From Candidatus Cloacimonadota bacterium (GTDB lineage: Bacteria > Cloacimonadota > Cloacimonadia > Cloacimonadales > TCS61): a stretch of DNA of 64,000 nucleotides. The stretch covers positions 4,719 to 68,718 of the forward strand of contig DAOUTP010000001.1 of the NCBI GenBank assembly GCA_030626645.1. Reading direction: 5' to 3'. Of the stretch, positions 1 through 64,000 are shown one piece after another; position 1 is the first letter of the stretch, and every line of letters begins with the position of its first letter. A program made the translations under genes and the position numbers. Under the pieces are notes generated by a model. It ran no database searches. It was given only the letters and a program-made list of their open reading frames with translations, and was not told the origin of the DNA.

Positions 1-3000
1 TTCTTGCATCTTGTTTGGCTTCTTCTGAACCAAATCCAAGTCCTTTTAATTCTTTTTCAAGAGATATTTCTTTTTTCTTCAATTCTTTGTACTGTCCGAA
101 TACCTCTCTCGCAGAACGAACATACCCGGATAAATCATTTATTTTCCTTCCACGTACCAGTTCTGTCTTATATCTCAACACCCTATCAACACTTGATACT
201 GTTTTTTTGACAGTTTCCTTTTCTTGAATTATTTCTTGTTTTGCTTGTTCCGCTATTATTTTTTCCTGATATTTTGCTGTTGCATTATCTATAATATCTA
301 ATGCTTCTTTCAGATATGAGGAAAATGTTTGTTCGGTTAATGGTTCTCCTTTTACACCTCTCTTTTTAGGTTGTGCAGCTATTTTATTAACTATGGTCAA
401 TAACTTGTTAAAATCAGATTTTTCAAATATACCTTTATTGGTTTTAATATGGGAAGTTATTTCTTTTACACCTTTGGCAATATCTTTTTTACCTTTTTTT
501 AAGTCAGTTAATTGATTTTTTAACTTAATTATGTTAGTTAATTTCTCTTTTCCAATTAATTTTTCCTTTGAAACTTCTTCAGATAAGGCTTCGTTAATAT
601 CTTTATCTGTTAACTCATACCCATAACCTTTAAATATTTTCTTTACCGCTTCGACCAATTCAGTTCCAACCACATCTAATTCAAGCTGTATAGCCTTTGC
701 CATCTTCTTGATAGCTTCCATTAGTTTAGGTGCTTTTTCGCCTTCTACGCCTTTCTTTACTCCTATAATTTCAGCAATATCACTCATTGCTTCAGAAGCT
801 AAGTCTTTAGCCTTCGCTTTCTTGAATTTTTTAGTTTCTTCTTTTCTTAATTGCTCTAACTTTAGTTGATATTCTTTATTTACAATACTTGTTTTACCTT
901 GGCCTACTAAAGTTTGAAGCTCTATTATTGATTTTGATTCCTGAATAAGTTGGGATTCGGTTTTGGGTTTTACAGGTTCTTTTTTCTTTTGTAATTCAGG
1001 GTAATCTTTTAAAACTTCTTTTGGTATTTCTTTACCTTTGGCAATTGCATTTACTATCCCATTGAAGTGATATGCTTCTGATAATTCATTATCTGAATTT
1101 TTATATTCCTCCCTTGTCATTTCCCAAGGTTCCTTTTCTATTTTTTCTTTTGGTGGGGCTTTTGGTGGCTTCTCCACTTGGGAAATCTGTTCAGGCTTTA
1201 CTTCCTCTGCGGTTACTGGCTTCGCTTCTTCTTTTAAAGAAACTATTTTTCCCTCTTTAGGTTTTAATTCTTTTTGTACTTTTCCAGATAAATATTCTTC
1301 TCCTTTAATATCTTTAATCAATTTTTCAAAGAGTTCCCTTTGATGTTCTTTTTCTGATATTAGAACTTCATTTCCATCCTCTTTTTTTAATTTACCTAAT
1401 TCATTGCTAATTTTCTCAATCTCTGCATTTATCAATGCTTCATTAAGCAATATATCTTTTTCTGATTCTATTTTTAATTCATCAGGTACAAGTACTTTTG
1501 GTAAAAGTTTAGCTTCTTCAATAATTTTATCAAATTGTTCTCTATACTCCTGATATTCTTTTTTCTTTAAAACATCTTCTTTTTTATATTCCTTTTGAAA
1601 TTCTGTTTTCGGTTCACCTGAAACTTTTTTAGTTTCTTTAAGTTGCTGTTCTGCTAATTCCAATTTTCGTTCAATATCCTTTATGGCCACTTCATCAGCA
1701 CCTTCTTCTTTTAATTTAAAAAGTTCCTTACTTAATCTTTGAATTTCCTTACCTGTTATATCTCGGTTCCACTCAGCACTTGATATTTTTTTAGCAAGTC
1801 CAATATAATAATCCTTTGTGCTTTGTGAAATATTAGAATTATTAATATCTTTAATATATTGTTCTGGATTTTCTTTTATCTTATCCATTACAACTTTAAT
1901 ATCAACAAAACGTCCAAGTCCTTCTCCTGCCATTTTATCTTCCGGATTATCACTTTTCCCAAGTTCATATTGACGTTCTCGCATTTTCTCAAGATGTTCA
2001 GGTTTTAACTGAATATCTCTTACCCTTCTTAAAAGTCTCTCCGAAGCTGTATGGTAGTTTGCCATGGCATTGAATCCAAGAGCCTGTGCAACGCCTGGTA
2101 GGGCTAAAACACCACCAAGCATAGCTGACTGTCTTTGTTCTTTAGGTGTGCCACCCATAGCGGCTGTAACCATAGCAAATCCGGTTGAATTTATTGTTGC
2201 TGTTGCCAATAATTGTTCCATTGGACTTGCACCCATCTCATTCATTATAGCTCTTGCTTGAGCAATAGGATAATGAAGTAACTCAAACATCATACCTGTT
2301 GTAAAACCTTCTGTTCCGGCTATTACTGAAGCACCGACATCTTCTGTTTGTTGATATGTTTCAGCAGCAGAACCTAATCCAAGTACAAAGGGAAGTTTAG
2401 GTAACTCAACTACAGCTTTACCTGTCAAAGTATTTACCATACCCATTCTTAAAGGTGGAAATAAAGCTATTTCTGCTATAAGTCCATTTATTGCACCACC
2501 TTCTCTGAATGCTTGTTCAACTGTACCTTGAGCTTCAGGAAAACCTTCTCCTTGCTTTTCAAACATTTCTACAACTGGGCCTAAAACTCCATCACCAGCA
2601 TCAACTGCACCTCCGGTAGCCCAATTCAAACTCTTACTAATAGCCTTCTCTACTCCATTGGATTTTCTGAAAAAACTTGCCGAACCTTCATTGACTCCGG
2701 CAGCAGTTTGTGTTAATACTGAAGCAAGATATGAATCTGTCATAAAATCCTGAACAGCTTCAACATAAATTGTAGGAACATCAATACCCATGATTTTTGA
2801 AGTATAATCACCTTTATATTCAGGTGTTTCATCTTTTTCTGTAAGTTTAAGCTGCTCTTTCTCTTGAAAAATAAGTTCTGTTATCTCTTGCTGTTTTTCT
2901 TTACTGTAAAAATATTCTTTGAAATTATCTTTATATTGTTCGACCTTGATTAATTTTTGTCTGTCTTTCTCAGGATCACCACCTGCCAAAAGTTTCTCAA

Positions 3001-3305
3001 TATCTTCTGTGTCCCTTTTAGCTAAAAGCCTCTCAGGTTCACGTACTTGTTCCATCGGACGATCCATTTCACGTACTTCCGGTTTCCATTGATCAGGCAA
3101 CCAATCGGAAAAATCAAATTTAGAAACTTCACCACCAACAGAAATATCTTCGAAATCGACTTTTTTTTTATCCCATTTAATTGAATCAGAATTTACTCCT
3201 TCAAAATCAATTACATTAAACCCATCCTTTGATTTATCCCATTTAATTGAATCAGAATTTACTCCTTCAAAATCAACAACTTTATATTTTTTTTCGTCTG
3301 ACATT
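1..3305 (-). CDS. large virion protein, 3' end outside window (tape-measure / ejection-protein-like)
   Basis: Manual minus-strand translation from ATG 3305-3303 (MSDEKKYKVVDFEGVNSDSIKWDK...) stays open to base 1 (>1100 codons). It is absent from the ORF track only because no stop lies in the window. K/E-rich coiled-coil-like stretches plus a Gly/Ala/Met-rich hydrophobic core (GAVDAGDGVLGPVVEMF...FAMVTAAMGGT). Distal gene of the structural operon; function inferred from composition only. Confidence 0.8.
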
Positions 3306-3309
3306 ACTA

Positions 3310-5046
3310 TTATTTTTCAACATAATCTCCTATCTCATCATTCCAAACAAATTTAATACCATTAGGTAATGTTCCACTATCATAACCCCTATAATTTGGA
3401 TTTTTTTCTTTTGGAACTTCTTTCGGTTTTCCCTGAGTATGGTCTATCAATCCATTCTTTGAATACTCTATTGCCTGTGCTTTGTTTTTACCAAAAGATA
3501 TGTATTCCTTATTATCTTTAGCATATTTTTGAGCTTCTCTTAATTCTAATTCTTTTAATTCACCATTTTCTGTCTGAATAATAGTTGGGAAAACTATCCA
3601 TTCGCCATCTACAATTTCAGCAGCTAATTGGTGTGTTGCTTCCTTTCCTGTTTCTTTATAGTTTTCAATTTTAGGATACTTATCAGGGTTTAATGCTCTT
3701 TTAACAAAGTTTTTCTCTTTATTTTCTTCCGTAATTTTCTTCCAATCATTTTTAATTCCAAATATATTATTTATACCATTACTAACTTGTTTTTGCAACC
3801 AATTTGGGTTTTTTCCTGTCTTATCTAAATCTTTTTCCAAACCTTTATTAAGTATATCAGTAGAAGCCGTAATGTAATCATCTATTGTTTTATATTTTGT
3901 ACCAGCTTTATTAATAAGATAACCCTGAATTTCGCTATAAGGAATAAAACCTTCTTTCTTTTTTTCTTTTTTTACATCATCCAACTTTAGACTTGGCATA
4001 TTAATAGTTACACCACCTTTAGACTTCTGTTTATAAAATACAAGAGGTTCATACTTTGCAGTGCCGTCAGCAATTTTCTTATCAATATCCTCCGGTTTAA
4101 CTAATTTTCCATCATTATCAGTAACCATAACTTTTATTCCAGAAGTTTCAACATTTCCAATATCATCTATTGGAAATGATAGTGGATAACTAACAAAAGT
4201 GCCAACAGGATATTCCGTACTAATTGATTGTCCTTCTTCGGTTTTAGTTTCTTTAAATATACCAGGAAACATCTTTATTTCATCTTTTACAGAATAATAC
4301 TTTTCAAATGAAGTAGGTTCTGTTATTTTTTTCGATTCAACAGGAATTCTACCAGTTCCAATATAACTTTCCCATTCATCATAATTCCAACCAAATTTCT
4401 CTATTTGAGACTTATATTTCTTGAATGTAGAGACTGAATAGTCTATTTTAACTTGTTCAGGAACCATTCCCGCTTTAGTACCTTTATATAAATCATCTCT
4501 TATTTCAGACATATCAAATTTTTCAACCGGACGTGTTTGCTGATAACCCAATGTCTCCTGCCAAATATCTTCAATATTTTTTCCACTTTCTATTATTGCA
4601 CCTATTTTTTTAAATGAATCTTCTCTTGCATAATCCTCACCAATCAAATCAGCAGCTTTAACAGCACCTCCATACCATTTTTTTATTTCCTGAACTCTAC
4701 CAACTTGACTTGTAAGTTTTTCTCTCGCACCTTGAATATCTATCAACTGTTTAGCATTAAGCTGTCCACCTGAATCAACATATTGTTTTAACACATATTC
4801 ATCAAGTTTTTCTTTTTCTTCTATAATTTGTTCACGAAATCTTCCTTCTGTTCCTTTCAAAGAAACATCAATAAGTTTTTGAAATTGTTGTTGTTTAGAT
4901 TCTTCATCGGCAATTTCCATTTGTTTCACACGAGAAAGCGATCCTAATAAGTTTTGTAAACCTGCATCAATTCCACCCGATGTAAAATCCGCTCCACTTT
5001 TGAACCTATCATAATATCTACCTCTTGAACTATAATCTCTACGCAT
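3310..5046 (-). CDS. virion/tail-associated protein, function unknown
   Basis: 578-aa track ORF, co-oriented, 4 nt upstream of the next gene start, inside the structural operon. No motif recognised. Confidence 0.75.
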   Translation of the reverse strand: MRRDYSSRGRYYDRFKSGADFTSGGIDAGLQNLLGSLSRVKQMEIADEESKQQQFQKLIDVSLKGTEGRFREQIIEEKEKLDEYVLKQYVDSGGQLNAKQLIDIQGAREKLTSQVGRVQEIKKWYGGAVKAADLIGEDYAREDSFKKIGAIIESGKNIEDIWQETLGYQQTRPVEKFDMSEIRDDLYKGTKAGMVPEQVKIDYSVSTFKKYKSQIEKFGWNYDEWESYIGTGRIPVESKKITEPTSFEKYYSVKDEIKMFPGIFKETKTEEGQSISTEYPVGTFVSYPLSFPIDDIGNVETSGIKVMVTDNDGKLVKPEDIDKKIADGTAKYEPLVFYKQKSKGGVTINMPSLKLDDVKKEKKKEGFIPYSEIQGYLINKAGTKYKTIDDYITASTDILNKGLEKDLDKTGKNPNWLQKQVSNGINNIFGIKNDWKKITEENKEKNFVKRALNPDKYPKIENYKETGKEATHQLAAEIVDGEWIVFPTIIQTENGELKELELREAQKYAKDNKEYISFGKNKAQAIEYSKNGLIDHTQGKPKEVPKEKNPNYRGYDSGTLPNGIKFVWNDEIGDYVEK

Positions 5047-5057
5047 GTTTTTATTAT

Positions 5058-5738
5058 TTAAACAAATAATTCTTTATATGAATCTTCTTTATAATCAATC
5101 GGTGAATCCTGATAAAGTCCTGGAGTAGGTACTTTTCCTGTTTGTCCTTGATTTTCCCAAAACGCTTTCATAATACCAAGTTTATCTTTCATAAAATCCA
5201 TTTCAGTACCCATACCATAGGCAGTTAAGCCACTACCTATTCCACCGGTTATTTCCTGCCACAATGCAGCACTTCCTGTCATTCTTTCTTTTTCTGCTCC
5301 TATTTGTTTATCAATATCAAAATCTTCAATTCTCATTTCAGCAGGAGCTTTAGCTGATGTTAAAAATTGAGCTAACATCATTTTATTTCTTAATCGGGCC
5401 ATTTCATCCTCTACACCCAATTTCCTCACTCCTCCTGCTACATTAGCTGATAATTCAGCCAACAACCCCAATAATGCAGATGGACTGTCTATGACTTGCT
5501 TTCCGGCTGCTACGGTTGATGACATTGTTCCTTCAATATCTGATTTTATGGATTCAAAACCAGGAAGACCCTGTGTTGCCTGTTCTTCATACAAACCCTC
5601 TGCTCTCAATATACTTTCAGGCATGGTTTTCTCCAAACCCATAAGCATATCAGCATATTTATTGTGTTGAGACTTTCCGAAAATACCACCTACTATTTTA
5701 GGTACTGTTGCTATTGCTGCTAATGCTAATGGTCCCAT
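5058..5738 (-). CDS. Gly-rich hydrophobic virion protein (internal/ejection-like)
   Basis: 226-aa ORF. Hydrophobic Gly/Ala-rich N-terminus MGPLALAAIATVPKIVGGIFG and a second patch ITGGIGSGLTAYGMG. Tightly packed between tail genes. Confidence 0.7.
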   Translation of the reverse strand: MGPLALAAIATVPKIVGGIFGKSQHNKYADMLMGLEKTMPESILRAEGLYEEQATQGLPGFESIKSDIEGTMSSTVAAGKQVIDSPSALLGLLAELSANVAGGVRKLGVEDEMARLRNKMMLAQFLTSAKAPAEMRIEDFDIDKQIGAEKERMTGSAALWQEITGGIGSGLTAYGMGTEMDFMKDKLGIMKAFWENQGQTGKVPTPGLYQDSPIDYKEDSYKELFV

Positions 5739-5741
5739 AAT

Positions 5742-8700
5742 CTATACCTTTAAAGATTTTACTTCAACATTACTAAGAATCACTTCTGTTTGTTGAGTAT
5801 TAACTAATTTTATTTTCATAATTAAACCTACTAAATCATTTCCATTCAACAAATCATCTGCCGTTCCGGTTGATGATTTCATATTTTTTGCAAATTTAGC
5901 AATTTGTTTTCCTTTTACACCTTTAAACCTACCTGATTTTATTCGACTGAACATTTCACTTCTTGATCCGTTTTCAGGAATTATGATTTCTTCACATGCC
6001 CAAGTTCCGGCTGAATCAATAATAATAACCTTAAATGATTTATCTAAATTCCATTCTTTATTGATTACTACATTGATTTCCCAATCACGATCAACACCAT
6101 AAAATCTATTTCTTAAAACATTATCATTATGAAGCCAAAGCTGTCCTTGTATAAACGAAATAAGAGTTTGACCTATAAAAGCATAGTTTTCCGGTGCATT
6201 ATTACTTGCATCATATAAATCAAGATAACAATCCCATTCTTTGTCTTTTTCGGAATATACTATGGTTTCAAGAAATTTATTACTCGAACTGGTATAATCA
6301 CCTTTGAATGTAAAATATATTTTACCATTTTTATTATCAATACCGGTAAATATTTCAACATTTTCACATTCATTCAATAATGTTTTACAAGTTTCTTTTG
6401 TCCAATCTTTCACTCCTTCGTCTGATATTGCAATAGTTCCATTGCTTGCTTCACGAAGTATTGCTCCATTTTGTAAATCTACATAATATGAATATGTACC
6501 ATTGGAAGCAACAGATTCTGGGTTTTGACATCCCCATCGGGCTTCTGATTCATAAACTGTTCCAAGTACATTATCAGTTACAGCAACAATATCCCTGCCT
6601 TCTTCTGAAGCCTGACGTAATCCTGCCCTGCCAATATAAATACTACTTCTTTTATATAATTGTCTTACTCTTAGTGTATATCCAACTTCTTCTATTGATG
6701 TTATTCTTCCGAATTTACTTTTTAATGTGATTGAATCTTTATAACCAAACGTTGACAAATCGTTTGTTTGGGTGTCTTGAATTTTTAATCCACTAAATCT
6801 TCCTTTGGTTTCAAAACGTTGTTGTACCATATTTGCATCAACTATTCCAACCCTGCCTCTGCTCCAATAATTACTTTTGTAAAAATCAGAAAAAGAAAAT
6901 GATTCGACAGGGAAAACAGTATCAACTACACTTCTTAACCTTATATATATGTCTCCATACTTAAATCTTCCTTCTGCAGGTGTTCCATTAGATAATTGAT
7001 GTTGTGTTTCTCCTTGATGTAATCCACCAACTATTGCATATTCTTCACCAAATTCATAAAATATTCTATTTTCAGAATCAATTTCTTTTTTAGGACGATA
7101 TATTTCAACAACTACATAACCTCCACCATCAATTATTTGTTTTAAATTAACATCACCAGTATTAGTAGAAACCTTTTCAAAAGTAAAATCATCAACACAA
7201 AACACCATTTCTGATTTCTTTCGGATTTTATTACCGTTTTCATCTAATATAAATGCAGGTGCAGCAGCAGAATCTTTTTCATAAGAATTATCAGTTAATG
7301 TAGGATATGTATAATTTTGAATTTCAAAATCAAGTACTTCGGTAAAATTCAAAGGAATAAATGTAGTTAAATTAATACCTTTTCTTAAAAATCTTATTCT
7401 ATCACCCTTCCTCCATTCCCAAGATTCTAATTTAGATTTCTTATGTAATTCAGTAGTAAGTAAAATATTGCTATTCATTTCTACTTCTACCAACCCATTA
7501 ACCCTGCAAATATCTGCAATATTAAATTGAATAAAATCTTCAATAGTATTATTACCTGAACAATACCATTTATAATGAGTAGCCCATGATGGAGGAATAT
7601 GATTTATTTCCCATTGAATACGATTTGTTTTAGTATATATTGGAACAGAATTTAATTCCTGATCTAAAGGAATATAGATTTTAGTATCAATACTCACATT
7701 TAAAGCACCTGAACGATTTGCCCTATCAAAATATGTTATACCAAATTCATACCATGAACCAGATTTAAAACTTGTATAAATACTTGAACATCTATAAACT
7801 GCCCCTGTACATGTTTGATTTGTATCTGGTTCAGGAATATTGCCATCCTCATAAACTGAAATCCATAATACATTAACAGGATAAGTTTCATTAAAAGCAT
7901 AATAACCTACAAGATCATCTATTTGTGCTTCAAGATTTTCAAGAACTACTGAAATAGAATCACCTGCTTGAACTTTATAATATAAATTATAACTTACATT
8001 ATGATCAGCAGAAATATCAATTAAATTAATTTGATATACACTATCTTCGTATGCAAAACCATAATGAGTACCATCAATAGTCGGTAAAGTTACTTTCCAA
8101 AACCATCTATCTAACTCACTTGAATAATATTGATCCGTAATACTTAATAATATAATGGAAGTGTTTTCATAAGTAAAATCATTTTGAAAAACTGCTTCTA
8201 AATTTACACCAATCTCCACATTATCATATCCTTCGGTAATATCAGCATAAAGCAACCGATTTTTCTCAATAATTTCCTGATCACCTGCCAACTGAGGAAC
8301 ATAATCGAACAAACGTTCCGTATCTGCCTGATCTAAAACCAACCCAACTTCATTATTATAAAAATTATAATATACTGGATCAGAAGGAAGTATATAATTT
8401 CCTTCCTCATCATATTTATTGACTGTTTCAATCAGTTTCCAATGACCATAATTTCCTTCTCTTACAGCTATTTGTACTTTATGAACTTCTGTCGTACCTT
8501 TATCAAAAATTATTTGAATATAATTATTAAAACTTTCATCTTTAATATAAACACCATTAGCAAGTTCATCACCGGAAGGAAGTGCTATTCGACTGATTGG
8601 CGACCAAACTGATTTTTCTTTGTCATCATATATATAACAATACCTGAATTGCCACAACTTTCCCCTGATGTTGTTCACTAAAACATCAAGTTTGCTCATA

Positions 8701-9242
8701 TAAGCAAGCGTAGGAGCATTAGGGGGGGGGTATTTAATTACATCTAATATCTGTTCATCAATAGTAAGATATTGTGTCAACGGATTTTGTACAGGAAATG
8801 ATAAAGGATTAGCAGTATAAGCAATAGCTTTATTTATGTTAATTTTTCTTGGAGAATTAACACCATCAGTCCAATATAACAATCCACCAATCACATTCAT
8901 TGAATTTATATTTCCTTGCGGATAAAAATATGATGTTTTTAAAATTACTTCTATTTCTTCAGTACTAATATAATATCTACAAATAAATGAAATATAATCA
9001 TTTATAAAATATATTATAGCATTATTTTTATAATCAGGACAAGCACCAACGACCTTTGCAATTGAAGACAAAGATTCACCAAAAGGAATTTCCTTTGTAC
9101 CTTCAAGATTACTATATCCCCCATTCCATGTTCTAATGGCATTACGCACACTTTGAACATGCTCAGGTGAAACATATTTATCAAGCAAGTCAATATTCAT
9201 ACCCTTGATACCAATTAGCCGTATGTCGTTTACTTTACTCAT
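5742..9242 (-). CDS. large tail protein (candidate hub/receptor-binding component)
   Basis: 1166-aa ORF, the largest complete gene here. Its start overlaps the stop of 9239..9940. Contains the C9/G9 tract at 8722-8730 (KYPPPNAP). Role inferred from size and position only. Confidence 0.8.
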   Translation of the reverse strand: MSKVNDIRLIGIKGMNIDLLDKYVSPEHVQSVRNAIRTWNGGYSNLEGTKEIPFGESLSSIAKVVGACPDYKNNAIIYFINDYISFICRYYISTEEIEVILKTSYFYPQGNINSMNVIGGLLYWTDGVNSPRKININKAIAYTANPLSFPVQNPLTQYLTIDEQILDVIKYPPPNAPTLAYMSKLDVLVNNIRGKLWQFRYCYIYDDKEKSVWSPISRIALPSGDELANGVYIKDESFNNYIQIIFDKGTTEVHKVQIAVREGNYGHWKLIETVNKYDEEGNYILPSDPVYYNFYNNEVGLVLDQADTERLFDYVPQLAGDQEIIEKNRLLYADITEGYDNVEIGVNLEAVFQNDFTYENTSIILLSITDQYYSSELDRWFWKVTLPTIDGTHYGFAYEDSVYQINLIDISADHNVSYNLYYKVQAGDSISVVLENLEAQIDDLVGYYAFNETYPVNVLWISVYEDGNIPEPDTNQTCTGAVYRCSSIYTSFKSGSWYEFGITYFDRANRSGALNVSIDTKIYIPLDQELNSVPIYTKTNRIQWEINHIPPSWATHYKWYCSGNNTIEDFIQFNIADICRVNGLVEVEMNSNILLTTELHKKSKLESWEWRKGDRIRFLRKGINLTTFIPLNFTEVLDFEIQNYTYPTLTDNSYEKDSAAAPAFILDENGNKIRKKSEMVFCVDDFTFEKVSTNTGDVNLKQIIDGGGYVVVEIYRPKKEIDSENRIFYEFGEEYAIVGGLHQGETQHQLSNGTPAEGRFKYGDIYIRLRSVVDTVFPVESFSFSDFYKSNYWSRGRVGIVDANMVQQRFETKGRFSGLKIQDTQTNDLSTFGYKDSITLKSKFGRITSIEEVGYTLRVRQLYKRSSIYIGRAGLRQASEEGRDIVAVTDNVLGTVYESEARWGCQNPESVASNGTYSYYVDLQNGAILREASNGTIAISDEGVKDWTKETCKTLLNECENVEIFTGIDNKNGKIYFTFKGDYTSSSNKFLETIVYSEKDKEWDCYLDLYDASNNAPENYAFIGQTLISFIQGQLWLHNDNVLRNRFYGVDRDWEINVVINKEWNLDKSFKVIIIDSAGTWACEEIIIPENGSRSEMFSRIKSGRFKGVKGKQIAKFAKNMKSSTGTADDLLNGNDLVGLIMKIKLVNTQQTEVILSNVEVKSLKV

Positions 9243-9940
9243 GCTTTTGGCCCCATACTATATCCCGAACGTATTGCATCAAGCAATTCACTAATTGTAA
9301 AACTTGACTTTCTTTGCACATACCGGGCATATTGATGATTATATAATTCAGCAGTTCTAAGTTTTGAATTTATTCCTGCCTTTTGATTATTCTCTGTAAT
9401 AATCCAATTCAAATATGATTTTAATAATGGGAGCATATCTCTTGGAACATAAGTCTTTTCAGACAATACTATTCCTGAAGAAACATATTCAATATATATT
9501 TCCATTCCCTTCATATTACCATAAAATATTATTCTTCGATTTGCTATATCAATTCTATATTCCCCGAAATTTATTCCACCACCTGCTGTGTAATCCTGCC
9601 AGACAGGCACCTCGATTTCACCAGTCTCATCTCTTATTTCAATAGCATTAATTGTTTCAGAATTGAACGCAATACTTTTATTTTCTGTCAATGTCCAAAT
9701 TTTTCCTTCATATAAAACTCCTATCTTAATATAATCAATATAATCAGGAGGAAGTTTTACCATATTATTAGAATTAACAACAGCATGATAAGGTTTTGGT
9801 ATTCTTACAAGATTAATATTCAAATCTGTATAACCTTCAACAATAATTCTAAGATACCTTCTATAATTCTCTAAAGATTTCTCATCCCTTTCATTAAGAA
9901 AAGAATCCACTACTTGTTCTATTGTTATTAATGCTTTCAT
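9239..9940 (-). CDS. structural (connector/baseplate) protein, unassigned
   Basis: 233-aa ORF with overlapping start/stop on both neighbours (translational coupling), structural operon. Confidence 0.75.
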   Translation of the reverse strand: MKALITIEQVVDSFLNERDEKSLENYRRYLRIIVEGYTDLNINLVRIPKPYHAVVNSNNMVKLPPDYIDYIKIGVLYEGKIWTLTENKSIAFNSETINAIEIRDETGEIEVPVWQDYTAGGGINFGEYRIDIANRRIIFYGNMKGMEIYIEYVSSGIVLSEKTYVPRDMLPLLKSYLNWIITENNQKAGINSKLRTAELYNHQYARYVQRKSSFTISELLDAIRSGYSMGPKA

Positions 9941-10209
9941 TACGTAACGTATGTATAATAATCTAATTCAGTTAACTCAGGAATAGCACTACCGGCCGAT
10001 AACGTTATTGTCTCAACAACATCCAATCCACCAGCCAGTAATTCACCATAGACCGCAACTGTAACTGTTGTTGCACCAAATGTTATAACAAAATCCCTCA
10101 AATTTTTATAATCTTTGAAAGTTAATTTTTCAATCCAATCATAAAATAGCTCCCTATATTTACTATTGGAAGAATTTGTATATCTTATTTTTTTCCCAAA
10201 TGTATTCAT
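9940..10209 (-). CDS. small structural protein, unassigned
   Basis: 89-aa ORF, 1-4 nt overlaps with flanking genes. Confidence 0.65.
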   Translation of the reverse strand: MNTFGKKIRYTNSSNSKYRELFYDWIEKLTFKDYKNLRDFVITFGATTVTVAVYGELLAGGLDVVETITLSAGSAIPELTELDYYTYVT

Positions 10210-10781
10210 TTTGTTTTATCAGAATTATCATTTGTCATTTTATCCACAGGAATACCCAAAGCTAAACTCAATACCATTTCAATCAACTTTTCATTCATTC
10301 CGGCAGGAATATAAACTTGTTCATCCTCATCAATAGCCTCAAACGGCCTCACTATTCTCATCAATAACAAAGAATTTGTACTAAGTTTTGAATCATATTC
10401 TATTCTATTATTCCTAATACAATAACCAATTACCGATGTTATAGATTCATCATTCAATATTGACATCGCTACCGTTGTCATTGGCACAAATTTGATACCC
10501 TTTTCTTTCATCAAACGAATATCTCTCACTCCTTCTCCTGCAACAGGAAGCTGTACTATCGCCACAGGTAAAGTAGAATAATAAACATCTTGTGCTGAAT
10601 CATAATCCACATTAACATCAGAATAAGTCTTTGTGAATAAATCCAAATTACTTATATTTGCCCTAAATAACGGAAACAACAATTCATTAAAAGCCTGCCC
10701 AATATACATTGCCATCATTTGAGGTAACATCTTTTTAGGAAGCCTCTTATTTATAATTTCTATGAGTTGTATTTTTGTCAT
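10206..10781 (-). CDS. structural (head-tail joining?) protein
   Basis: 191-aa ORF, 4-nt overlaps on both sides. Confidence 0.7.
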   Translation of the reverse strand: MTKIQLIEIINKRLPKKMLPQMMAMYIGQAFNELLFPLFRANISNLDLFTKTYSDVNVDYDSAQDVYYSTLPVAIVQLPVAGEGVRDIRLMKEKGIKFVPMTTVAMSILNDESITSVIGYCIRNNRIEYDSKLSTNSLLLMRIVRPFEAIDEDEQVYIPAGMNEKLIEMVLSLALGIPVDKMTNDNSDKTK

Positions 10782-11554
10782 TCTTTCGATTTTTTATCAG
10801 CATATTGTACCTTAATAAACTCATTATCCTTCGCACTTGCTTTCTCAACTAATAAATTAGCAATATTTTGATGTTCCTTTGTATCCCATTCAAGTTCAAC
10901 TGATATTGAATTATAAGTACCTGGAGGACTTGTAGAATGTGTAACATCATAAGCAACAATATTACCATTTTCATCTAATAATACCGTGTTACTTTTAACA
11001 TAAACAATTTTATATCCGGGAGGCATATAAATTTCTTCATCATCGGAACTAATACAATAATCATATATAGGTACAGCAGGATTTTTTAAATAAATAAATT
11101 TACCATGAAATGTTGCATTTGGATAAACCTGTATTGAATCATCTAAAATAACTCCAATAGGAAATTCATCAATCGGGGGAGAAAGTAAATCATTAATACG
11201 ACTGTCAATTTGCTCACTCTCTAATATTTCAACAGGTTTATAAATATTACTTCCACCGGCAAGAAAATTAACACTAAGAGCTAAAACGTATCTAAAATCA
11301 ACAGGTAGTGGATATAACCCTAATCCAACTCCATCAGTTTTTTCTTTAATTATAAAAACTCTTAAAGGAGATGAATTTATCAAATCATTAATACCTTGTA
11401 TTTTTGCCTGAAAATAATTTTTGTATTGTTGTTCATAATACTCATTATTAACAACTTTTATAAACATATTAAATAAATCCGGTTTAAAATCACCCCCGGT
11501 TTCATCAGAGTTGCTTATAAAATTACAATATTGTTTTATCTCACCTAAATTCAT
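10778..11554 (-). CDS. structural protein, unassigned
   Basis: 258-aa ORF, coupled to neighbours. Confidence 0.7.
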   Translation of the reverse strand: MNLGEIKQYCNFISNSDETGGDFKPDLFNMFIKVVNNEYYEQQYKNYFQAKIQGINDLINSSPLRVFIIKEKTDGVGLGLYPLPVDFRYVLALSVNFLAGGSNIYKPVEILESEQIDSRINDLLSPPIDEFPIGVILDDSIQVYPNATFHGKFIYLKNPAVPIYDYCISSDDEEIYMPPGYKIVYVKSNTVLLDENGNIVAYDVTHSTSPPGTYNSISVELEWDTKEHQNIANLLVEKASAKDNEFIKVQYADKKSKE

Positions 11555-12255
11555 ATTCCTTCTTTTTTATGTTGATTACTATATTGCAATACTTCAGGTT
11601 TACCAACATTAATACCAATATCACCCAGCATTATTGAAATAATATCAATAATATTGTCATTACTCCATTCCAATTGCTTAGAAGTAGCTGAACTATATTC
11701 ATTCCATTCTGAATCTTCTACAACCATATAAATAGGATTTGTAGGGTATCTTAAATAGACCATATCAACCATATTAAGGTTTTTAGGATAAAACCTGATA
11801 TAATCTTTTTGAAAATTTGCAATGGGATATTTCTTTGTTGGAAATACAATTTTACTTGTCATCCGCTCATTCCATTGTGTATCAGTAACAATATCAACTT
11901 CACGTAAATCAATTACTTCCAATTTTTGACTTTTATACGATATTGTTGAAATATAATAATAATTATCAGGAATCGGAGCATGTCCTGTACTATCTATATA
12001 TAAAGGAGATTTATCTTCACCCAAAAATACTTTAAATCTTCGTAAATCATCAGTAAGTTTTTGAGTTATATCAAAAGATTGTTGAGGTAATGGCATGCCC
12101 GGTTGATATTCCTCTGGAAGCCCAACTTTTCTTTTAAAATGTTTAAAATTAGCCATTTGTAAAAGATCATTGTATCCCTGAACAGTAAGCCTGTAACCTG
12201 GCCTTTTAAGTCCAATGATATAACTTAATAATCTTAATATCTCCTTTAAATCCAT
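11551..12255 (-). CDS. structural protein, unassigned
   Basis: 234-aa ORF, coupled to neighbours. Confidence 0.7.
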   Translation of the reverse strand: MDLKEILRLLSYIIGLKRPGYRLTVQGYNDLLQMANFKHFKRKVGLPEEYQPGMPLPQQSFDITQKLTDDLRRFKVFLGEDKSPLYIDSTGHAPIPDNYYYISTISYKSQKLEVIDLREVDIVTDTQWNERMTSKIVFPTKKYPIANFQKDYIRFYPKNLNMVDMVYLRYPTNPIYMVVEDSEWNEYSSATSKQLEWSNDNIIDIISIMLGDIGINVGKPEVLQYSNQHKKEGI

Positions 12256-13667
12256 TAGTCTTGTCTTTCAAATATTAAAGTAACTATAACTTCTCCCCCT
12301 GCATTTGTCTTCTTTGAACTTATTTGTAAAATATTTCCTGCAACAAATACATTAATAGAATTTGGTTCAGCTTCATCAACTGTCCCTTGAACTGAAGCAG
12401 CAGCTATTGTTAATATACCCGCTACCAAACCTGACCCTGCCACATTATTCCCTGCATTATCTTGAAAATAAATTTCTGCAACATTAGTTGCTTCAATAGC
12501 TTTTGTAACACAGGTATAAATATAAATAAGGTTAGCATCGTATGGTATCTTTATTTTATAATTCTGTGTTCCTGTATATCCTGTTTCAAACGAAAGTGTA
12601 AATGTTATCATCTCTGTTTGAAGATCAGTAGATAAGTTTGACGGAATAATAGTCCCATCCAATATCATAGTCGATTCCACAGCACCACTTTGAATTGTGG
12701 TTACACCGGTATTATCTATATCAATATCACCAGTCATATCAACTCCTGCAGCATCATTACTCCCATCCCCAACGTAAACATAAGTATTAGTTAAAGTAAG
12801 ATCAGTTCTATCATCTAATTGTGCCTGAATAGGACCTGTTACACCATCCAAATGACCTAATTCTGTTACATCTACTCCTGCATCAGTTGTTATTTCTCCT
12901 GTACCATCGGTTACCACAGCCATACTCACTGCCAAAGTCGCAAGTTTATCCAATGCTACCGAACCTGCTAAATCTGCATTAAGTATTGCACCTGTTAAAG
13001 CTAACTTACCGTAAGCAATTGCAGCACTATTATTAATATGACTATTATGAATTGCGTATCCTACTATATTAGTTACCCCTGAAATATTAAGTCCAATATC
13101 ACCTGTTATTGTTTGTTCTTCCGGCCTATTCATTCCACTTCCAATAAGGATATTACCTAAAGTTAAATCCTCAAGTTTTGCCAAAGTAACAGCTTCATCT
13201 TCTATCGCAGCAGTCAAAATAGCACCATCAACTATCATTGGGTCTTCAATCCATCCAACTCCCGGATCAAGAGACTGAAACATATAAACCATCCACCTAC
13301 TTACCCAAACTGCTTCAATATATATTTGATTTCGTTCTGTTAATCCACATTGAACATTAGTAAACTCCTGATCCATTATCTCAAATGTATGAACACCTGG
13401 AGCTATATAACCATCATATAGAATCCTGATCACTTGTCCGGGAGTTCCGGGATCGGTAGGTTTTATATCCCAATTAGCACCTAATGCAATCTGTCCGACC
13501 CCCACTGTAAATACATATATGAAATCAGCATCAGATAATAAATTTATATCCTCTGCTACACCGGGAGTACCTGTAGTAGTAACATTTATTGATCGGTAAT
13601 CCCAAAATTCCTGTGCATTAATTGCTACAGAAACTAATAATAAAATAATAAATAATATCCTTTTCAT
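12255..13667 (-). CDS. tail-fibre-like protein with signal-peptide-like N-terminus
   Basis: Track ORF 12255..13691. The start is more likely ATG 13667 (MKRILFIILLLVSVAINAQEF), which removes the overlap with the upstream gene. Gly/Thr/Ala/Ile-rich with fibre-type repeats (AVTLAKLEDLTLGNI, IAYGKLALTGAILNADLAGSVALDKLATL). Confidence 0.7.
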   Translation of the reverse strand: MKRILFIILLLVSVAINAQEFWDYRSINVTTTGTPGVAEDINLLSDADFIYVFTVGVGQIALGANWDIKPTDPGTPGQVIRILYDGYIAPGVHTFEIMDQEFTNVQCGLTERNQIYIEAVWVSRWMVYMFQSLDPGVGWIEDPMIVDGAILTAAIEDEAVTLAKLEDLTLGNILIGSGMNRPEEQTITGDIGLNISGVTNIVGYAIHNSHINNSAAIAYGKLALTGAILNADLAGSVALDKLATLAVSMAVVTDGTGEITTDAGVDVTELGHLDGVTGPIQAQLDDRTDLTLTNTYVYVGDGSNDAAGVDMTGDIDIDNTGVTTIQSGAVESTMILDGTIIPSNLSTDLQTEMITFTLSFETGYTGTQNYKIKIPYDANLIYIYTCVTKAIEATNVAEIYFQDNAGNNVAGSGLVAGILTIAAASVQGTVDEAEPNSINVFVAGNILQISSKKTNAGGEVIVTLIFERQD

Positions 13668-13671
13668 GTTT

Positions 13672-15339
13672 TTAAATTTTATGATGTTCAATTTTTAATT
13701 GTTTACAAACTATGTCATTAATAGTAGCCACTTTATTTTGTCCTGTAATTTTAATTATAATATCTCCCGATATTGTTTCTGTATCAGTAGTATCAGCAAT
13801 ATAAACCTTTCCAGGAGAACCTTTCCTGTATTTTTCATAATTAATAAATTGTGTTGCTGCACCTGTACATGTTATCCAAACCTTCAATGTTAAACGGTCA
13901 TTCTGGGCATTACAAAGTGTTTCTGTATAATAATCAAATGTTGCTCCTGAAACTCCAAAATAAAACTTAACAGTTTTTCCATTATCATTTTGACCAAATT
14001 GTATTAAAGATTCAACATAAATAACATCACCTTCTACTATTGTATCAGCAGTTAAAGTATAATTTTTTAAAGTTTTCTCTATTATTGTCGCAGTTGTTCC
14101 ATCATCTGAAATATCATTCCAGAGTATAGAAACCTGTGATCCTGCCGCACCGGCAGCACCTTCAATAGTCATTATATATGTCCACATCGCAACTCCTGTC
14201 TTTTCATAAAAATGGCCATTACCTGTTCTTATATAGTAATCTCCAACACTTCCTAATCCCGTAGCAGGTACAGCAGTTCCATTTAATATAGTAGAACCAA
14301 CAGTAGTAGAACCGGCAACAATAGAAGCCCATGCTATTACTTCTTTAGATGAAGTGTCTGAACCTAATGTCCATCCTTCTTCTCCCACAAGTTCTCTCAT
14401 CTTTGTTACAGAAAATGTAGTATCGTAACCATGTTCACGTGCAATTTCATACATAGACATATAATATGAAAGACTATTTCTCACATCTTCAAATCTTTGT
14501 GCTTCTTTGGTATTAGTTTTAGATGCTGTAAGAAAAGAATCATCAATATTTTTAAATGCCTGATAAAGCTGTTCTGAATAATCTTCATTTTCAACAATAT
14601 ATCCACTTCTCCCTGAAACATCAGTATATTCACCATATATTTGAGCATGAACAATTACCCATGTCTGACTATTCCACTCTTCAAGATTATAAATAGCTTC
14701 AGTATCCAAAAGAATATCATATTGCCCAGTCCATATATTAGGCCCAATTGTTACTGATTGTGCTGTTGATGTATCATTTGATTGCCCTGAACTCAATGGC
14801 CATCGGATAGTGAAATCCCTTCCAATTGCATCAATTAAAATATTTACAGGATCATAATCCGTACCATCAATATTAACCGTATAATCCGTATTATCAACTA
14901 TCGTCATTGTTGAAACTTTGCAAGAAGATGTTACTCCAATTACAGCAGTAGGTGTCTCAAACTGATAGTCATAAGTTTTCGTTACTGTAGCAAAGACTGC
15001 TGCAATCGCAGTAACTGACAATTTATAAACAATAGTATATGTTCCAAGCTGCACTTCGTCTTCTGAATCAAGTGGTAAATTAACAGATTTTGACCAAAGA
15101 GGAGTTCCTCCATCAATATCAGGAGATGCAAAACTATCAGTTTCCCATCCCACATTTGTATATAACACACCATTAGGCCCTGATATTTGTAAAATCCCCA
15201 AAACATTACTCAATGTTTTTCCATAAGTCGGATCATAATCAGCAGACAATAAGTCTGTAAACTCAAGGTCTTTTGTTTCTGCCGTTAAATCAAAGTCAAT
15301 ACTAAAAGTAATATTACTTTCTAACAATTGTGCTGCCAT
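13672..15339 (-). CDS. tail/receptor-binding candidate
   Basis: 555-aa ORF between the capsid and fibre genes. Thr/Gly/Asp-rich beta-type composition; no motif recognised. Confidence 0.75.
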   Translation of the reverse strand: MAAQLLESNITFSIDFDLTAETKDLEFTDLLSADYDPTYGKTLSNVLGILQISGPNGVLYTNVGWETDSFASPDIDGGTPLWSKSVNLPLDSEDEVQLGTYTIVYKLSVTAIAAVFATVTKTYDYQFETPTAVIGVTSSCKVSTMTIVDNTDYTVNIDGTDYDPVNILIDAIGRDFTIRWPLSSGQSNDTSTAQSVTIGPNIWTGQYDILLDTEAIYNLEEWNSQTWVIVHAQIYGEYTDVSGRSGYIVENEDYSEQLYQAFKNIDDSFLTASKTNTKEAQRFEDVRNSLSYYMSMYEIAREHGYDTTFSVTKMRELVGEEGWTLGSDTSSKEVIAWASIVAGSTTVGSTILNGTAVPATGLGSVGDYYIRTGNGHFYEKTGVAMWTYIMTIEGAAGAAGSQVSILWNDISDDGTTATIIEKTLKNYTLTADTIVEGDVIYVESLIQFGQNDNGKTVKFYFGVSGATFDYYTETLCNAQNDRLTLKVWITCTGAATQFINYEKYRKGSPGKVYIADTTDTETISGDIIIKITGQNKVATINDIVCKQLKIEHHKI

Positions 15340-15416
15340 AATTTTTATTTTTTAAGCAAAAATAGGTCATGCTAAAAACATAACACAACCTATTTTTATT
15401 TTCAGTAAACATTTTT

Positions 15417-16355
15417 TTATTTTAAAATTTCTTCAAATCTTCCTCTTGCTGCATCATTAGCTTCTAAATAATGTTCCAATGTATCTGTAGCTTTCTGGGT
15501 TGGATTAGTAGCAGTGATGAATTTACCAAGATTTTCACCATTCATAAAATACCATCCATTTGTTTTTCCTGGTGGACGTGCATTTTTTACCAAATTTTTA
15601 TTCAACGCAACCTGAACCATACTTCCAACTGCCCCTCTTACCTTATAATTGGCATATTCAAGAAATTTAGTAATATTCTTTATATCATACTCATCATTTT
15701 TTTTATGAAGTACTAACTTTTGCAATAAAATTCTAACTTCATTAGGGTCTTTAATAAAAATTCCAAAACATTCTCCAACAACTTTCAAACCTTCATCAGA
15801 TAATCCTTTGTTGAAAAGTGCATTCATCACTTCAGTAATCTTTTTTTCATAATCAACTTTAAACATCGTTTCTCTCATTCGATTTTCGAGTTTAAAGAAA
15901 GTATAAGATTTATTAAGATTTTGAAGTTTTTTAATACCTGTTTCTTCAATATCCTCAAAATAAGTTTCAACGTGAGGACAAACAAAAGTCAGCCAAAAGG
16001 CTAAACTTATATCTTTATTCAAATCAAGTGTTGCTCTACCTGTAAACTTATAAAATTCAGGTAAGAATTTTTTAACATCTGTGCCAGGCACTCTGTTAAA
16101 CGAATTGTAATGAGTAACTAACCACTCACCATCCTTACATTTATATTCTGCCGTTCTAAGAAATAAATCTCCTGACGGCTGTCCAGGATTTGGATTTTCA
16201 TAGGTAGGTTTATTTAATCTACCATCCACAAACTTAAAAGTAACTGTGTTCTGTTTTGCCGATTTTCTTAATAAAGTACATCCTCTTTTGTACTTCTCCC
16301 TAAAAGGATGATCTTCTTTAAAATCCTCAATCGTTTTTCCGTCTATTGCTATCAT
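15417..16355 (-). CDS. head-associated protein, unknown function
   Basis: 312-aa ORF directly downstream of the capsid gene. Confidence 0.7.
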   Translation of the reverse strand: MIAIDGKTIEDFKEDHPFREKYKRGCTLLRKSAKQNTVTFKFVDGRLNKPTYENPNPGQPSGDLFLRTAEYKCKDGEWLVTHYNSFNRVPGTDVKKFLPEFYKFTGRATLDLNKDISLAFWLTFVCPHVETYFEDIEETGIKKLQNLNKSYTFFKLENRMRETMFKVDYEKKITEVMNALFNKGLSDEGLKVVGECFGIFIKDPNEVRILLQKLVLHKKNDEYDIKNITKFLEYANYKVRGAVGSMVQVALNKNLVKNARPPGKTNGWYFMNGENLGKFITATNPTQKATDTLEHYLEANDAARGRFEEILK

Positions 16356-16404
16356 TTTTTTAATTATTTAAAAGCCCCTTCAATTAAGAAGGGGCATGTT
16401 TATT

Positions 16405-17814
16405 CTATACTGGTCGAATTTTTATAAATTGATTCATTTTCAAAAATTGGAAACCAAGATGTGCTCTCAACCAGGTATTGGTTTTATCTACGTCCCCGAC
16501 ATAGGATCCACCACCGGCTGCACCATTCTTCCATACTTCAAATTTTCGGGAATATCCATCTTTTTCCCTGTAACGTGTCCCAATACTATCAAGATAATGT
16601 CCTGTTTTTGTATCTTTCACTTTACCAAGAGGAGCAACAATTGCCCATTCATCAAAATCATAAATTCCGTCTGAAACAGCAGCAAATGTTTTAGGATTAC
16701 TCCAAGAATCCTGAACTACTAATACAAATGTAAGACCACCTTTAGTAATAGTCTTAAAATTATATGAAACCGAACGTTCATCATTTCCTCCGAAAAGTGT
16801 TTTTTGAATTCGGGTATAATCAACACCAGTATTAGTAAGATCAGTTATTGTTTGATTCTCAATTGTCTGCATAAGTTTTGCACCAATCATCATCAAAACA
16901 ACTCCTGTTGAAATACCCTGTGATCTCAAATACAATGAAATAGTATCAAAATATGTATTTGCCCATGTTCCTGAAGTAAAAGTCATATTTTCACCAAGTT
17001 CACTAATCCATGAACTAATTCCCCTGGTAGTTTTAATAGTATTACCAAGTCCGTTAGTTCCTGTAACAAGCACTGTATTAGTGTTTTCTTCACCCATAAG
17101 GAATGCTCCGTCCATTTTTAAAGCTAAAAGATAATCTCCTCGCTCATAACCTGGTGAATACCATCCTTTCAAACTTTTATTATTATCCAATACTTTATAC
17201 CAAGGTTCATTAACTAATTGCGAACCTTCACAACCAATTGTTTCCTTGAATATTTGTGATACAAATTTTCTTTTAGAAGTTCCAACAACAGTACCCTGAG
17301 GTTGCCCTGTTCCGGCTCCAAAAGCACCATTAGTAATTGATATAACAACATCAGCAGCAATTGCTCCAATTGTATCACCTAATTTTAATGGTTTTATTTC
17401 TAATGTATGTGCTCCTGTTGTTGATGTTTTTTCTGTAATAATACCCTGAACATAATTATTACCTTTCGGAAAAGTAACAATATCACCTTCTCTTGGATAA
17501 GTATTATCTTTTGAATCATGCTCAGCAGCAACAATAGTATATGTTCCGGCATTATTTATACCAGGATCACCAACCAATGTTTTATTTTTCCATGTTTGAT
17601 GGTACCAATTTTCTTCATGTCCATACCATTCATCCCCTGCAATAGGTGATTCTTTTCCCATTGCTCTAAACATTTGGAATGCAGGTAAAAACTGACTTCC
17701 GAACCTACTCATAAGTTCGGGAATATGTTGTGGTTTAGCCACATCATGTATAGACCATATCTGTTCTGTTAAAATCCCAGCTACCGGATATGAATCTGCT
17801 TGTATAATTGCCAT
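16405..17814 (-). CDS. major capsid protein (by synteny)
   Basis: 469-aa ORF following the portal and an acidic scaffold-like gene. Size and Gly/Thr-rich composition fit an HK97-type MCP. No database search possible. Confidence 0.6.
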   Translation of the reverse strand: MAIIQADSYPVAGILTEQIWSIHDVAKPQHIPELMSRFGSQFLPAFQMFRAMGKESPIAGDEWYGHEENWYHQTWKNKTLVGDPGINNAGTYTIVAAEHDSKDNTYPREGDIVTFPKGNNYVQGIITEKTSTTGAHTLEIKPLKLGDTIGAIAADVVISITNGAFGAGTGQPQGTVVGTSKRKFVSQIFKETIGCEGSQLVNEPWYKVLDNNKSLKGWYSPGYERGDYLLALKMDGAFLMGEENTNTVLVTGTNGLGNTIKTTRGISSWISELGENMTFTSGTWANTYFDTISLYLRSQGISTGVVLMMIGAKLMQTIENQTITDLTNTGVDYTRIQKTLFGGNDERSVSYNFKTITKGGLTFVLVVQDSWSNPKTFAAVSDGIYDFDEWAIVAPLGKVKDTKTGHYLDSIGTRYREKDGYSRKFEVWKNGAAGGGSYVGDVDKTNTWLRAHLGFQFLKMNQFIKIRPV

Positions 17815-17856
17815 TATTTTTCAAATTAAGGGTTAATAAATACCCATAACCTGAAA

Positions 17857-18981
17857 CTATTTCACTTCAGACATCAACGCCTCAAAAATTTCCTGCGAGT
17901 TGTCTGAAATTGATGAATCAACTTTTGGTTGAACACCTTCTTTTGTCGGTTTCGGATTATGGATTGCTTTTCTCCATTTTCCATCTTCCGCTTTGCTTAC
18001 TTGTTCTGCTATCATAGTATTGTACTCATTCAAATTATCAACAATATACATCTTATTCATAAGGGACTTTACATCTCTTATTGATTCTTCAGTATCAGGA
18101 AGATTGTTATTTACAATATATTCAGCAGCAAATTTATAATATGCTTCTTTTTTTTCTTTCGGAATCTCAATTTCCATAAATTGCTCAACATCTTTGCCGT
18201 TTTCTGAATTAACACTGATGTCAATTTTACCAAAATCATCTTTTATTTTACTAAAACCCGGTTTCCATTTTTCAATAAACTCAGTCTTTTGTTTCTCTAC
18301 GTCCGCTTGACCCTTAACCGGATCAGGAACTTCGATACCTTTAAGACGGTCATCAAATGTTCGTTTAATTTTTCCAACCTCTACTTCCAAATCCATCTTA
18401 GCATCCATATACTCTTGACTATCTGATTCAATTTCAGAATCAAATAAAGAAGGATACTTTCTCTCTACCCATCGACTAACCTTTTCAGGTTGATCTTTGT
18501 AATCTGGATTTTGTTGTACAAATTGTAGTTTTACGTAATCAATTGCACTCAACCCACCAAAAATATGTTTTTGATAAGTCGATACATCATCAGGAGATTC
18601 TTTTGATATTTGCTCTAATTTAAAATAATTAGGATCCTCATAAGGACTTTTAACTTTTAAATCATTAAGTTCCTTTGTTGTGTTGGCAAACTGTTCTTTT
18701 TGAGTTCTTAAATCAGTAAGTTCAGTTTGTTGTTCTTTGAAATTTTTTAAATTTTCCTTAACGATTTCAACATTTTCATAACCTTCAAAATGTTCAGTAA
18801 AATAATCCTGTTTATCCACAGGAATGTTTACCGAGCTGTCAGCAGGAGCTAAAGGCTCTGCCGGAGGAGCTAAAGGTTCTGGTTTCGTTGGTGGTTCTTT
18901 CAGTTGATTTTCCTCAACTTTTTCACCTTCGTTAACTATGTTCATTAAATAATCATCTACCATTTTTTCTGTTTTTTGCAA
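17857..18981 (-). CDS. scaffolding protein (by synteny/composition)
   Basis: 374-aa, highly acidic, K/E-rich helical sequence with a PxP repeat (PPTKPEPLAPPAEPLAP), lying between the portal and capsid genes. Confidence 0.5.
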   Translation of the reverse strand: MQKTEKMVDDYLMNIVNEGEKVEENQLKEPPTKPEPLAPPAEPLAPADSSVNIPVDKQDYFTEHFEGYENVEIVKENLKNFKEQQTELTDLRTQKEQFANTTKELNDLKVKSPYEDPNYFKLEQISKESPDDVSTYQKHIFGGLSAIDYVKLQFVQQNPDYKDQPEKVSRWVERKYPSLFDSEIESDSQEYMDAKMDLEVEVGKIKRTFDDRLKGIEVPDPVKGQADVEKQKTEFIEKWKPGFSKIKDDFGKIDISVNSENGKDVEQFMEIEIPKEKKEAYYKFAAEYIVNNNLPDTEESIRDVKSLMNKMYIVDNLNEYNTMIAEQVSKAEDGKWRKAIHNPKPTKEGVQPKVDSSISDNSQEIFEALMSEVK

Positions 18982-18990
18982 ATATACAAA

Positions 18991-21315
18991 CTAATTTGTA
19001 CTTAGTTGTAATTCTGCTAATTTATTTTCATGTTTCAATTCTTCAACTTCTATTAAAATCCTACCTTTTTCTTTTTCAATTTTTAATTCTTTATTTTCTT
19101 CGGCACCAATTTCATTTATTTTTGCAGTAGATTTAGCATCAATTTCAGTTATCATTTGATCATGTTTTTCTAAATCTTTTTTCCGAGCTTCCTCACCCAT
19201 AAGACGTTGCGTATTATCGGCTATTTCTTTATCCCTTTTCATGGATTCTTTTTCTTTTTTAGCCAACCACATTTCGATGCTTTTCAAACTTACATCATTA
19301 GTTACACATCTTACAACAAAGAAATATTCTGAAGCAGTCAATGCTGCATTTCCATTTTTTCCTCCTGCCAACATAGTTCGGGCAGTAGCAAGAATTTCAT
19401 TTTTTTGAAAATTATTGGGCTTAGCAATCAATTTTATTCCAAATTCAACAGGTGGATACTTTCCGGCTGCCTGCAATGCCATCACCGACCCTGCTCCAAT
19501 TACCTTATAATAAGGATTAGTGTCAACCCCCTCTCCTATCCCTGCCTGTATCTTCCATGCAGCACACACAGCAGCTTTTTCTCTCATCCATAGATAAGCA
19601 GAATGAATTGGTTTCAGAGTATTAGAAGTAGCCGCAATAGCCATTTCCGTTACTGCTTTTCCCTGCCCCGGCTGAGGGGCCTGCTGTGCCGATGTTACAG
19701 GATCAACTCCCGATAACATAAAAAGTTGTTCATAGAAAAACTGCATTGATTGAATAGCATCAGTTATCGCCGTTCCAAGACCTCCACGAAGTTCTTCTAT
19801 CGGTTTTCCCGAATTCATTGGCTTAGGTGTACCTGGTGCCCCTCCTGATGGCTGTAATCTATACAAAAAATTTCCTGTATGAGAATAAAGCTGAATAACA
19901 TCCATTGGATCCAATATTTTACCACCATAAGTGATATTTTCCAAACAACCAACTTCAATTTTTATACCGGATGGAGATGATTTAATTATCGCATTTTGAA
20001 GTCTCAAATAGGTAAATTCTATATTATCTTCAACAGGAATAATACTTTCAACAATAGGTTTAACCGGCAATTTATAAAAATGAATAGGAGATTCAACATC
20101 TTTTGTTCTGTAATTGAAAGGAATATTAAAATCCTTTCCATGATATATAAGATATTCTGTTCCAATTATCCACTCAGTCTTATAAAGACTTCGCATTGCT
20201 GTAGAAGTTGTTTTCTTATTCTCAGAATTATGAACTTTTGGTGGTATAACTTTACCATTTATATTTCTATATTTTTCGTAATAAACTTTACTTCCCTTCT
20301 TTTGAGTATGATATTCCGTATCAACTGTCTTCCAAAAACATCTCAATACAGGAATACGAAAATTTGATTTTTCGGAATAAATCTTTTCATTACCATATTC
20401 TCCCTGAAACTGTTCTCCTATTTCTTCATATTCCTCTTTTGTCCAATCAGTATCCATCATAATATCAGTAAGATTTCTCCACTTTATTACTCCGAAATAT
20501 GTCGAATCCCTAAAATCATTATGTTTTGAATCTTCAATTATTAAATCTACAACATCCAACCATTCATTAGTAACTTTTCCGTGATCCGTATCATTGAATG
20601 TTATTTCTGCCGTCATACCTATGGAAGCCAAATCAAATATCTGCTTTTTTTCAATTTCTTTTTGTTGTGAAATATATTCCGTATGTTTAATACCTTTCTC
20701 AATAGCTTCTTCATAACTAAGTTTGAACATACCCATATCCTCAAATAAATTCAATTCATCTATAGATTCAGGAATAATTTCTTCATTATCCTGTGTTGGA
20801 ATGTTCATTATCTTGTCAACTTGTTCATAAGTTTTTTTCAAATCCTTTTTAACAAGCATTTTCAATTTCATTTCTTCCCTGAGTGTACCACTATGTTCAT
20901 CTTCACCAACAGCTTCAATACCATGACTTTGACTTTGAATTGCACTCACTATATTCATCATAAACTTGGGAACCGGAGAAAAAATATCTTCAAAATTCAC
21001 AATCAAATATCCTTCTCTGGTTTTTTTATTTAATGATGTTGTACCATCTTCCGCAACAACAGGAAAAGAAGGGCCTTCTTCTACATCACTAAGAAATTCT
21101 TTTTTATAAATATCAGATGATTGCCTTCCTTCTGCATAACTCCTATTACGCTGAATCATTCCTAAATCTGAAATTTTTACTCCTGTACTTCCATTCAGAT
21201 AATTACCATAAATAAACTTTGAAAAATCTAAACTATACGGTTTTAATGCCTTATCCTTAGGATCAATATGATCTGATGGTCTAATATATTCAGCTTGTTT
21301 TATTACTGGTATCAT
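18991..21315 (-). CDS. portal protein (by size/synteny)
   Basis: 774-aa first gene of the late operon, with a charged coiled-coil C-terminus (KEKESMKRDKEIADNTQRL...). The order portal-scaffold-capsid is canonical. Confidence 0.55.
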   Translation of the reverse strand: MIPVIKQAEYIRPSDHIDPKDKALKPYSLDFSKFIYGNYLNGSTGVKISDLGMIQRNRSYAEGRQSSDIYKKEFLSDVEEGPSFPVVAEDGTTSLNKKTREGYLIVNFEDIFSPVPKFMMNIVSAIQSQSHGIEAVGEDEHSGTLREEMKLKMLVKKDLKKTYEQVDKIMNIPTQDNEEIIPESIDELNLFEDMGMFKLSYEEAIEKGIKHTEYISQQKEIEKKQIFDLASIGMTAEITFNDTDHGKVTNEWLDVVDLIIEDSKHNDFRDSTYFGVIKWRNLTDIMMDTDWTKEEYEEIGEQFQGEYGNEKIYSEKSNFRIPVLRCFWKTVDTEYHTQKKGSKVYYEKYRNINGKVIPPKVHNSENKKTTSTAMRSLYKTEWIIGTEYLIYHGKDFNIPFNYRTKDVESPIHFYKLPVKPIVESIIPVEDNIEFTYLRLQNAIIKSSPSGIKIEVGCLENITYGGKILDPMDVIQLYSHTGNFLYRLQPSGGAPGTPKPMNSGKPIEELRGGLGTAITDAIQSMQFFYEQLFMLSGVDPVTSAQQAPQPGQGKAVTEMAIAATSNTLKPIHSAYLWMREKAAVCAAWKIQAGIGEGVDTNPYYKVIGAGSVMALQAAGKYPPVEFGIKLIAKPNNFQKNEILATARTMLAGGKNGNAALTASEYFFVVRCVTNDVSLKSIEMWLAKKEKESMKRDKEIADNTQRLMGEEARKKDLEKHDQMITEIDAKSTAKINEIGAEENKELKIEKEKGRILIEVEELKHENKLAELQLSTN

Positions 21316-21331
21316 TCTAATAATATTTTTG

Positions 21332-21404
21332 AAGCGATGGAAGGATTTGAACCTCCGACCTTTAGGTTATGAGCCTAACGAGCTACCAACTGCTCCACAT
21401 CGCA
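21332..21404 (-). tRNA. tRNA with CAU anticodon (Met, or Ile2 if lysidinylated)
   Basis: The reverse complement folds as a cloverleaf: acceptor UGCGAUG/CAUCGCU (6 bp plus a U1-U72 mismatch); D arm GAGC-AGUUGGUA-GCUC; anticodon arm UUAGG-CUCAUAA-CCUAA; variable AGGUC; T arm GGAGG-UUCAAAU-CCUUC. No encoded CCA. Confidence 0.8.
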
Positions 21405-21409
21405 TTTTG

Positions 21410-21417
21410 CAAAGATA
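21410..21417 (-). promoter_or_regulatory. Bacteroidota-type -7 box (TATCTTTG) for tRNA + late operon
   Basis: Minus-strand TATCTTTG ends 6 nt before the tRNA 5' end and matches the TAnnTTTG consensus. Confidence 0.5.
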
Positions 21418-21480
21418 AATATATTTTTTGTATCTTTACAAAAGTTTTCTGTTTTCTTTTTTGCTTAACGCTTGATTTTA

Positions 21481-21515
21481 CCTCTACTTGAAAAAGTAGG
21501 GGTATTTTTTTATTT
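21481..21515 (+). terminator. intrinsic terminator hairpin
   Basis: CCTCTACTT-GAAA-AAGTAGGGG (9 bp, one G-U, GAAA tetraloop) followed by TATTTTTTTATTTT. Confidence 0.55.
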
Positions 21516-21578
21516 TATTTGCAAAAAAATTTGGATTTGTCAAAATTAGTAGTAATTTTGCAAATAAAAATTAAACAA

Positions 21579-21821
21579 ATGCGAAAAAAAACAAAATATT
21601 ATAAACATAATAAATACGAAAAGGTAGCTGTATATTCTGGATATAATCTAATAATTCATAACACAGATAAAGAGCATAAAGGTAAAATGTTTGGAGCAAT
21701 TTTTCATTACGATTTAAAAGAAAATAATTATAAAGAATTTGATCAATGGAATAAGATTCCTATTGATGAATATATACAATTAACAGGTTTCGATGATTCT
21801 GTAATGAGAAATTATATATAA
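21579..21821 (+). CDS. hypothetical early protein
   Basis: Track ORF 21519..21821. ATG 21579 (MRKKTKYYKHN...) is the likelier start because a TAATTTTG -7 box lies at about 21552-21559. Confidence 0.6.
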   Translation: MRKKTKYYKHNKYEKVAVYSGYNLIIHNTDKEHKGKMFGAIFHYDLKENNYKEFDQWNKIPIDEYIQLTGFDDSVMRNYI

Positions 21822-21898
21822 ATGACATTTTAAGTAATGTTTAGACCGATTTGTTGTGATGTAATTAGATTTTTTAGACATAGTAGTGAAGTTTTTTT

Positions 21899-22168
21899 GT
21901 GAATGTTTCTCAAAATGAATGGAAAAAACTTATTCAAATTATCTTTAAAAAACATAATTTTATTTGTGATAAATGTAACTCCACTCATACAAACAATAAC
22001 CCATTACATATACATCATATAGTATCATTTGAATCTAAAGAATTAAGATTAAATATTAATAATTTAATTTTACTTTGTAAAAAATGTCATACATGGGTAC
22101 ATAGTAAAAAAAACGTTAATAAAGAATATATTTTAACACATGATGGATTTAAAAACAAATTCAAGTAG
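21899..22168 (+). CDS. HNH endonuclease
   Basis: CDKC...HIHHIVSF...NNLILLCKKCHTWVHS is a Cys-box plus H-N-H motif. GTG start per track. Confidence 0.7.
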   Translation: MNVSQNEWKKLIQIIFKKHNFICDKCNSTHTNNNPLHIHHIVSFESKELRLNINNLILLCKKCHTWVHSKKNVNKEYILTHDGFKNKFK

Positions 22169-23281
22169 GGTAGAGAAATGGATTAATAAAATCCATTTAG
22201 GCACTTGTTTAGAAACAATCAAGCAAATGCCGGATAATAGTATAAACGCTATTATCACTTCTCCGCCCTACTGGTAAGGCAATTAAGGGATTACGGCTTT
22301 TCCGAACAATGGGGATTGGAACCAACATTTACCGAATATTTAGAAAATCTTTGGAGTTTGATGGATGAAATCTGGAGAGTGCTAAAAGATGATGGCTGTG
22401 TTTTTATTAATTTGGGTGATACTTATGGAACTACATCAGGTAATATAAAACAAGGAAATTTAGGAACAAATAAGATAAAATATACAGGAAGTATTGCAGG
22501 TTACAATAAATCTAATGTAAAACAAAAATGCCTTTTACTTATCCCTCACAGGTTTGCCATCGGTTGCTCGGATCGTGGGTGGATAATAAGAAACGACATT
22601 AAATGGCTGAAACCCAATAGTATGCCTGAAAGTGTAACCGACAGATTTTCAAAAAAGTCAGAATATTTTTTCTTTATGGTTAAAAATCAAAAATACTATT
22701 TTGATTTAGATTCAATACGTGATAAACAAAAACAGGTATCAATTGAAAGATCACAAAGAGGAATATCAGAAAATAACAAATGGATAGACGGACCCGATGG
22801 GCAATCTCCTCACACACTATCTCAACCCCGAACCAATCAAACTACTAAAATACCAAAAGAGCAAGCAGAAATGTTTGGAAGCCCAAGAGCAAGGTATCAT
22901 AGAAAATGTGATGAGACAGTAAAGTTTTTTAAAAAAAAGGGGTGTGGTGAAAATACTAATTTACCAGCAGAAAATCCAATAGGTAAAAATCCCGGAGACG
23001 TAACTCATTTTTGGGATTGTTCGGAAGATTGGATAATACCCACTCAACCATCATCAGCAAAACATTATGCAACTTTCAATAACAAATTGATCGAGAAACC
23101 AATCATAGCCGGTTGCACTGAAGGTGGTATAATACTTGACCCGTTTTGTGGCACCGGGACTACGCTTCTACGTGCCTATGAATTGAATCGTAAAGTGATA
23201 GGAATTGAAGGAAATAAAGATTACCACAAAATAGCTGAAACAAATTTGAATAATATGTTGAATCAAATGAAAATGTTCTAA
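22140..23281 (+). pseudogene. N4/N6 DNA methyltransferase interrupted by a frameshift at motif IV
   Basis: The frame from ATG 22140 gives ...KWINKIHLGTCLETIKQMPDNSINAIITSPPYW then TAA (22275-22277). Homology resumes in another frame as (L)RDYGFSEQWGLEPTFTEYLENLW...RVLKDDG and continues to ...DPFCGTGTT (motif I). The 8 nt between TGG and TTA AGG GAT TAC imply a 1-nt loss. Confidence 0.75.
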
Positions 23282-23282
23282 T

Positions 23283-23444
23283 ATGGGAAGAAGAAAAAAA
23301 GCAAAATTTAAAATAAACCAAAAAATCAAAGAAGGTAAAATATGTTATATAAAATATGAAAATCAGCAATGGAGATATTATTTAGAAACACATAAAAATC
23401 CTTTATTTGATAAATGGTGGAATGAAAACGAATTAGTGAACTAA
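23283..23444 (+). CDS. small basic protein (53 aa)
   Basis: Own reading: MGRRKKAKFKINQKIKEGKICYIKYENQQWRYYLETHKNPLFDKWWNENELVN. Fills the gap between genes. Below the track size cut-off. Confidence 0.45.
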   Translation: MGRRKKAKFKINQKIKEGKICYIKYENQQWRYYLETHKNPLFDKWWNENELVN

Positions 23445-23449
23445 AAGAT

Positions 23450-23782
23450 ATGATTAAAGTATATATAGCAAGCCCCTACACAAAAGGTGATGTGGCCATA
23501 AACGTAAAAAAACAAATTGACACAGTTGATGTTTTAATAAACAAAGGATTTGTTCCTTTTGCTCCTTTATATTTTCACTTCCAACATTTAGTTCATCCAA
23601 GGCCATACGAAGATTGGATTGAATTGGATTTAAAATGGTTAGAAGTTTGTGATTGCCTTCTCAGACTTTCCGGAAAATCAAAAGGAGCTGATAAAGAAGT
23701 AAAAAAAGCAAGAAAATTAGGATTACCAATATTTTATTCATTAGAAGACTTATACAAATTTTATCATGGAAACATTATTTGA
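23450..23782 (+). CDS. DUF1937 / nucleoside 2-deoxyribosyltransferase-like protein
   Basis: VYIASPYTKGD...GFVPFAPLYFHF...DWIELDLKWLEVCDCLLRLSG...ARKLGLPIFY matches my recollection of the DUF1937 family pattern (YLASPYS...SP..HS...D...L..CD.L.VL). Confidence 0.55.
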   Translation: MIKVYIASPYTKGDVAINVKKQIDTVDVLINKGFVPFAPLYFHFQHLVHPRPYEDWIELDLKWLEVCDCLLRLSGKSKGADKEVKKARKLGLPIFYSLEDLYKFYHGNII

Positions 23783-24074
23783 AAATCAAATAGGAGAAAA
23801 AATAACACCGATATTAGAAGAATTAGAGATGACCATTCTTGAAAATCAAATTAATCTTCCAAACCTGCCACCTAATTACCCAACAGAAGCCCTTCCGGCT
23901 GCCTGTGTGATACTTTCATCTGTAATAATGGATAAGATGTGGATATTACAAAAAAATGAAAAAATGACAGATAAGAATCGTTTAGAAATGGCACAATATG
24001 TTGGTACTGAATTAAGAAAATTAATTAAAGTAGCAACTGGAATTGATACACACAAAATTTTTAAAAATGAATAA
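23766..24074 (+). CDS. hypothetical protein
   Basis: 102-aa ORF overlapping the neighbours by a few codons, co-oriented. Confidence 0.6.
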   Translation: METLFENQIGEKITPILEELEMTILENQINLPNLPPNYPTEALPAACVILSSVIMDKMWILQKNEKMTDKNRLEMAQYVGTELRKLIKVATGIDTHKIFKNE

Positions 24075-24249
24075 TACTAAAACAACCAAAAAAATAAAAA
24101 AAGATTTTTTTGGAGAAATAACCGAAACAAAAGACAAATCAAGAGGATGTGAATCATGTCTTTACAAAAATTATGAAGATAATAATGCTTGTGATTATTG
24201 TATTGAACACAACAAAGAATACGAATATTACAAAATGATTGAGAAATAA
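24043..24249 (+). CDS. small Cys-containing protein
   Basis: Track ORF. ATG 24067 (MNNTKTTKK...) overlaps the previous stop as ATGA and is the likelier start. Contains CESC...CDYC. Confidence 0.55.
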   Translation: MIHTKFLKMNNTKTTKKIKKDFFGEITETKDKSRGCESCLYKNYEDNNACDYCIEHNKEYEYYKMIEK

Positions 24250-24271
24250 TTAGGATATTAAAAAATAGTTG

Positions 24272-24279
24272 TATCTTTG
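24272..24279 (+). promoter_or_regulatory. -7 box TATCTTTG
   Basis: Exact TAnnTTTG match 22 nt after the stop of 24043..24249. Confidence 0.45.
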
Positions 24280-24367
24280 CAAAAGAAAAAAATTAATATT
24301 ATGATGAAGTATTTTAAAATAAATATAAAAGCAAATTTTTTTTCTACTTTAATATATTTCATCATGG

Positions 24368-24399
24368 CCTTCTCTCTTAAAAAAGAGAAGGTTTTTTTT
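24368..24399 (+). terminator. intrinsic terminator
   Basis: CCTTCTCT-cttaaaaa-AGAGAAGG perfect 8-bp stem followed by T8. Confidence 0.65.
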
Positions 24400-24407
24400 A
24401 TATTAAT

Positions 24408-25175
24408 ATGGTAAATAAAAAATATTTAAAAAAAGTAGAAAAACAAATATCTTTCAGTTGTAATCTTTTACAAGAATACAGTGATAAAGCTACTTATGTA
24501 TATTTTTATTACTTCCTTCAATCGAAATTCAAAATCAATCAAATTTACAATTACTCACCGGAAAAACTCCATAAAATAACAAAAGTAAAGATCAACAGGA
24601 TCAGAATGTACATTTCATGGCTAAAAAAAGAAGGATGGGTAAAAATAGAAGATGGACATTTAAAAATTCAATCAGTAAATAGTTTAACAAAAAAAATATA
24701 TGATAATGAAAAACAAAAAACTTTTAAATTATCTTGCTTAAAAACATGGAGTTTTGAATACTTCTGTTGTCAGGTTCAGGCTGCAATCATAAAAATCAAT
24801 AACGACCAACAGGTTTTTAACAAAAAAATAAAAATCGGCAAAGGTCTCAAAAAACACGAAATAAAATATTTAAATTATAATAGAAATCGTATAGATTTAG
24901 AAAACGTTAAAGAGATTTTTAACAGCACCAGACAGATAGCAAAATTATTCAATAAATCACACACATGGGCAGCCAAAATTTTAAAAGAACTTGAAAAAAA
25001 CAGATTAATAAGAATAAATCATATAATAAAACCTATTCTTTATTTAACTGATGAATGTAAAAAGAAAAAAATCCTTCCCTGGTTAGAAGGATATACATTT
25101 TCTATAGATAATACTATCTTTAAACATGAAGGTACTTCTATAGAATACAAAGCTATTCTCATTACCTTCCCCTAA
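24408..25175 (+). CDS. putative DNA-binding protein (HTH-like)
   Basis: 255-aa ORF. The segment STRQIAKLFNKSHTWAAKILKELEKNRLI looks like a helix-turn-helix. Function not established. Confidence 0.6.
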   Translation: MVNKKYLKKVEKQISFSCNLLQEYSDKATYVYFYYFLQSKFKINQIYNYSPEKLHKITKVKINRIRMYISWLKKEGWVKIEDGHLKIQSVNSLTKKIYDNEKQKTFKLSCLKTWSFEYFCCQVQAAIIKINNDQQVFNKKIKIGKGLKKHEIKYLNYNRNRIDLENVKEIFNSTRQIAKLFNKSHTWAAKILKELEKNRLIRINHIIKPILYLTDECKKKKILPWLEGYTFSIDNTIFKHEGTSIEYKAILITFP

Positions 25176-25361
25176 ACTCTCTCTAAGTATTGTAAACCAA
25201 ACTAAAAATACATAAATCAATGAAGATCAGTAAACAACTTTTAAAAAGTATAATTTTACATCTCGAACAAAGACAAAATCAATATTACACAAAATATTGT
25301 GAATTTTTAATAAGAAAATTGAAAAATCTAAAATCATTTGACAAAAAAATAAACTCCAAAC

Positions 25362-25616
25362 ATGAAAACAAAAATCAAAGTAAAAGTTGAATCTTTGGTA
25401 ATTCTCCAAGATAAAGAAACAAAAGAATACATAACTAATAAAATTGAAAAGGAAGAAAAAGAAAATTTACAGCCAAAACTCGAAAAGCTCATTTCTGAGC
25501 ATGGTTTAGCCTTTTTAGCATCTGGAACATTAATAAAAGGAATGAATTACTATGTCTGTTTAGATAGGCTTATAATTGATGATAATGAAATAATAATTTT
25601 TTTTACAATAAAATGA
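25362..25616 (+). CDS. hypothetical protein
   Basis: 84-aa ORF, co-oriented. Confidence 0.5.
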   Translation: MKTKIKVKVESLVILQDKETKEYITNKIEKEEKENLQPKLEKLISEHGLAFLASGTLIKGMNYYVCLDRLIIDDNEIIIFFTIK

Positions 25617-25632
25617 AAAATAATTATTAACT

Positions 25633-25980
25633 TTGAAATTAAAAAAAGGAGATTCCATAACACTAAATAACGTTTGCGATGTAGAAATAACATGGTGTAA
25701 CGATGAATTAATGCAGGTTGCATATAAAGATATGACAAGAAGATTATTAAAAATTGATAATTATGTAATTACAAAAATGGTAGAAAAAAAATTAATTGAA
25801 ATAGGAAAATGGCTTGTAAGTGAAGGGTATGATTTAGACTTAAATGATGACTTTTGGATGGAAAATGAATATGAAATAAAAATTAGAGATTTAATAAATT
25901 TATTAAACGAATATGAAATACAAAAGGGTGCCAGTGGTATGGTATTGAATCATAAAGAATTTAGAAAATTAATTAAATAA
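25633..25980 (+). CDS. hypothetical protein
   Basis: 115-aa ORF, TTG start per track. Confidence 0.55.
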   Translation: MKLKKGDSITLNNVCDVEITWCNDELMQVAYKDMTRRLLKIDNYVITKMVEKKLIEIGKWLVSEGYDLDLNDDFWMENEYEIKIRDLINLLNEYEIQKGASGMVLNHKEFRKLIK

Positions 25981-26003
25981 TTATTAATAAAAATAAAATT
26001 AAA

Positions 26004-26279
26004 ATGGACACATGTAAACCAGTACAAGAACAAACAGTATTAGAAGGTCTTTTAAATGACCAAAAGGCAAACATTAATGAAGCACAAAAACAACATAAAA
26101 AACTAAAAGAATGTTGTATAAAACTTGGATGGAAAACCACACCATCTGTAGAAGACAAGAAAGAACAACTCCCTGAAATTTTTGCATTTATTGATGAGTA
26201 TCGCCATCAAAATATAGAAATGAAAAATATTTTAAAAGAAATATCATCTTTTAATGATTGGTTAAAAGAAACAATTTAA
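26004..26279 (+). CDS. hypothetical protein
   Basis: 91-aa ORF, co-oriented. Confidence 0.55.
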   Translation: MDTCKPVQEQTVLEGLLNDQKANINEAQKQHKKLKECCIKLGWKTTPSVEDKKEQLPEIFAFIDEYRHQNIEMKNILKEISSFNDWLKETI

Positions 26280-26339
26280 TTCCACAGGGGAGGCAATATT
26301 CATAATTTCATAACTTTCTAAGTCCTCCCCTTAATTAAT

Positions 26340-26522
26340 ATGAGAAGAAAAATAAGAACATGTCCTTTTTGCAAAAGCCCTGCAAAGACATTAAAAAGAA
26401 AAGAAAACGAAAAAATTTATTGGGACATACAATGTACCAACAATAAATGTTATTTAAAAGAAGGTGCCGGATGGTATCTTGACAAAGATCATGTAATAAC
26501 AATGTGGAACGACAGAAAATGA
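26340..26522 (+). CDS. Lar-family restriction-alleviation-like zinc protein
   Basis: 60 aa with CPFC...QCTNNKC...ITMWNDR, which is the Lar family layout (CPFCG...C..C...AWNRR) as I recall it. Confidence 0.55.
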   Translation: MRRKIRTCPFCKSPAKTLKRKENEKIYWDIQCTNNKCYLKEGAGWYLDKDHVITMWNDRK

Positions 26523-26728
26523 ATAGAAAAGTAAACTTCTGTACAGTCAAAAGACTGAAAAAAAGTAAAATCTGGTGCAAAGTCGGGAAATATAAAACCA
26601 TAGAAGCAGCCGAACAAGCCCTGAAAAATTTACCCGAGAATCATAGAATAATCCCATGGTTTAAGGGGACAGGGAAATGGATTTGTAATTGGGAATGGAT
26701 TAATATAATATTAAAAATTGGAAAATGA
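26504..26728 (+). CDS. hypothetical protein
   Basis: 74-aa ORF overlapping both neighbours by a few codons. Confidence 0.5.
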
Positions 26729-27003
26729 CAAAATTAAACATGAAACCATTAGCAGACCGGGTTATTATTGAGCCCGTTCAAGTAGAAGAAAAAACTGCAG
26801 GCGGAATTATCATTCCTGATACTGCAAAAGAAAAACCGCAAAAAGGAATCATTCTTGCAATTGGTGAAGGAAAACAAGATGGACATATGACTGTAAAAGT
26901 TGGTGATATGGTTTTATATGGAAAGTATGCAGGAACAGAAATTCCTGTTGAAGATAACAATTACCTCATTATGCGTGAATTGGATATAGTTGCAATAATA
27001 TAA
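26725..27003 (+). CDS. groES: co-chaperonin GroES (Cpn10)
   Basis: [44 protein letters not shown]...[17 protein letters not shown] is a clear GroES signature. The likely start is the internal MKPLADRV (26740). Confidence 0.85.
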
Positions 27004-27027
27004 TAATAAAGTATAAATTTTGAAACG

Positions 27028-27228
27028 ATGGAAATAAATAAACACCAAAAAACTGACGTAATTCTAAATATGGGAGGAGTTCCATTTATGACTTTAACTG
27101 AAAGTAAAATACCTAATACTTGGTATCACGAAGATTTAGATTACCTATTCCTATTAACATCAAAAGGTTTCAGAGTACATAAAGGAAGTAAAAAAACATT
27201 ATTTAAACAAGGGGTTGGTAGGCAATGA
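27028..27228 (+). CDS. hypothetical protein
   Basis: 66-aa ORF, co-oriented. Confidence 0.45.
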   Translation: MEINKHQKTDVILNMGGVPFMTLTESKIPNTWYHEDLDYLFLLTSKGFRVHKGSKKTLFKQGVGRQ

Positions 27229-27278
27229 AGCCTAATAATAGTATAGGAATTGGAAAATGACAAAAAAAGTAGAATATT

Positions 27279-27626
27279 ATGAGCAAAACAACTGATGAAT
27301 TTAAAATGTATCTAAATTCTATATTAAATAAAATAGATGATAAGATTCATAATGAAATTTGGAATAAATTAATTGAAGTGATTCTTGAGCAGGAGCAAGT
27401 TAAAATGATAGAAGGAAAATGCCCAAAAGATAACAGAAGCGAAAGACCTGTTTTTATTATAACGAACAATAAAAGAACATTAGTTATTGCTGATGGTAAA
27501 GGTGATTGTTATATGGTAGAGGGTCTTGACTTTTATAAAAAATTAGATACAAAGTGTTTGCCAAAAAATAAAGTAAACCCTGATGATTATGAGTTTGAAA
27601 GAGGGCTAAATGGTTTCGATTTCTAA
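27279..27626 (+). CDS. hypothetical protein
   Basis: 115-aa ORF, last gene of the plus module, convergent with the terminase gene. Confidence 0.55.
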   Translation: MSKTTDEFKMYLNSILNKIDDKIHNEIWNKLIEVILEQEQVKMIEGKCPKDNRSERPVFIITNNKRTLVIADGKGDCYMVEGLDFYKKLDTKCLPKNKVNPDDYEFERGLNGFDF

Positions 27627-27635
27627 TGCCACATA

Positions 27636-29927
27636 TTAATACCTTCGTTTCTTAAAATAAGTTTTAATATCACAGGATTCTTTTTTAATAGTAGTAATAA
27701 TCCTTTCACCAAACCTATTCTTTGAACCCATATATCCACCAGCAACACTCACAAACAAATCATAATCGGTAAGTTCTTCAACTCCTTTAATGTCTTTGCA
27801 CTGTTCCAAAATTTCAATGTGCATTTCTCTTGCACAATGAACTTCGATATAAGCCTGATGTTCTTCAAAGATAAGTTGAGGTTTATCTCTTATATTATAA
27901 AACCCGGGAGTTTTACGAACAGAACCATCAGGATTCTTTCCATACATCAAAAAACCATCATAGTTTCTTTCTACAAAATGATTCCATACCAAAGGAACAT
28001 TAATTTCCGGATACATCAAAGCACCAAAGAAAATACACATCATCAACATATCCTCAGCATAAACTTTTGGATTCGTGGGCCTCGACAAATAAGTACAAAC
28101 ATTTCGATAAGTTTGCCAATCCTTCACCAGAACATCATCCCCATCAACATTATAATCCCTTTCCATAAATACACTACCTGCTCCATCAGAAACCCTTTTA
28201 TGTTCTGTTTTCTGAAACATATAAGCATCACTTGAAGCTGTAAATCTCTCAGGATACATAGGAAAGTAAACAGTTTTCCAAATATCGTTAAACTTTATAG
28301 TATCTGTATATCGAAGATTACTTTTATCTTGTTCAAGGTCAAAACTAATCTTCCATCTACCATTAACATCATCAGTCCAAATAACTCTCGAATCAACAAT
28401 ACCACTTTCCCAACTAAAATTACCAGACCTTGTAGCTGTTTTATCAAATTGTAATTGTTTATATCTTTGGACTATATTTTTAAGATTCAATCCTGAACCA
28501 CCACCGGCAGAAATAAAACATTCTGAAAAATTCAAAGGATACAATCTAACATATTCCTCATAAGACTGCAAACTCTTAGGGTCATCGCTCGCAAGATAAC
28601 TTTCACGTTTGGTTTCATGGTATCGCCTTGCACCCATAAGCTTCCCTGATGAATCCCTGCGAGGCTTAACAAGTCTCCAAAGGTCATCTTCTGTCGGATC
28701 ATCAATAATAGACACACCAAAAATATCAACCATAAATCCGTCATCACCCGGAATAAAAAGATTATAAAGCCCTTTAGTAGTCTGTCCTAATTCGTTTCTA
28801 TTTTCATACATTGAACCATTACAGAGAGTTAAAAAGTTTGCACCTCCTTTAGATTTCATTTCTCCAACAGTAGAAGTATTGATAGCAATTCCAACAATTT
28901 CTCCATCCTGTGTAAGACATTGTTGTTGTACCATCCACCGTTTATCAACATTTTCAAGGGTAGTCTTGCCAACCTCATCATTATGAAGAACTTTAAGTTT
29001 CGTACCATCATAAAAATCACGATTTGCCGATGTAGCAAAATTTATTTTCGATTCCAAACCAATATCAATAGCTGACTGTGAACCTTTTTTGGTTACTCTT
29101 TGTGCTGGAACATCAAATAATATCTCTGTTTTAGGATTAGTAGAACCATCATAAATAGGTTTAAAGAAAAATGGAACTTTCTTCCATGGCCTAATAAGTT
29201 TTTCTTGAAATACTGTTTTTGCAGTTGGTTCATCCATGGCCTGAATACCACCATTGACTTCCAACATACAAGAAACCTCAAAATAATTAATACAACAAGC
29301 TTTATATGTAGCTCCTTCACGTCTATGTTTAGGATAGTTAAATCCATAACATACACGTTCTTTCATATCAATTAAATATTCCCCTCTTGTTATTTTTGCT
29401 TTTACATTGTTATTAGTTTGAAATGTTTCTGCTGCTTTTTCTGTAGAAAAATAATAATCAAATGACTTAGAAGTAATCTTAAACTGATAAAAAGCCATTG
29501 TATCAGTATAACAAAAGCGTGCAAACAAAAAGAATTTTCTGTCTCTATCTCTATACTTAGGAAGTCCACAATCTAATTTCCAATAATTTAGGTAACAATA
29601 ATGCCATCCATCAATATAAATAGCATTACCATTATTCATAAACCAATAGCCCTTTTTCCTTCTATCCCACTCCTGTCGGATAAAATCTATTTCATTACTG
29701 TAATATTCGGGATCGGCTTCCAGTGCATCATGGATTTCTTTAATTGTACCACATTCACGTTCTAACTTCTTTAACCTGTGAGGATAAATAGTATATTGGA
29801 ACATTTGCTCTTTAGTGGGTAATTCCTGTCCATCAATTTTTTTAGGTTCTTCAGGAAGAGGTATTTTTACCGGATAAAGTATCGAATCTCTATCATTTAC
29901 TATGAGATATTTTGTCTTCTTTGTCAT
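27636..29927 (-). CDS. terminase large subunit
   Basis: 763 aa. ATPase-like elements (HRREGATYKA Walker-A-like, KVLHNDEVGKTT Walker-B DE, INTSTVGE coupling motif) followed by an acidic C-terminal nuclease-like half. Size and location are typical. Motif assignment is from memory, not a search. Confidence 0.65.
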   Translation of the reverse strand: MTKKTKYLIVNDRDSILYPVKIPLPEEPKKIDGQELPTKEQMFQYTIYPHRLKKLERECGTIKEIHDALEADPEYYSNEIDFIRQEWDRRKKGYWFMNNGNAIYIDGWHYCYLNYWKLDCGLPKYRDRDRKFFLFARFCYTDTMAFYQFKITSKSFDYYFSTEKAAETFQTNNNVKAKITRGEYLIDMKERVCYGFNYPKHRREGATYKACCINYFEVSCMLEVNGGIQAMDEPTAKTVFQEKLIRPWKKVPFFFKPIYDGSTNPKTEILFDVPAQRVTKKGSQSAIDIGLESKINFATSANRDFYDGTKLKVLHNDEVGKTTLENVDKRWMVQQQCLTQDGEIVGIAINTSTVGEMKSKGGANFLTLCNGSMYENRNELGQTTKGLYNLFIPGDDGFMVDIFGVSIIDDPTEDDLWRLVKPRRDSSGKLMGARRYHETKRESYLASDDPKSLQSYEEYVRLYPLNFSECFISAGGGSGLNLKNIVQRYKQLQFDKTATRSGNFSWESGIVDSRVIWTDDVNGRWKISFDLEQDKSNLRYTDTIKFNDIWKTVYFPMYPERFTASSDAYMFQKTEHKRVSDGAGSVFMERDYNVDGDDVLVKDWQTYRNVCTYLSRPTNPKVYAEDMLMMCIFFGALMYPEINVPLVWNHFVERNYDGFLMYGKNPDGSVRKTPGFYNIRDKPQLIFEEHQAYIEVHCAREMHIEILEQCKDIKGVEELTDYDLFVSVAGGYMGSKNRFGERIITTIKKESCDIKTYFKKRRY

Positions 29928-29957
29928 TTGGCAAAGGTAAATAAATTATATTTAAAA

Positions 29958-30027
29958 GTTTTTTGTATTTGTTTTTTCAACAGAAAAATAGTCCAGGAAA
30001 AGTACGACGAGCTGACGGACTAAGATA
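29958..30027 (-). promoter_or_regulatory. conserved upstream element, copy E1
   Basis: Minus-sense CTTATCTTAGTCCGTCAGCTCGTCG...CTATTTTTCTGTTGAAAAAACAAATACAAAAAAC, about 30 nt upstream of the terminase ATG. Homologous to E2-E4. Confidence 0.6.
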
Positions 30028-30034
30028 AGAAAAA

Positions 30035-31492
30035 TCACAAATCAAATCTTAACTGTCTCTTTTTCAAACGACATCTAATAATTTCACAATATTCTTCATC
30101 CCTTTCAATAAGAATATAACCCCTACCAGTATTAATACATGCCAAACCGGTAGTACCAGAACCCGCAAAAGGATCCAAAACAACACCACCTGCCGGAGTT
30201 TTTGTTAAAAGACAAAGATATTCCATTAGTTTTAAAGGCTTAACTGTCGGATGGAAATTCTTCTTTAGAATATTAGTCCTGTTTCTGGGATTATCTCCAC
30301 CAACACCATCATCTACATTTTTATCTGCATGTCTCGTTGCTTCTAAATTTTCACATCCTGCATTACGTTCTGATTTAGAAGCCTTACAACAGTAAAAAAA
30401 CCTCGAAGCACCACCCAACCCCTTTGGTTCAGATGATTTCTTTTTAACCATAGAATAATCACCATAAATATCACCCTTCTTACTTGCACTCGGCTCATCA
30501 CCTGTTGTAGCACCTGCCTGTCCACATTTGTTTCCACTTTGTTCATCAAGTAATAAAGCTGCTTCTTCATCAAAGATTATGTTGGCAGGATAGCGGCCTT
30601 TTGTCTTTGCTGATTCTTCACACCTGTTATGATTTTTAATAATTTCATCAGTTGTAATCCTGCACCCATCAATATTTAATCCCGCAACTCCATGTTTCAA
30701 AGCATTCTCAGCATAAGTGCCATCATTGGGTTTCATTGCCACGATAATAGGCTCATAGGCAGGCTTTAATCCATGAGACTTCCATCCATCCCAAAGTTCG
30801 GCTTCAGGAGTAGAGGGAGCGGTTATATCAACATCAGTGGATTTATTATTATCAGTAAAAGCATAAGTTTTTCCACTTCCTAATCCTGATTGTTTTGTAC
30901 CTATAATCTTTCTTTCAGCCTCTTGTAAATTATCAAAAGGTAATTTTAAAAAGTTTTTAAGTTTATTATATTGCTCAACAGTTAATGATTGATTTCCACT
31001 TGATTTATTATACAACCATCCTGTCATACCACCTGTTTTACTTGGAAACAAAGCTGTTAACTCCTTTTTAGTGATTCCTTTTTCCTTTGCGATTTCTATT
31101 ACATAATCAATAAACCACTTCAAAGATTTTCCACCTTTTTTATCAAGTTGTTTAGAAATATCAGCAGCTTTCGGAAATCCCGAACCAAAAATCCACATCA
31201 TAGTATCTTTTAGCACAAATCCAGCATCCTCAACATTCACAGCCATCCGATGTTGAGTTCTTGTTCCGGCAAAGATTAATGCAGTGCCCCCGGGTTTCAA
31301 AACCCTGAGACATTCTTTCCAGATTTCTACCGAAGGAACATCGTAATCCCATTTTTTACCCATAAAAGATAATCCATATAATTATGGGGGATCGGTAATC
31401 ATGGTATCAATATGATTATCAGGAAGTTTTTTTAATTCTTCCTTGCAATCACCTTGAATGATTACCGATCCCAAAAAGTTTAATATTTTCAT
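30035..31492 (-). pseudogene. N6 DNA methyltransferase with in-frame TAA inside motif IV (DPP*LYG)
   Basis: From ATG 31492: MKILNFLGSVIIQGDCKEELKKLPDNHIDTMITDPP, then TAA (31382-31384), then LYGLSFMGKKWD... in the same frame, through to ...HPTVKPLKLMEYL...DPFAGSGTTG. Canonical enzymes read DPPYG, so a 6-nt TAA-containing insertion splits the motif. The track shows only the 442-aa downstream part. Confidence 0.75.
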
Positions 31493-31510
31493 TAATATTT
31501 TCTTAATTGT

Positions 31511-31591
31511 TTACCATTCAACAGAATTAGATTCTAAAGTTTTTAGAACCTCTTTATAATTACCCTGAATAATCTTGTTTTCTATTTGCAT
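31511..31591 (-). pseudogene. 26-codon remnant of an MTase N-terminus
   Basis: MQIENKIIQGNYKEVLKTLESNSVEW* resembles the N-terminal ...IIQGDCKEELKKLPDNHID of the gene just downstream. Confidence 0.4.
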
Positions 31592-31619
31592 ACTATTTAA
31601 AAGTTTGGTTATTAACTGA

Positions 31620-31706
31620 TTAAATTTATGGTTTTTTTATATTTGTTTTTTCAATAGAAAAATAGACTAAAAAAAGATCGATGAGCTGACGGACTAAGAT
31701 GAGTAA
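31620..31706 (-). promoter_or_regulatory. conserved upstream element, copy E2
   Basis: Minus-sense ACTCATCTTAGTCCGTCAGCTCATCGATCTTTTTTTAGTCTATTTTTCTATTGAAAAAACAAATATAAAAAAACCATAAATTTAA, near-identical to E3. Confidence 0.6.
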
Positions 31707-31710
31707 AATA

Positions 31711-32316
31711 CTATTTATTAGCATAAGCCTCTGGTGAAATACCTAAACTCTCCGAAGTATAAAAAGAATACAAATCCCTATTAAGAAGTTTATCCTCATC
31801 AGTAGAAAGTAACTCAATACGCAAATCCTTTAACTCCAACCGAAGATTTTTAATGTTATCAATAATAGTCTTAGTGTTCTCATCCTCCTCATTATCATCC
31901 ATTAACTTTAAAGTCTGCTTCCGCAAACTCTCCGAAAACCCAACAAAAGCAGTAAAAACCTCATTCGCCTGTATCGAACAAAACCGAACAATCATCGCAT
32001 TAACTTCTAAATTCAACCCCCTCACTACATCTTCATACTCCAACGAATACCGACCATCATCTAATACCCAATAACTAAGAGAAGCAGACATAATCCGTTT
32101 CTCTATTACGTCCCGAATATCTAACAATGGAGACCTGCGATCAAAAGCATAAAGTATGTAACGTATAATACAGTTCCTATTCATAGAAGGCAAAGAAGCC
32201 TTGAATTCAGAATACTTCCCCAATTCCTTGAACTTACTTAATAGATTCGTGTTCTCCGATAAAAGAAATGGATTGAACAACATTTTATTGAAATCCGAAG
32301 ATTTATAGTTTTCCAT
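31711..32316 (-). CDS. hypothetical protein (small-terminase candidate by position only)
   Basis: 201-aa ORF upstream of the packaging gene. No motif recognised. Confidence 0.6.
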   Translation of the reverse strand: MENYKSSDFNKMLFNPFLLSENTNLLSKFKELGKYSEFKASLPSMNRNCIIRYILYAFDRRSPLLDIRDVIEKRIMSASLSYWVLDDGRYSLEYEDVVRGLNLEVNAMIVRFCSIQANEVFTAFVGFSESLRKQTLKLMDDNEEDENTKTIIDNIKNLRLELKDLRIELLSTDEDKLLNRDLYSFYTSESLGISPEAYANK

Positions 32317-32689
32317 TTGCTTTTTTTAATAAAAAATCTGCATGACAAACTTTATCTAATGAACACCAACACATTAAGTTTTTTCCTTTGAGTTTAGAAA
32401 TATCTAAACCTATAACATTGCCGGGATTTATCTTATATTTTTCATAATACATTTCATACATTTTAACAGCATGTTCAGGAGTTTCTATCAATAATCCATC
32501 AGTTTCTATGAAATTCACTATTTCTTCTACTGTTTTTAGATACCTAATCCAAAACAATAATGTAGAATTCTTGTAATAGTTCCCAACTCTGAACGGATTT
32601 CCCCATTTTGACCCCCTTCCAACGTAAATTGTGTTGTCCGGTTTTTTCCATCCCTTTTTTCTTTCTCTTTTTATCCTTTTTGGTATCAT
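32303..32689 (-). CDS. DUF4326 domain protein
   Basis: TIYVGRGSKWGNPF...LKGKNLMCWCSLDKVCHADFL matches the DUF4326 pattern (GR...WGNPF...L.CWC....CH.dvL). Confidence 0.7.
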   Translation of the reverse strand: MIPKRIKRERKKGWKKPDNTIYVGRGSKWGNPFRVGNYYKNSTLLFWIRYLKTVEEIVNFIETDGLLIETPEHAVKMYEMYYEKYKINPGNVIGLDISKLKGKNLMCWCSLDKVCHADFLLKKANGKL

Positions 32690-32770
32690 TTTACATCATA
32701 TTAAGATTTTTTTATATATACCCATATCAGTTGGTTAGTCTCACTTCCCCACGGGGTAGAGACAACTTTT

Positions 32771-33067
32771 TTAGGTTGTAAATTTTAAATTTAATTTATC
32801 ATGGAGATTATGACATTTTCTTCCAAAAATCTGGAAATTTTCCAAATCCCAAGCCAATTCTGATTTTCCTTGCTTTTGACATTCATCTACGGAAATAATA
32901 TGAGAACAATCAATCGGTATATCTGTGTTTAAATGACATTTTTCACAAACATTGTAACCGATTTCATCTCTTTGCTGAGAAAGTTTTTTGGCTTTAGCCA
33001 TTCTCACATTACGATCTATGATTGATTTTTTGATGTAAAAACCATCTGAACATTTGTAGGAATTCAT
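32771..33067 (-). CDS. HNH-type endonuclease (small)
   Basis: CEKCH...DCSHIISV...N...GRKCHNLHD gives Cys pairs plus an H/N/H arrangement. Confidence 0.5.
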   Translation of the reverse strand: MNSYKCSDGFYIKKSIIDRNVRMAKAKKLSQQRDEIGYNVCEKCHLNTDIPIDCSHIISVDECQKQGKSELAWDLENFQIFGRKCHNLHDKLNLKFTT

Positions 33068-33753
33068 TTTCTTCTTTTTAATCTTGCTAAGATATATCTT
33101 CTTTGTACTATAAAAGTGTTAATGTTAAGTGTTTTATGTAAATCATCCTCAATTCTAAGAATGTGATCAGGTTTATAGAAAATCAAATCTCCATGTGATA
33201 TGTCAATTGCATCTATTTCTTCTGTCCTGTATTCCTGATTAATTGAACCCACAGTCCTGACAATAGCTGATTTATCAGAAAATTTTGATTCTACCTTAAG
33301 GGTACCGGAATAACAGTCTTTCACCCTTTCTACAATAACATATCCATTCAATGGGATTTCCTTTCTATCCCTGATGACAATATATAAATCTTCATATTTG
33401 ATAAATATGTATAATTTATCATCCTGATCGATCCATAATGGGTCGCAGTATTCTTGTCCGGGATCAGCCCTCGTTCCCAATGCCATCAGAGCTGCATGAT
33501 AACTAAAATACACTTTATCGCCTGATTTCACCTCTATTTTTGTTTTCCAATCCATTCCTGAAGAATCTTTTTTGTCATAATGTAACCGGACAGGAGGTGC
33601 TATAATTTCACCTGAAACAGCTACATGTTGTTCAGGGTTGTAGGTGGTATCTAATTGAAGTTTAGTACCATTTTTTAACAATATTGTATCACAATCTTTA
33701 CTGATTTTTACCAATACACGATTGATTCCTGGTTTAATTTTGTTTATTTCCAT
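33064..33753 (-). CDS. hypothetical protein, N-terminus GroES-like (tentative)
   Basis: Track ORF 33064..33789. The start is probably ATG 33753 (MEINKIKPGINRVLVKISK...), directly behind a TATATTTG box. I.P...RVLVK and GDKVYF recall the Cpn10 fold; this is weak. Confidence 0.6.
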   Translation of the reverse strand: MEINKIKPGINRVLVKISKDCDTILLKNGTKLQLDTTYNPEQHVAVSGEIIAPPVRLHYDKKDSSGMDWKTKIEVKSGDKVYFSYHAALMALGTRADPGQEYCDPLWIDQDDKLYIFIKYEDLYIVIRDRKEIPLNGYVIVERVKDCYSGTLKVESKFSDKSAIVRTVGSINQEYRTEEIDAIDISHGDLIFYKPDHILRIEDDLHKTLNINTFIVQRRYILARLKRRK

Positions 33754-33831
33754 GTTGCAAATATATAAAAGTTTTTTATTATGCAACATTTTTGTAAAAA
33801 TAATTATATCTTTGCAACATGGAAATAAACA
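33741..33831. repeat. 27-bp inverted duplication of -7 box + ATG + first 4 codons
   Basis: 33741-33767 (reverse complement TATATATTTGCAACATGGAAATAAACA) versus 33805-33831 (TATATCTTTGCAACATGGAAATAAACA). One mismatch, 37-bp spacer. Confidence 0.85.
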
Positions 33832-33861
33832 TAAACACGTACGGATTCACTTAGTAGTATA

Positions 33862-33923
33862 GGTGGGGGGCGTAATTCGTGCGACAGAATCGAATTTTGC
33901 GAACCCTACCCCCTTCTTTTTTT
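33862..33923 (+). terminator. GC-rich compound hairpin + T-run (3' end of a short plus-strand transcript)
   Basis: GGTGGGG (33862-68) pairs with CCCTACC (33904-10). An inner hairpin AATTCG-11nt-CGAATT follows, then CCCTTCTTTTTTT. Confidence 0.45.
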
Positions 33924-34132
33924 CATTTTGAAATCATAAGATCATTAAAATACAATGAAACCGGTTTTTCTAAAAAAACAAAATAAAGAACATAAAAGCA
34001 ATGAAATGAAGCAATATTATCCTTGTTGGATAATTCAGGGGGTTGAATGTAAGCCGGTTAAGTGATGAAAATAGAATTAAGGGCCTTAAACCAGTATTTT
34101 TGACAAAATGACAGACATATAAGGAACCTAAA

Positions 34133-34251
34133 ATGTAATTACAATGTGATTACATTTATACGTATTAATTATATAAATTTATACGTATAAATGTAACATT
34201 TGTTACATTTTCGCACATTTTATACGTACTAACTGTATAATTTTATACGTA
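34133..34251. promoter_or_regulatory. operator/iteron cluster
   Basis: Four TTATACGTA boxes (34156-64, 34179-87, 34220-28, 34243-51, paired at 23-bp spacing). Also the palindromes ATGTAAT-N9-ATTACAT (34133-57) and AAATGTAACA-TT-TGTTACATTT (34189-34210). Confidence 0.6.
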
Positions 34252-34263
34252 CACATTGATTAA

Positions 34264-34524
34264 ATGAGTAGATACAATATAGCTTCTAAAACCACAATGG
34301 CCAACGTAACAATGTTAAAGGAAATTGACAAAATTACAAAAGAACAAGGCAAAATAAGCACGACAGGCGACATATTAAGCAAATCCCTACACTTACATAT
34401 CAGAACGGTAGAAGAGACCTTAAACTCTCTTAGAATCGATTTGAATATCATTAAACTAAAACATGGACAATACAAATTAACACAAAAAGGGTATTGTATC
34501 CTACAATTCCTTAACAATCAATAA
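34264..34524 (+). CDS. putative transcriptional regulator
   Basis: 86-aa first gene behind the operator cluster. GDILSKSLHLHIRTVEETLNSL is a possible (w)HTH. Followed by the hairpin AACTCTT-N8-AAGAGTT. Confidence 0.5.
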   Translation: MSRYNIASKTTMANVTMLKEIDKITKEQGKISTTGDILSKSLHLHIRTVEETLNSLRIDLNIIKLKHGQYKLTQKGYCILQFLNNQ

Positions 34525-34827
34525 TATATCAATATTATTGCAATTTCTCTATTATTTTACAATTATTTTCTTATTCATTAACTCTTTATAATTCAAGAGT
34601 TTATATATTTCATTAAATTCCTTACGGTTTAATAGTCAATCCTTTGTGTCATTTATATTCATATTTATTTGAAATAATTACATGACGTTTTATACACAAA
34701 TATTTAATAGATATTTGATGTTAAAATCTACATCTATTATCATTTTGTATATATTTAATTGATTTACTTTGTTTTATATTTTTTAATAAATATGTCATTT
34801 TTCTTGATTTTGCTATATTAATAGTTG

Positions 34828-34835
34828 TATATTTG
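34828..34835 (+). promoter_or_regulatory. -7 box TATATTTG
   Basis: Exact TAnnTTTG, 33 nt upstream of ATG 34869. Confidence 0.5.
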
Positions 34836-34868
34836 CATCATATTAATTAACACAAAAAAATAGAAATT

Positions 34869-35099
34869 ATGGAAATTTTAACAATTGAAAAAATAAATCA
34901 AAACCTTTATAATGTTAGTTCTAAATATTGTGATTATAAAATCACAATTGATGGTATCAAAGGATTGGCAGTATATAGAATGATTAATGATTTGGGTATT
35001 TTAGAAAAAGTATGGAAAAAGCCCTTACTAATTAATGCCATTAATTTTATTCTAAAAGATATTGTTTGGATTGCTGAAGGGGCACAAAAATTAAGGTAA
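34869..35099 (+). CDS. hypothetical protein
   Basis: 76-aa ORF behind the promoter box. Confidence 0.55.
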   Translation: MEILTIEKINQNLYNVSSKYCDYKITIDGIKGLAVYRMINDLGILEKVWKKPLLINAINFILKDIVWIAEGAQKLR

Positions 35100-35185
35100 T
35101 TGATTCAACCCGAGCCGGGGCGGATCCCTGGCAACCTTTAAAAATTAAACGGCAATAATGCCAAAAATAAATAAAAAATAAAGTT

Positions 35186-35410
35186 ATGAAAAAAATAACA
35201 TTAAAAGAAGTCTTTGAAAGTGATAATTGGATGATTACAAAAATAATACAGGGATACTCTAAGAGTAATAGAGTAGATGCAAAAAGGCGATTTCCAATTG
35301 CTGATAAAAATAATTTTTTTTCAGAGTGGGGAAAAAAAAATTATCTCAATAAATTAGCACAAGAAAATTACGGAAAAAAAATAAATGAATTTAGTTGTTA
35401 TTATTTTTAA
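35186..35410 (+). CDS. hypothetical protein
   Basis: 74-aa ORF, co-oriented. Confidence 0.5.
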   Translation: MKKITLKEVFESDNWMITKIIQGYSKSNRVDAKRRFPIADKNNFFSEWGKKNYLNKLAQENYGKKINEFSCYYF

Positions 35411-35431
35411 AAACCTAAAATATTAGAAATT

Positions 35432-35989
35432 ATGAATAACACACAACTAATTAATTTAACCCGGGATTTATTTAATGTCAGCATTAAAATATATCTTCAA
35501 ACAGTCCCCGGCAAATGGTATGAATCAAAGTATGAATTAAACACAGAACCGATTGAATTAGATTCAATTTACGGTGTCGTTGTTGATAATTCAGGCTCGA
35601 TTGATTTTGATTTTCGCACCGGAAAGCGTGAAGACAATATTTTAAAATCATTTATTAATCAATTTATAGTTAAATATGAGTGCAAACAAATGAAAATAAT
35701 TGATGGCGAATTTTGCAAACAAACCAAAAAAGAAGTTATTGCTAAACTTAAAAACTCTGACAGGGTGTCAAAATATTTATTTTATACCACTTTGTATGGT
35801 ATTGGTTATTTTTGTATTTTTATGGGTCAAAAGAATTTCAACAATACCAATAATATTTTGGCAAAGTATCTTCAATCAAAAAACATTCCTTTTACAAATG
35901 AATTTTCTGAAGCTAATTGGGTTTACAGGTTTGTCATTAATCAGGATGTTAAAACACATAATAAACTTTTGCAAAATTTAGAAATATAA
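35432..35989 (+). CDS. hypothetical protein
   Basis: 185-aa ORF. The overlapping 35700..35981 frame was judged spurious. Confidence 0.65.
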   Translation: MNNTQLINLTRDLFNVSIKIYLQTVPGKWYESKYELNTEPIELDSIYGVVVDNSGSIDFDFRTGKREDNILKSFINQFIVKYECKQMKIIDGEFCKQTKKEVIAKLKNSDRVSKYLFYTTLYGIGYFCIFMGQKNFNNTNNILAKYLQSKNIPFTNEFSEANWVYRFVINQDVKTHNKLLQNLEI

Positions 35990-35995
35990 ACCATC

Positions 35996-36066
35996 CGGCT
36001 GCCTCCTGGGAGTGTTACCTGAATAAACATCAGGTAAAATTAAGGTTCGACACCTTTTGCAGCCGC
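35996..36066 (+). other. GC-rich nested-hairpin element with tRNA-like T arm
   Basis: Outer stem CGGCTGC/GCAGCCG (7 bp); TTACCTGA-ATAAACA-TCAGGTAA (8 bp); AAGG-TTCGACA-CCTT (T-loop-like). The D arm is vestigial, so this is not a canonical tRNA. Confidence 0.35.
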
Positions 36067-36102
36067 ACCGGCAATAAAGCCCAAAACTTAAAACAAGAAC
36101 CA

Positions 36103-36213
36103 ATGAAAAAATATTATGTTTACATCCGCCCCGGACAAATTGAATATTTTGACAATTTAGAAGAAGCTCAGGGATGTGCCGTTTATTATGATAGTATAGT
36201 AATAGAATGTTAA
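36103..36213 (+). CDS. possible 36-aa protein
   Basis: Own reading: MKKYYVYIRPGQIEYFDNLEEAQGCAVYYDSIVIEC. Below the track cut-off. Confidence 0.35.
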   Translation: MKKYYVYIRPGQIEYFDNLEEAQGCAVYYDSIVIEC

Positions 36214-36286
36214 TTCTTATTTGAGTTTTGTTCTTAGTCTATCTATTCTATCCTGGAAGTAGTTTAATTTTTAGTTTTATTATTCT

Positions 36287-36372
36287 ACTCATCTTAGTCC
36301 GTCAGCTCATCGATCTTTTTTTAGTGTATTTTTCTACTGAAAAAACAAATATAAAAAAACCATAAATTTAAC
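36287..36372 (+). promoter_or_regulatory. conserved upstream element, copy E3
   Basis: ACTCATCTTAGTCCGTCAGCTCATCGATCTTTTTTTAGTGTATTTTTCTACTGAAAAAACAAATATAAAAAAACCATAAATTTAAC, 33 nt before ATG 36405. Confidence 0.6.
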
Positions 36373-36404
36373 TTATTAAATATCAACCTTTAAAAACAAA
36401 TAAA

Positions 36405-36737
36405 ATGAGAACAAACAGTAAAGAAGTAAGAAAAAGAATCAGACAACATATTTTAGATTGTGTGTATAATTACGATGAAAACAAATTCAAAACATTTGAT
36501 GAAGCTAAAGCACATCTGGGTTTTGAATTTAATCGAGTGGCAAATTATGAAAATAATATCCAAAGAATTCCGAATAATCAGGATCGGTTTTCTGATTATC
36601 TATTAGGATTACCTTTTTATTTTGAATATACATATGTTGGAATTGAAAACTATTTAAACAGTTTAGGTGTCAAATCTTCTTCAGACGATAAAAATATTAA
36701 ATTATATCATTATTTGATATTCCGGGAAGTATTTTAA
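36405..36737 (+). CDS. hypothetical protein
   Basis: 110-aa ORF behind E3. Confidence 0.65.
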   Translation: MRTNSKEVRKRIRQHILDCVYNYDENKFKTFDEAKAHLGFEFNRVANYENNIQRIPNNQDRFSDYLLGLPFYFEYTYVGIENYLNSLGVKSSSDDKNIKLYHYLIFREVF

Positions 36738-36761
36738 TATAAACCTTAAAAATAAAACATT

Positions 36762-37295
36762 ATGAAAACATTAGCAAAGTACATAGATGATTATAGTAAA
36801 AAATATAGTTGCTATTTGAATCTTAAAGCCATTCAGGACAGGAAAATTGAAAGGAATGAGCAAATTATTAAAACTGCTGAGCGAAGCATTGAACGGGCTA
36901 AAAAATCAAAAAATAATATCTATCATCCCCGATGGATAAAAATATTAGAAAATATAGCTAAAGAAATGTTACAGTATTTTCCGGAAGGCTATACCTCTGA
37001 AATACTGGGACCGTTTGGGATAGGATCAAAAACTTCTATTTGGATTAAAAATCCTGATTGGAATATCAATAATGATATAAAATATAAGGCTCCTCAATTG
37101 TATAGTTTTGAAGTAAGCCCGGATTTAACAAATAATACCTTTTACAAGGTGGATAATGACATAAATACAGGAGAATATGCAAAAGGAACAATCGGAGAAG
37201 TAAACGGCTTGAATCATCCTGAAATTGCTATTGTAAACACTACAACTATTAAAGAATTAATTGAAATGTATTATCCTAATTATTTCAAGAAATGA
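36762..37295 (+). CDS. hypothetical protein
   Basis: 177-aa ORF. Confidence 0.65.
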   Translation: MKTLAKYIDDYSKKYSCYLNLKAIQDRKIERNEQIIKTAERSIERAKKSKNNIYHPRWIKILENIAKEMLQYFPEGYTSEILGPFGIGSKTSIWIKNPDWNINNDIKYKAPQLYSFEVSPDLTNNTFYKVDNDINTGEYAKGTIGEVNGLNHPEIAIVNTTTIKELIEMYYPNYFKK

Positions 37296-37396
37296 AAACA
37301 TAAAATAGTTTTGTTTTTGTAGTGAAGAATCTTAACTCACTATCTGAAATACAAATACATAAAAATAATTAAATATAAACAAAGCACTATAAAAAA

Positions 37397-37699
37397 ATGA
37401 AAAAACTTGAAAACATTGAAAAATTAGTTATTGGTAATTGGTACGAGCCTGTTAAGGTTTTATCTAATTACAAAAGTGTTGTAAAGGTTGAATATCTTGA
37501 AAGCAGCTCATCTGCTGGCGATTGGTCAGGGTATTTTATCCAAAAAATAGGAAATAAATATTATTTTATTCTTTTTAATCAGGAAAATAATTATCCTGAT
37601 CTTTCTTTTACTCTTGCTACTGGTAATGTTAAAGCAGTAGCTAACAATCTAAATAATGAAGATGCTATTGTACAACAAATTGTTGATGAGTGTTATTAG
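37397..37699 (+). CDS. hypothetical protein
   Basis: 100-aa ORF. Confidence 0.6.
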   Translation: MKKLENIEKLVIGNWYEPVKVLSNYKSVVKVEYLESSSSAGDWSGYFIQKIGNKYYFILFNQENNYPDLSFTLATGNVKAVANNLNNEDAIVQQIVDECY

Positions 37700-37705
37700 T
37701 ATTTT

Positions 37706-37800
37706 ACTCATCTTAGTCCGTCGGGTCCTTAATCTTTTTTTAGTGTATTTTTCCGTTGGAAAATTAAAGATATGAAAATCATAGAATTAACTTATTAAAT
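37706..37800 (+). promoter_or_regulatory. conserved upstream element, copy E4 (diverged)
   Basis: ACTCATCTTAGTCCGTCGGGTCCTTAATCTTTTTTTAGTGTATTTTTCC...AATTAACTTATTAAAT, ending at ATG 37801. Confidence 0.55.
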
Positions 37801-38103
37801 ATGAAAAAACAAACAAAACAACAAAAAATAGAAATTGAGCAGAATACTGATTTTATAGATCATCCGGAAAAAACCAAAAAGCGTAAAAGTAGCAAATTTA
37901 GTTACAATAAAGCAGGAGGTTCTTTTGTTCCTACAGAAGCTCAATATGACTTCTGTATGCGTCTAAATAAATCAGGCTTAACAAAAGAACAACATCAGGC
38001 CATTAACAAAGTAATTTTCGGTTATAGATGTCGTGAAGATGTTCATCATGATTATATTCATACACTTAATGAATTAATTAGGAAAAATGAGAATACAAAT
38101 TGA
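37801..38103 (+). CDS. hypothetical basic protein
   Basis: 100-aa ORF behind E4. Confidence 0.6.
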   Translation: MKKQTKQQKIEIEQNTDFIDHPEKTKKRKSSKFSYNKAGGSFVPTEAQYDFCMRLNKSGLTKEQHQAINKVIFGYRCREDVHHDYIHTLNELIRKNENTN

Positions 38104-38233
38104 TCAAAAAGAAAAACAGATTAAATTCTGGCGTAAAAAACTTGAAAAATGTTTGGCAAAACACAATATTCCAAATTGTTATAATTGCCAAAATAAAAAT
38201 AATTGTAATATTAACTTTAAACTTAAAAGATGA
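38087..38233 (+). CDS. possible 48-aa Cys-containing protein
   Basis: Own reading: MRIQIDQKEKQIKFWRKKLEKCLAKHNIPNCYNCQNKNNCNINFKLKR. Its stop overlaps the next ATG (ATGA). Confidence 0.4.
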   Translation: MRIQIDQKEKQIKFWRKKLEKCLAKHNIPNCYNCQNKNNCNINFKLKR

Positions 38234-38424
38234 AAACAAACAAAGCAATGTACGAAGAACAACTTAATGAAAAAGGTAAGTTCTTCGAGAAAGAAAAATT
38301 TGTAATTGCCGGCAAATTTAGGGAGTATTACTACCCTAATCAATACGGTAAAGCTCTAAGATTGTATGATTACACATCTTACATAGTAGGATGGCATAAA
38401 TGGTACTGGTTATGGAAACGATAA
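38230..38424 (+). CDS. hypothetical protein
   Basis: 64-aa ORF. Confidence 0.5.
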   Translation: MKTNKAMYEEQLNEKGKFFEKEKFVIAGKFREYYYPNQYGKALRLYDYTSYIVGWHKWYWLWKR

Positions 38425-38672
38425 TAACAATTATTGGTATTATATTTATTGCTATTGTTCTTACTATTTTTGTTCTTAACCAACATCAAAAGAAATTTAA
38501 AAAGGACGTTAAAGCAGGAATAGTAAGACAATGTTCTTTCTTTATTGGTGAAGAAAGATGTCATGGTAAGGTGATGAACTACTTCCCGGAAACAGACAAA
38601 GTATCTATTACTTACTTTGATGGTGAAGGAACTAAAGTATGTACACGATTTTTAAATCAAATATATTTTTAA
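38400..38672 (+). CDS. small membrane protein
   Basis: 90 aa with an N-terminal TM-like stretch IITIIGIIFIAIVLTIFVL. Confidence 0.55.
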   Translation: MVLVMETIITIIGIIFIAIVLTIFVLNQHQKKFKKDVKAGIVRQCSFFIGEERCHGKVMNYFPETDKVSITYFDGEGTKVCTRFLNQIYF

Positions 38673-38740
38673 CGTAAAAAGGATACTACATTAGTATATG
38701 ATCTATAAAAAAATAGATCATATACAGTGTTATGCCCCAT

Positions 38741-38932
38741 TTAAGACCGCAAAGAGCGGATGGGCGATAATTTAACTATCCTGTACCCATTTATTGTAAT
38801 GTCCGTTTTTTTTAGGCGGCTAAATTGATATTCTAAAATATGCTTCTTAACTCCGATAAGTTTAGCAAGCGGAGGAACACTCCCGTATATGCCGGGAGTG
38901 TCAGTTTCTATGTGTCGTGTCCAAAATTCCAT
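38741..38932 (-). CDS. small DNA-binding-like protein (possible homing-endonuclease C-terminal remnant)
   Basis: 63 aa. IYGSVPPLAKLIGVKKHILEYQFSRLKK...INGYRI resembles the HTH/NUMOD-type tails of GIY-YIG/HNH homing enzymes. Weak. Confidence 0.4.
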   Translation of the reverse strand: MEFWTRHIETDTPGIYGSVPPLAKLIGVKKHILEYQFSRLKKTDITINGYRIVKLSPIRSLRS

Positions 38933-38933
38933 C

Positions 38934-39158
38934 TTATTTATTTCTTAATACTTTGCAGTTATCATATCCGTAATGTGATGCTACTGCATAATCAGATTCT
39001 TCAATGCCATATTCAAAAGCCTTTTCTTCTTCTAAATCGCAATTTTCTAAAAAGAAATCCATTATTTCTTCCTCAGTTGGGTATTCTTCGTTATTATCAT
39101 TCCACAATACATAAAAACTCTCGTTGTAATCTTCTAAGTTTAATTTTAAATTTGACAT
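38934..39158 (-). CDS. small acidic protein
   Basis: 74 aa, strongly acidic (EEYPTEEEIMDFFLENCDLEEE), upstream of 38741..38932 in the same unit. Confidence 0.5.
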   Translation of the reverse strand: MSNLKLNLEDYNESFYVLWNDNNEEYPTEEEIMDFFLENCDLEEEKAFEYGIEESDYAVASHYGYDNCKVLRNK

Positions 39159-39442
39159 CTTTTTTATTTTTAAATAATTACTTCGTTATAATTATAGTAC
39201 AAATATACGACCTTATATTGCTTTCTCAACACTGGAAAATAAAAGTTATTAACAATTTGATGGTTTTATATTGTTTTAAGAACGCAAAGGAAAAAACGGG
39301 GCATAACACTAAATATAGCCCATTTGGCTACAAAATTGGTCCCTGAATGACAAGTCGGTCAATGCCAAACGTGCCATATTTTTAACGTTGTACTCCGTAT
39401 ATTATTATTTTGCGAATATTTTGTATATTAAATAAATCATAT

Positions 39443-39450
39443 TATCTTTG
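39443..39450 (+). promoter_or_regulatory. -7 box TATCTTTG
   Basis: Exact consensus, 36 nt upstream of ATG 39487. Confidence 0.5.
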
Positions 39451-39486
39451 CGGCATAAATTTTAATGTTAATAAATTAATGTAACA

Positions 39487-40110
39487 ATGAAAACACAAGT
39501 ATTAATGAAAAGAGAATTATTTGGGAATGAAATATCTCAACAATCAAAAACCGGATTTTTTAATGCAACCGATTTAGTAAAAATTGGAAATAAATGGAGA
39601 AATAGCAGAAATTTACCTATTTTTAATTTTAGTGCATTTTTAAATAATGTAAAAACCAAAGAATTTATAGAGGAGCTAAATAATAAATATGATATTGTAA
39701 TTAGTAAAGGTAAAAGTAAAAATTCTTCAACTTGGGTACACCCATTATTATTTATAGATATTGCCCTTGCCATAAATTCTAAATTAAAAGTTGAAGTTTA
39801 CGAATGGATGTTTGATAACTTAATTAAGTTTAGAAATGATAGCGGAGATAGTTATAAAGAGATGAGTGCGGCTATATGGCAAAGATTTCAAAATAAAAGA
39901 GAATTTCCAAAATACATTACAAAAGTTGCTAATTATATACGCAAATCATGTGGAATAGATAAATGGGAAAACGCTACCGAATCACAACTAAAACTAAGAG
40001 ATAAAATACATTATTCTATTAAAACGCTTACTAATGTATTAACAAACACAGATGAAGCAGTAAGATTAGGGGTTAAAGAAAATATTGACGGTTGTTCTTT
40101 GCAGTCTTAA
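39487..40110 (+). CDS. KilA-N domain protein
   Basis: FFNATDLVKIGNKWR...STWVHPLLFIDIALAINSKLKVEVYEWMFD matches the KilA-N pattern (..T..H.diA.eFA.WiSpeFKl....). Confidence 0.6.
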   Translation: MKTQVLMKRELFGNEISQQSKTGFFNATDLVKIGNKWRNSRNLPIFNFSAFLNNVKTKEFIEELNNKYDIVISKGKSKNSSTWVHPLLFIDIALAINSKLKVEVYEWMFDNLIKFRNDSGDSYKEMSAAIWQRFQNKREFPKYITKVANYIRKSCGIDKWENATESQLKLRDKIHYSIKTLTNVLTNTDEAVRLGVKENIDGCSLQS

Positions 40111-40759
40111 TTGGTTTACTCATAGATGGGCAGGGGTATGTTGCTTTTAATTTAACCGACTTATTCTGCAATACTTTTATTATTACTCCTACATTTTCCT
40201 TATCAATATAAAACGGTGGATCAACCGGACAAACAGGAATCAAATAAAACATACTATCATCCGGTAACCATTCACATTCAACCATCATATCCTGAACCAT
40301 CTCTGTCATGTTATTGAAGTCCCAGATGCCTTTTGTTCCTCGAATGAATGTAAACTCTACCCGAACAGGATAACCCTTTACAGAGCCTTGAAATTGCTTT
40401 CTAAAACTAATGTATTGCTTTTTTGTTTCAATTTTGTACCTTTTTACTTGGTTACTGTCTGTAATAAAAGGTAATACAGGTTTTCCGTTGTATTTCCAAT
40501 TTGATTTTTTTGCTGATTTTTTCCAAATTTGTTTTGAATTTTTTGATGAATATACCTCTCCCCTAATGAAAATATCATTAGGGGAGATGGTGGGTTTATT
40601 TAGAACACCGGTGGGAAGTTCTGGTTTAATCGTGGGTAATCTCGTCAAGCTTTTCAGGCTTTTCTTCTTTGACGGCTTTAAGGTTGCTTTGTACTCCTTT
40701 AGGCTCATTTGGTTTATTAAACGGTATCCCGAATTGCTCGTAAGCTGCTTTTTTATCAT
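40073..40759 (-). CDS. RusA-like Holliday-junction resolvase (tentative)
   Basis: 228-aa ORF. The core IFIRGEVYSSKNSKQ...VRVEFTFIRGTKGIWDFNNMTEMVQDMMVECEWLPDDS recalls RusA (D.DN..K...D.L...DD). The start is uncertain: it overlaps 40626..41066 by at least 83 nt. Confidence 0.45.
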   Translation of the reverse strand: MIKKQLTSNSGYRLINQMSLKEYKATLKPSKKKSLKSLTRLPTIKPELPTGVLNKPTISPNDIFIRGEVYSSKNSKQIWKKSAKKSNWKYNGKPVLPFITDSNQVKRYKIETKKQYISFRKQFQGSVKGYPVRVEFTFIRGTKGIWDFNNMTEMVQDMMVECEWLPDDSMFYLIPVCPVDPPFYIDKENVGVIIKVLQNKSVKLKATYPCPSMSKPIKTAKNNRQYFL

Positions 40760-41066
40760 CTATTAATAATTTATCAATAGTATCTTTTCTTATTTGATTT
40801 GCTTGCATTTCAGATGAATAAAGTACATCAATTGCTATTTTTCTCCTTACTTGTATTTCAAAAAATTCAACTTCTTTAATTAAACGTTGTCTTAATGCTT
40901 CAAACCCGCTTCGTTCAGCTTTTTTTATAGCTGTTTCGGCTTCAATACTTTTCACTTTCCTTGTTGCAATATTACTTTCAGGAATCATATTACAAAGTTG
41001 TTGTGCATTCACTTTTCCAAATTCGCATATTTCATCGAATGTTGGTTTTTCTGTTTTTGTTTTCAT
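40626..41066 (-). CDS. hypothetical protein
   Basis: 146-aa ORF downstream of the SSB-like gene. Confidence 0.6.
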   Translation of the reverse strand: MKTKTEKPTFDEICEFGKVNAQQLCNMIPESNIATRKVKSIEAETAIKKAERSGFEALRQRLIKEVEFFEIQVRRKIAIDVLYSSEMQANQIRKDTIDKLLIDDKKAAYEQFGIPFNKPNEPKGVQSNLKAVKEEKPEKLDEITHD

Positions 41067-41075
41067 ATTTTATTT

Positions 41076-41771
41076 TTAAAATGGTAAATCATCAGCTCCT
41101 GGAACAGGTTCCTTTTCATCCTGAAATTCAGGAGGCATATCTTCATCTTGAATTTCAGGTGGTTTATCTTTAACATCTGGCACATTATCTTCACTAAAAT
41201 TATCTCCCGATTTTTCAGGTACAGTATCAAACTCAATTGTATTGAACAATGTTTCTAAGTTGTGAATCAGAAATTGATTAATTTTGTCATAATCTTTTAA
41301 ATCTTTTCCACCAACCTTAATTGGTTCACCATCTTTTCCCTTTACAGTAAGAATCATTTCATTCAATTCTTTCATGTTATGTTTCCATGGTAATTTTTCT
41401 TCATCATATTTAACATGAGCACATCCAAAATCATTCTTTGTATAAACTTTGATAGATAAGTTTCCCTGTTTGGTTATTGAAAGTAAAGAATTCATAATTC
41501 CTCTTCCTAAATATGAAAATGGTATTGATAAAATATAGAGTTCATCTTTATCTGCAAGTCTTAAAATAAGAACCTTATATTTCTCATCATTCCATTCTTT
41601 TTCTTTTATGGCTACCCCAATTAACTTTCCCCATACTTTTTCTTCTGAAGGGAGTTCTTCTGAAACCCCATCATTGTATTTTTTTATTTTCCATTTTATT
41701 GGTTCACCCTGTTTTGCACTTAAATTAAAGTACAAAAGGCTTTTGTAATCATTTCCACTTCCGTATCCCAT
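41076..41771 (-). CDS. single-stranded-DNA-binding-like protein (acidic DDLPF tail)
   Basis: 231 aa ending ...DEDMPPEFQDEKEPVPGADDLPF. This is the canonical SSB C-terminal tip (D-D-[IL]-P-F) after an acidic linker. OB-fold not verified. Confidence 0.5.
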   Translation of the reverse strand: MGYGSGNDYKSLLYFNLSAKQGEPIKWKIKKYNDGVSEELPSEEKVWGKLIGVAIKEKEWNDEKYKVLILRLADKDELYILSIPFSYLGRGIMNSLLSITKQGNLSIKVYTKNDFGCAHVKYDEEKLPWKHNMKELNEMILTVKGKDGEPIKVGGKDLKDYDKINQFLIHNLETLFNTIEFDTVPEKSGDNFSEDNVPDVKDKPPEIQDEDMPPEFQDEKEPVPGADDLPF

Positions 41772-41832
41772 TTTTATAATTTTTTGCTAAATTAATACTA
41801 TTTTTTTGTTTTTATAATTTTTTTGCATTTTA

Positions 41833-41864
41833 TTTCAAAAAAAAGGGGAAATTAATCCCCTTTT
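41833..41864 (-). terminator. intrinsic terminator
   Basis: Minus-sense AAAAGGGGA-ttaatt-TCCCCTTTT followed by a T-run, 3 nt after the stop of 41867..43096. Confidence 0.6.
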
Positions 41865-41866
41865 AT

Positions 41867-43096
41867 TTATATTGGCGAACTACCATTAACAGAATATTCA
41901 GGATTGATTTGTTGAGTTCCTGGATTAGGCTCTGATGGGTATTCAGTTGTCGATAAAGCATCAAAACAATGTTTCCCAACACTCAAGCACTCATAAAGTG
42001 TTGGTAAATTCTGTACTGTTGCTCCCATTGGATTTTCTCCTTCTTTCAAATTACCTGATTCATCAATTAAACGTTGAAAAATGGTTAATGATTGTCCATC
42101 AGTAATATCAGTCATATATGTTTCAAAGAATTCTTTCATATAGTAATCTCTAAAACAATCTGAACGTTTATCGTGGATACGATAGTAAATATCTGTAGCA
42201 TCAGTTGTTGGAGTTGTATCCCATGTGGCCACAGTAGCTAATTCAGTACTTTGAACATAATCAGTAATTTGTCTGACTTGTCCTGCTCCTGTTGCTGCAG
42301 ATACAATACATACCCACATATCGTTAAATATATCGTTTTCTCTATCACCGTCAGCTATGATAGCACCATCACCTGCTGTTGCTACTACTTTTAATGTAGT
42401 TCCTGTACAGGCTGGTGAAAGTCCCAAATCTTCTGCAAATTTATAGGCACCAAGATAATGAAACAATAAAGGAGGTGTTGGAGCTGTTGCAAGTGATAAA
42501 AATTGTTTTGAGAGATATTCCCAAATTATTAATGAAACATCTTTTCCACCGGCTGCTACATTCAATTCAATGATATAATCAGTTAAGTCATATATTTCAT
42601 AAGTTGTGTCTCCGGCAGGATCAGTCCAAGCCGCACCACCAATTTCAGCAATATTATCAGCATTTACATAATCTAATATTCTTGCATCAATATTGGCTGT
42701 GCCTGTCCCACCAGTTGAATTAATTACCATTCCATTATAGTAATCATTAGCCTGAGCATCTGCTGATAACTGTAAGTGTGAAGTATCAGAATTAGTTATT
42801 ACTGATGTCCCGGTTGTTTCTGTTGTTCCATCATCAGTAAGTTTTACTCTTAACCTGGCATAAGTATCAAAATTCATAATTTTATTCCCCCCAGTATCAG
42901 TACATGGGCATAAAATATAAATCTGATCATAAGTAGCAGTTATTGCATCAACTACTGCTAAAAATTCATCTGTTGCTGTTGTATCATCATACTTTGATAT
43001 ATCAAGAAATACTGTATCAGGATACCAATACTTCATTAGAAAAGCACCTGGGGTTTGTTGAGCACTTGTTTTGTCGTAAATACATAAAAAAGCCAT
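41867..43096 (-). CDS. hypothetical protein, compositionally structural-like, own promoter and terminator
   Basis: 409 aa, Thr/Ala/Gly/Asp-rich like the fibre genes. A TAAATTTG box lies about 40 nt upstream and a terminator just downstream. Confidence 0.75.
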   Translation of the reverse strand: MAFLCIYDKTSAQQTPGAFLMKYWYPDTVFLDISKYDDTTATDEFLAVVDAITATYDQIYILCPCTDTGGNKIMNFDTYARLRVKLTDDGTTETTGTSVITNSDTSHLQLSADAQANDYYNGMVINSTGGTGTANIDARILDYVNADNIAEIGGAAWTDPAGDTTYEIYDLTDYIIELNVAAGGKDVSLIIWEYLSKQFLSLATAPTPPLLFHYLGAYKFAEDLGLSPACTGTTLKVVATAGDGAIIADGDRENDIFNDMWVCIVSAATGAGQVRQITDYVQSTELATVATWDTTPTTDATDIYYRIHDKRSDCFRDYYMKEFFETYMTDITDGQSLTIFQRLIDESGNLKEGENPMGATVQNLPTLYECLSVGKHCFDALSTTEYPSEPNPGTQQINPEYSVNGSSPI

Positions 43097-43152
43097 TTTT
43101 TCTAAATTTTAATTTATAATTTTAATTTGCAAATTTACGACTTTTTTTTGAA

Positions 43153-43275
43153 TCATTCATTTATTTTCTTTTGAATAATAGGTATCATGTTGTTCACTAC
43201 TTTTTCAATTTTGAAATTATTTCTTTCTTTGAATTTTACATCTTTTTGCCAGTCTATTGTTAATGTAATTTTCAT
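43153..43275 (-). CDS. possible 40-aa protein
   Basis: Own reading: MKITLTIDWQKDVKFKERNNFKIEKVVNNMIPIIQKKINE. Its ATG overlaps the upstream stop (ATGA). Confidence 0.35.
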   Translation of the reverse strand: MKITLTIDWQKDVKFKERNNFKIEKVVNNMIPIIQKKINE

Positions 43276-43562
43276 ATTTTTTCATTAATTAATAGTTGTC
43301 CTAATTCAATACGATTTTCTATTACTTTAACCGCATGTAAAACAGTTGCATGGTCTCTTTTAAATATCAATCCTACTTTTTTTGATTTATATTTTAATTT
43401 TGTTCTCAACAAATACATTATTACTTGTCTTGCTTCTACAATTTTTCTATGTTTATTTCTGCTTTTAATGTCTTTAACCGATACTTTGTATAATTTTGAT
43501 ATATTATCAATTATACTTAATTCTTTTAAAGGTATTAATGCAGGGGCGGTCATGTAGTTCAT
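43272..43562 (-). CDS. DnaA C-terminal (domain IV)-like DNA-binding protein
   Basis: KHRKIVEARQVIMYLLRTKLKYKSKKVGLIFKRDHATVLHAVKVIE matches the DnaA domain IV pattern (...aRqiAMYL.r.lt..s...IG..fg.rdHsTVlha...i). Confidence 0.6.
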   Translation of the reverse strand: MNYMTAPALIPLKELSIIDNISKLYKVSVKDIKSRNKHRKIVEARQVIMYLLRTKLKYKSKKVGLIFKRDHATVLHAVKVIENRIELGQLLINEKI

Positions 43563-43936
43563 ACTTTTTTTGGCTTAAATACTAAAACTGATTTTAATAT
43601 AGTTCTAAGATTTATTTTACCTGTAATTTCCCCTTCAAAAAAAACATTTTGTATTTTTTCTTTTTCTTCTATAAGCATTAAAATAGTCCATTTTTTACCA
43701 GAACACCACTGCAAAACAACAGGTTGAAACAAAAACTTATTGGTATGAGATGTATCTTGTATAAAATACACTGTAACAATTTTTTGTTTATTAAATATCA
43801 TATATGTTCCCCATTCAAAACCCCATTCTTTTAAGATTTCATAATCAATTAAATGTGTTAACTCATTTTCTTTCATAAGCAAAAATATGTTAAAATTGTT
43901 CCTATGATCAAACCTGATTGAATTGCCAATATACAA
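43559..43936 (-). CDS. hypothetical protein
   Basis: Track ORF; the start may be the internal MKENELTH (43876). Confidence 0.55.
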   Translation of the reverse strand: MYIGNSIRFDHRNNFNIFLLMKENELTHLIDYEILKEWGFEWGTYMIFNKQKIVTVYFIQDTSHTNKFLFQPVVLQWCSGKKWTILMLIEEKEKIQNVFFEGEITGKINLRTILKSVLVFKPKKV

Positions 43937-44077
43937 TAAAGTAATTTGATTCTTTTACTCATTTTCAATGTTCGCAAATAATATTTACCTTTCATTTTCC
44001 CTTTTTTAAAAAAGGGAAGATTTGGGACTTCTTCCCTTTAATTGTTTTTATTACATTTAACACATAAAGGAAGGATT

Positions 44078-44728
44078 TCAAAATATTTTTATTTTTACCG
44101 AAAACAAATTCCTTTTTTCATTGATTAATCGACTATACCCAAACCCAAATCTTTTTTCCCCAAAATAATCAAGTCCTATCATATAATCATTCATTTCAAA
44201 ATCTGTACTGAATCCACCTGTCAGCCAAAGTTGACGTTTTACAACAGGAACTTCAAAGGGGACTGGTACCGATACTTTTACAATACTTTTAATTGTTTTT
44301 TTTTCAATCATAAAATTATCAAATTCTAATTTCAATAATTTTCCCCATGTTAGAGCTTTCCATTCAAATCTGTAATTTGAATCTATTATCGAATCATGGT
44401 ATTGATTCATGGGAACATGTCTGTATATTGTGTCATATACCGTATCAGAATGACTTTTAAGTTTTTTATTAAGGTTTGCTATCAATATTTCATAAGTATC
44501 GACAGGGGCAGGCTCTGTGATTATAATTGGTCTTTGATATTCTAATACACTATCTACTTTTTGTTTTGCTGTGTATAAATCCCAATATTGCTGTTTTTGA
44601 TTGGATATTATTGTGTCTTTCGACATCAGTTGATACTTGCATTCTCTTTTTGTTGATTTTACCTTTATCCATTGCATTGCAACTAATAAAAGAAGTGCTA
44701 CTATTAAAATTGTTTTTACTTTATTCAT
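44078..44728 (-). CDS. membrane-anchored/secreted protein
   Basis: 216 aa with the N-terminal anchor MNKVKTILIVALLLLVAMQW. Followed by hairpins at 43990-44040. Confidence 0.65.
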   Translation of the reverse strand: MNKVKTILIVALLLLVAMQWIKVKSTKRECKYQLMSKDTIISNQKQQYWDLYTAKQKVDSVLEYQRPIIITEPAPVDTYEILIANLNKKLKSHSDTVYDTIYRHVPMNQYHDSIIDSNYRFEWKALTWGKLLKLEFDNFMIEKKTIKSIVKVSVPVPFEVPVVKRQLWLTGGFSTDFEMNDYMIGLDYFGEKRFGFGYSRLINEKRNLFSVKIKIF

Positions 44729-45030
44729 CCTTTTATAATTTTAATTTCTCTACCAAGTTCTTTACATACTTCTGTAACAGTCATTTCTTCTACTTTTGGA
44801 ATTGGAAGTTGTCTTGCATATTGATAAGCAAAAACTTCAAATGTTTCATTGTGTTTAAATTTATCCAATTGATCATAATTCACAGCTATAAATTGATATT
44901 TGGCACCGTAAATTTGACATAACACTAATGCTTTTCCAGGCGTTTTATCTAAATAACTCCAACATTCCATTATTTTTGGATAACCCTTTTGAATTATTGT
45001 TCCGTTTTTCATAATTATTTTATTTTTCAA
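44725..45030 (-). CDS. hypothetical protein
   Basis: 101-aa ORF with a 4-nt overlap downstream. Confidence 0.6.
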   Translation of the reverse strand: MKNKIIMKNGTIIQKGYPKIMECWSYLDKTPGKALVLCQIYGAKYQFIAVNYDQLDKFKHNETFEVFAYQYARQLPIPKVEEMTVTEVCKELGREIKIIKG

Positions 45031-45057
45031 ATTCCTGTTAATTCAATTATAGTATTT

Positions 45058-45420
45058 TCAACTTTTTTTTCCATTTAACTCTTTTTTGATTTCATTTGTT
45101 CTTTTTACTATTTTTGCCCATTCTTTAAGTGAAGTATCTCTTTTTGATAATTTACCAGTAACTGGATTTATTCTGTAAAAAAAATGATAATTTTTATCTA
45201 ATACCTTTTTCATTCCAAGAAGATAATAGTTTTTATCTCCTACCATAATTTGGTGCATAGAATAATGGTGCCAATCTTTAATATTGTTATTTTCTGCTAT
45301 TTTACATCGTTCATTATGATCGGTTCCACCTTTTAATGGAAACCGTGCTACTATGGTACCATCTTCTTTAAAAAATGTGATTTCTCCATTACAATAATGT
45401 TTACCTAAAATTACTTCCAT
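45058..45420 (-). CDS. hypothetical protein
   Basis: 120-aa ORF. Confidence 0.6.
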   Translation of the reverse strand: MEVILGKHYCNGEITFFKEDGTIVARFPLKGGTDHNERCKIAENNNIKDWHHYSMHQIMVGDKNYYLLGMKKVLDKNYHFFYRINPVTGKLSKRDTSLKEWAKIVKRTNEIKKELNGKKS

Positions 45421-45524
45421 AGTTTTAATTTTTTGTTCCGTTTGTCATAATTTAAGTTTTAAAAAGGAGCAGCTAAATTTTACCAAAAAAACTACTCCTT
45501 TCGTTCACATTCTGCTTAAGGAAG

Positions 45525-45668
45525 TTACTTTTTTGTTGGTTTGTAAATTATTTTTTTATTCTTTGATTTACTTTTTAAATTTCCAACTCCTCCACCGGAA
45601 CCATCTTTTTTTCTTGTTCCACCACAAGACCCCTTAGAACCTCTACCTTCATTTCCTCTTTTTTCCAT
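45525..45668 (-). CDS. possible 47-aa Gly/Lys-rich protein
   Basis: Own reading: MEKRGNEGRGSKGSCGGTRKKDGSGGGVGNLKSKSKNKKIIYKPTKK. Below the track cut-off. Confidence 0.35.
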   Translation of the reverse strand: MEKRGNEGRGSKGSCGGTRKKDGSGGGVGNLKSKSKNKKIIYKPTKK

Positions 45669-45715
45669 TATTACAATATTTGAATTAGCAAAATTAATAT
45701 TAATTTCTTAATAAC

Positions 45716-46006
45716 CTAATTTTTTTGCAGTTTTTTTCTCTTTTTTTTTGATATTAATTTAATCAATTTCTTTTCCAACCATTCAACATATTCAGGAGAC
45801 GGAAAATCAGTTCCTAATACACTTATAGTTGTTCTGTTCCCTGTTTCTTCTCTAAATTCTTTTTGTAAATTCATACATTTTAAATATTGAAATGTTTGTG
45901 CATCACTTTCTTTTATGTATTTTTTTGAATAAGAAGATAGATTTGAACCAATATGTTGCCTTGACACATTTACAAAATCATATTTATTAGATTTCATTTT
46001 ATCCAT
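45716..46006 (-). CDS. hypothetical protein
   Basis: 96-aa ORF. Confidence 0.55.
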   Translation of the reverse strand: MDKMKSNKYDFVNVSRQHIGSNLSSYSKKYIKESDAQTFQYLKCMNLQKEFREETGNRTTISVLGTDFPSPEYVEWLEKKLIKLISKKKRKKLQKN

Positions 46007-46045
46007 TTTTTTTTATTTTTATAATTATTCATAATTTTAAGTATT

Positions 46046-46798
46046 TTATTTTTTAATAAAAATTGATTTCCAATGATCATCTATATAACAATAATCATCA
46101 TCACCCATCATACCCATATCACCTTCCCTTGCACCTTCATCATCATATTTTTTATTAGCAAAATTAAATATTTTAGTGTTATCAATTTCTTTCATTTTTA
46201 CTAATCTAATATATGCTCCTCTTGCAAATAGGAGCATAGTTGTAAAATAACCAAAACTATCGTGCTTATCCGATAGTTTCAACTCTTCCATAAACTTTTT
46301 GATTTCAGGTTGAGGTACTTTTAATATTGTCATTATATCTGGAAGCGTATATTTCCCATTTAAAATATTCCAACAATTTTCTTTTCTTCCGATTTCTTTT
46401 TTAAGTTTTGTTTTCATGGCTTTATAAGTTTTATTTTTATTTACTACAATTTCAAATCCAATATCCGATATAATAAAATCAGAACATATAGTAAAATAAC
46501 GATTACCTCTTATAATTTTAATTTTATCTTTTTTATTAGGCATTCTCCCTTTTCTCTCTTTAAATCCAGACATATTATATAACATATCTGTATTCATTGT
46601 TGTCGGTGAAAATTCTAAATATTCAGAGTATATTATACCATTTAATATTTCTAACTTATGCTTTTCTTTAGCTGTTTTAATATCTCCATTATTTATATCT
46701 GTTCTAAATGTTTGCAAAATTATTGGAGTTTCAAATGCAGAATAAAAATTAATTAATGTTTTTTTGTCTAATTCATTTGTTATATCAGTAATTTTCAT
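46046..46798 (-). CDS. hypothetical protein
   Basis: 250-aa ORF. Its start lies in the conserved junction repeat. Confidence 0.65.
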   Translation of the reverse strand: MKITDITNELDKKTLINFYSAFETPIILQTFRTDINNGDIKTAKEKHKLEILNGIIYSEYLEFSPTTMNTDMLYNMSGFKERKGRMPNKKDKIKIIRGNRYFTICSDFIISDIGFEIVVNKNKTYKAMKTKLKKEIGRKENCWNILNGKYTLPDIMTILKVPQPEIKKFMEELKLSDKHDSFGYFTTMLLFARGAYIRLVKMKEIDNTKIFNFANKKYDDEGAREGDMGMMGDDDYCYIDDHWKSIFIKK

Positions 46799-46818
46799 AA
46801 TTTTAAGTATTTTATTTT

Positions 46819-47118
46819 TTAATACATTAAACCATTTTCAATTCTATATTTTTCAGAATATTGATTTTCACATAATTTAAAAAAATTTTCATCTTTATAA
46901 CTTATTTTTTCATTTATTTCCCCAGTTATAATAGCTTCATAAACTCTCCGGTGAAAACTATTACAAGCACTAATTTTATCGTTTTTATTACTTATCCTAC
47001 TATTTTCAAAAACCTTAAAATTATACCATTTACCTTTATGTTTTTTTCTAAGAATTGTTCTAAATTCTATTCCATCTTTAATTTCTTTAACTTCAACATA
47101 AGGATATACTAAATTCAT
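46819..47118 (-). CDS. hypothetical protein
   Basis: 99-aa ORF. Its start lies in the conserved junction repeat. Confidence 0.6.
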   Translation of the reverse strand: MNLVYPYVEVKEIKDGIEFRTILRKKHKGKWYNFKVFENSRISNKNDKISACNSFHRRVYEAIITGEINEKISYKDENFFKLCENQYSEKYRIENGLMY

Positions 47119-47145
47119 AATTTTAAGTATTTGTTAAATTTAATA

Positions 47146-47424
47146 TTAAGAACAATCTCGCCATTTTTTATAACTATCTTCATCATAACCAATGTTGTTA
47201 TCCATAATAGATATTACAGGTTCAATATAAAAACCTTTTAAAGCTTCAATAGCTCTTTTTCTAATATTAATACCATCTATTTGATTTCCCCCAACTCCTT
47301 CATATTTATTACCTTTAAAACTTCCATCAAAATTATACCTTGCATAATAATTACCGGCAGTTGCTCTTAAAGAACATCCGATTAAAGTAAGCCATTGAAC
47401 ATATCGTGCTTGAAATAATGTCAT
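47146..47424 (-). CDS. hypothetical protein
   Basis: 92-aa ORF. Confidence 0.55.
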   Translation of the reverse strand: MTLFQARYVQWLTLIGCSLRATAGNYYARYNFDGSFKGNKYEGVGGNQIDGINIRKRAIEALKGFYIEPVISIMDNNIGYDEDSYKKWRDCS

Positions 47425-47436
47425 ATTACATTTATT

Positions 47437-50310
47437 TTATTTATTTAATTTACAATATTCACACTCGCCGCATCCTTCAGAAAACTCCTGATTTTTAATT
47501 TTCTGATAAACTTCTTTAATCTGATTTCTTACTTTTTGTTCATCTTCCACTTTAATGACTACTGTGTCTTTTTTCTCCGGAGTAACAAAAGCAATTTTGA
47601 TGTCTCTTACTTTCCATGATTTCCATTGTACTTCATCCATAGCTAATTTACAAAATTTCATTTGACGATAAACATCACCATCCGGTTTCATTTTACTTAA
47701 AGTTGATTTGTAGTTTCCAGTTTTATAATCCACCAAATCAATGATTTCACCATCAAATTCTATTTTATCAACTATTACTTTCACAGGAATATCATCAATA
47801 TTTACTTTAGCTGTAAATTCATTAAGTGTAATCTTATTACTATAACGAACTATTTTATCATAATACTCTAATAATACAATTTTACCTAACTCCGTTCTAC
47901 GCACTATTGCCTCTTTTGATAGTATTCCCTCACTTTTTGCTAAAGTGCTTCTAAAAGTCTCAAAAAGCCATTCTCCTGTGTGTTTTAATCCATTTTTATA
48001 ATCATTATAGTATCTCTGTAATGACACATGGATTGCTGTTCCATAAATACCTGCTTCGTTAGCAAGATATGGAACTTTAATTATATTTTGATAATAGAAT
48101 TGCACCGGACATTTCAAATAAAGATTCAAAGCCGATGGAGACAATCTGTAAAATTCCAATAATTTGGCAATATATTCTTTTTCTAAAGCCGGTTGAAACA
48201 CCTCTGGTTTTAAATTGTAAGACAAATGAGAAACAAAATCAGGTTCTTGTTCGTTTTGAATGATTTTTATTTCCGATTCATCAATAAACTGGCTTCTTTC
48301 CAAACCCTTATCATCATTTGTTTTACAAGAATAAGACATGATTAACTGTTTTCTTGCTCTGGTCATTGCCACGTAAAATAAACGTCTTTCTTGTTCCTCT
48401 TTGGCTGATTCGGTTTTAGTAATAGTTTCAGGTAATTTGAATCGGTTGACATTTCCCCGAGAACCTTCCCATTCATTTCTGGTGCATTTTATCATAAAAA
48501 CATAATCGAACTCTGTGCCTTTGGCCCCATGACACGTTAAAAAGTTTATTCCTTCTTCATTATAGTTAATATTCAAAACAGGAATACCAATACTGTTTTT
48601 TCTCAGATTTTCTATTAAACTCAATAATGCTTTAATATCAAGTAACGAATTTTTACTTACCTCTGCTTTTACAAAATCAAAAAAAGTTGTTAATTCAATA
48701 AACTTTTGAATTCTATCCGGTTGGTTATTGATGTATTCAATAATATTACAATTTTGAAATATTAATTCCATTAATTGAAGTAAAGTATGATTTTGAGAAT
48801 CTTTTTTTAATTGTTTTTTTACATATAAAAATGGTAAAAAATCTTTAAGAATAGCAGAAGATTTAAAATCTAAATCAGGAAATGTTTTCTCTGCAATTGA
48901 TTTCTCAATTTGTTCAATCGGGAGATTAAAGAAATTAAAAAATGCTATTTGATGTAGATTCTCACCTGTTTCAATATAATTAAGAATTTTAACAATTTGA
49001 TTTGTCAAAACTAAATCCAAAATATTGGTTCTTCTTTTGATATTAATAGGTATGTCTCTTTGCTGAAATTCTTTAATGATATTTAGGGAATGTTTGTGTT
49101 TTCGATAAATAACAGCAATATCACATGGATTTACACCATTATCTATCAATTCCAGAATTTCTTCAATAGTTCTCATTTCTTCTTCTGTTACAGTTTTATA
49201 CTCTACTGATAAAGAAATTGGATCATCGGCACGTTCAGGATTTCCTTGAATCATATCTACATCTCCTACAACTATTTCATTATGCCTGATTAGATTGGCT
49301 GCATAATCTATTATTTGTTGATTACTTCTATAATTATACTTTAAATTGATTTCAACAGGATTATATTTTCTTTGAAAATCAAGAATATTTTGCAAACGAG
49401 ACCCACTAAATTCATAAATTGTTTGTTGAAGATCACCAACGCAAAATATATTAGGATTTGGCCAAAAATCAATCAAAAGGTTTAATAATCTCATTTGACT
49501 TCTATTTGTGTCCTGGACTTCATCTACGAGTAGATATTGGTATTTTTCCTGGTATTGCCTTAGAAAATTTTCATTGTTCTCAAATGCTTTAATTACCCAT
49601 AGGAGAAGGTCTGAAAAATCAAATCTTTCAATTTCTGTTAATTTTGCATTGTATTGCTCCAACAAATATGCTCCAGCAATTAACTTATCCATTTTTTCCT
49701 TTTCAGAAGCAATTAAGTGTTTTTTTACATCTCCTACTTTTATTTCCTTTTTTTTATTTGCTCTTTTGTAGATGTATCTATCATCAAAAGGTAAATTTTC
49801 AAGATATTCATCGCACTTTTTCTCAATATCATCTTTTGTGTAATGTTCTTCTTTTAAAAATTGAAATAATTGAGTTAATCTACCAACTTCATAATAAATA
49901 TCACCAGATAATCTTTTAAGAATATGATTTATAGGAAGTTTATCAATAATCTCTTTTATTATTCCTATTTTTTCCAATTCTGAAACCGGTTCAACGTTTC
50001 TTACACCAAAATAATCCAGTCTGTTTTGGATAATATCATTAGAAAAGCTATGAAAAGTATGAATACCAATTTTATATGCTGTTGAACTGATATTTTTTAT
50101 AAGTTTTTGTCTCATGTTGATAGCACCTATGTCCGTGAATGTTAAACAAAGAATGTTCTCTGAATTTATTTGTGCAACCGACATTAACATTTTTTCAACA
50201 CGACTTGCTAATACAGTTGTCTTTCCTGTTCCGGCAGAAGCTGCAACATATACTGCTCCTTCAATTGTATCAACTGCGAATTGTTGTTCTTTATTTAGAT
50301 TTGTTTCCAT
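47437..50310 (-). CDS. UvrD/AddA-type SF1 helicase fused to a Cas4/AddB-like PD-(D/E)XK nuclease with Cys cluster
   Basis: 957 aa. Walker A is AASAGTGKTT and motif II is LLVDEVQDTN. The C-terminal nuclease region has LKCPVQFYY...IDLVDYKTG...CGECEYCKL (1+3 Cys Fe-S pattern). Confidence 0.8.
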   Translation of the reverse strand: METNLNKEQQFAVDTIEGAVYVAASAGTGKTTVLASRVEKMLMSVAQINSENILCLTFTDIGAINMRQKLIKNISSTAYKIGIHTFHSFSNDIIQNRLDYFGVRNVEPVSELEKIGIIKEIIDKLPINHILKRLSGDIYYEVGRLTQLFQFLKEEHYTKDDIEKKCDEYLENLPFDDRYIYKRANKKKEIKVGDVKKHLIASEKEKMDKLIAGAYLLEQYNAKLTEIERFDFSDLLLWVIKAFENNENFLRQYQEKYQYLLVDEVQDTNRSQMRLLNLLIDFWPNPNIFCVGDLQQTIYEFSGSRLQNILDFQRKYNPVEINLKYNYRSNQQIIDYAANLIRHNEIVVGDVDMIQGNPERADDPISLSVEYKTVTEEEMRTIEEILELIDNGVNPCDIAVIYRKHKHSLNIIKEFQQRDIPINIKRRTNILDLVLTNQIVKILNYIETGENLHQIAFFNFFNLPIEQIEKSIAEKTFPDLDFKSSAILKDFLPFLYVKKQLKKDSQNHTLLQLMELIFQNCNIIEYINNQPDRIQKFIELTTFFDFVKAEVSKNSLLDIKALLSLIENLRKNSIGIPVLNINYNEEGINFLTCHGAKGTEFDYVFMIKCTRNEWEGSRGNVNRFKLPETITKTESAKEEQERRLFYVAMTRARKQLIMSYSCKTNDDKGLERSQFIDESEIKIIQNEQEPDFVSHLSYNLKPEVFQPALEKEYIAKLLEFYRLSPSALNLYLKCPVQFYYQNIIKVPYLANEAGIYGTAIHVSLQRYYNDYKNGLKHTGEWLFETFRSTLAKSEGILSKEAIVRRTELGKIVLLEYYDKIVRYSNKITLNEFTAKVNIDDIPVKVIVDKIEFDGEIIDLVDYKTGNYKSTLSKMKPDGDVYRQMKFCKLAMDEVQWKSWKVRDIKIAFVTPEKKDTVVIKVEDEQKVRNQIKEVYQKIKNQEFSEGCGECEYCKLNK

Positions 50311-50311
50311 A

Positions 50312-50506
50312 TTAGAAAGGTATTTTAATTAAATTTTTATTTCTGATTTCATCTACTATTAAAATAGGGAGTTCGGTTTTAATTTTATACTGAATTACTT
50401 GTCGAACAAATTTTGATTTATTTATACCATATTTTTCTAATTTCCCTAAATTATTTACCATTTCGACAGTCATTCTAAATCTTTGTATTTCAGTTAATTT
50501 ACTCAT
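50312..50506 (-). CDS. ribbon-helix-helix DNA-binding protein, paralogue A
   Basis: MSKLTEIQRFRMTVEMVNNLGKLEKYGINKSKFVRQVIQYKI has a beta-strand-helix-helix layout. The track ORF starts 13 codons early. The first 15 codons plus 35 nt upstream are identical to paralogue B. Confidence 0.65.
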   Translation of the reverse strand: MSKLTEIQRFRMTVEMVNNLGKLEKYGINKSKFVRQVIQYKIKTELPILIVDEIRNKNLIKIPF

Positions 50507-50541
50507 AAATGTCCTACAAAAGGTGTGTATATCTACTGTTA
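50462..50541. repeat. 80-bp exact repeat, copy A
   Basis: Identical to 59520-59599. It ends at the GTTA core (50538-50541). Confidence 0.95.
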
Positions 50542-51010
50542 GCATTAATACTACGTAGCGGATCTAAATATCACTATCATACTATCGTGTTTCCCTTTGT
50601 TTTTAGTTGAGTATTCACCTTTTGTATTATATCCCTTAAATGCTATCCTACCCTTTATAAATCTAATTTCAGCATTTGGTAACATAAGTTCGTGAAATTG
50701 TTTTGTGCCTGTTGCACTTGGTATTAATAGCACACAAGTATTTCCTTTTTGCCATTCCTCGTAAGCCTTTTGTATAAATTTTGGTTTATTAACTCTATCA
50801 TAAGGAGGGTTAATAAAATTAGATTTTCCCCACCCGCATTCAAGCCCATCAAATTTTGCATTTAAAGGGCAAGGATCAAAGTCAAAGGCAAACTCTTGGT
50901 TTAGTTCATTATATAAATATTCTGGGGTTTTCCAATGGTTACTATTTTCTAATCCGTCTCTATTTTTCATATCAATTTTTGTTTTTAATTAAACCGTACT
51001 AATGCTAACA
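50537..51010. repeat. IR-bracketed unit 1 (TGTTAGCATTA / TAATGCTAACA, 11 bp)
   Basis: Arms at 50537-50547 and 51000-51010 are perfect reverse complements. Cargo is the Dam-type MTase. Confidence 0.85.
50551..50970 (-). CDS. phage Dam-family N6-adenine DNA methyltransferase (PF05869-like)
   Basis: HWKTPEYLYNELNQEFAFDFDPCP...NFINPPYDR...CVLLIPSATGTKQF shows WxTP, D-P-C and intact NPPY motifs. Confidence 0.75.
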   Translation of the reverse strand: MKNRDGLENSNHWKTPEYLYNELNQEFAFDFDPCPLNAKFDGLECGWGKSNFINPPYDRVNKPKFIQKAYEEWQKGNTCVLLIPSATGTKQFHELMLPNAEIRFIKGRIAFKGYNTKGEYSTKNKGKHDSMIVIFRSAT

Positions 51011-51048
51011 ATATGTAACAGGCATTAAAACGACCTGTTACACAAACC

Positions 51049-51298
51049 GTTATGTGGCATTTACAATACGGTTAATATCATTATGGAAATCTAAAGCATC
51101 ATCAATATTCATTCCTAACTCTAATCCAAGTTCTGCTGATGTGCACGTGCAAAAAGGATAGTCTTTTTTTATTAATCCATTTGCAGCCTTAGCACACTTT
51201 ATTGACCATAATAAATACTCTTTACCTCTTTTTGCTTTTAGTAGTCTTAATAAGTTTTGTTTATTGTGGAGTATTACTTTTAAATAACGCCACATAAC
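51049..51298. repeat. IR-bracketed unit 2 (GTTATGTGGC / GCCACATAAC, 10 bp)
   Basis: Arms at 51049-51058 (overlapping the stop) and 51289-51298 (inside the track ORF; contains an in-frame ATG). Confidence 0.85.
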
Positions 51299-51352
51299 AA
51301 TAGATAAAATCCATTGCTTAAATTGTGCTAACTTGTTAGTTTTATGTTTCAT
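51050..51352 (-). CDS. hypothetical protein
   Basis: Track ORF 51050..51397. Plausible starts are ATG 51352 (MKHKTNK...) or ATG 51295 inside the IR arm (MWRYLKV...). Confidence 0.5.
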   Translation of the reverse strand: MKHKTNKLAQFKQWILSIVMWRYLKVILHNKQNLLRLLKAKRGKEYLLWSIKCAKAANGLIKKDYPFCTCTSAELGLELGMNIDDALDFHNDINRIVNAT

Positions 51353-51414
51353 ATCAATATTATTATAAGTTTGAAAAATTATAATTCTAAATCGCAACGT
51401 ATCTTATCAAGAAC

Positions 51415-51645
51415 GTTATAAACAATTAACCAACTATTATAGTAGTTAATTGGTCTTGATAGTCTAATTTTGCATTTATAATACACTTATTTTTATCATC
51501 AAATGCTTTAGAGTGCCTAACTCTACCTTCTTCTTTGTTAATGTTTGTTGTTTCTGTTTGCTTCCATTTGTGTTGATTTCCAAATGGTATTATTTTATAT
51601 TCAAAATATTTCCCAGTTAATTTCATAATTTTATCAGTTTATAAC
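51415..51645. repeat. IR-bracketed unit 3 (GTTATAAAC / GTTTATAAC, 9 bp)
   Basis: Arms at 51415-51423 and 51637-51645, lying 2 nt past the stop and 10 nt before the ATG of 51426..51626. Confidence 0.85.
51426..51626 (-). CDS. hypothetical small protein
   Basis: 66-aa ORF, cargo of unit 3. Confidence 0.55.
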   Translation of the reverse strand: MKLTGKYFEYKIIPFGNQHKWKQTETTNINKEEGRVRHSKAFDDKNKCIINAKLDYQDQLTTIIVG

Positions 51646-51727
51646 ATCAGCTCATAAATAATAGCCGATGAAGATTAATACTATATTTCAAAGTTTGTGG
51701 TACGGCTACTATTCATAGCTGAGTACC
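51646..51727. repeat. inter-unit linker, copy a
   Basis: ATCAGCTCATAAATAATAGCCGATG...GGCTACTATTCATAGCTGAGTACC. Homologous to 52110-52190, 60991-61109 and 62450-62564. Confidence 0.8.
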
Positions 51728-52109
51728 GTTATAAAACATTTGCCACCGCACTAATTCAAGTCTTTTTTGTGACTCATGTTCCCATCTGTAATATGTACTT
51801 TTTTATCTGATAATTCGTCACTAAATGAATTACCGAGAAATCCCATAAGCATTCCAATTTTTGTATCGTAATGTGGATGGCATTCTTCATTGTATCCCTC
51901 TTCATCTGCTTTTTTACATACTGCACTAAATGTTTCTCTAATTTCTTTAGGTTGTATAAAATCTGGTTTGCAACAACTAAAGTCAGGGCAGCATTCATCA
52001 TCTACCTTGTTGTGTATTGGATTTCCTTTCACCCATTCTTCCAGTTGGTTGTTGCTTCTTTCTTTGTAATTATTTCCTTTTAAAGCCATCGCTCAAAACG
52101 TTTTATAAC
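51728..52109. repeat. IR-bracketed unit 4 (GTTATAAAAC / GTTTTATAAC, 10 bp)
   Basis: Arms at 51728-51737 and 52100-52109, the latter 10 nt before the ATG of 51751..52089. Confidence 0.85.
51751..52089 (-). CDS. hypothetical Cys-rich protein
   Basis: 112 aa with ECCPDFSCCKPDF...ECHPH. Cargo of unit 4. The overlapping frame 51774..52001 was rejected. Confidence 0.6.
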   Translation of the reverse strand: MALKGNNYKERSNNQLEEWVKGNPIHNKVDDECCPDFSCCKPDFIQPKEIRETFSAVCKKADEEGYNEECHPHYDTKIGMLMGFLGNSFSDELSDKKVHITDGNMSHKKDLN

Positions 52110-52190
52110 AACGGCTCATATTTAATTGCCGTTGTAAATTTGTGCTTAGTTTTGAAAGTTTATAGTTCGGCAACTAAACATAGCCAAACC
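52110..52190. repeat. inter-unit linker, copy b
   Basis: AACGGCTCATATTTAATTGCCGTTG...GGCAACTAAACATAGCCAAACC. Confidence 0.8.
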
Positions 52191-52562
52191 GTTAGCAGCA
52201 ATATTATTTTTTGCCACCGCACATTTCAACAGCAACTACATGCCCTACCTCCGCTTCTTCGTATGTAGCATATTTGTCTTGGTATTGGTCATGTTCTCCG
52301 CCAAATATCATTGTCTCAAACAATATAGGAGTGCCACCGCCAAATGAGTGGTCTAATCCTAAAAATACTGTTGAAACATTTACCTCTTTTGAAATCTCAG
52401 TTTTTGCAATATGTCTTTCGGCTGTCTCAAACCACTTAGCCCATTCCATCATATCATCAACTGTCTTAATTGTTTTCCCTTCTAAAATGTAATTTTTCAT
52501 CTTGTTTGTATTTTAATGTTTATAATTCCTTCCCTCAAATAAAAAATAAAAAAGCTGGTAAC
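52191..52562. repeat. IR-bracketed unit 5 (GTTAGCAGC / GCTGGTAAC, 9 bp, 1 mismatch)
   Basis: Arms at 52191-52199 and 52554-52562. Confidence 0.65.
52204..52500 (-). CDS. conserved phage protein of unknown function
   Basis: 98 aa. STVFLGLDHSFGGGTPILFETMIFGG...YATYEEAEVGH is a pattern I recognise from many phage hypotheticals. No function known. Confidence 0.65.
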   Translation of the reverse strand: MKNYILEGKTIKTVDDMMEWAKWFETAERHIAKTEISKEVNVSTVFLGLDHSFGGGTPILFETMIFGGEHDQYQDKYATYEEAEVGHVVAVEMCGGKK

Positions 52563-52609
52563 ACGTTGTAAAATTCATTGCGAAAAGCAACGAAATCTTA
52601 CAACCATAC

Positions 52610-52874
52610 GTTATAGGGCATTTAAGAATCCACCCCAGTTGAAAATAATGGCTTGCCACATTTGCAACATACAACCGCATAATCTTCGTTTGCATAATCT
52701 TGATAATATCCACATTCATCACCATTATCATAATCAATATCTTCCGAAAATTCTTTATTGGTATTAATTTCTTCCATTCTTTTTTCTATACATTCAAAGC
52801 AGTAGTAGTTGTCTTCATCTTCCCAAAATATCCAATTTGCTAATTCCTTATTCATAATAAAAACGCCCTATAAC
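52610..52874. repeat. IR-bracketed unit 6 (GTTATAGGGC / GCCCTATAAC, 10 bp)
   Basis: Arms at 52610-52619 and 52865-52874, lying 2 nt past the stop and 9 nt before the ATG of 52622..52855. Confidence 0.85.
52622..52855 (-). CDS. small acidic zinc-ribbon-like protein
   Basis: 77 aa with CFEC...CCKCG. Cargo of unit 6. Confidence 0.6.
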   Translation of the reverse strand: MNKELANWIFWEDEDNYYCFECIEKRMEEINTNKEFSEDIDYDNGDECGYYQDYANEDYAVVCCKCGKPLFSTGVDS

Positions 52875-52984
52875 AATGTATAATAAGTCATTGCCTCTAA
52901 GGTCTTTGTTTAAAATTTGTGTTTAATTATTAGTTTTATTTTCATCCTTAATTTTTGTGATGGCAACGCTTCTTATACTAAGCG

Positions 52985-53368
52985 TTATGCACAATAGAAG
53001 TATCCACGCCCACTTAACAATCCAGTATCTTCACTGAATGTAGCTTCGGTAGTTATTGCACCCTTTAGTTCTTTAATCAGCTTTTGTAGCTTATAGTTAG
53101 TCCAGCCAAACCTTTTAAGTATTCCCTTTTTACACGGCAAAATATCAGCAGTATTCCAAGCGTAAACATATAAGCATAATTTTTGGTGGGCGTTTAATTC
53201 GTCATAGTTTATTTTGCCTTCATCTCTGATACTATCAATAAACTGCTCATTATGGAAGCTTGTGTAGTAAGGTTTGTCTTCCACTCTGCTCTTAAAATCT
53301 ACTGTACCTAACAACGTATCATACGCCATTGGCTTGCTGTTATTTGTAGTTTCGTTCTTTTTTGTCAT
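52985..53368 (-). CDS. hypothetical protein (leader MAYDTLLGTV related to the linker-encoded AINYEPLLG)
   Basis: 127-aa ORF followed by the hairpin AACGCTT-N8-AAGCGTT. Confidence 0.6.
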   Translation of the reverse strand: MTKKNETTNNSKPMAYDTLLGTVDFKSRVEDKPYYTSFHNEQFIDSIRDEGKINYDELNAHQKLCLYVYAWNTADILPCKKGILKRFGWTNYKLQKLIKELKGAITTEATFSEDTGLLSGRGYFYCA

Positions 53369-53380
53369 TGTATCAAGTAT

Positions 53381-53443
53381 TTAAATTTTTGAACATCCGA
53401 TTATAGGATTCCATGTTTCTGTTGCCCATTCAATTTTTGTCAT
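53381..53443 (-). pseudogene. 20-codon remnant of a DUF5131 (phage Gp37/Gp68) gene
   Basis: MTKIEWATETWNPIIGCSKI* equals the characteristic N-terminus (M..IEWT..TWNP..GC) but terminates after 20 codons. Confidence 0.55.
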
Positions 53444-53453
53444 ATCTTTTATA

Positions 53454-53795
53454 TTAAATTCTAAAACTTTTCAAAATTACTTTCAAATCACTAATAGACC
53501 TACATCCGGATAATGGTATCTCAAAATCCTTAACATATTGAATATGCCTTATAAGCAAAACGTTCTCTTTTTGCAATTGCCAATGATTACTAATTTTTTT
53601 ATATTGACAAATCACTTGTAGTATTAAATCTCCTTTTTGCTTAGTATAAATAGCAGTTTTCATATTTTGACTTCTACTCAAAAGTTTTGCTTTGTCCAAT
53701 TCATAAGAAATTCTAAATCCCATTTCTCTTAATTGTATTTCAGGAAATTTACTTTTGCGTTGTTCCATCATTAATATATTTACCAGAAGGATCAC
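53454..53795 (-). CDS. hypothetical protein
   Basis: 113-aa ORF. The start probably lies at an internal Met because of the 47-nt overlap upstream. Confidence 0.5.
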   Translation of the reverse strand: MILLVNILMMEQRKSKFPEIQLREMGFRISYELDKAKLLSRSQNMKTAIYTKQKGDLILQVICQYKKISNHWQLQKENVLLIRHIQYVKDFEIPLSGCRSISDLKVILKSFRI

Positions 53796-54528
53796 TTTTT
53801 AATACATCATCATTATTTTCAACAAAAATTTTTTTTTTGGTAAGAGGATCAACAAAAACAGTTGTACCTTTTGAATCAAACTTTTTACCTATAACATCAG
53901 GTTCGTTTTCAGGAACTTCGGTAGCAGAAAATTGTAATTGAATTGGGATCCATTTTTCATCTTTTTTCAGATGAATCTTTTCATAGGTTTTGTATCCTTT
54001 GATTGTTTTTGCTTTTTTTACCATTTTGATACAACTTTGAAAATTTTCATCATTAACTACTCTTTCATCTTCTTCAAAATTAAGTAATGTTTTGATTTTT
54101 TTATTATCAAATCTTCCCCTTGTCATTTTCAAAGAATCCAAAAGCATTGCCGGAAGTACTCCATCATTTTCCCCGATGAATTTTTCAAGAAAATCATAGG
54201 CCAGTATCATTTCTGCTGAATTGTATTCAACAACAGCATTGCTTTCAACCGACACTTTAATTGTCTCATTGAAGTTGTACCAGACATGATTCTTCATTTC
54301 CTGGTCATCAACCTTGTTTTCATCTAAAAATGCCTTATATGCCTTCTGTGTGCTTTCTATGACCATTTTTTTCAGGACACTAAGAGATGTTTCCACCTTT
54401 ACAGCTTGTTTGGCTATTTTTACTGCTTCAGTTTCTCTTACCTTTTCAAGTTTGGTAATTCTTTTGACTTCAACAGAGTTTCCTTTACTGTCTATCCACT
54501 CTGGGCCAGTTTGTTTCTTGATTTCCAT
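53749..54528 (-). CDS. hypothetical protein
   Basis: 259-aa ORF in the replication module. It loosely recalls DUF3164 proteins; not asserted. Confidence 0.65.
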   Translation of the reverse strand: MEIKKQTGPEWIDSKGNSVEVKRITKLEKVRETEAVKIAKQAVKVETSLSVLKKMVIESTQKAYKAFLDENKVDDQEMKNHVWYNFNETIKVSVESNAVVEYNSAEMILAYDFLEKFIGENDGVLPAMLLDSLKMTRGRFDNKKIKTLLNFEEDERVVNDENFQSCIKMVKKAKTIKGYKTYEKIHLKKDEKWIPIQLQFSATEVPENEPDVIGKKFDSKGTTVFVDPLTKKKIFVENNDDVLKSDPSGKYINDGTTQK

Positions 54529-54764
54529 TTTTTTTCAATTTTTGTGTAATTTCTATTATAATTTATTTGCCAATTCAAATATAATGTATTTCTTTTAAAA
54601 TAATTAATTACCCTTACTACTCCGCTACGTTTTTCACCATCTATTGATATATCTCTCAACAACACTATTTCACCTATTTCCATTTCAGCAAGAAAAGTAT
54701 AAACAGCTTCGAGAAGTGTTTTTTTATCTTCAGCAGTTCGTATGGGTTCGGCTCGTTTATCCAT
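54492..54764 (-). CDS. hypothetical protein
   Basis: 90-aa ORF. Confidence 0.5.
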   Translation of the reverse strand: MDKRAEPIRTAEDKKTLLEAVYTFLAEMEIGEIVLLRDISIDGEKRSGVVRVINYFKRNTLYLNWQINYNRNYTKIEKKWKSRNKLAQSG

Positions 54765-54966
54765 TGATTAGTAACTTTTGACCTTCCATGTATTTAATTG
54801 CTTCTTCTCTATTATTTGCTGAAAAAGGATTAATTACGTTATTTACAAATGAAGATTCATTAGCTTCTTCAATATCTCTTTTATCAAAATATCTTTTAAC
54901 TTGTATTGAACCGTTAATATGAATATAACCCCACCATAAATTTTCTACTGTTTTATACTTTTCCAT
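54757..54966 (-). CDS. hypothetical protein
   Basis: 69-aa ORF. Confidence 0.5.
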   Translation of the reverse strand: MEKYKTVENLWWGYIHINGSIQVKRYFDKRDIEEANESSFVNNVINPFSANNREEAIKYMEGQKLLING

Positions 54967-54999
54967 AATTTTATTTTATTGTGTATTAATTAATACTAT

Positions 55000-55542
55000 T
55001 TATATTAAAGTTTCGTCATTAATAAGCCATTTACTATTGTATAATGGATTACCAAGTTTTTTAGTTATTTTTTTTATAGCATTTTCCTTTGTTTTTGCAT
55101 ATACTAATGTATATTGTGGACGCTTGGTAGTGTAACATTTATTTTTGTTACACATTATATGACTTATTAAAAAAGGTTTCATATTTTTATTTTTGTTTTC
55201 CAATTTAAGTTCTGTTTTAGTAATCGCAAAAAATAAATTCTGCAATTCATGAACATATTTCAAGTTTGTTATATTCATATTATATGAACGGTTTCCACTA
55301 ATTATAAAATCAAGAGTATTTGTTGATTTATTTTTTAATAATAACAACCAATCTTTTTCATAATTAATGCCTACTTTCTTAAAACCAAATTTTAACATCC
55401 ACTCATCTGTTAAGAATATTGGGTCTAATAAATCTAAAAATGGACTATTATTATAAACTTCGGAAAAATCTTCAATGGCAAATTTAATAATATGACATTT
55501 ATATTCAAAATAATTACCGATCATTATGTTTTCTATTTTCAT
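55000..55542 (-). CDS. hypothetical protein
   Basis: 180-aa ORF. Confidence 0.6.
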   Translation of the reverse strand: MKIENIMIGNYFEYKCHIIKFAIEDFSEVYNNSPFLDLLDPIFLTDEWMLKFGFKKVGINYEKDWLLLLKNKSTNTLDFIISGNRSYNMNITNLKYVHELQNLFFAITKTELKLENKNKNMKPFLISHIMCNKNKCYTTKRPQYTLVYAKTKENAIKKITKKLGNPLYNSKWLINDETLI

Positions 55543-55811
55543 TTTTCTAAGTTTAAAGAATCTTCATATAATGGTTTTCCTGTAAAAGGGCAGAATTTTG
55601 CATACACTATCATTTCTTTATATGATTGTGTAAATGTTTCTTGTCCTTTTTTTTCTCTATACATACAGGGTATCATTAAATGCCTGCCCTCTTTACTTCG
55701 CCACCAAAAAGTGGAAGCATTGAATCCTGCTTCGGAGTCGCCTGTTTTTTCTTTTACTTTTTGTTCAAGTTCATCAATAGCTTTCCAATTTTCTAATATC
55801 TTTTTTTCCAT
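55539..55811 (-). CDS. hypothetical protein
   Basis: 90-aa ORF with a 4-nt overlap downstream. Confidence 0.55.
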   Translation of the reverse strand: MEKKILENWKAIDELEQKVKEKTGDSEAGFNASTFWWRSKEGRHLMIPCMYREKKGQETFTQSYKEMIVYAKFCPFTGKPLYEDSLNLEK

Positions 55812-55847
55812 AATAATATTTTTTAATTAAAGTTTATCCATTAATTA

Positions 55848-56222
55848 TCACTTTCTTGTTTGCCCAGCTTCATCACAGCACATCCAATCTATTTTTTTTC
55901 CGTTGTATCTTGGGTCTTTCGTTACACCAAGCCAATACAAAAATCTTTGAATAAGGTTAGGTTCCCATATTTGTATGTTCAATCGTCCTTTTTCATTTTT
56001 GGTTGTATATATTTTAAATTTAGCCTTTGCACTTGCTAATATTTCTGGGTGTTTTTTAGGCCATACTAACTGATAACAGTCATCACACACCGTTGCTAAA
56101 TCATCACCATGAGCCATTTCTGTTCCAAAAGTTTCTACACATTCTTTTTCTGCTTCTTCATCAGCCCATCCTTTTTCATAGATATTTCCACACATTGCAC
56201 ATTGATATTCGTTTTTTTTCAT
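55848..56222 (-). CDS. zinc-ribbon protein
   Basis: 124 aa with CAMCG...CDDC. Confidence 0.6.
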   Translation of the reverse strand: MKKNEYQCAMCGNIYEKGWADEEAEKECVETFGTEMAHGDDLATVCDDCYQLVWPKKHPEILASAKAKFKIYTTKNEKGRLNIQIWEPNLIQRFLYWLGVTKDPRYNGKKIDWMCCDEAGQTRK

Positions 56223-56231
56223 AATCTTTAT

Positions 56232-57659
56232 TTAAAAAGGTAATTCATCTTCATCATTCATTACTTCAACTTCCATCTGGTCAGAATAACACATTGTACT
56301 CCCATCCCAATTAACAGGAATATCGGGAGTTGATCCTGACCGATGTTTCTTTATCATTAATATTGCTTGATTTGACGGTATCGGTAATCCCATTTCATCT
56401 TTCAACTTATACCATGAAGGGCGAAATGTAAATATTACAATATCGGCATCTTGTTCGATAGCACCTGATTCTCTTAAATCAGAAAGCAAAGGTGTTTTAT
56501 CTGATCTCTCCTCACATTTCCTACTCAATTGAGATAATGGTACAATAGGAATGTTTAAATCTTTTGCTAATTTTTTTATTTCCCGGGATATAGTACTTAT
56601 TTCAGTTTCTCTATTTCCATATCTATTAATTCCTTGCATTAATTGTAAATAATCAACAAATATTATACGAACACCTTTATTATGTACTAATTCAATAGCT
56701 TTAGTCCGCAGGTCTGTAATACTCAAACCGGCAGTATCATCAATATAAAAAGGCACATCATCTGTTTCAATAGCTGATTTTTGCAAATCTGAAAACTGAT
56801 CCTGTGAAATATCTCCATCACGTAACCTTCTATAATTAATATTAATTAATTGACTTTTTAACCTAAAATCAATTTGGTCGGCTGACATTTCTAACGAAAA
56901 CAACGCTGACGGTATTTTTTGAATATAACTAATATTAATAACAAGACTAATCACCAACGCTGTTTTACCCATCCCAGGCCTTCCTGCTATAACAATTACA
57001 TCAGGAGCATGAAACCCCCCTAAAACCTTATCTAATAGTGTGAGTTTTGATTTTATTCCTGTTGTGCCCATCTCTCCGTCAATGATCTTTTTTATACGGA
57101 TCATATTTTCTTTGGAAACATCGGAAATTTTACGAACATTGCTTGCTACAAGAGTTTGGTTTAAATTTAATAAATTTGTAATTAATCCATCTATAAGCTC
57201 AAAAACATCGGTTGTATCTTCATAACCCATTTTTACACCTTCACTACCTATTCTAATTATTTCTCTTTGAAGATATTTTTGAATGATTATTTTACAATGA
57301 TATTCGGAATTGATAGCACTACTCACTTTATTTGTTAATTCCATAATGAAAAACGGGCCTCCACATTCTTCTAAAATGCCCATTTTCTTCAACTCTGTCT
57401 GAACCAACAAAATATCAACTGCCGAATGTTCTCTAAAAAGATTTCTAATGGACAAATAAATATGTTGATGTGCTTCTTTGTAGAATACTTCATGTGTTTT
57501 GATTTCAACCATTAAAATATTTACACCTTCCGGTTGAAGCATTGCTGCACCAAGTACTGCTTCCTCCAAATCAATAGCTTGTGGAGGAACTTTACCTGTT
57601 TCTAATGTTAAATCTTTTAACATATTATGATATGCTTCTATTTGCTTTTTATCTCTCAT
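56232..57659 (-). CDS. dnaB: replicative DNA helicase DnaB, with SSB-like DEDELPF C-terminus
   Basis: N-terminal PPQAIDLEEAVLGAAML; Walker A GRPGMGKT; IFVDYLQLM; SQLSR. Ends ...MNDEDELPF. Confidence 0.9.
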   Translation of the reverse strand: MRDKKQIEAYHNMLKDLTLETGKVPPQAIDLEEAVLGAAMLQPEGVNILMVEIKTHEVFYKEAHQHIYLSIRNLFREHSAVDILLVQTELKKMGILEECGGPFFIMELTNKVSSAINSEYHCKIIIQKYLQREIIRIGSEGVKMGYEDTTDVFELIDGLITNLLNLNQTLVASNVRKISDVSKENMIRIKKIIDGEMGTTGIKSKLTLLDKVLGGFHAPDVIVIAGRPGMGKTALVISLVINISYIQKIPSALFSLEMSADQIDFRLKSQLININYRRLRDGDISQDQFSDLQKSAIETDDVPFYIDDTAGLSITDLRTKAIELVHNKGVRIIFVDYLQLMQGINRYGNRETEISTISREIKKLAKDLNIPIVPLSQLSRKCEERSDKTPLLSDLRESGAIEQDADIVIFTFRPSWYKLKDEMGLPIPSNQAILMIKKHRSGSTPDIPVNWDGSTMCYSDQMEVEVMNDEDELPF

Positions 57660-58058
57660 TTAATTTTTAATACCTTTAGCTGTTGGCATTACAAAAACAT
57701 CTTTTTTTTCTTCTTTTAATTTTTCTAAGAATATTCTTTCGTTAAGATACTTATATGGTGCTAACTTAAATTCTTCTGTTTCTCCATATATTTTACTATG
57801 TGATAAAATTTGTGGTATTAACCTTCGAGGAAGTTTTTTCCATTCAATCATAGCTTTTGCTTTTCTGTACTTGTAACCATAATTTTCCCAAAATTCATCA
57901 AATCCTTCAAATCTTGATGTTTCCTTTGAATCAGTCATAACCAACATATAAGTTCCTTTGGGTAAATCCTTAACTTTTAACTCATAATGTTCACCATTAA
58001 AACTTACCAAAACAGGCATAACTTCTGCTGTCTGTTTTTCTATTAAATTAAATTTCAT
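57660..58058 (-). CDS. hypothetical protein (helicase-loader position)
   Basis: The track ORF uses a GTG start at 58109, but ATG 58058 (MKFNLIEKQ...) is likelier. The stop abuts the dnaB ATG. Confidence 0.55.
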   Translation of the reverse strand: MKFNLIEKQTAEVMPVLVSFNGEHYELKVKDLPKGTYMLVMTDSKETSRFEGFDEFWENYGYKYRKAKAMIEWKKLPRRLIPQILSHSKIYGETEEFKLAPYKYLNERIFLEKLKEEKKDVFVMPTAKGIKN

Positions 58059-58231
58059 AGTCTTATTTTTGTTCCGATTTAATTTCCCATTTATTAATAA
58101 ATCTCTCACACTTTTGTTTCATCAAAAAATACCCCAAAGATGTATTGTTTGTCCTTGAATTTAACAATTCTAAAAATAATTTACGTCTTTTTACCTTTTT
58201 TCTCAGTAAAAGTTTAATCAAATAAAGTAGT

Positions 58232-58423
58232 TTATTTTTCATTTCTTAATTCATCTCTAAGATTCTTGTCCATCTCATCTGTTATAATTCGATACACTGT
58301 TGAATAGTGAACAGTTTCTTCTTCAGCAATTTCTTTCACGATTAAAGAACGACTTTTAAATTCTCTTAATTTACTTTTGTAAATTTCAACTACCCTTTTA
58401 TGATTTTCTATTTTAAAACTCAT
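58232..58423 (-). CDS. small HTH protein (excisionase/regulator candidate)
   Basis: 63 aa. IVKEIAEEETVHYSTVYRII is HTH-like. Immediately downstream of the integrase. Confidence 0.5.
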   Translation of the reverse strand: MSFKIENHKRVVEIYKSKLREFKSRSLIVKEIAEEETVHYSTVYRIITDEMDKNLRDELRNEK

Positions 58424-58468
58424 TTTTTTGTATTTTTATAATTTTTTGCTAAAATACAACTTTTTTCG

Positions 58469-59365
58469 TTATTGGCAAAAATATTTATGAACAGCCATAT
58501 TTTCTGCATTTTGTTTTTTTGAAATTCTGATATAATTCATAAAACCTTTCCATGTTGTATGCCCGGTTAACATTCTTACCATATTAGGATCCAATCCCGC
58601 TAAAACCATATTTGTTGCAGCACTCCTTCGTGCCGTATGGCTTGTAATAAGCTCATATTTGAGTTTAATGACATCTTTTTTACGTTTACCACCTCTGACC
58701 TCAGAAACAATGATTTTATCGTTGATGGAAGCCATTTCGCCTACACAACGTATTTTTTTAATAAATGTAGCAAGATTTTGAATTTTCAACTTTGAAAGAT
58801 CATAATCATATTTTTCTAAAATTTCCCGAACCATCCAATGAATAGGAATAATTACATGGCTTTGTGTTCTTTTGAAACCTTTGAATACATTTATTTTTAA
58901 AAAATCACCTTCCAAACTTTCAGGACGTATCTGAGTATAGTCTGATACCCGAAGTGTTGTGTGGGCACCAACCAAAAAAACATCTCTTATATGTTCTTCC
59001 TGGCCCGATAGATTTAATTCCCACATTCTTTCAAGTTCGACTGATGAAAGAACTATATGATCACAGTAAACCCAATTGAATTTGAATTCTTCATAGGGAT
59101 TTTTTAGTATTAAACCTTTTCTTATTGCTGACTTGATTATTTTTCTTAAATTAGAATGTTTTAATGAAATATAATTTGTTTTGTAGTCTTTATCTAATAA
59201 AAAATTATTGAAACTTTCTATGAATTCATAGTCAATATCCTTAAATTTAATATTTGAATTAAACTCATTTAATAACTTTAATGTTGTCATTTGAACATTA
59301 TAAGTAGTTAAGTTTAAGTTTCTGTTGTTTTTTAATTCGTTCTCGAAAAACTGGTTGAATGTCAT
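58469..59365 (-). CDS. tyrosine recombinase / integrase
   Basis: 298 aa with an N-terminal SAM-like core-binding region. The catalytic set is recognisable: TTLRVSD (Arg), HTARRS (His-x-x-Arg), LTGHTT (His), MNYIR (Tyr). Confidence 0.85.
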   Translation of the reverse strand: MTFNQFFENELKNNRNLNLTTYNVQMTTLKLLNEFNSNIKFKDIDYEFIESFNNFLLDKDYKTNYISLKHSNLRKIIKSAIRKGLILKNPYEEFKFNWVYCDHIVLSSVELERMWELNLSGQEEHIRDVFLVGAHTTLRVSDYTQIRPESLEGDFLKINVFKGFKRTQSHVIIPIHWMVREILEKYDYDLSKLKIQNLATFIKKIRCVGEMASINDKIIVSEVRGGKRKKDVIKLKYELITSHTARRSAATNMVLAGLDPNMVRMLTGHTTWKGFMNYIRISKKQNAENMAVHKYFCQ

Positions 59366-59369
59366 AATT

Positions 59370-59564
59370 TTAAAAAGGTATTTTTATTAAATTTTTCATT
59401 CTTTTTTCTTTTGCTAATAAAACAGAATAGTCTAAATTAATTTTTTCACGAATTGCCGTTCTTATAAATGTTGATTTTTTTATTCCAAATCTGGTTAAAT
59501 TGTTTAATTTTTCAACATCTTCGACAGTCATTCTAAATCTTTGTATTTCAGTTAATTTACTCAT
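59370..59564 (-). CDS. ribbon-helix-helix DNA-binding protein, paralogue B
   Basis: MSKLTEIQRFRMTVEDVEKLNNLTRFGIKKSTFIRTAIREKI. Lies 4 nt upstream of the integrase. Confidence 0.65.
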   Translation of the reverse strand: MSKLTEIQRFRMTVEDVEKLNNLTRFGIKKSTFIRTAIREKINLDYSVLLAKEKRMKNLIKIPF

Positions 59565-59599
59565 AAATGTCCTACAAAAGGTGTGTATATCTACTGTTA
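59520..59599. repeat. 80-bp exact repeat, copy B
   Basis: Identical to 50462-50541. It ends at the GTTA core (59596-59599). Confidence 0.95.
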
Positions 59600-59819
59600 T
59601 AAATCATTTACTCCTCTTCAAGTATTTGCTTTATCAGGTCGGCAGCCAAAATACGTTCAGCCTTTGTGTAGTTTTTCTCATACACTACATTTGTAACTAT
59701 TTTATACATATCATCCATCCTCTTGGTTTTACTCAAAGGCTTTCCACTCATTGGATGCCTTTGGTTTTTCTGTTGTTGAAACTTCGCAATAATATTTATC
59801 ATAAAAACGCTTTATAACA
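59595..59819. repeat. IR-bracketed unit 7 (TGTTATAAA / TTTATAACA, 9 bp)
   Basis: Arms at 59595-59603 and 59811-59819, lying 4 nt past the stop and 8 nt before the ATG of 59608..59802. Confidence 0.8.
59608..59802 (-). CDS. hypothetical small protein
   Basis: 64-aa ORF, cargo of unit 7. Confidence 0.55.
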   Translation of the reverse strand: MINIIAKFQQQKNQRHPMSGKPLSKTKRMDDMYKIVTNVVYEKNYTKAERILAADLIKQILEEE

Positions 59820-60034
59820 ATGTATATAAAAAATAAAAATCACTAACGTTCGTGCCGTCCGCAATTTTTGCACACTCTTGGGGCATTGGGGAAATCTAAC
59901 ACCCATCTGTTTGGTTTATACTCGTGGTCACACCACATTTGCTTCCATTTCAATCTTATCCAAATTTTAAAGTCTCCTATCATATCCGTAATTTTTAAAT
60001 TTTATATACTGGTCGTTATAAACCATAATTTGCC

Positions 60035-60277
60035 CTATATGTCACAATAGCATTTATTACACATAAGCCCTAAAATTGTTGGTTCACACTCTTCTTCACA
60101 GTTAGAGCAAATAACAGGTTTTATAACAACAGGTATAGTTAAATTTTTAACTTGCTCCTGTGCATATTCTTCCATAGCTTCTATAAATATGCTTAATGGT
60201 ATATCATCAAATCTTGCACTTTTATTCTTATCGTAAAAGTATTTAATGTGTTTGTCTAAAATCTTTTCTGCATTCAT
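60035..60277 (-). CDS. small Cys-rich protein
   Basis: 80 aa with CSNCEEEC...CNKCYC. Confidence 0.55.
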   Translation of the reverse strand: MNAEKILDKHIKYFYDKNKSARFDDIPLSIFIEAMEEYAQEQVKNLTIPVVIKPVICSNCEEECEPTILGLMCNKCYCDI

Positions 60278-60322
60278 ATCTGTATTTTTTATTCGTTAAA
60301 AATCAAACCATACCTGCGGCAC

Positions 60323-60990
60323 GTTAGGCAAAATGTTTAGCGACACTCTGCTCATCAGTTTGGTTTATCGGCATTATTAATATTTCAATATCATTCATTG
60401 AGAATAAACTCATAGAGTTCGGTTCTTTTTGAGATAGTAAAATAATTGAATCACTCTTTATATAATTAGCAATAGCAACTATTTTACTTAGATACTTCTC
60501 TTTAAATCGTGATTTTTTAATATCAATGAAATGATTTTTATCATATATTTTTCTACCTGTTTTTATTACATGGTTTTTGCTCAATTTTTTATCGCCATTA
60601 CAAACAGGGCAATCAAAGTAATCAGTATATCCCTCATATTCCCATTCAACTTCACCATTTCCTTCACATTCTTTACAAGTGTAGTCGCTTTCTACATTTC
60701 TAAATTCCTCAATTTTCGGTATACTGGTAATAGCCTCTTTTAATTCTGCTATCTTTATAGTGTATTTTAATTGTTTTTTATCAGGCATTATTCTTGCAAT
60801 ACTTTCTCTAATACTTTCTTTTATTGGTTCGTAATCATTTATGACACATTTCTTTGGCACTTTAATTAAAGCGTGTCCATCGGTAGCATAAACATAGTCG
60901 TCAATAATAAATGGTTCAATCATCCATTCTCTGTACGTGTCAGTACTGGTGAATAACTTTACAATTTCGTCATAAAACACTTTGCCTAAC
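60323..60990. repeat. IR-bracketed unit 8 (GTTAGGCAAA / TTTGCCTAAC, 10 bp)
   Basis: Arms at 60323-60332 (overlapping the stop) and 60981-60990 (inside the ORF at codons PLLGKV). Confidence 0.85.
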
Positions 60991-61046
60991 AACGGCTCAT
61001 AATTAATAGCCTTAGTTTTGTCGGTATTTTTACTATCTTTTTTCAT
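60324..61046 (-). CDS. hypothetical protein with DnaJ-type zinc knuckle
   Basis: 240 aa with CKECEGNGEVEW...CPVCNGDKK. The first 19 codons are encoded by linker copy c. Confidence 0.65.
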   Translation of the reverse strand: MKKDSKNTDKTKAINYEPLLGKVFYDEIVKLFTSTDTYREWMIEPFIIDDYVYATDGHALIKVPKKCVINDYEPIKESIRESIARIMPDKKQLKYTIKIAELKEAITSIPKIEEFRNVESDYTCKECEGNGEVEWEYEGYTDYFDCPVCNGDKKLSKNHVIKTGRKIYDKNHFIDIKKSRFKEKYLSKIVAIANYIKSDSIILLSQKEPNSMSLFSMNDIEILIMPINQTDEQSVAKHFA

Positions 61047-61109
61047 ATCAAGTTTATTTATAAGTTGAAATATTTGTCATTTTAAGTGGCTACTAATCAT
61101 AGCCAAACC
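60991..61109. repeat. inter-unit linker, copy c (partly coding)
   Basis: AACGGCTCATAATTAATAGCCTTAG...GGCTACTAATCATAGCCAAACC. Confidence 0.8.
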
Positions 61110-61360
61110 GTTATAGCCAATTAAGGCTTAATGTCTGTGGTTTTTACGGTCTTGCATAAATTAACAATGCTAATACAGTCTCTGCAATCAACTTTTTCTT
61201 TGGTTCTAATTCCCTTATTTATATCAAGCCCCGGGTCACCAGCTGTCTCAAGCCCACACAAGGTATAATCATTACTTACTGCATCAACATGAACCAAATT
61301 ATCATATCCTGTTTTTATTTTAATATGGAGTGCCATTCTCTAAAATTAACTGGCTATAAC
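61110..61360. repeat. IR-bracketed unit 9 (GTTATAGCCA / TGGCTATAAC, 10 bp)
   Basis: Arms at 61110-61119 and 61351-61360, lying 1 nt past the stop and 14 nt before the ATG of 61121..61336. Confidence 0.85.
61121..61336 (-). CDS. small Cys-containing protein
   Basis: 71 aa with TLCG...CRDC. Cargo of unit 9. Confidence 0.55.
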   Translation of the reverse strand: MALHIKIKTGYDNLVHVDAVSNDYTLCGLETAGDPGLDINKGIRTKEKVDCRDCISIVNLCKTVKTTDIKP

Positions 61361-61478
61361 AATGTATATAAAAAATACAGGGTGTCAGCCTAATTTATGC
61401 AGTTATACCACTTTTTTAAATTCTGTGAGTATCAGGTAGGTTACCGCTTCTATCTCCTGTACTTTTCATATACTTAAC

Positions 61479-61736
61479 GTTAAGCACAAGCTACTTTTTG
61501 TCAATTAATGTAACAAATTGCTTACTGTTTTTCGTTCCAATAAAACCACCATATCCTTTAATATTCCATTTGTATTTAGGTTTTGGTAATGGGAATTTAA
61601 GTGTATCCCATTTAGCACCATTATTTGTGTCTGCAATAAAGTGGTTATCAGTAGTTATTCCGCAATTTGACCATCCATCAGGGTACTCTACTTGTATTGT
61701 TCTTTCTTTTCGTTTTGCAAACCGCCAGTGCTTAAC
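61479..61736. repeat. IR-bracketed unit 10 (GTTAAGCAC / GTGCTTAAC, 9 bp)
   Basis: Arms at 61479-61487 and 61728-61736 (inside the ORF at codons SVKH). Confidence 0.8.
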
Positions 61737-61790
61737 ACTAAATATAGCAAATTTGCTTCTGTTCTTTGGGTATTGTTCTTCGTTATTCAT
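61491..61790 (-). CDS. hypothetical protein
   Basis: 99-aa ORF. The N-terminal 19 codons (..KFAIFS) are encoded by the shared flank. Confidence 0.55.
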   Translation of the reverse strand: MNNEEQYPKNRSKFAIFSVKHWRFAKRKERTIQVEYPDGWSNCGITTDNHFIADTNNGAKWDTLKFPLPKPKYKWNIKGYGGFIGTKNSKQFVTLIDKK

Positions 61791-61850
61791 TTTGTATATA
61801 ATTTAAAAGTTTGTAATTTTTTTCTAAGGCAAACTTGCCATATTATTTCC

Positions 61851-61957
61851 GTTAGCGGTCAGTTTTTTATTTCTAAACCGCAGTATTTGCATATGAACTT
61901 ATCTCCTTTAGGTATTGCTGTTCTGGTCAGGCAGGAGCAAAAAACCGAACCGCTAAC
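61851..61957. repeat. IR pair 11 (GTTAGCGGT / ACCGCTAAC, 9 bp) enclosing only the last ~30 codons of an ORF
   Basis: Arms at 61851-61859 and 61949-61957. Confidence 0.7.
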
Positions 61958-62107
61958 ATGCGGTATATTGCAGTTTTTTACTACCTTATCCTCCAACCAT
62001 TTTACATAATATTCAGAGAAAGTTATTGGTTGTCCTAACCAATCTGGAATTTCACAACCTTTCCCTGTCTCATTATCAAATTGCTCTCTTAATTTTTTTC
62101 TATTCAT
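61859..62107 (-). CDS. small Cys-rich protein
   Basis: 82 aa with CSC...CKYCG. Confidence 0.55.
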   Translation of the reverse strand: MNRKKLREQFDNETGKGCEIPDWLGQPITFSEYYVKWLEDKVVKNCNIPHVSGSVFCSCLTRTAIPKGDKFICKYCGLEIKN

Positions 62108-62156
62108 ATATTTAGTATTTTAATTCCGTAAAAAAACCACACTATACCGCCAGAGT

Positions 62157-62449
62157 GTTATGCCCCATAAGGCTATCTATCATATTCTTTAAAGAAATCA
62201 TCAACATCCATTTGCCCACCATCCTCAAAGTTCCCTTTTGTGGTGTTCAGAAACCTTTCAAGCTCTCTACGTATGTCATTTTTGTCAAGGTCAGTTTTTC
62301 CTTCACTCTTCAAATACTCTTTAAATTCATCTTTGCACTCCCAACATACATATCCTACACTTGGTACATAAATGTCACACATTATATTTTCGCATTCTTT
62401 TCTGCTACAGCTCATTACTCCCATGTTTTCTAAATTTACGGGGCATAAC
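62157..62449. repeat. IR-bracketed unit 12 (GTTATGCCCC / GGGGCATAAC, 10 bp)
   Basis: Arms at 62157-62166 and 62440-62449. Same arm sequence as the unit at 38726-39310 but different cargo. Confidence 0.85.
62173..62424 (-). CDS. small Cys-rich protein
   Basis: The track ORF begins at an ATG that is part of the IR arm. The likelier start is ATG 62424 (MGVMSCSRKECENIMCD...CWEC). Confidence 0.55.
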   Translation of the reverse strand: MGVMSCSRKECENIMCDIYVPSVGYVCWECKDEFKEYLKSEGKTDLDKNDIRRELERFLNTTKGNFEDGGQMDVDDFFKEYDR

Positions 62450-62564
62450 AACGGCTCATAAATAATAGCGGTTGTAGTGCTTATCCCAAGTTTATACTAT
62501 ATTTTTAATTTCGTTCATTAATCTAAATTCTGTGGTTTGTTTCCGCTACTATTCATAGCCCAAC
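62450..62564. repeat. inter-unit linker, copy d
   Basis: AACGGCTCATAAATAATAGCGGTTG...CGCTACTATTCATAGCCCAAC. Confidence 0.8.
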
Positions 62565-63022
62565 GTTACCCATAATACTACAAGTAACTTTCCATATCAG
62601 ATTTTACCTTGTCTAAATGGGTACTATTTTTTATTGTTTCTAATATTTTACCATCTTCAACTTTATAAAGAATAGCAAATAACTCTATCTTATCATTTTC
62701 AAACGAAAATACTGCAACGTAATCTTCTGTAATATCTCCACCTTTTGGAAAATCAAGTGATAAGTATATTCTTTTTGCACCGTTATTTTTATACTCGGCA
62801 AATCTTCTATAATAAGAAGCAACATCTCCACCTAATGCTAATGCGTTTATTTCAAACTTACTATCTTTTGTTTCTGCAAAAAGTTGAAATGGATAATGTC
62901 CGTAACATTCACTATCTTCTATAAAATCTACTTTTACCATTGTTTTTACAAATTCTTCTACTGTTTTCATTTTTATATAATTTTAAAGTTAATATTTCAA
63001 TTTAAACCGTACTATGGGTAAC
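62565..63022. repeat. IR-bracketed unit 13 (GTTACCCAT / ATGGGTAAC, 9 bp)
   Basis: Arms at 62565-62573 and 63014-63022. Cargo is 62578..62970. Confidence 0.8.
62578..62970 (-). CDS. hypothetical protein
   Basis: 130-aa ORF, cargo of unit 13. Confidence 0.65.
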   Translation of the reverse strand: MKTVEEFVKTMVKVDFIEDSECYGHYPFQLFAETKDSKFEINALALGGDVASYYRRFAEYKNNGAKRIYLSLDFPKGGDITEDYVAVFSFENDKIELFAILYKVEDGKILETIKNSTHLDKVKSDMESYL

Positions 63023-63098
63023 ACTAAATATACCCCATATTCCGTTGCACTCCATACGGTGCATATTCTTGTCCGTTAGTTTTTTTAAAAAAAAAACA

Positions 63099-63518
63099 TT
63101 ACAACCACATTGAGTTATCTATTGCAGCTCTCCCACAAATAGAACAGGCTACACTACCACCCCTAACATTTTCAAAATGTTTCTCGTAATTTTCAGGAGT
63201 ATTCTCAACTCTATCACCATTTTCCAAAAACAATAAACTTAAATCTTCATTGCATTCATGGTCTGTCGGTTCGCCACCACACATTATAGCAGTAGCATTT
63301 CCGAGTTTTACTATTTTACAACCTTGTCTCATATATATGTAATTTACCATTTGCTTCAGAAATTTTATTATCATTTCCATTTCAAAATTTTCTGAAGCAA
63401 ATGATAAATAATCAACCGGATTTTCGTAATGATGTCGGTTTCTTTCAATATGATCTTTAAGATGACTAAATTTCACTGTATTATTATGCAATTTTTTCCA
63501 TTTACGTACTCCTTTCAT
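63099..63518 (-). CDS. hypothetical Cys-containing protein, first gene of the long minus operon
   Basis: 139-aa ORF (CGGEPTDHEC...CSICG) directly behind the TATCTTTG box. Confidence 0.65.
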   Translation of the reverse strand: MKGVRKWKKLHNNTVKFSHLKDHIERNRHHYENPVDYLSFASENFEMEMIIKFLKQMVNYIYMRQGCKIVKLGNATAIMCGGEPTDHECNEDLSLLFLENGDRVENTPENYEKHFENVRGGSVACSICGRAAIDNSMWL

Positions 63519-63532
63519 AACTTATTTTTCTG

Positions 63533-63540
63533 CAAAGATA
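63533..63540 (-). promoter_or_regulatory. -7 box TATCTTTG driving the 63.5-to-40 kb minus-strand genes
   Basis: Minus-sense TATTATCTTTGCAGAAAAATAAGTTATG. The box ends 14 nt before ATG 63518. Confidence 0.55.
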
Positions 63541-63582
63541 ATATAGATTTTGCAAAAAACAAGAAAATTTGCAAAATAATTC

Positions 63583-63613
63583 AAAAAAATGAGAGAAACT
63601 TTACATTTCTCTC
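63583..63613 (-). terminator. intrinsic terminator after the endolysin gene
   Basis: Minus-sense GAGAGAAA-tgtaaag-TTTCTCTC followed by ATTTTTTT. Confidence 0.65.
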
Positions 63614-63653
63614 ATAACCAAATTCAAATCAACACACAAAAAGTCAAATATTT

Positions 63654-64000
63654 TTATATTTTCATGGCAAAATGCCCCGAATCTACCTGTTTTCCATTTT
63701 TAATCACCCCCCATTTGTTCGTGAAATGGAGATTTTCCCATTGTCGGCCAATACTATCAATCAATGGATGTGAATGGATATACTTCTCATGAATAAAGAA
63801 GTTAAAATCAATAGCTAACCTTCTCAAATGGTCTGAATCCATTGTCCATGAACGTTTCTCTGCTTTAACAAGTTTACCATCCTCTATGGTTAAACCATGA
63901 TAGTAGAGATATTGTTGATCCTTAGTCCTGTTAGCCTCTCCAAAGGTTAGGTTTACACCCAGACTGTTTGCATAAAGAATTAACCTTGCAATGTTCTGAG
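63654..64000 (-). CDS. peptidase M15 (VanY / L-alanyl-D-glutamate peptidase-type) endolysin, 5' end outside window
   Basis: The frame of track ORF 63654..63842 stays open upstream to base 64000 (LRNIARLILYANSLGVNLTFGEANRTKDQQ...). The motifs SDHLRRLAIDF (S.H....A.D) and DSGHFAMK (D..HF.) match Zn-peptidase M15. Confidence 0.6.
   Translation of the reverse strand, partial: QNIARLILYANSLGVNLTFGEANRTKDQQYLYYHGLTIEDGKLVKAEKRSWTMDSDHLRRLAIDFNFFIHEKYIHSHPLIDSIGRQWENLHFTNKWGVIKNGKQVDSGHFAMKI

Follow-up and report, generated by a model that had tools for sequence, protein, structure and literature searches.

The linkers that lie between small genes in the 64,000-nucleotide stretch of DNA analysed here (hereafter the window, meaning the whole of that stretch) are, as judged from their sequences, a real and strongly structured family of recombination sites, which appears to be a variant of the attC-like sites carried by phages. 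We consider it likely that these linkers serve as the recombination sites of mobile cassettes, acting as functional analogs of attC in arrays of small accessory genes in a phage of marine Bacteroidetes. The preliminary description of this DNA had suggested that the linker might be the attC-like part of a system of repeated units, and this suggestion is borne out by the AAC and GTT ends of the sites, an unpaired spacer, an imperfect stem whose pairs covary, a loop of variable length, a cassette signature in the sequences bracketing each gene, and homology breakpoints that fall at TAAC|G. If this reading is true, phages also run an integron-style cassette exchange of small accessory genes, with a cargo of DNA methylases and zinc-ribbon proteins, and do so without a canonical integrase. 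The presence of near-identical sites beside unrelated genes would also provide a compact case for how genes acquire attC sites.

Linker Copies and Related Sites in the Phage Window

The window is a fragment of a phage genome, taken from a contig of 70,956 bp, which carries genes for the large terminase subunit, virion proteins, DnaB, a UvrD-nuclease fusion and DNA methylases. The host of this phage is probably a member of the Bacteroidetes, as the homologs of its recombinase are Bacteroidetes proteins and promoter-like TAnnTTTG sequences were noted by eye elsewhere in the window. From 50.3 to 63.5 kb every gene is on the minus strand, and within this region there are two stretches of very small genes (approximately 50.5–53.4 kb and 59.6–63.1 kb, referred to as arrays 1 and 2), where long intergenic spacers hold the four linker copies that had been reported.

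With their TAAC and GTTA ends included, these copies extend over positions 51642–51731 (copy a), 52106–52194 (copy b), 60987–61113 (copy c) and 62446–62568 (copy d), all of them on the minus, gene-sense strand. The conservation of their shared blocks is beyond chance: GGCTATGAWTAGTAGCC has four matches in comparison to 0.10 expected, and the E values of the four copies with a covariance model (described below) range from 8e-17 to 4e-24 (copy a, 8.4e-17; copy b, 5.8e-19; copy c, 1.9e-21 with 105.7 bits; copy d, 3.6e-24). Copy b departs from the 3′ block as it had been quoted and reads GGCAACTAAACATAGCC. On the gene-sense strand, the order is upstream gene, TAAC, G(G)TTT, GGCTATGAWTAGTAGCC, an AT-rich segment of 30–90 nt, GGCTATTAWTTATGAGCC, GTT, GTTA and downstream gene. 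On the minus strand, copy c consists of TAAC, the spacer GGTTT, the 5′ arm GGCTATGATTAGTAGCC, a 76-nt loop containing an ATG, the 3′ arm GGCTATTAATTAT[G]AGCC, GTT and GTTA, and its arm-to-arm fold has a predicted energy of −8.1 kcal/mol.

The family in this window is larger than the four members first recognized. The covariance model adds four full-length sites with E values from 3e-9 to 1e-6, together with weaker ones, so that at least eight sites are present; the added sites are all on the minus strand and within the two stretches of small genes, and an independent scan of the window for pairing arms placed the same locations at the top. The first of the added sites (51295–51418, minus strand; E 3e-9) has a predicted fold and an open reading frame whose in-frame leader (MKHKTNKLAQFKQWILSIV) leads into the cassette at 51049–51298. 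The other three, also attC-like and on the minus strand, are at 52871–52987 (3′ end TATACATTGTTA; E 1.2e-7; fold −9.1 kcal/mol), 61357–61482 (E 1.1e-7; −8.8 kcal/mol) and 61733–61854 (E 1.1e-6; −8.3 kcal/mol). Two short attC-like hairpins are found on the same strand: one of 55 nt with TAAC and GTTA ends (52559–52613; −8.2 kcal/mol; E 0.34), a close relative of which is the linker of an inserted methylase cassette in contig L013, and one of 47 nt (51006–51052; −7.3 kcal/mol; E 0.1). Lastly, a decayed site of the c type is present on the minus strand at the far end of array 1 (53309–53424; E 0.019), where the leader MTKKNETTNNSKPMAYDTLL, compared with that of contig L015, has been retained and TATGATACGTTGTTA is matched with two mismatches, and where the 5′ arm and TAAC are gone.

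A Single Long-Range Stem

The preliminary description depicted two hairpins within each linker. These are not the conserved structure, as the two conserved blocks are imperfect reverse complements of one another and pair over a long range to form a single stem of about 18 bp, of which each proposed hairpin is one arm; in the minus-strand fold of copy a, which forms a long stem, the two blocks pair with each other (z −3.6). Differences among the copies in the window preserve this pairing. The base of the stem is CAGCT/AGCTG in copy a in contrast to TGGCT/AGCCG in the others, copies b and c differ by three flipped pairs, all of which are compensated, and the inner end of the stem is GCGG/CCGC in copy d versus GCCG/CGGC in copy a (pair 31–43 being CG in 38 copies and GC in 5). 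The compensatory pair that had been noted in the first of the two proposed hairpins is real (AU in 33 copies, UA in 9).

When 44 copies were aligned without gaps, the long stem together with TAAC/GTTA was 91.5% paired and seven pairs were altered on both sides; subtypes a–d and several singletons can be told apart by these changes. The same substitutions unpair the local hairpins in 13–17 of the 44 copies at four positions. When RNAalifold was applied to the sequences of 23 full-length copies alone, it returned the long stem with a bulged G, comprising 18 pairs of which 5 were compensatory. As these 44 copies had been gathered with a pattern that fixes most of the 3′ arm, a covariance model was therefore built and all of the collected sequences were searched with it. 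The preliminary description had proposed such a model with homologs included, and the covariation was upheld by it: among 110 distinct sites, 95% of the cells were paired and both partners had changed in 17 of the 18 pairs. The covariation score was 0.549, in comparison to at most 0.084 when the partners were slid, and none of 500 shuffles reached 0.549, in an alignment that was fitted to the model and is to that extent biased toward the structure. Given the size of the effect and the independent RNAalifold prediction, we regard the modeled stem as secure.

Two pairs of the stem stay G.T in more than 90% of the 110 sites, and because these wobbles are conserved, folding is more favorable on the sense strand than on its complement in 98 of 105 sites. 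A bulged G in the 3′ arm, four pairs from the base of the stem (alignment column 56), is found in the window's linker family; it was considered as a general strand marker and dropped, since only 54 of the 110 sites in the wider set have it. A second extrahelical T, of the kind present in attC, was not found in the stem. On the gene-sense strand, which is the minus strand in the window, a site can fold into TAAC, a spacer of 4–6 nt, the imperfect stem of about 18 bp enclosing an AT-rich loop, and (T)TGTTA. TAAC is present in 87 and GTTA in 99 of 105 sites; the spacer in the window's linker family measures 4–6 nt on the 5′ side versus 2–3 nt on the 3′ side, and the loop ranges from 4 to 138 nt (median 72). 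The 110 aligned matches are 32–188 nt in length (median 122), the shortest of them being clipped by contig ends.

Putative Cassette Units and Their Inverted Arms

Each gene is bracketed by GTTA followed by six bases and by the reverse complement of this sequence, viz. six bases followed by TAAC, where the six variable bases are specific for the unit. The reverse complement of the GTTA arm was found 150–660 nt downstream in 41 of 50 units, in comparison to a permutation mean of 5.3, and 20 of these 50 units have perfectly matching arms of 10 nt where 0.33 were expected; the complementary arms are 9–14 nt long. We also considered whether the arms might be terminal repeats of the linker itself. 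This was rejected, as the two arms flanking one linker are paired only 45% of the time in the 44-copy alignment and hence are not partners. In integrons, complementarity likewise exists between the core with which a cassette starts and the inverse core of the attC that belongs to it.

The unit containing the cargo of copy c (60323–60990, minus strand) has perfect inverted arms of 10 nt, GTTAGGCAAA ... TTTGCCTAAC, and the whole of this cassette, linker and unit, extends over 60323–61109. The inverted-arm search identified on the same strand the units downstream of copy d (62157–62449; GTTATGCCCC ... GGGGCATAAC), copy b (51728–52109; GTTATAAAAC ... GTTTTATAAC) and copy a (51415–51645; GTTATAAACT ... 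TGTTTATAAC, with one mismatch). The last cassette of array 1 (50538–51009, minus strand; GTTAGCATTA ... TAATGCTAAC) encodes a phage N6-adenine methyltransferase (TIGR01712, 2.7e-12).

Evidence for Movement and Polarity of the Cassettes

Comparisons among contigs show where the units begin and end. A module of 351 nt, in which a c-type linker is followed by a gene and then by the arm GCACATAAC, is 100% identical in contigs L005, L006, and L066, the flanks of which differ; the identity begins right after one TAAC and stops right after the next, and the linker that follows in L066 is unrelated to that in L005. Breakpoints of linker-plus-gene modules fall at TAAC|G, and overall 51 of 115 homology breakpoints are within 5 nt of a YAACR/YGTTR core, in comparison to 15.9 expected. 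Two precise insertions were also observed. In comparison to L065, contig L013 contains one insertion of 1057 nt made up of a short attC-like hairpin, a C5 methylase and an arm, and in comparison to L019, contig L066 contains one of 771 nt. The insertion junctions have only TAACG or AACGTT in common, and homologous exchange inside shared linkers cannot, on the evidence of these junction sequences, account for such insertions of a single cassette. As these are metagenome contigs, the long-range linkage may be chimeric at repeats and may mislink flanks; the short-range junctions are unaffected by this.

The direction of the cassette is indicated by the genes that accompany the sites. Among near-identical pairs of sites in different contigs, the downstream gene alone was shared in 25 cases and the upstream gene alone in none, and the inserted segments parse only as linker, gene and arm. 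A cassette therefore consists of a hairpin followed by a gene in the direction of transcription, with the probable exchange point at the sense-strand TAAC on the 5′ side. An open reading frame on the same strand starts at the 3′ end of the site in 88 of the 96 sites compared.

Leaders Encoded within the Linkers

Among the four copies in the window only copy c is coding, as had been noticed earlier. Positions 61046–60987 (minus strand) provide the first 20 codons (MKKDSKNTDKTKAINYEPLL) of the open reading frame 60324–61046, and by translation this leader is wholly within the linker and ends at GTTA. The open reading frame 52985–53368 starts with a related leader, where the model matches the decayed site at 53309–53424. 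The earlier proposal that one leader stands before unrelated cargos also holds: all 19 distinct c-type copies have an in-frame leader that starts with ATG and ends in AINYEPLL, 15–23 codons in length, the ATG in the loop being in frame with GCT ATT AAT TAT GAG CCG TTG TTA in each of them. In those c-type copies that do not run off the contig, the reading frame goes on for 47–220 codons into at least 13 unrelated proteins, and the cargo of copy c in the window matches PHROG 20807 only from residue 27, past the leader.

The other copies had been interpreted as decayed versions of the same leader. This is not supported, as the 24 nt that are conserved are the 3′ arm of the stem, which covaries with the 5′ arm, and types a and b always stop at a TAA directly after the 3′ block (type d is variable); the one truly decayed copy in the window is that at 53309–53424. 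The part of the leader set by the stem is invariant and its variable part is poorly conserved. From these comparisons the c-type leader is, in our assessment, real and a part of the site, with its last eight residues apparently imposed by the 3′ arm. As the site is upstream of its own gene, the loop therefore carries the predicted translation start as well. A connection of this kind between recombination and expression, through a site that is upstream of the gene and able to encode its start, has not been described for integrons.

Array Ends and the Adjacent Recombinase

The two arrays end in the same manner. At the junction of array 2 with a gene for a ribbon-helix-helix (RHH)-like protein, the sequence GGTGTGTATATCTACTGTTA (59580–59599, plus strand) is identical to positions 50522–50541 at the end of array 1, these being its two exact matches where none were expected. 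We suggest this 20-mer junction as a candidate for the primary (attI-like) insertion site. The RHH-like gene directly after array 2 (59370–59564, minus strand; 64 aa) has a paralog at 50312–50506 after array 1, with 82% nucleotide identity (repeat D1) and 59% amino acid identity. Array 2 is additionally adjoined by a gene for a tyrosine recombinase of 298 aa (58469–59365, minus strand), which has Pfam SAM_5 and Phage_integrase domains and is a candidate for the enzyme acting on the sites. The order on the sense strand is accordingly cassettes, TAAC, the identical 20-mer, the RHH gene and then, for array 2, the recombinase in sense orientation. This layout of array, junction and recombinase would mirror the bottom-strand reading of an integron, with the difference that the genes of the cassettes share that strand.

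This recombinase was also considered as an IntI and rejected as such: its score with TIGR02249 is 18.5 bits, far below the cut-off of 265, its best weak matches are to XerD and XerC, and its homologs are ordinary site-specific integrases of Bacteroidetes, with at most 38% identity, of the IntDOT-like kind. The surroundings of two of its shorter homologs were inspected: one (L070) lies beside tail-fibre-like genes (Collar, Gp10_C), and the neighbors of the other (L071/L072) are large proteins without annotation. An array adjoins neither of them, and they provide no support for co-occurrence. No relatives of the recombinase were detected in viral contigs, and neither the junction 25-mer nor the RHH protein was found there. 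A tblastn search of the collected loci with the recombinase, RHH, DnaB, and other proteins gave only one weak match, to UvrD. The other contigs examined showed no recombinase close to their arrays, and none is annotated in Polaribacter phage P12002L. RecT and helicase genes were observed near arrays.

In the mechanism that we propose, the sense strand would fold when the DNA is single-stranded, and a site-specific recombinase would cut at the 5′ TAAC and exchange strands between two folded sites. This strand exchange would lead to the excision or insertion of linker-plus-gene cassettes, and the inverted arms would represent the two halves of the hairpin base in the excised circle. The enzyme may be the tyrosine recombinase at 58469–59365 or one provided by the host. 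In the c subtype, the loop would supply an ATG and a short hydrophilic leader, the last eight codons of which (AINYEPLL) would be dictated by the 3′ arm. More tentatively, and with somewhat more doubt than confidence, we raise the possibility that this is a phage-specific platform independent of IntI, in which the accessory genes of marine Bacteroidetes phages move as hairpin-plus-gene cassettes that are cut at the sense-strand TAAC by a non-integron recombinase and the site doubles as a translation start and leader; it would then constitute a second integron-like system, independently built or anciently diverged. The enzyme in such a platform would be the short IntDOT/Xer-like protein of the phage, partnered by the RHH protein, or one supplied by the host.

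Distribution of the Linker Family

Scans of metagenomic and viral sequences with a degenerate pattern of 24 nt identified 68 loci, representing 62 distinct copies. The covariance model found 128 sites, of which 110 are distinct, in viral and metagenomic contigs; about half of the sites found with the model were never picked by the pattern, and these sites occur in same-strand arrays with a spacing of 300–700 nt. In 185,579 species genomes the pattern had a single match, in a metagenome-assembled Bacteroidetes genome on a contig of 6.8 kb; at this stringency, therefore, the linkers do not represent an attC family of host chromosomes. A search of 50,697 phage records with the 14-kb region and two of the linkers revealed no similarity match, and exact-protein look-ups retrieved only the same phage, in the form of short contigs broken at repeats. 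We found no description in the literature of this linker family, of its gene-sense polarity, or of leaders encoded by the sites. The assembly of such genomes is affected by these repeats, at which contigs break or are mis-joined, and gene calling is affected by start codons that lie inside the linkers.

Alternative Explanations

Other explanations for these observations can be weighed against a site-specific cassette system. The linkers might be conserved regulatory modules (terminators or promoters) serving as patches of homology for ordinary or RecT-type recombination, in the manner of the PeSL elements and with no site-specific enzyme. Near-identical linkers flanking unrelated genes (127 near-identical pairs share neither flank) would be expected under this explanation, as would mosaic linkers, such as that in L024, which joins an a-type 5′ half to a b-type 3′ half, and those in L013 and L065, where a b-type body is joined to an a-type 5′ untranslated region; the RecT and helicase genes near arrays and the PeSL precedent (PMC2839356; PMC4122927) are also in its favor. 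However, it leaves unexplained both the unit-specific inverted arms and the TAAC| breakpoints before unrelated linkers, and the insertions are bounded by only 5–7 shared bases. Further, signals of the expected kind are not in excess: promoter-like sites numbered 78 in comparison to 79.2 expected and terminator-like sites 6 in comparison to 4.5, with none in the four copies and with promoters scored by the sigma-70 consensus, not that of Bacteroidetes. No T-tract was found after the stem, and no conserved TAnnTTTG was apparent by eye in the linker copies inspected. We therefore regard this explanation as rather unlikely.

A second explanation, to which we assign a slightly smaller chance, is that the stem is selected in RNA, as an intergenic hairpin with a part in the processing or stability of a polycistronic transcript or in translational control, the mobility of the DNA being secondary. 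In the 98 of 105 sites mentioned above it is the transcribed sense strand that carries the structure, the two positions that would be G.U in RNA stay wobbles, and a start codon is in the hairpin or just past it, all of which are consistent with such a role. Yet the arms, the TAAC breakpoints and the cassette insertions are not explained by it, and in Rfam the only match within the window was a tRNA, the linker being without a family match. A role in RNA may exist alongside that in DNA.

A third explanation is that the linker itself is a small non-autonomous transposable element (a MITE or a palindromic element of the IS200/IS605 type), which would fit its long imperfect terminal inverted repeats, its length of 90–130 nt and its many copies in intergenic positions. 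IS608 has strand-specific hairpins beside a fixed tetranucleotide, and this likeness also counts in favor of a transposable element. We nevertheless consider this explanation very improbable, as the flanks are inverted (TAAC/GTTA) and not direct and no target-site duplication is present; the gene downstream invariably accompanies the linker (25 versus 0) and the insertions consist of a linker plus a gene; there is one hairpin per unit instead of two subterminal ones; and no transposase was found among the proteins scanned. That the linkers are decayed paralogous coding sequence, derived from an N-terminal exon common to the members of an old family of genes, is extremely unlikely: the recurrence of the c-type leader, which is predicted to be translated, and the degraded copy at 53309–53424 agree with it, but the covariation of the conserved block with a non-coding partner 60–100 nt upstream already contradicts it, as do the TAA that ends types a and b and a leader that is invariant where the stem sets it and poorly conserved elsewhere. 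Equally slight is the chance that the arms make the genes into invertible on/off segments flipped by a tyrosine recombinase, as in a shufflon, for although inverted repeats of 9–14 nt flank each gene and the shorter recombinase homolog in L070 is beside tail-fibre-like genes of another phage, mixed orientation was seen in none of the 215 pairs of contigs sharing sequence, and site and gene share a strand in 88 of the 96 sites.

Relationship to Known Systems

Integron attC sites (59-base elements) end in AAC and GTT and contain a spacer that is left unpaired, a variable loop and an imperfect stem in which a base is bulged; they are about 50–190 nt long. Homogeneous families of attC are also known, e.g. 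the VCRs of sedentary chromosomal integrons, where near-identical sites are found beside unrelated genes. The sites of the cassette system described here resemble attC in their imperfect inverted repeats with a stem kept by structure (95% paired, 17 of 18 pairs compensatory), in the unpaired spacer and variable loop, in their length (median 122 nt, in comparison to an attC benchmark of about 57–141 nt), and in a cassette-end core that is complementary to that of its own site (41 of 50 units). The order of array, junction and recombinase, read on the bottom strand, would likewise match that of integrons. They differ from attC in that the RYYY/RRRY consensus is not kept (e.g. TATAAC and GGTAAC, or GTTATAA and GTTATGC), whereas AAC and GTT are nearly invariant; in that the site is upstream of the gene and not 3′ of the cassette reading frame, with the gene on the folding strand; in complementary arms of 9–14 nt and not 7; and in a constant asymmetry that consists of G.T wobbles and not of two extrahelical bases. 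Additionally, IntI is absent and the recombinase nearby is IntDOT/Xer-like.

Clusters of attC sites lacking an integrase (CALINs) have been reported in virulent phages, and six of the sites were tested with IntI1 (Qi et al., 2023; PMC9892861). These clusters, including that of Polaribacter phage P12002L, appear from sequence to be the closest published case. In P12002L only two attC sites were called, and one of them, P12002L_attC1, which was called by HattCI, was the only tested site that failed with IntI1 (PMC9892861). This site (TGCTAACGGCTACGG...GCCATTGTTAGGC) has the same build as those in the window. Common to both are a phage with a Flavobacteriia-type host, an intergenic position, TAACGG ... 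(A/C)TTGTTAGGC ends, an imperfect stem, the lack of a phage integrase, and small cargos that include DNA methyltransferases. The apparent bottom strand of P12002L_attC1, according to the authors' primer table, is the gene-sense strand, as here. The intergenic regions of P12002L have the same ends and, by eye, near-complementary arms, and the covariance model of the present family had no match in P12002L at E < 0.001. That published work does not describe the present sequence family or the covariation within it, nor the arms of the units, the insertions of cassettes, the link between a site and the gene downstream of it, or a leader that is part of the site.

The PeSL elements of T4-type phages consist of an early promoter and a terminator stem-loop and are exchanged by homology (PMC2839356; PMC4122927). 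Like these, the linkers are repeated intergenic modules found on either side of small, variable genes of phages and associated with gene shuffling; unlike them, the stem spans the whole element, the breakpoints are site-specific and a promoter or terminator signal is lacking. With IS200/IS605, REP/RAYT, and MITE elements the linkers share a strand-specific imperfect hairpin beside a fixed tetranucleotide, but they differ in having no target duplication, no transposase and one hairpin per gene, and in that the gene moves along. A catalog of MITEs from viral genomes has been published (PMC11602168). The linkers would probably be flagged by automatic searches for MITEs, and the interpretation of MITEs or attC clusters called in viromes is affected as well.

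Lastly, many different genes share one a- or b-type linker, including the 5′ untranslated region up to the ATG, an observation for which simple cassette movement is no explanation.

Cassette cargo and array ends

Among the genes carried by the cassettes, those for DNA methyltransferases of the N6A, C5 and N6/N4 types are a recurrent cargo, and they are found at positions 50551-50970 of the window and in two other contigs, L013 (3473-4384) and L045 (3257-4285). Methylase-rich phage cassettes were noted by Qi et al. (PMC9892861), and the recurrence of DNA methyltransferases as cargo here agrees with that observation. One isolated cassette (38680-39390) lies in the plus-strand gene block, where its arms GTTATGCCCC ... 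GGGGCATAAC span positions 38729-39307. This cassette is flanked on either side by an attC-like hairpin, and its unit-specific 6-nt arm (x6) is also common to the d-type cassettes.

A 64-aa RHH-like gene, together with 33 nt upstream of it, is present twice in the window (50312-50541 and 59370-59599; 82% nucleotide identity), and each copy directly follows the last cassette of an array. No relatives were found in viral contigs. The phage of the window also occurs in the Logan assembly of SRR22839553, split into short contigs (L008, L075 and L076). These contigs break within the RHH-like duplicate and within a repeated linker, showing such repeats to be a cause of fragmented assemblies. A truncated DUF5131-like gene start, MTKIEWATETWNPIIGCSKI*, lies at about 53380-53440 (-) and abuts the decayed site found at array 1's far end.

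Candidate regulatory sequences

Five copies of the sequence TTTATACGTA lie in a 100-nt stretch (34155-34251; 0.21 copies expected) of a divergent intergenic region at 33.8-34.3 kb, and together they resemble an operator array that would serve a regulatory switch. Immediately upstream of ORF 63099-63518, at about 63525-63545 (-), is a -7 promoter motif of the Bacteroidetes type, TATCTTTG. This putative promoter would read into array 2 and onward to the recombinase and DnaB. Similar motifs are present near 24.30, 33.81, 34.85, 39.45, 43.24 and 44.05 kb.

The window also contains a further repeat, some 90-110 nt long (D3 and D5, 82% identity), which is unrelated to the linker and has the core CTTAGTCCGTCAGCTC[AG]TCG. 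Its copies, at 30005-30024 (-), 31679-31698 (-), 36293-36312 (+) and about 37712 (+), are intergenic with both strands represented, and this repeat could be a further module with a regulatory or terminator function.

Recombinase homologue in a Mu-like phage

A shorter homologue of the window recombinase adjoins the tail-fibre genes of L070, a 49-kb contig of a Mu-like phage with an rve transposase, a MuB-like ATPase and DUF3164. In the window, the product of 53749-54528 matches DUF3164 weakly, with a score (19.8 bits) below the Pfam cut-off of 23.7. The window additionally encodes a tRNA-Met (CAT) at 21331-21404 (-), which separates the structural block from the plus-strand block.
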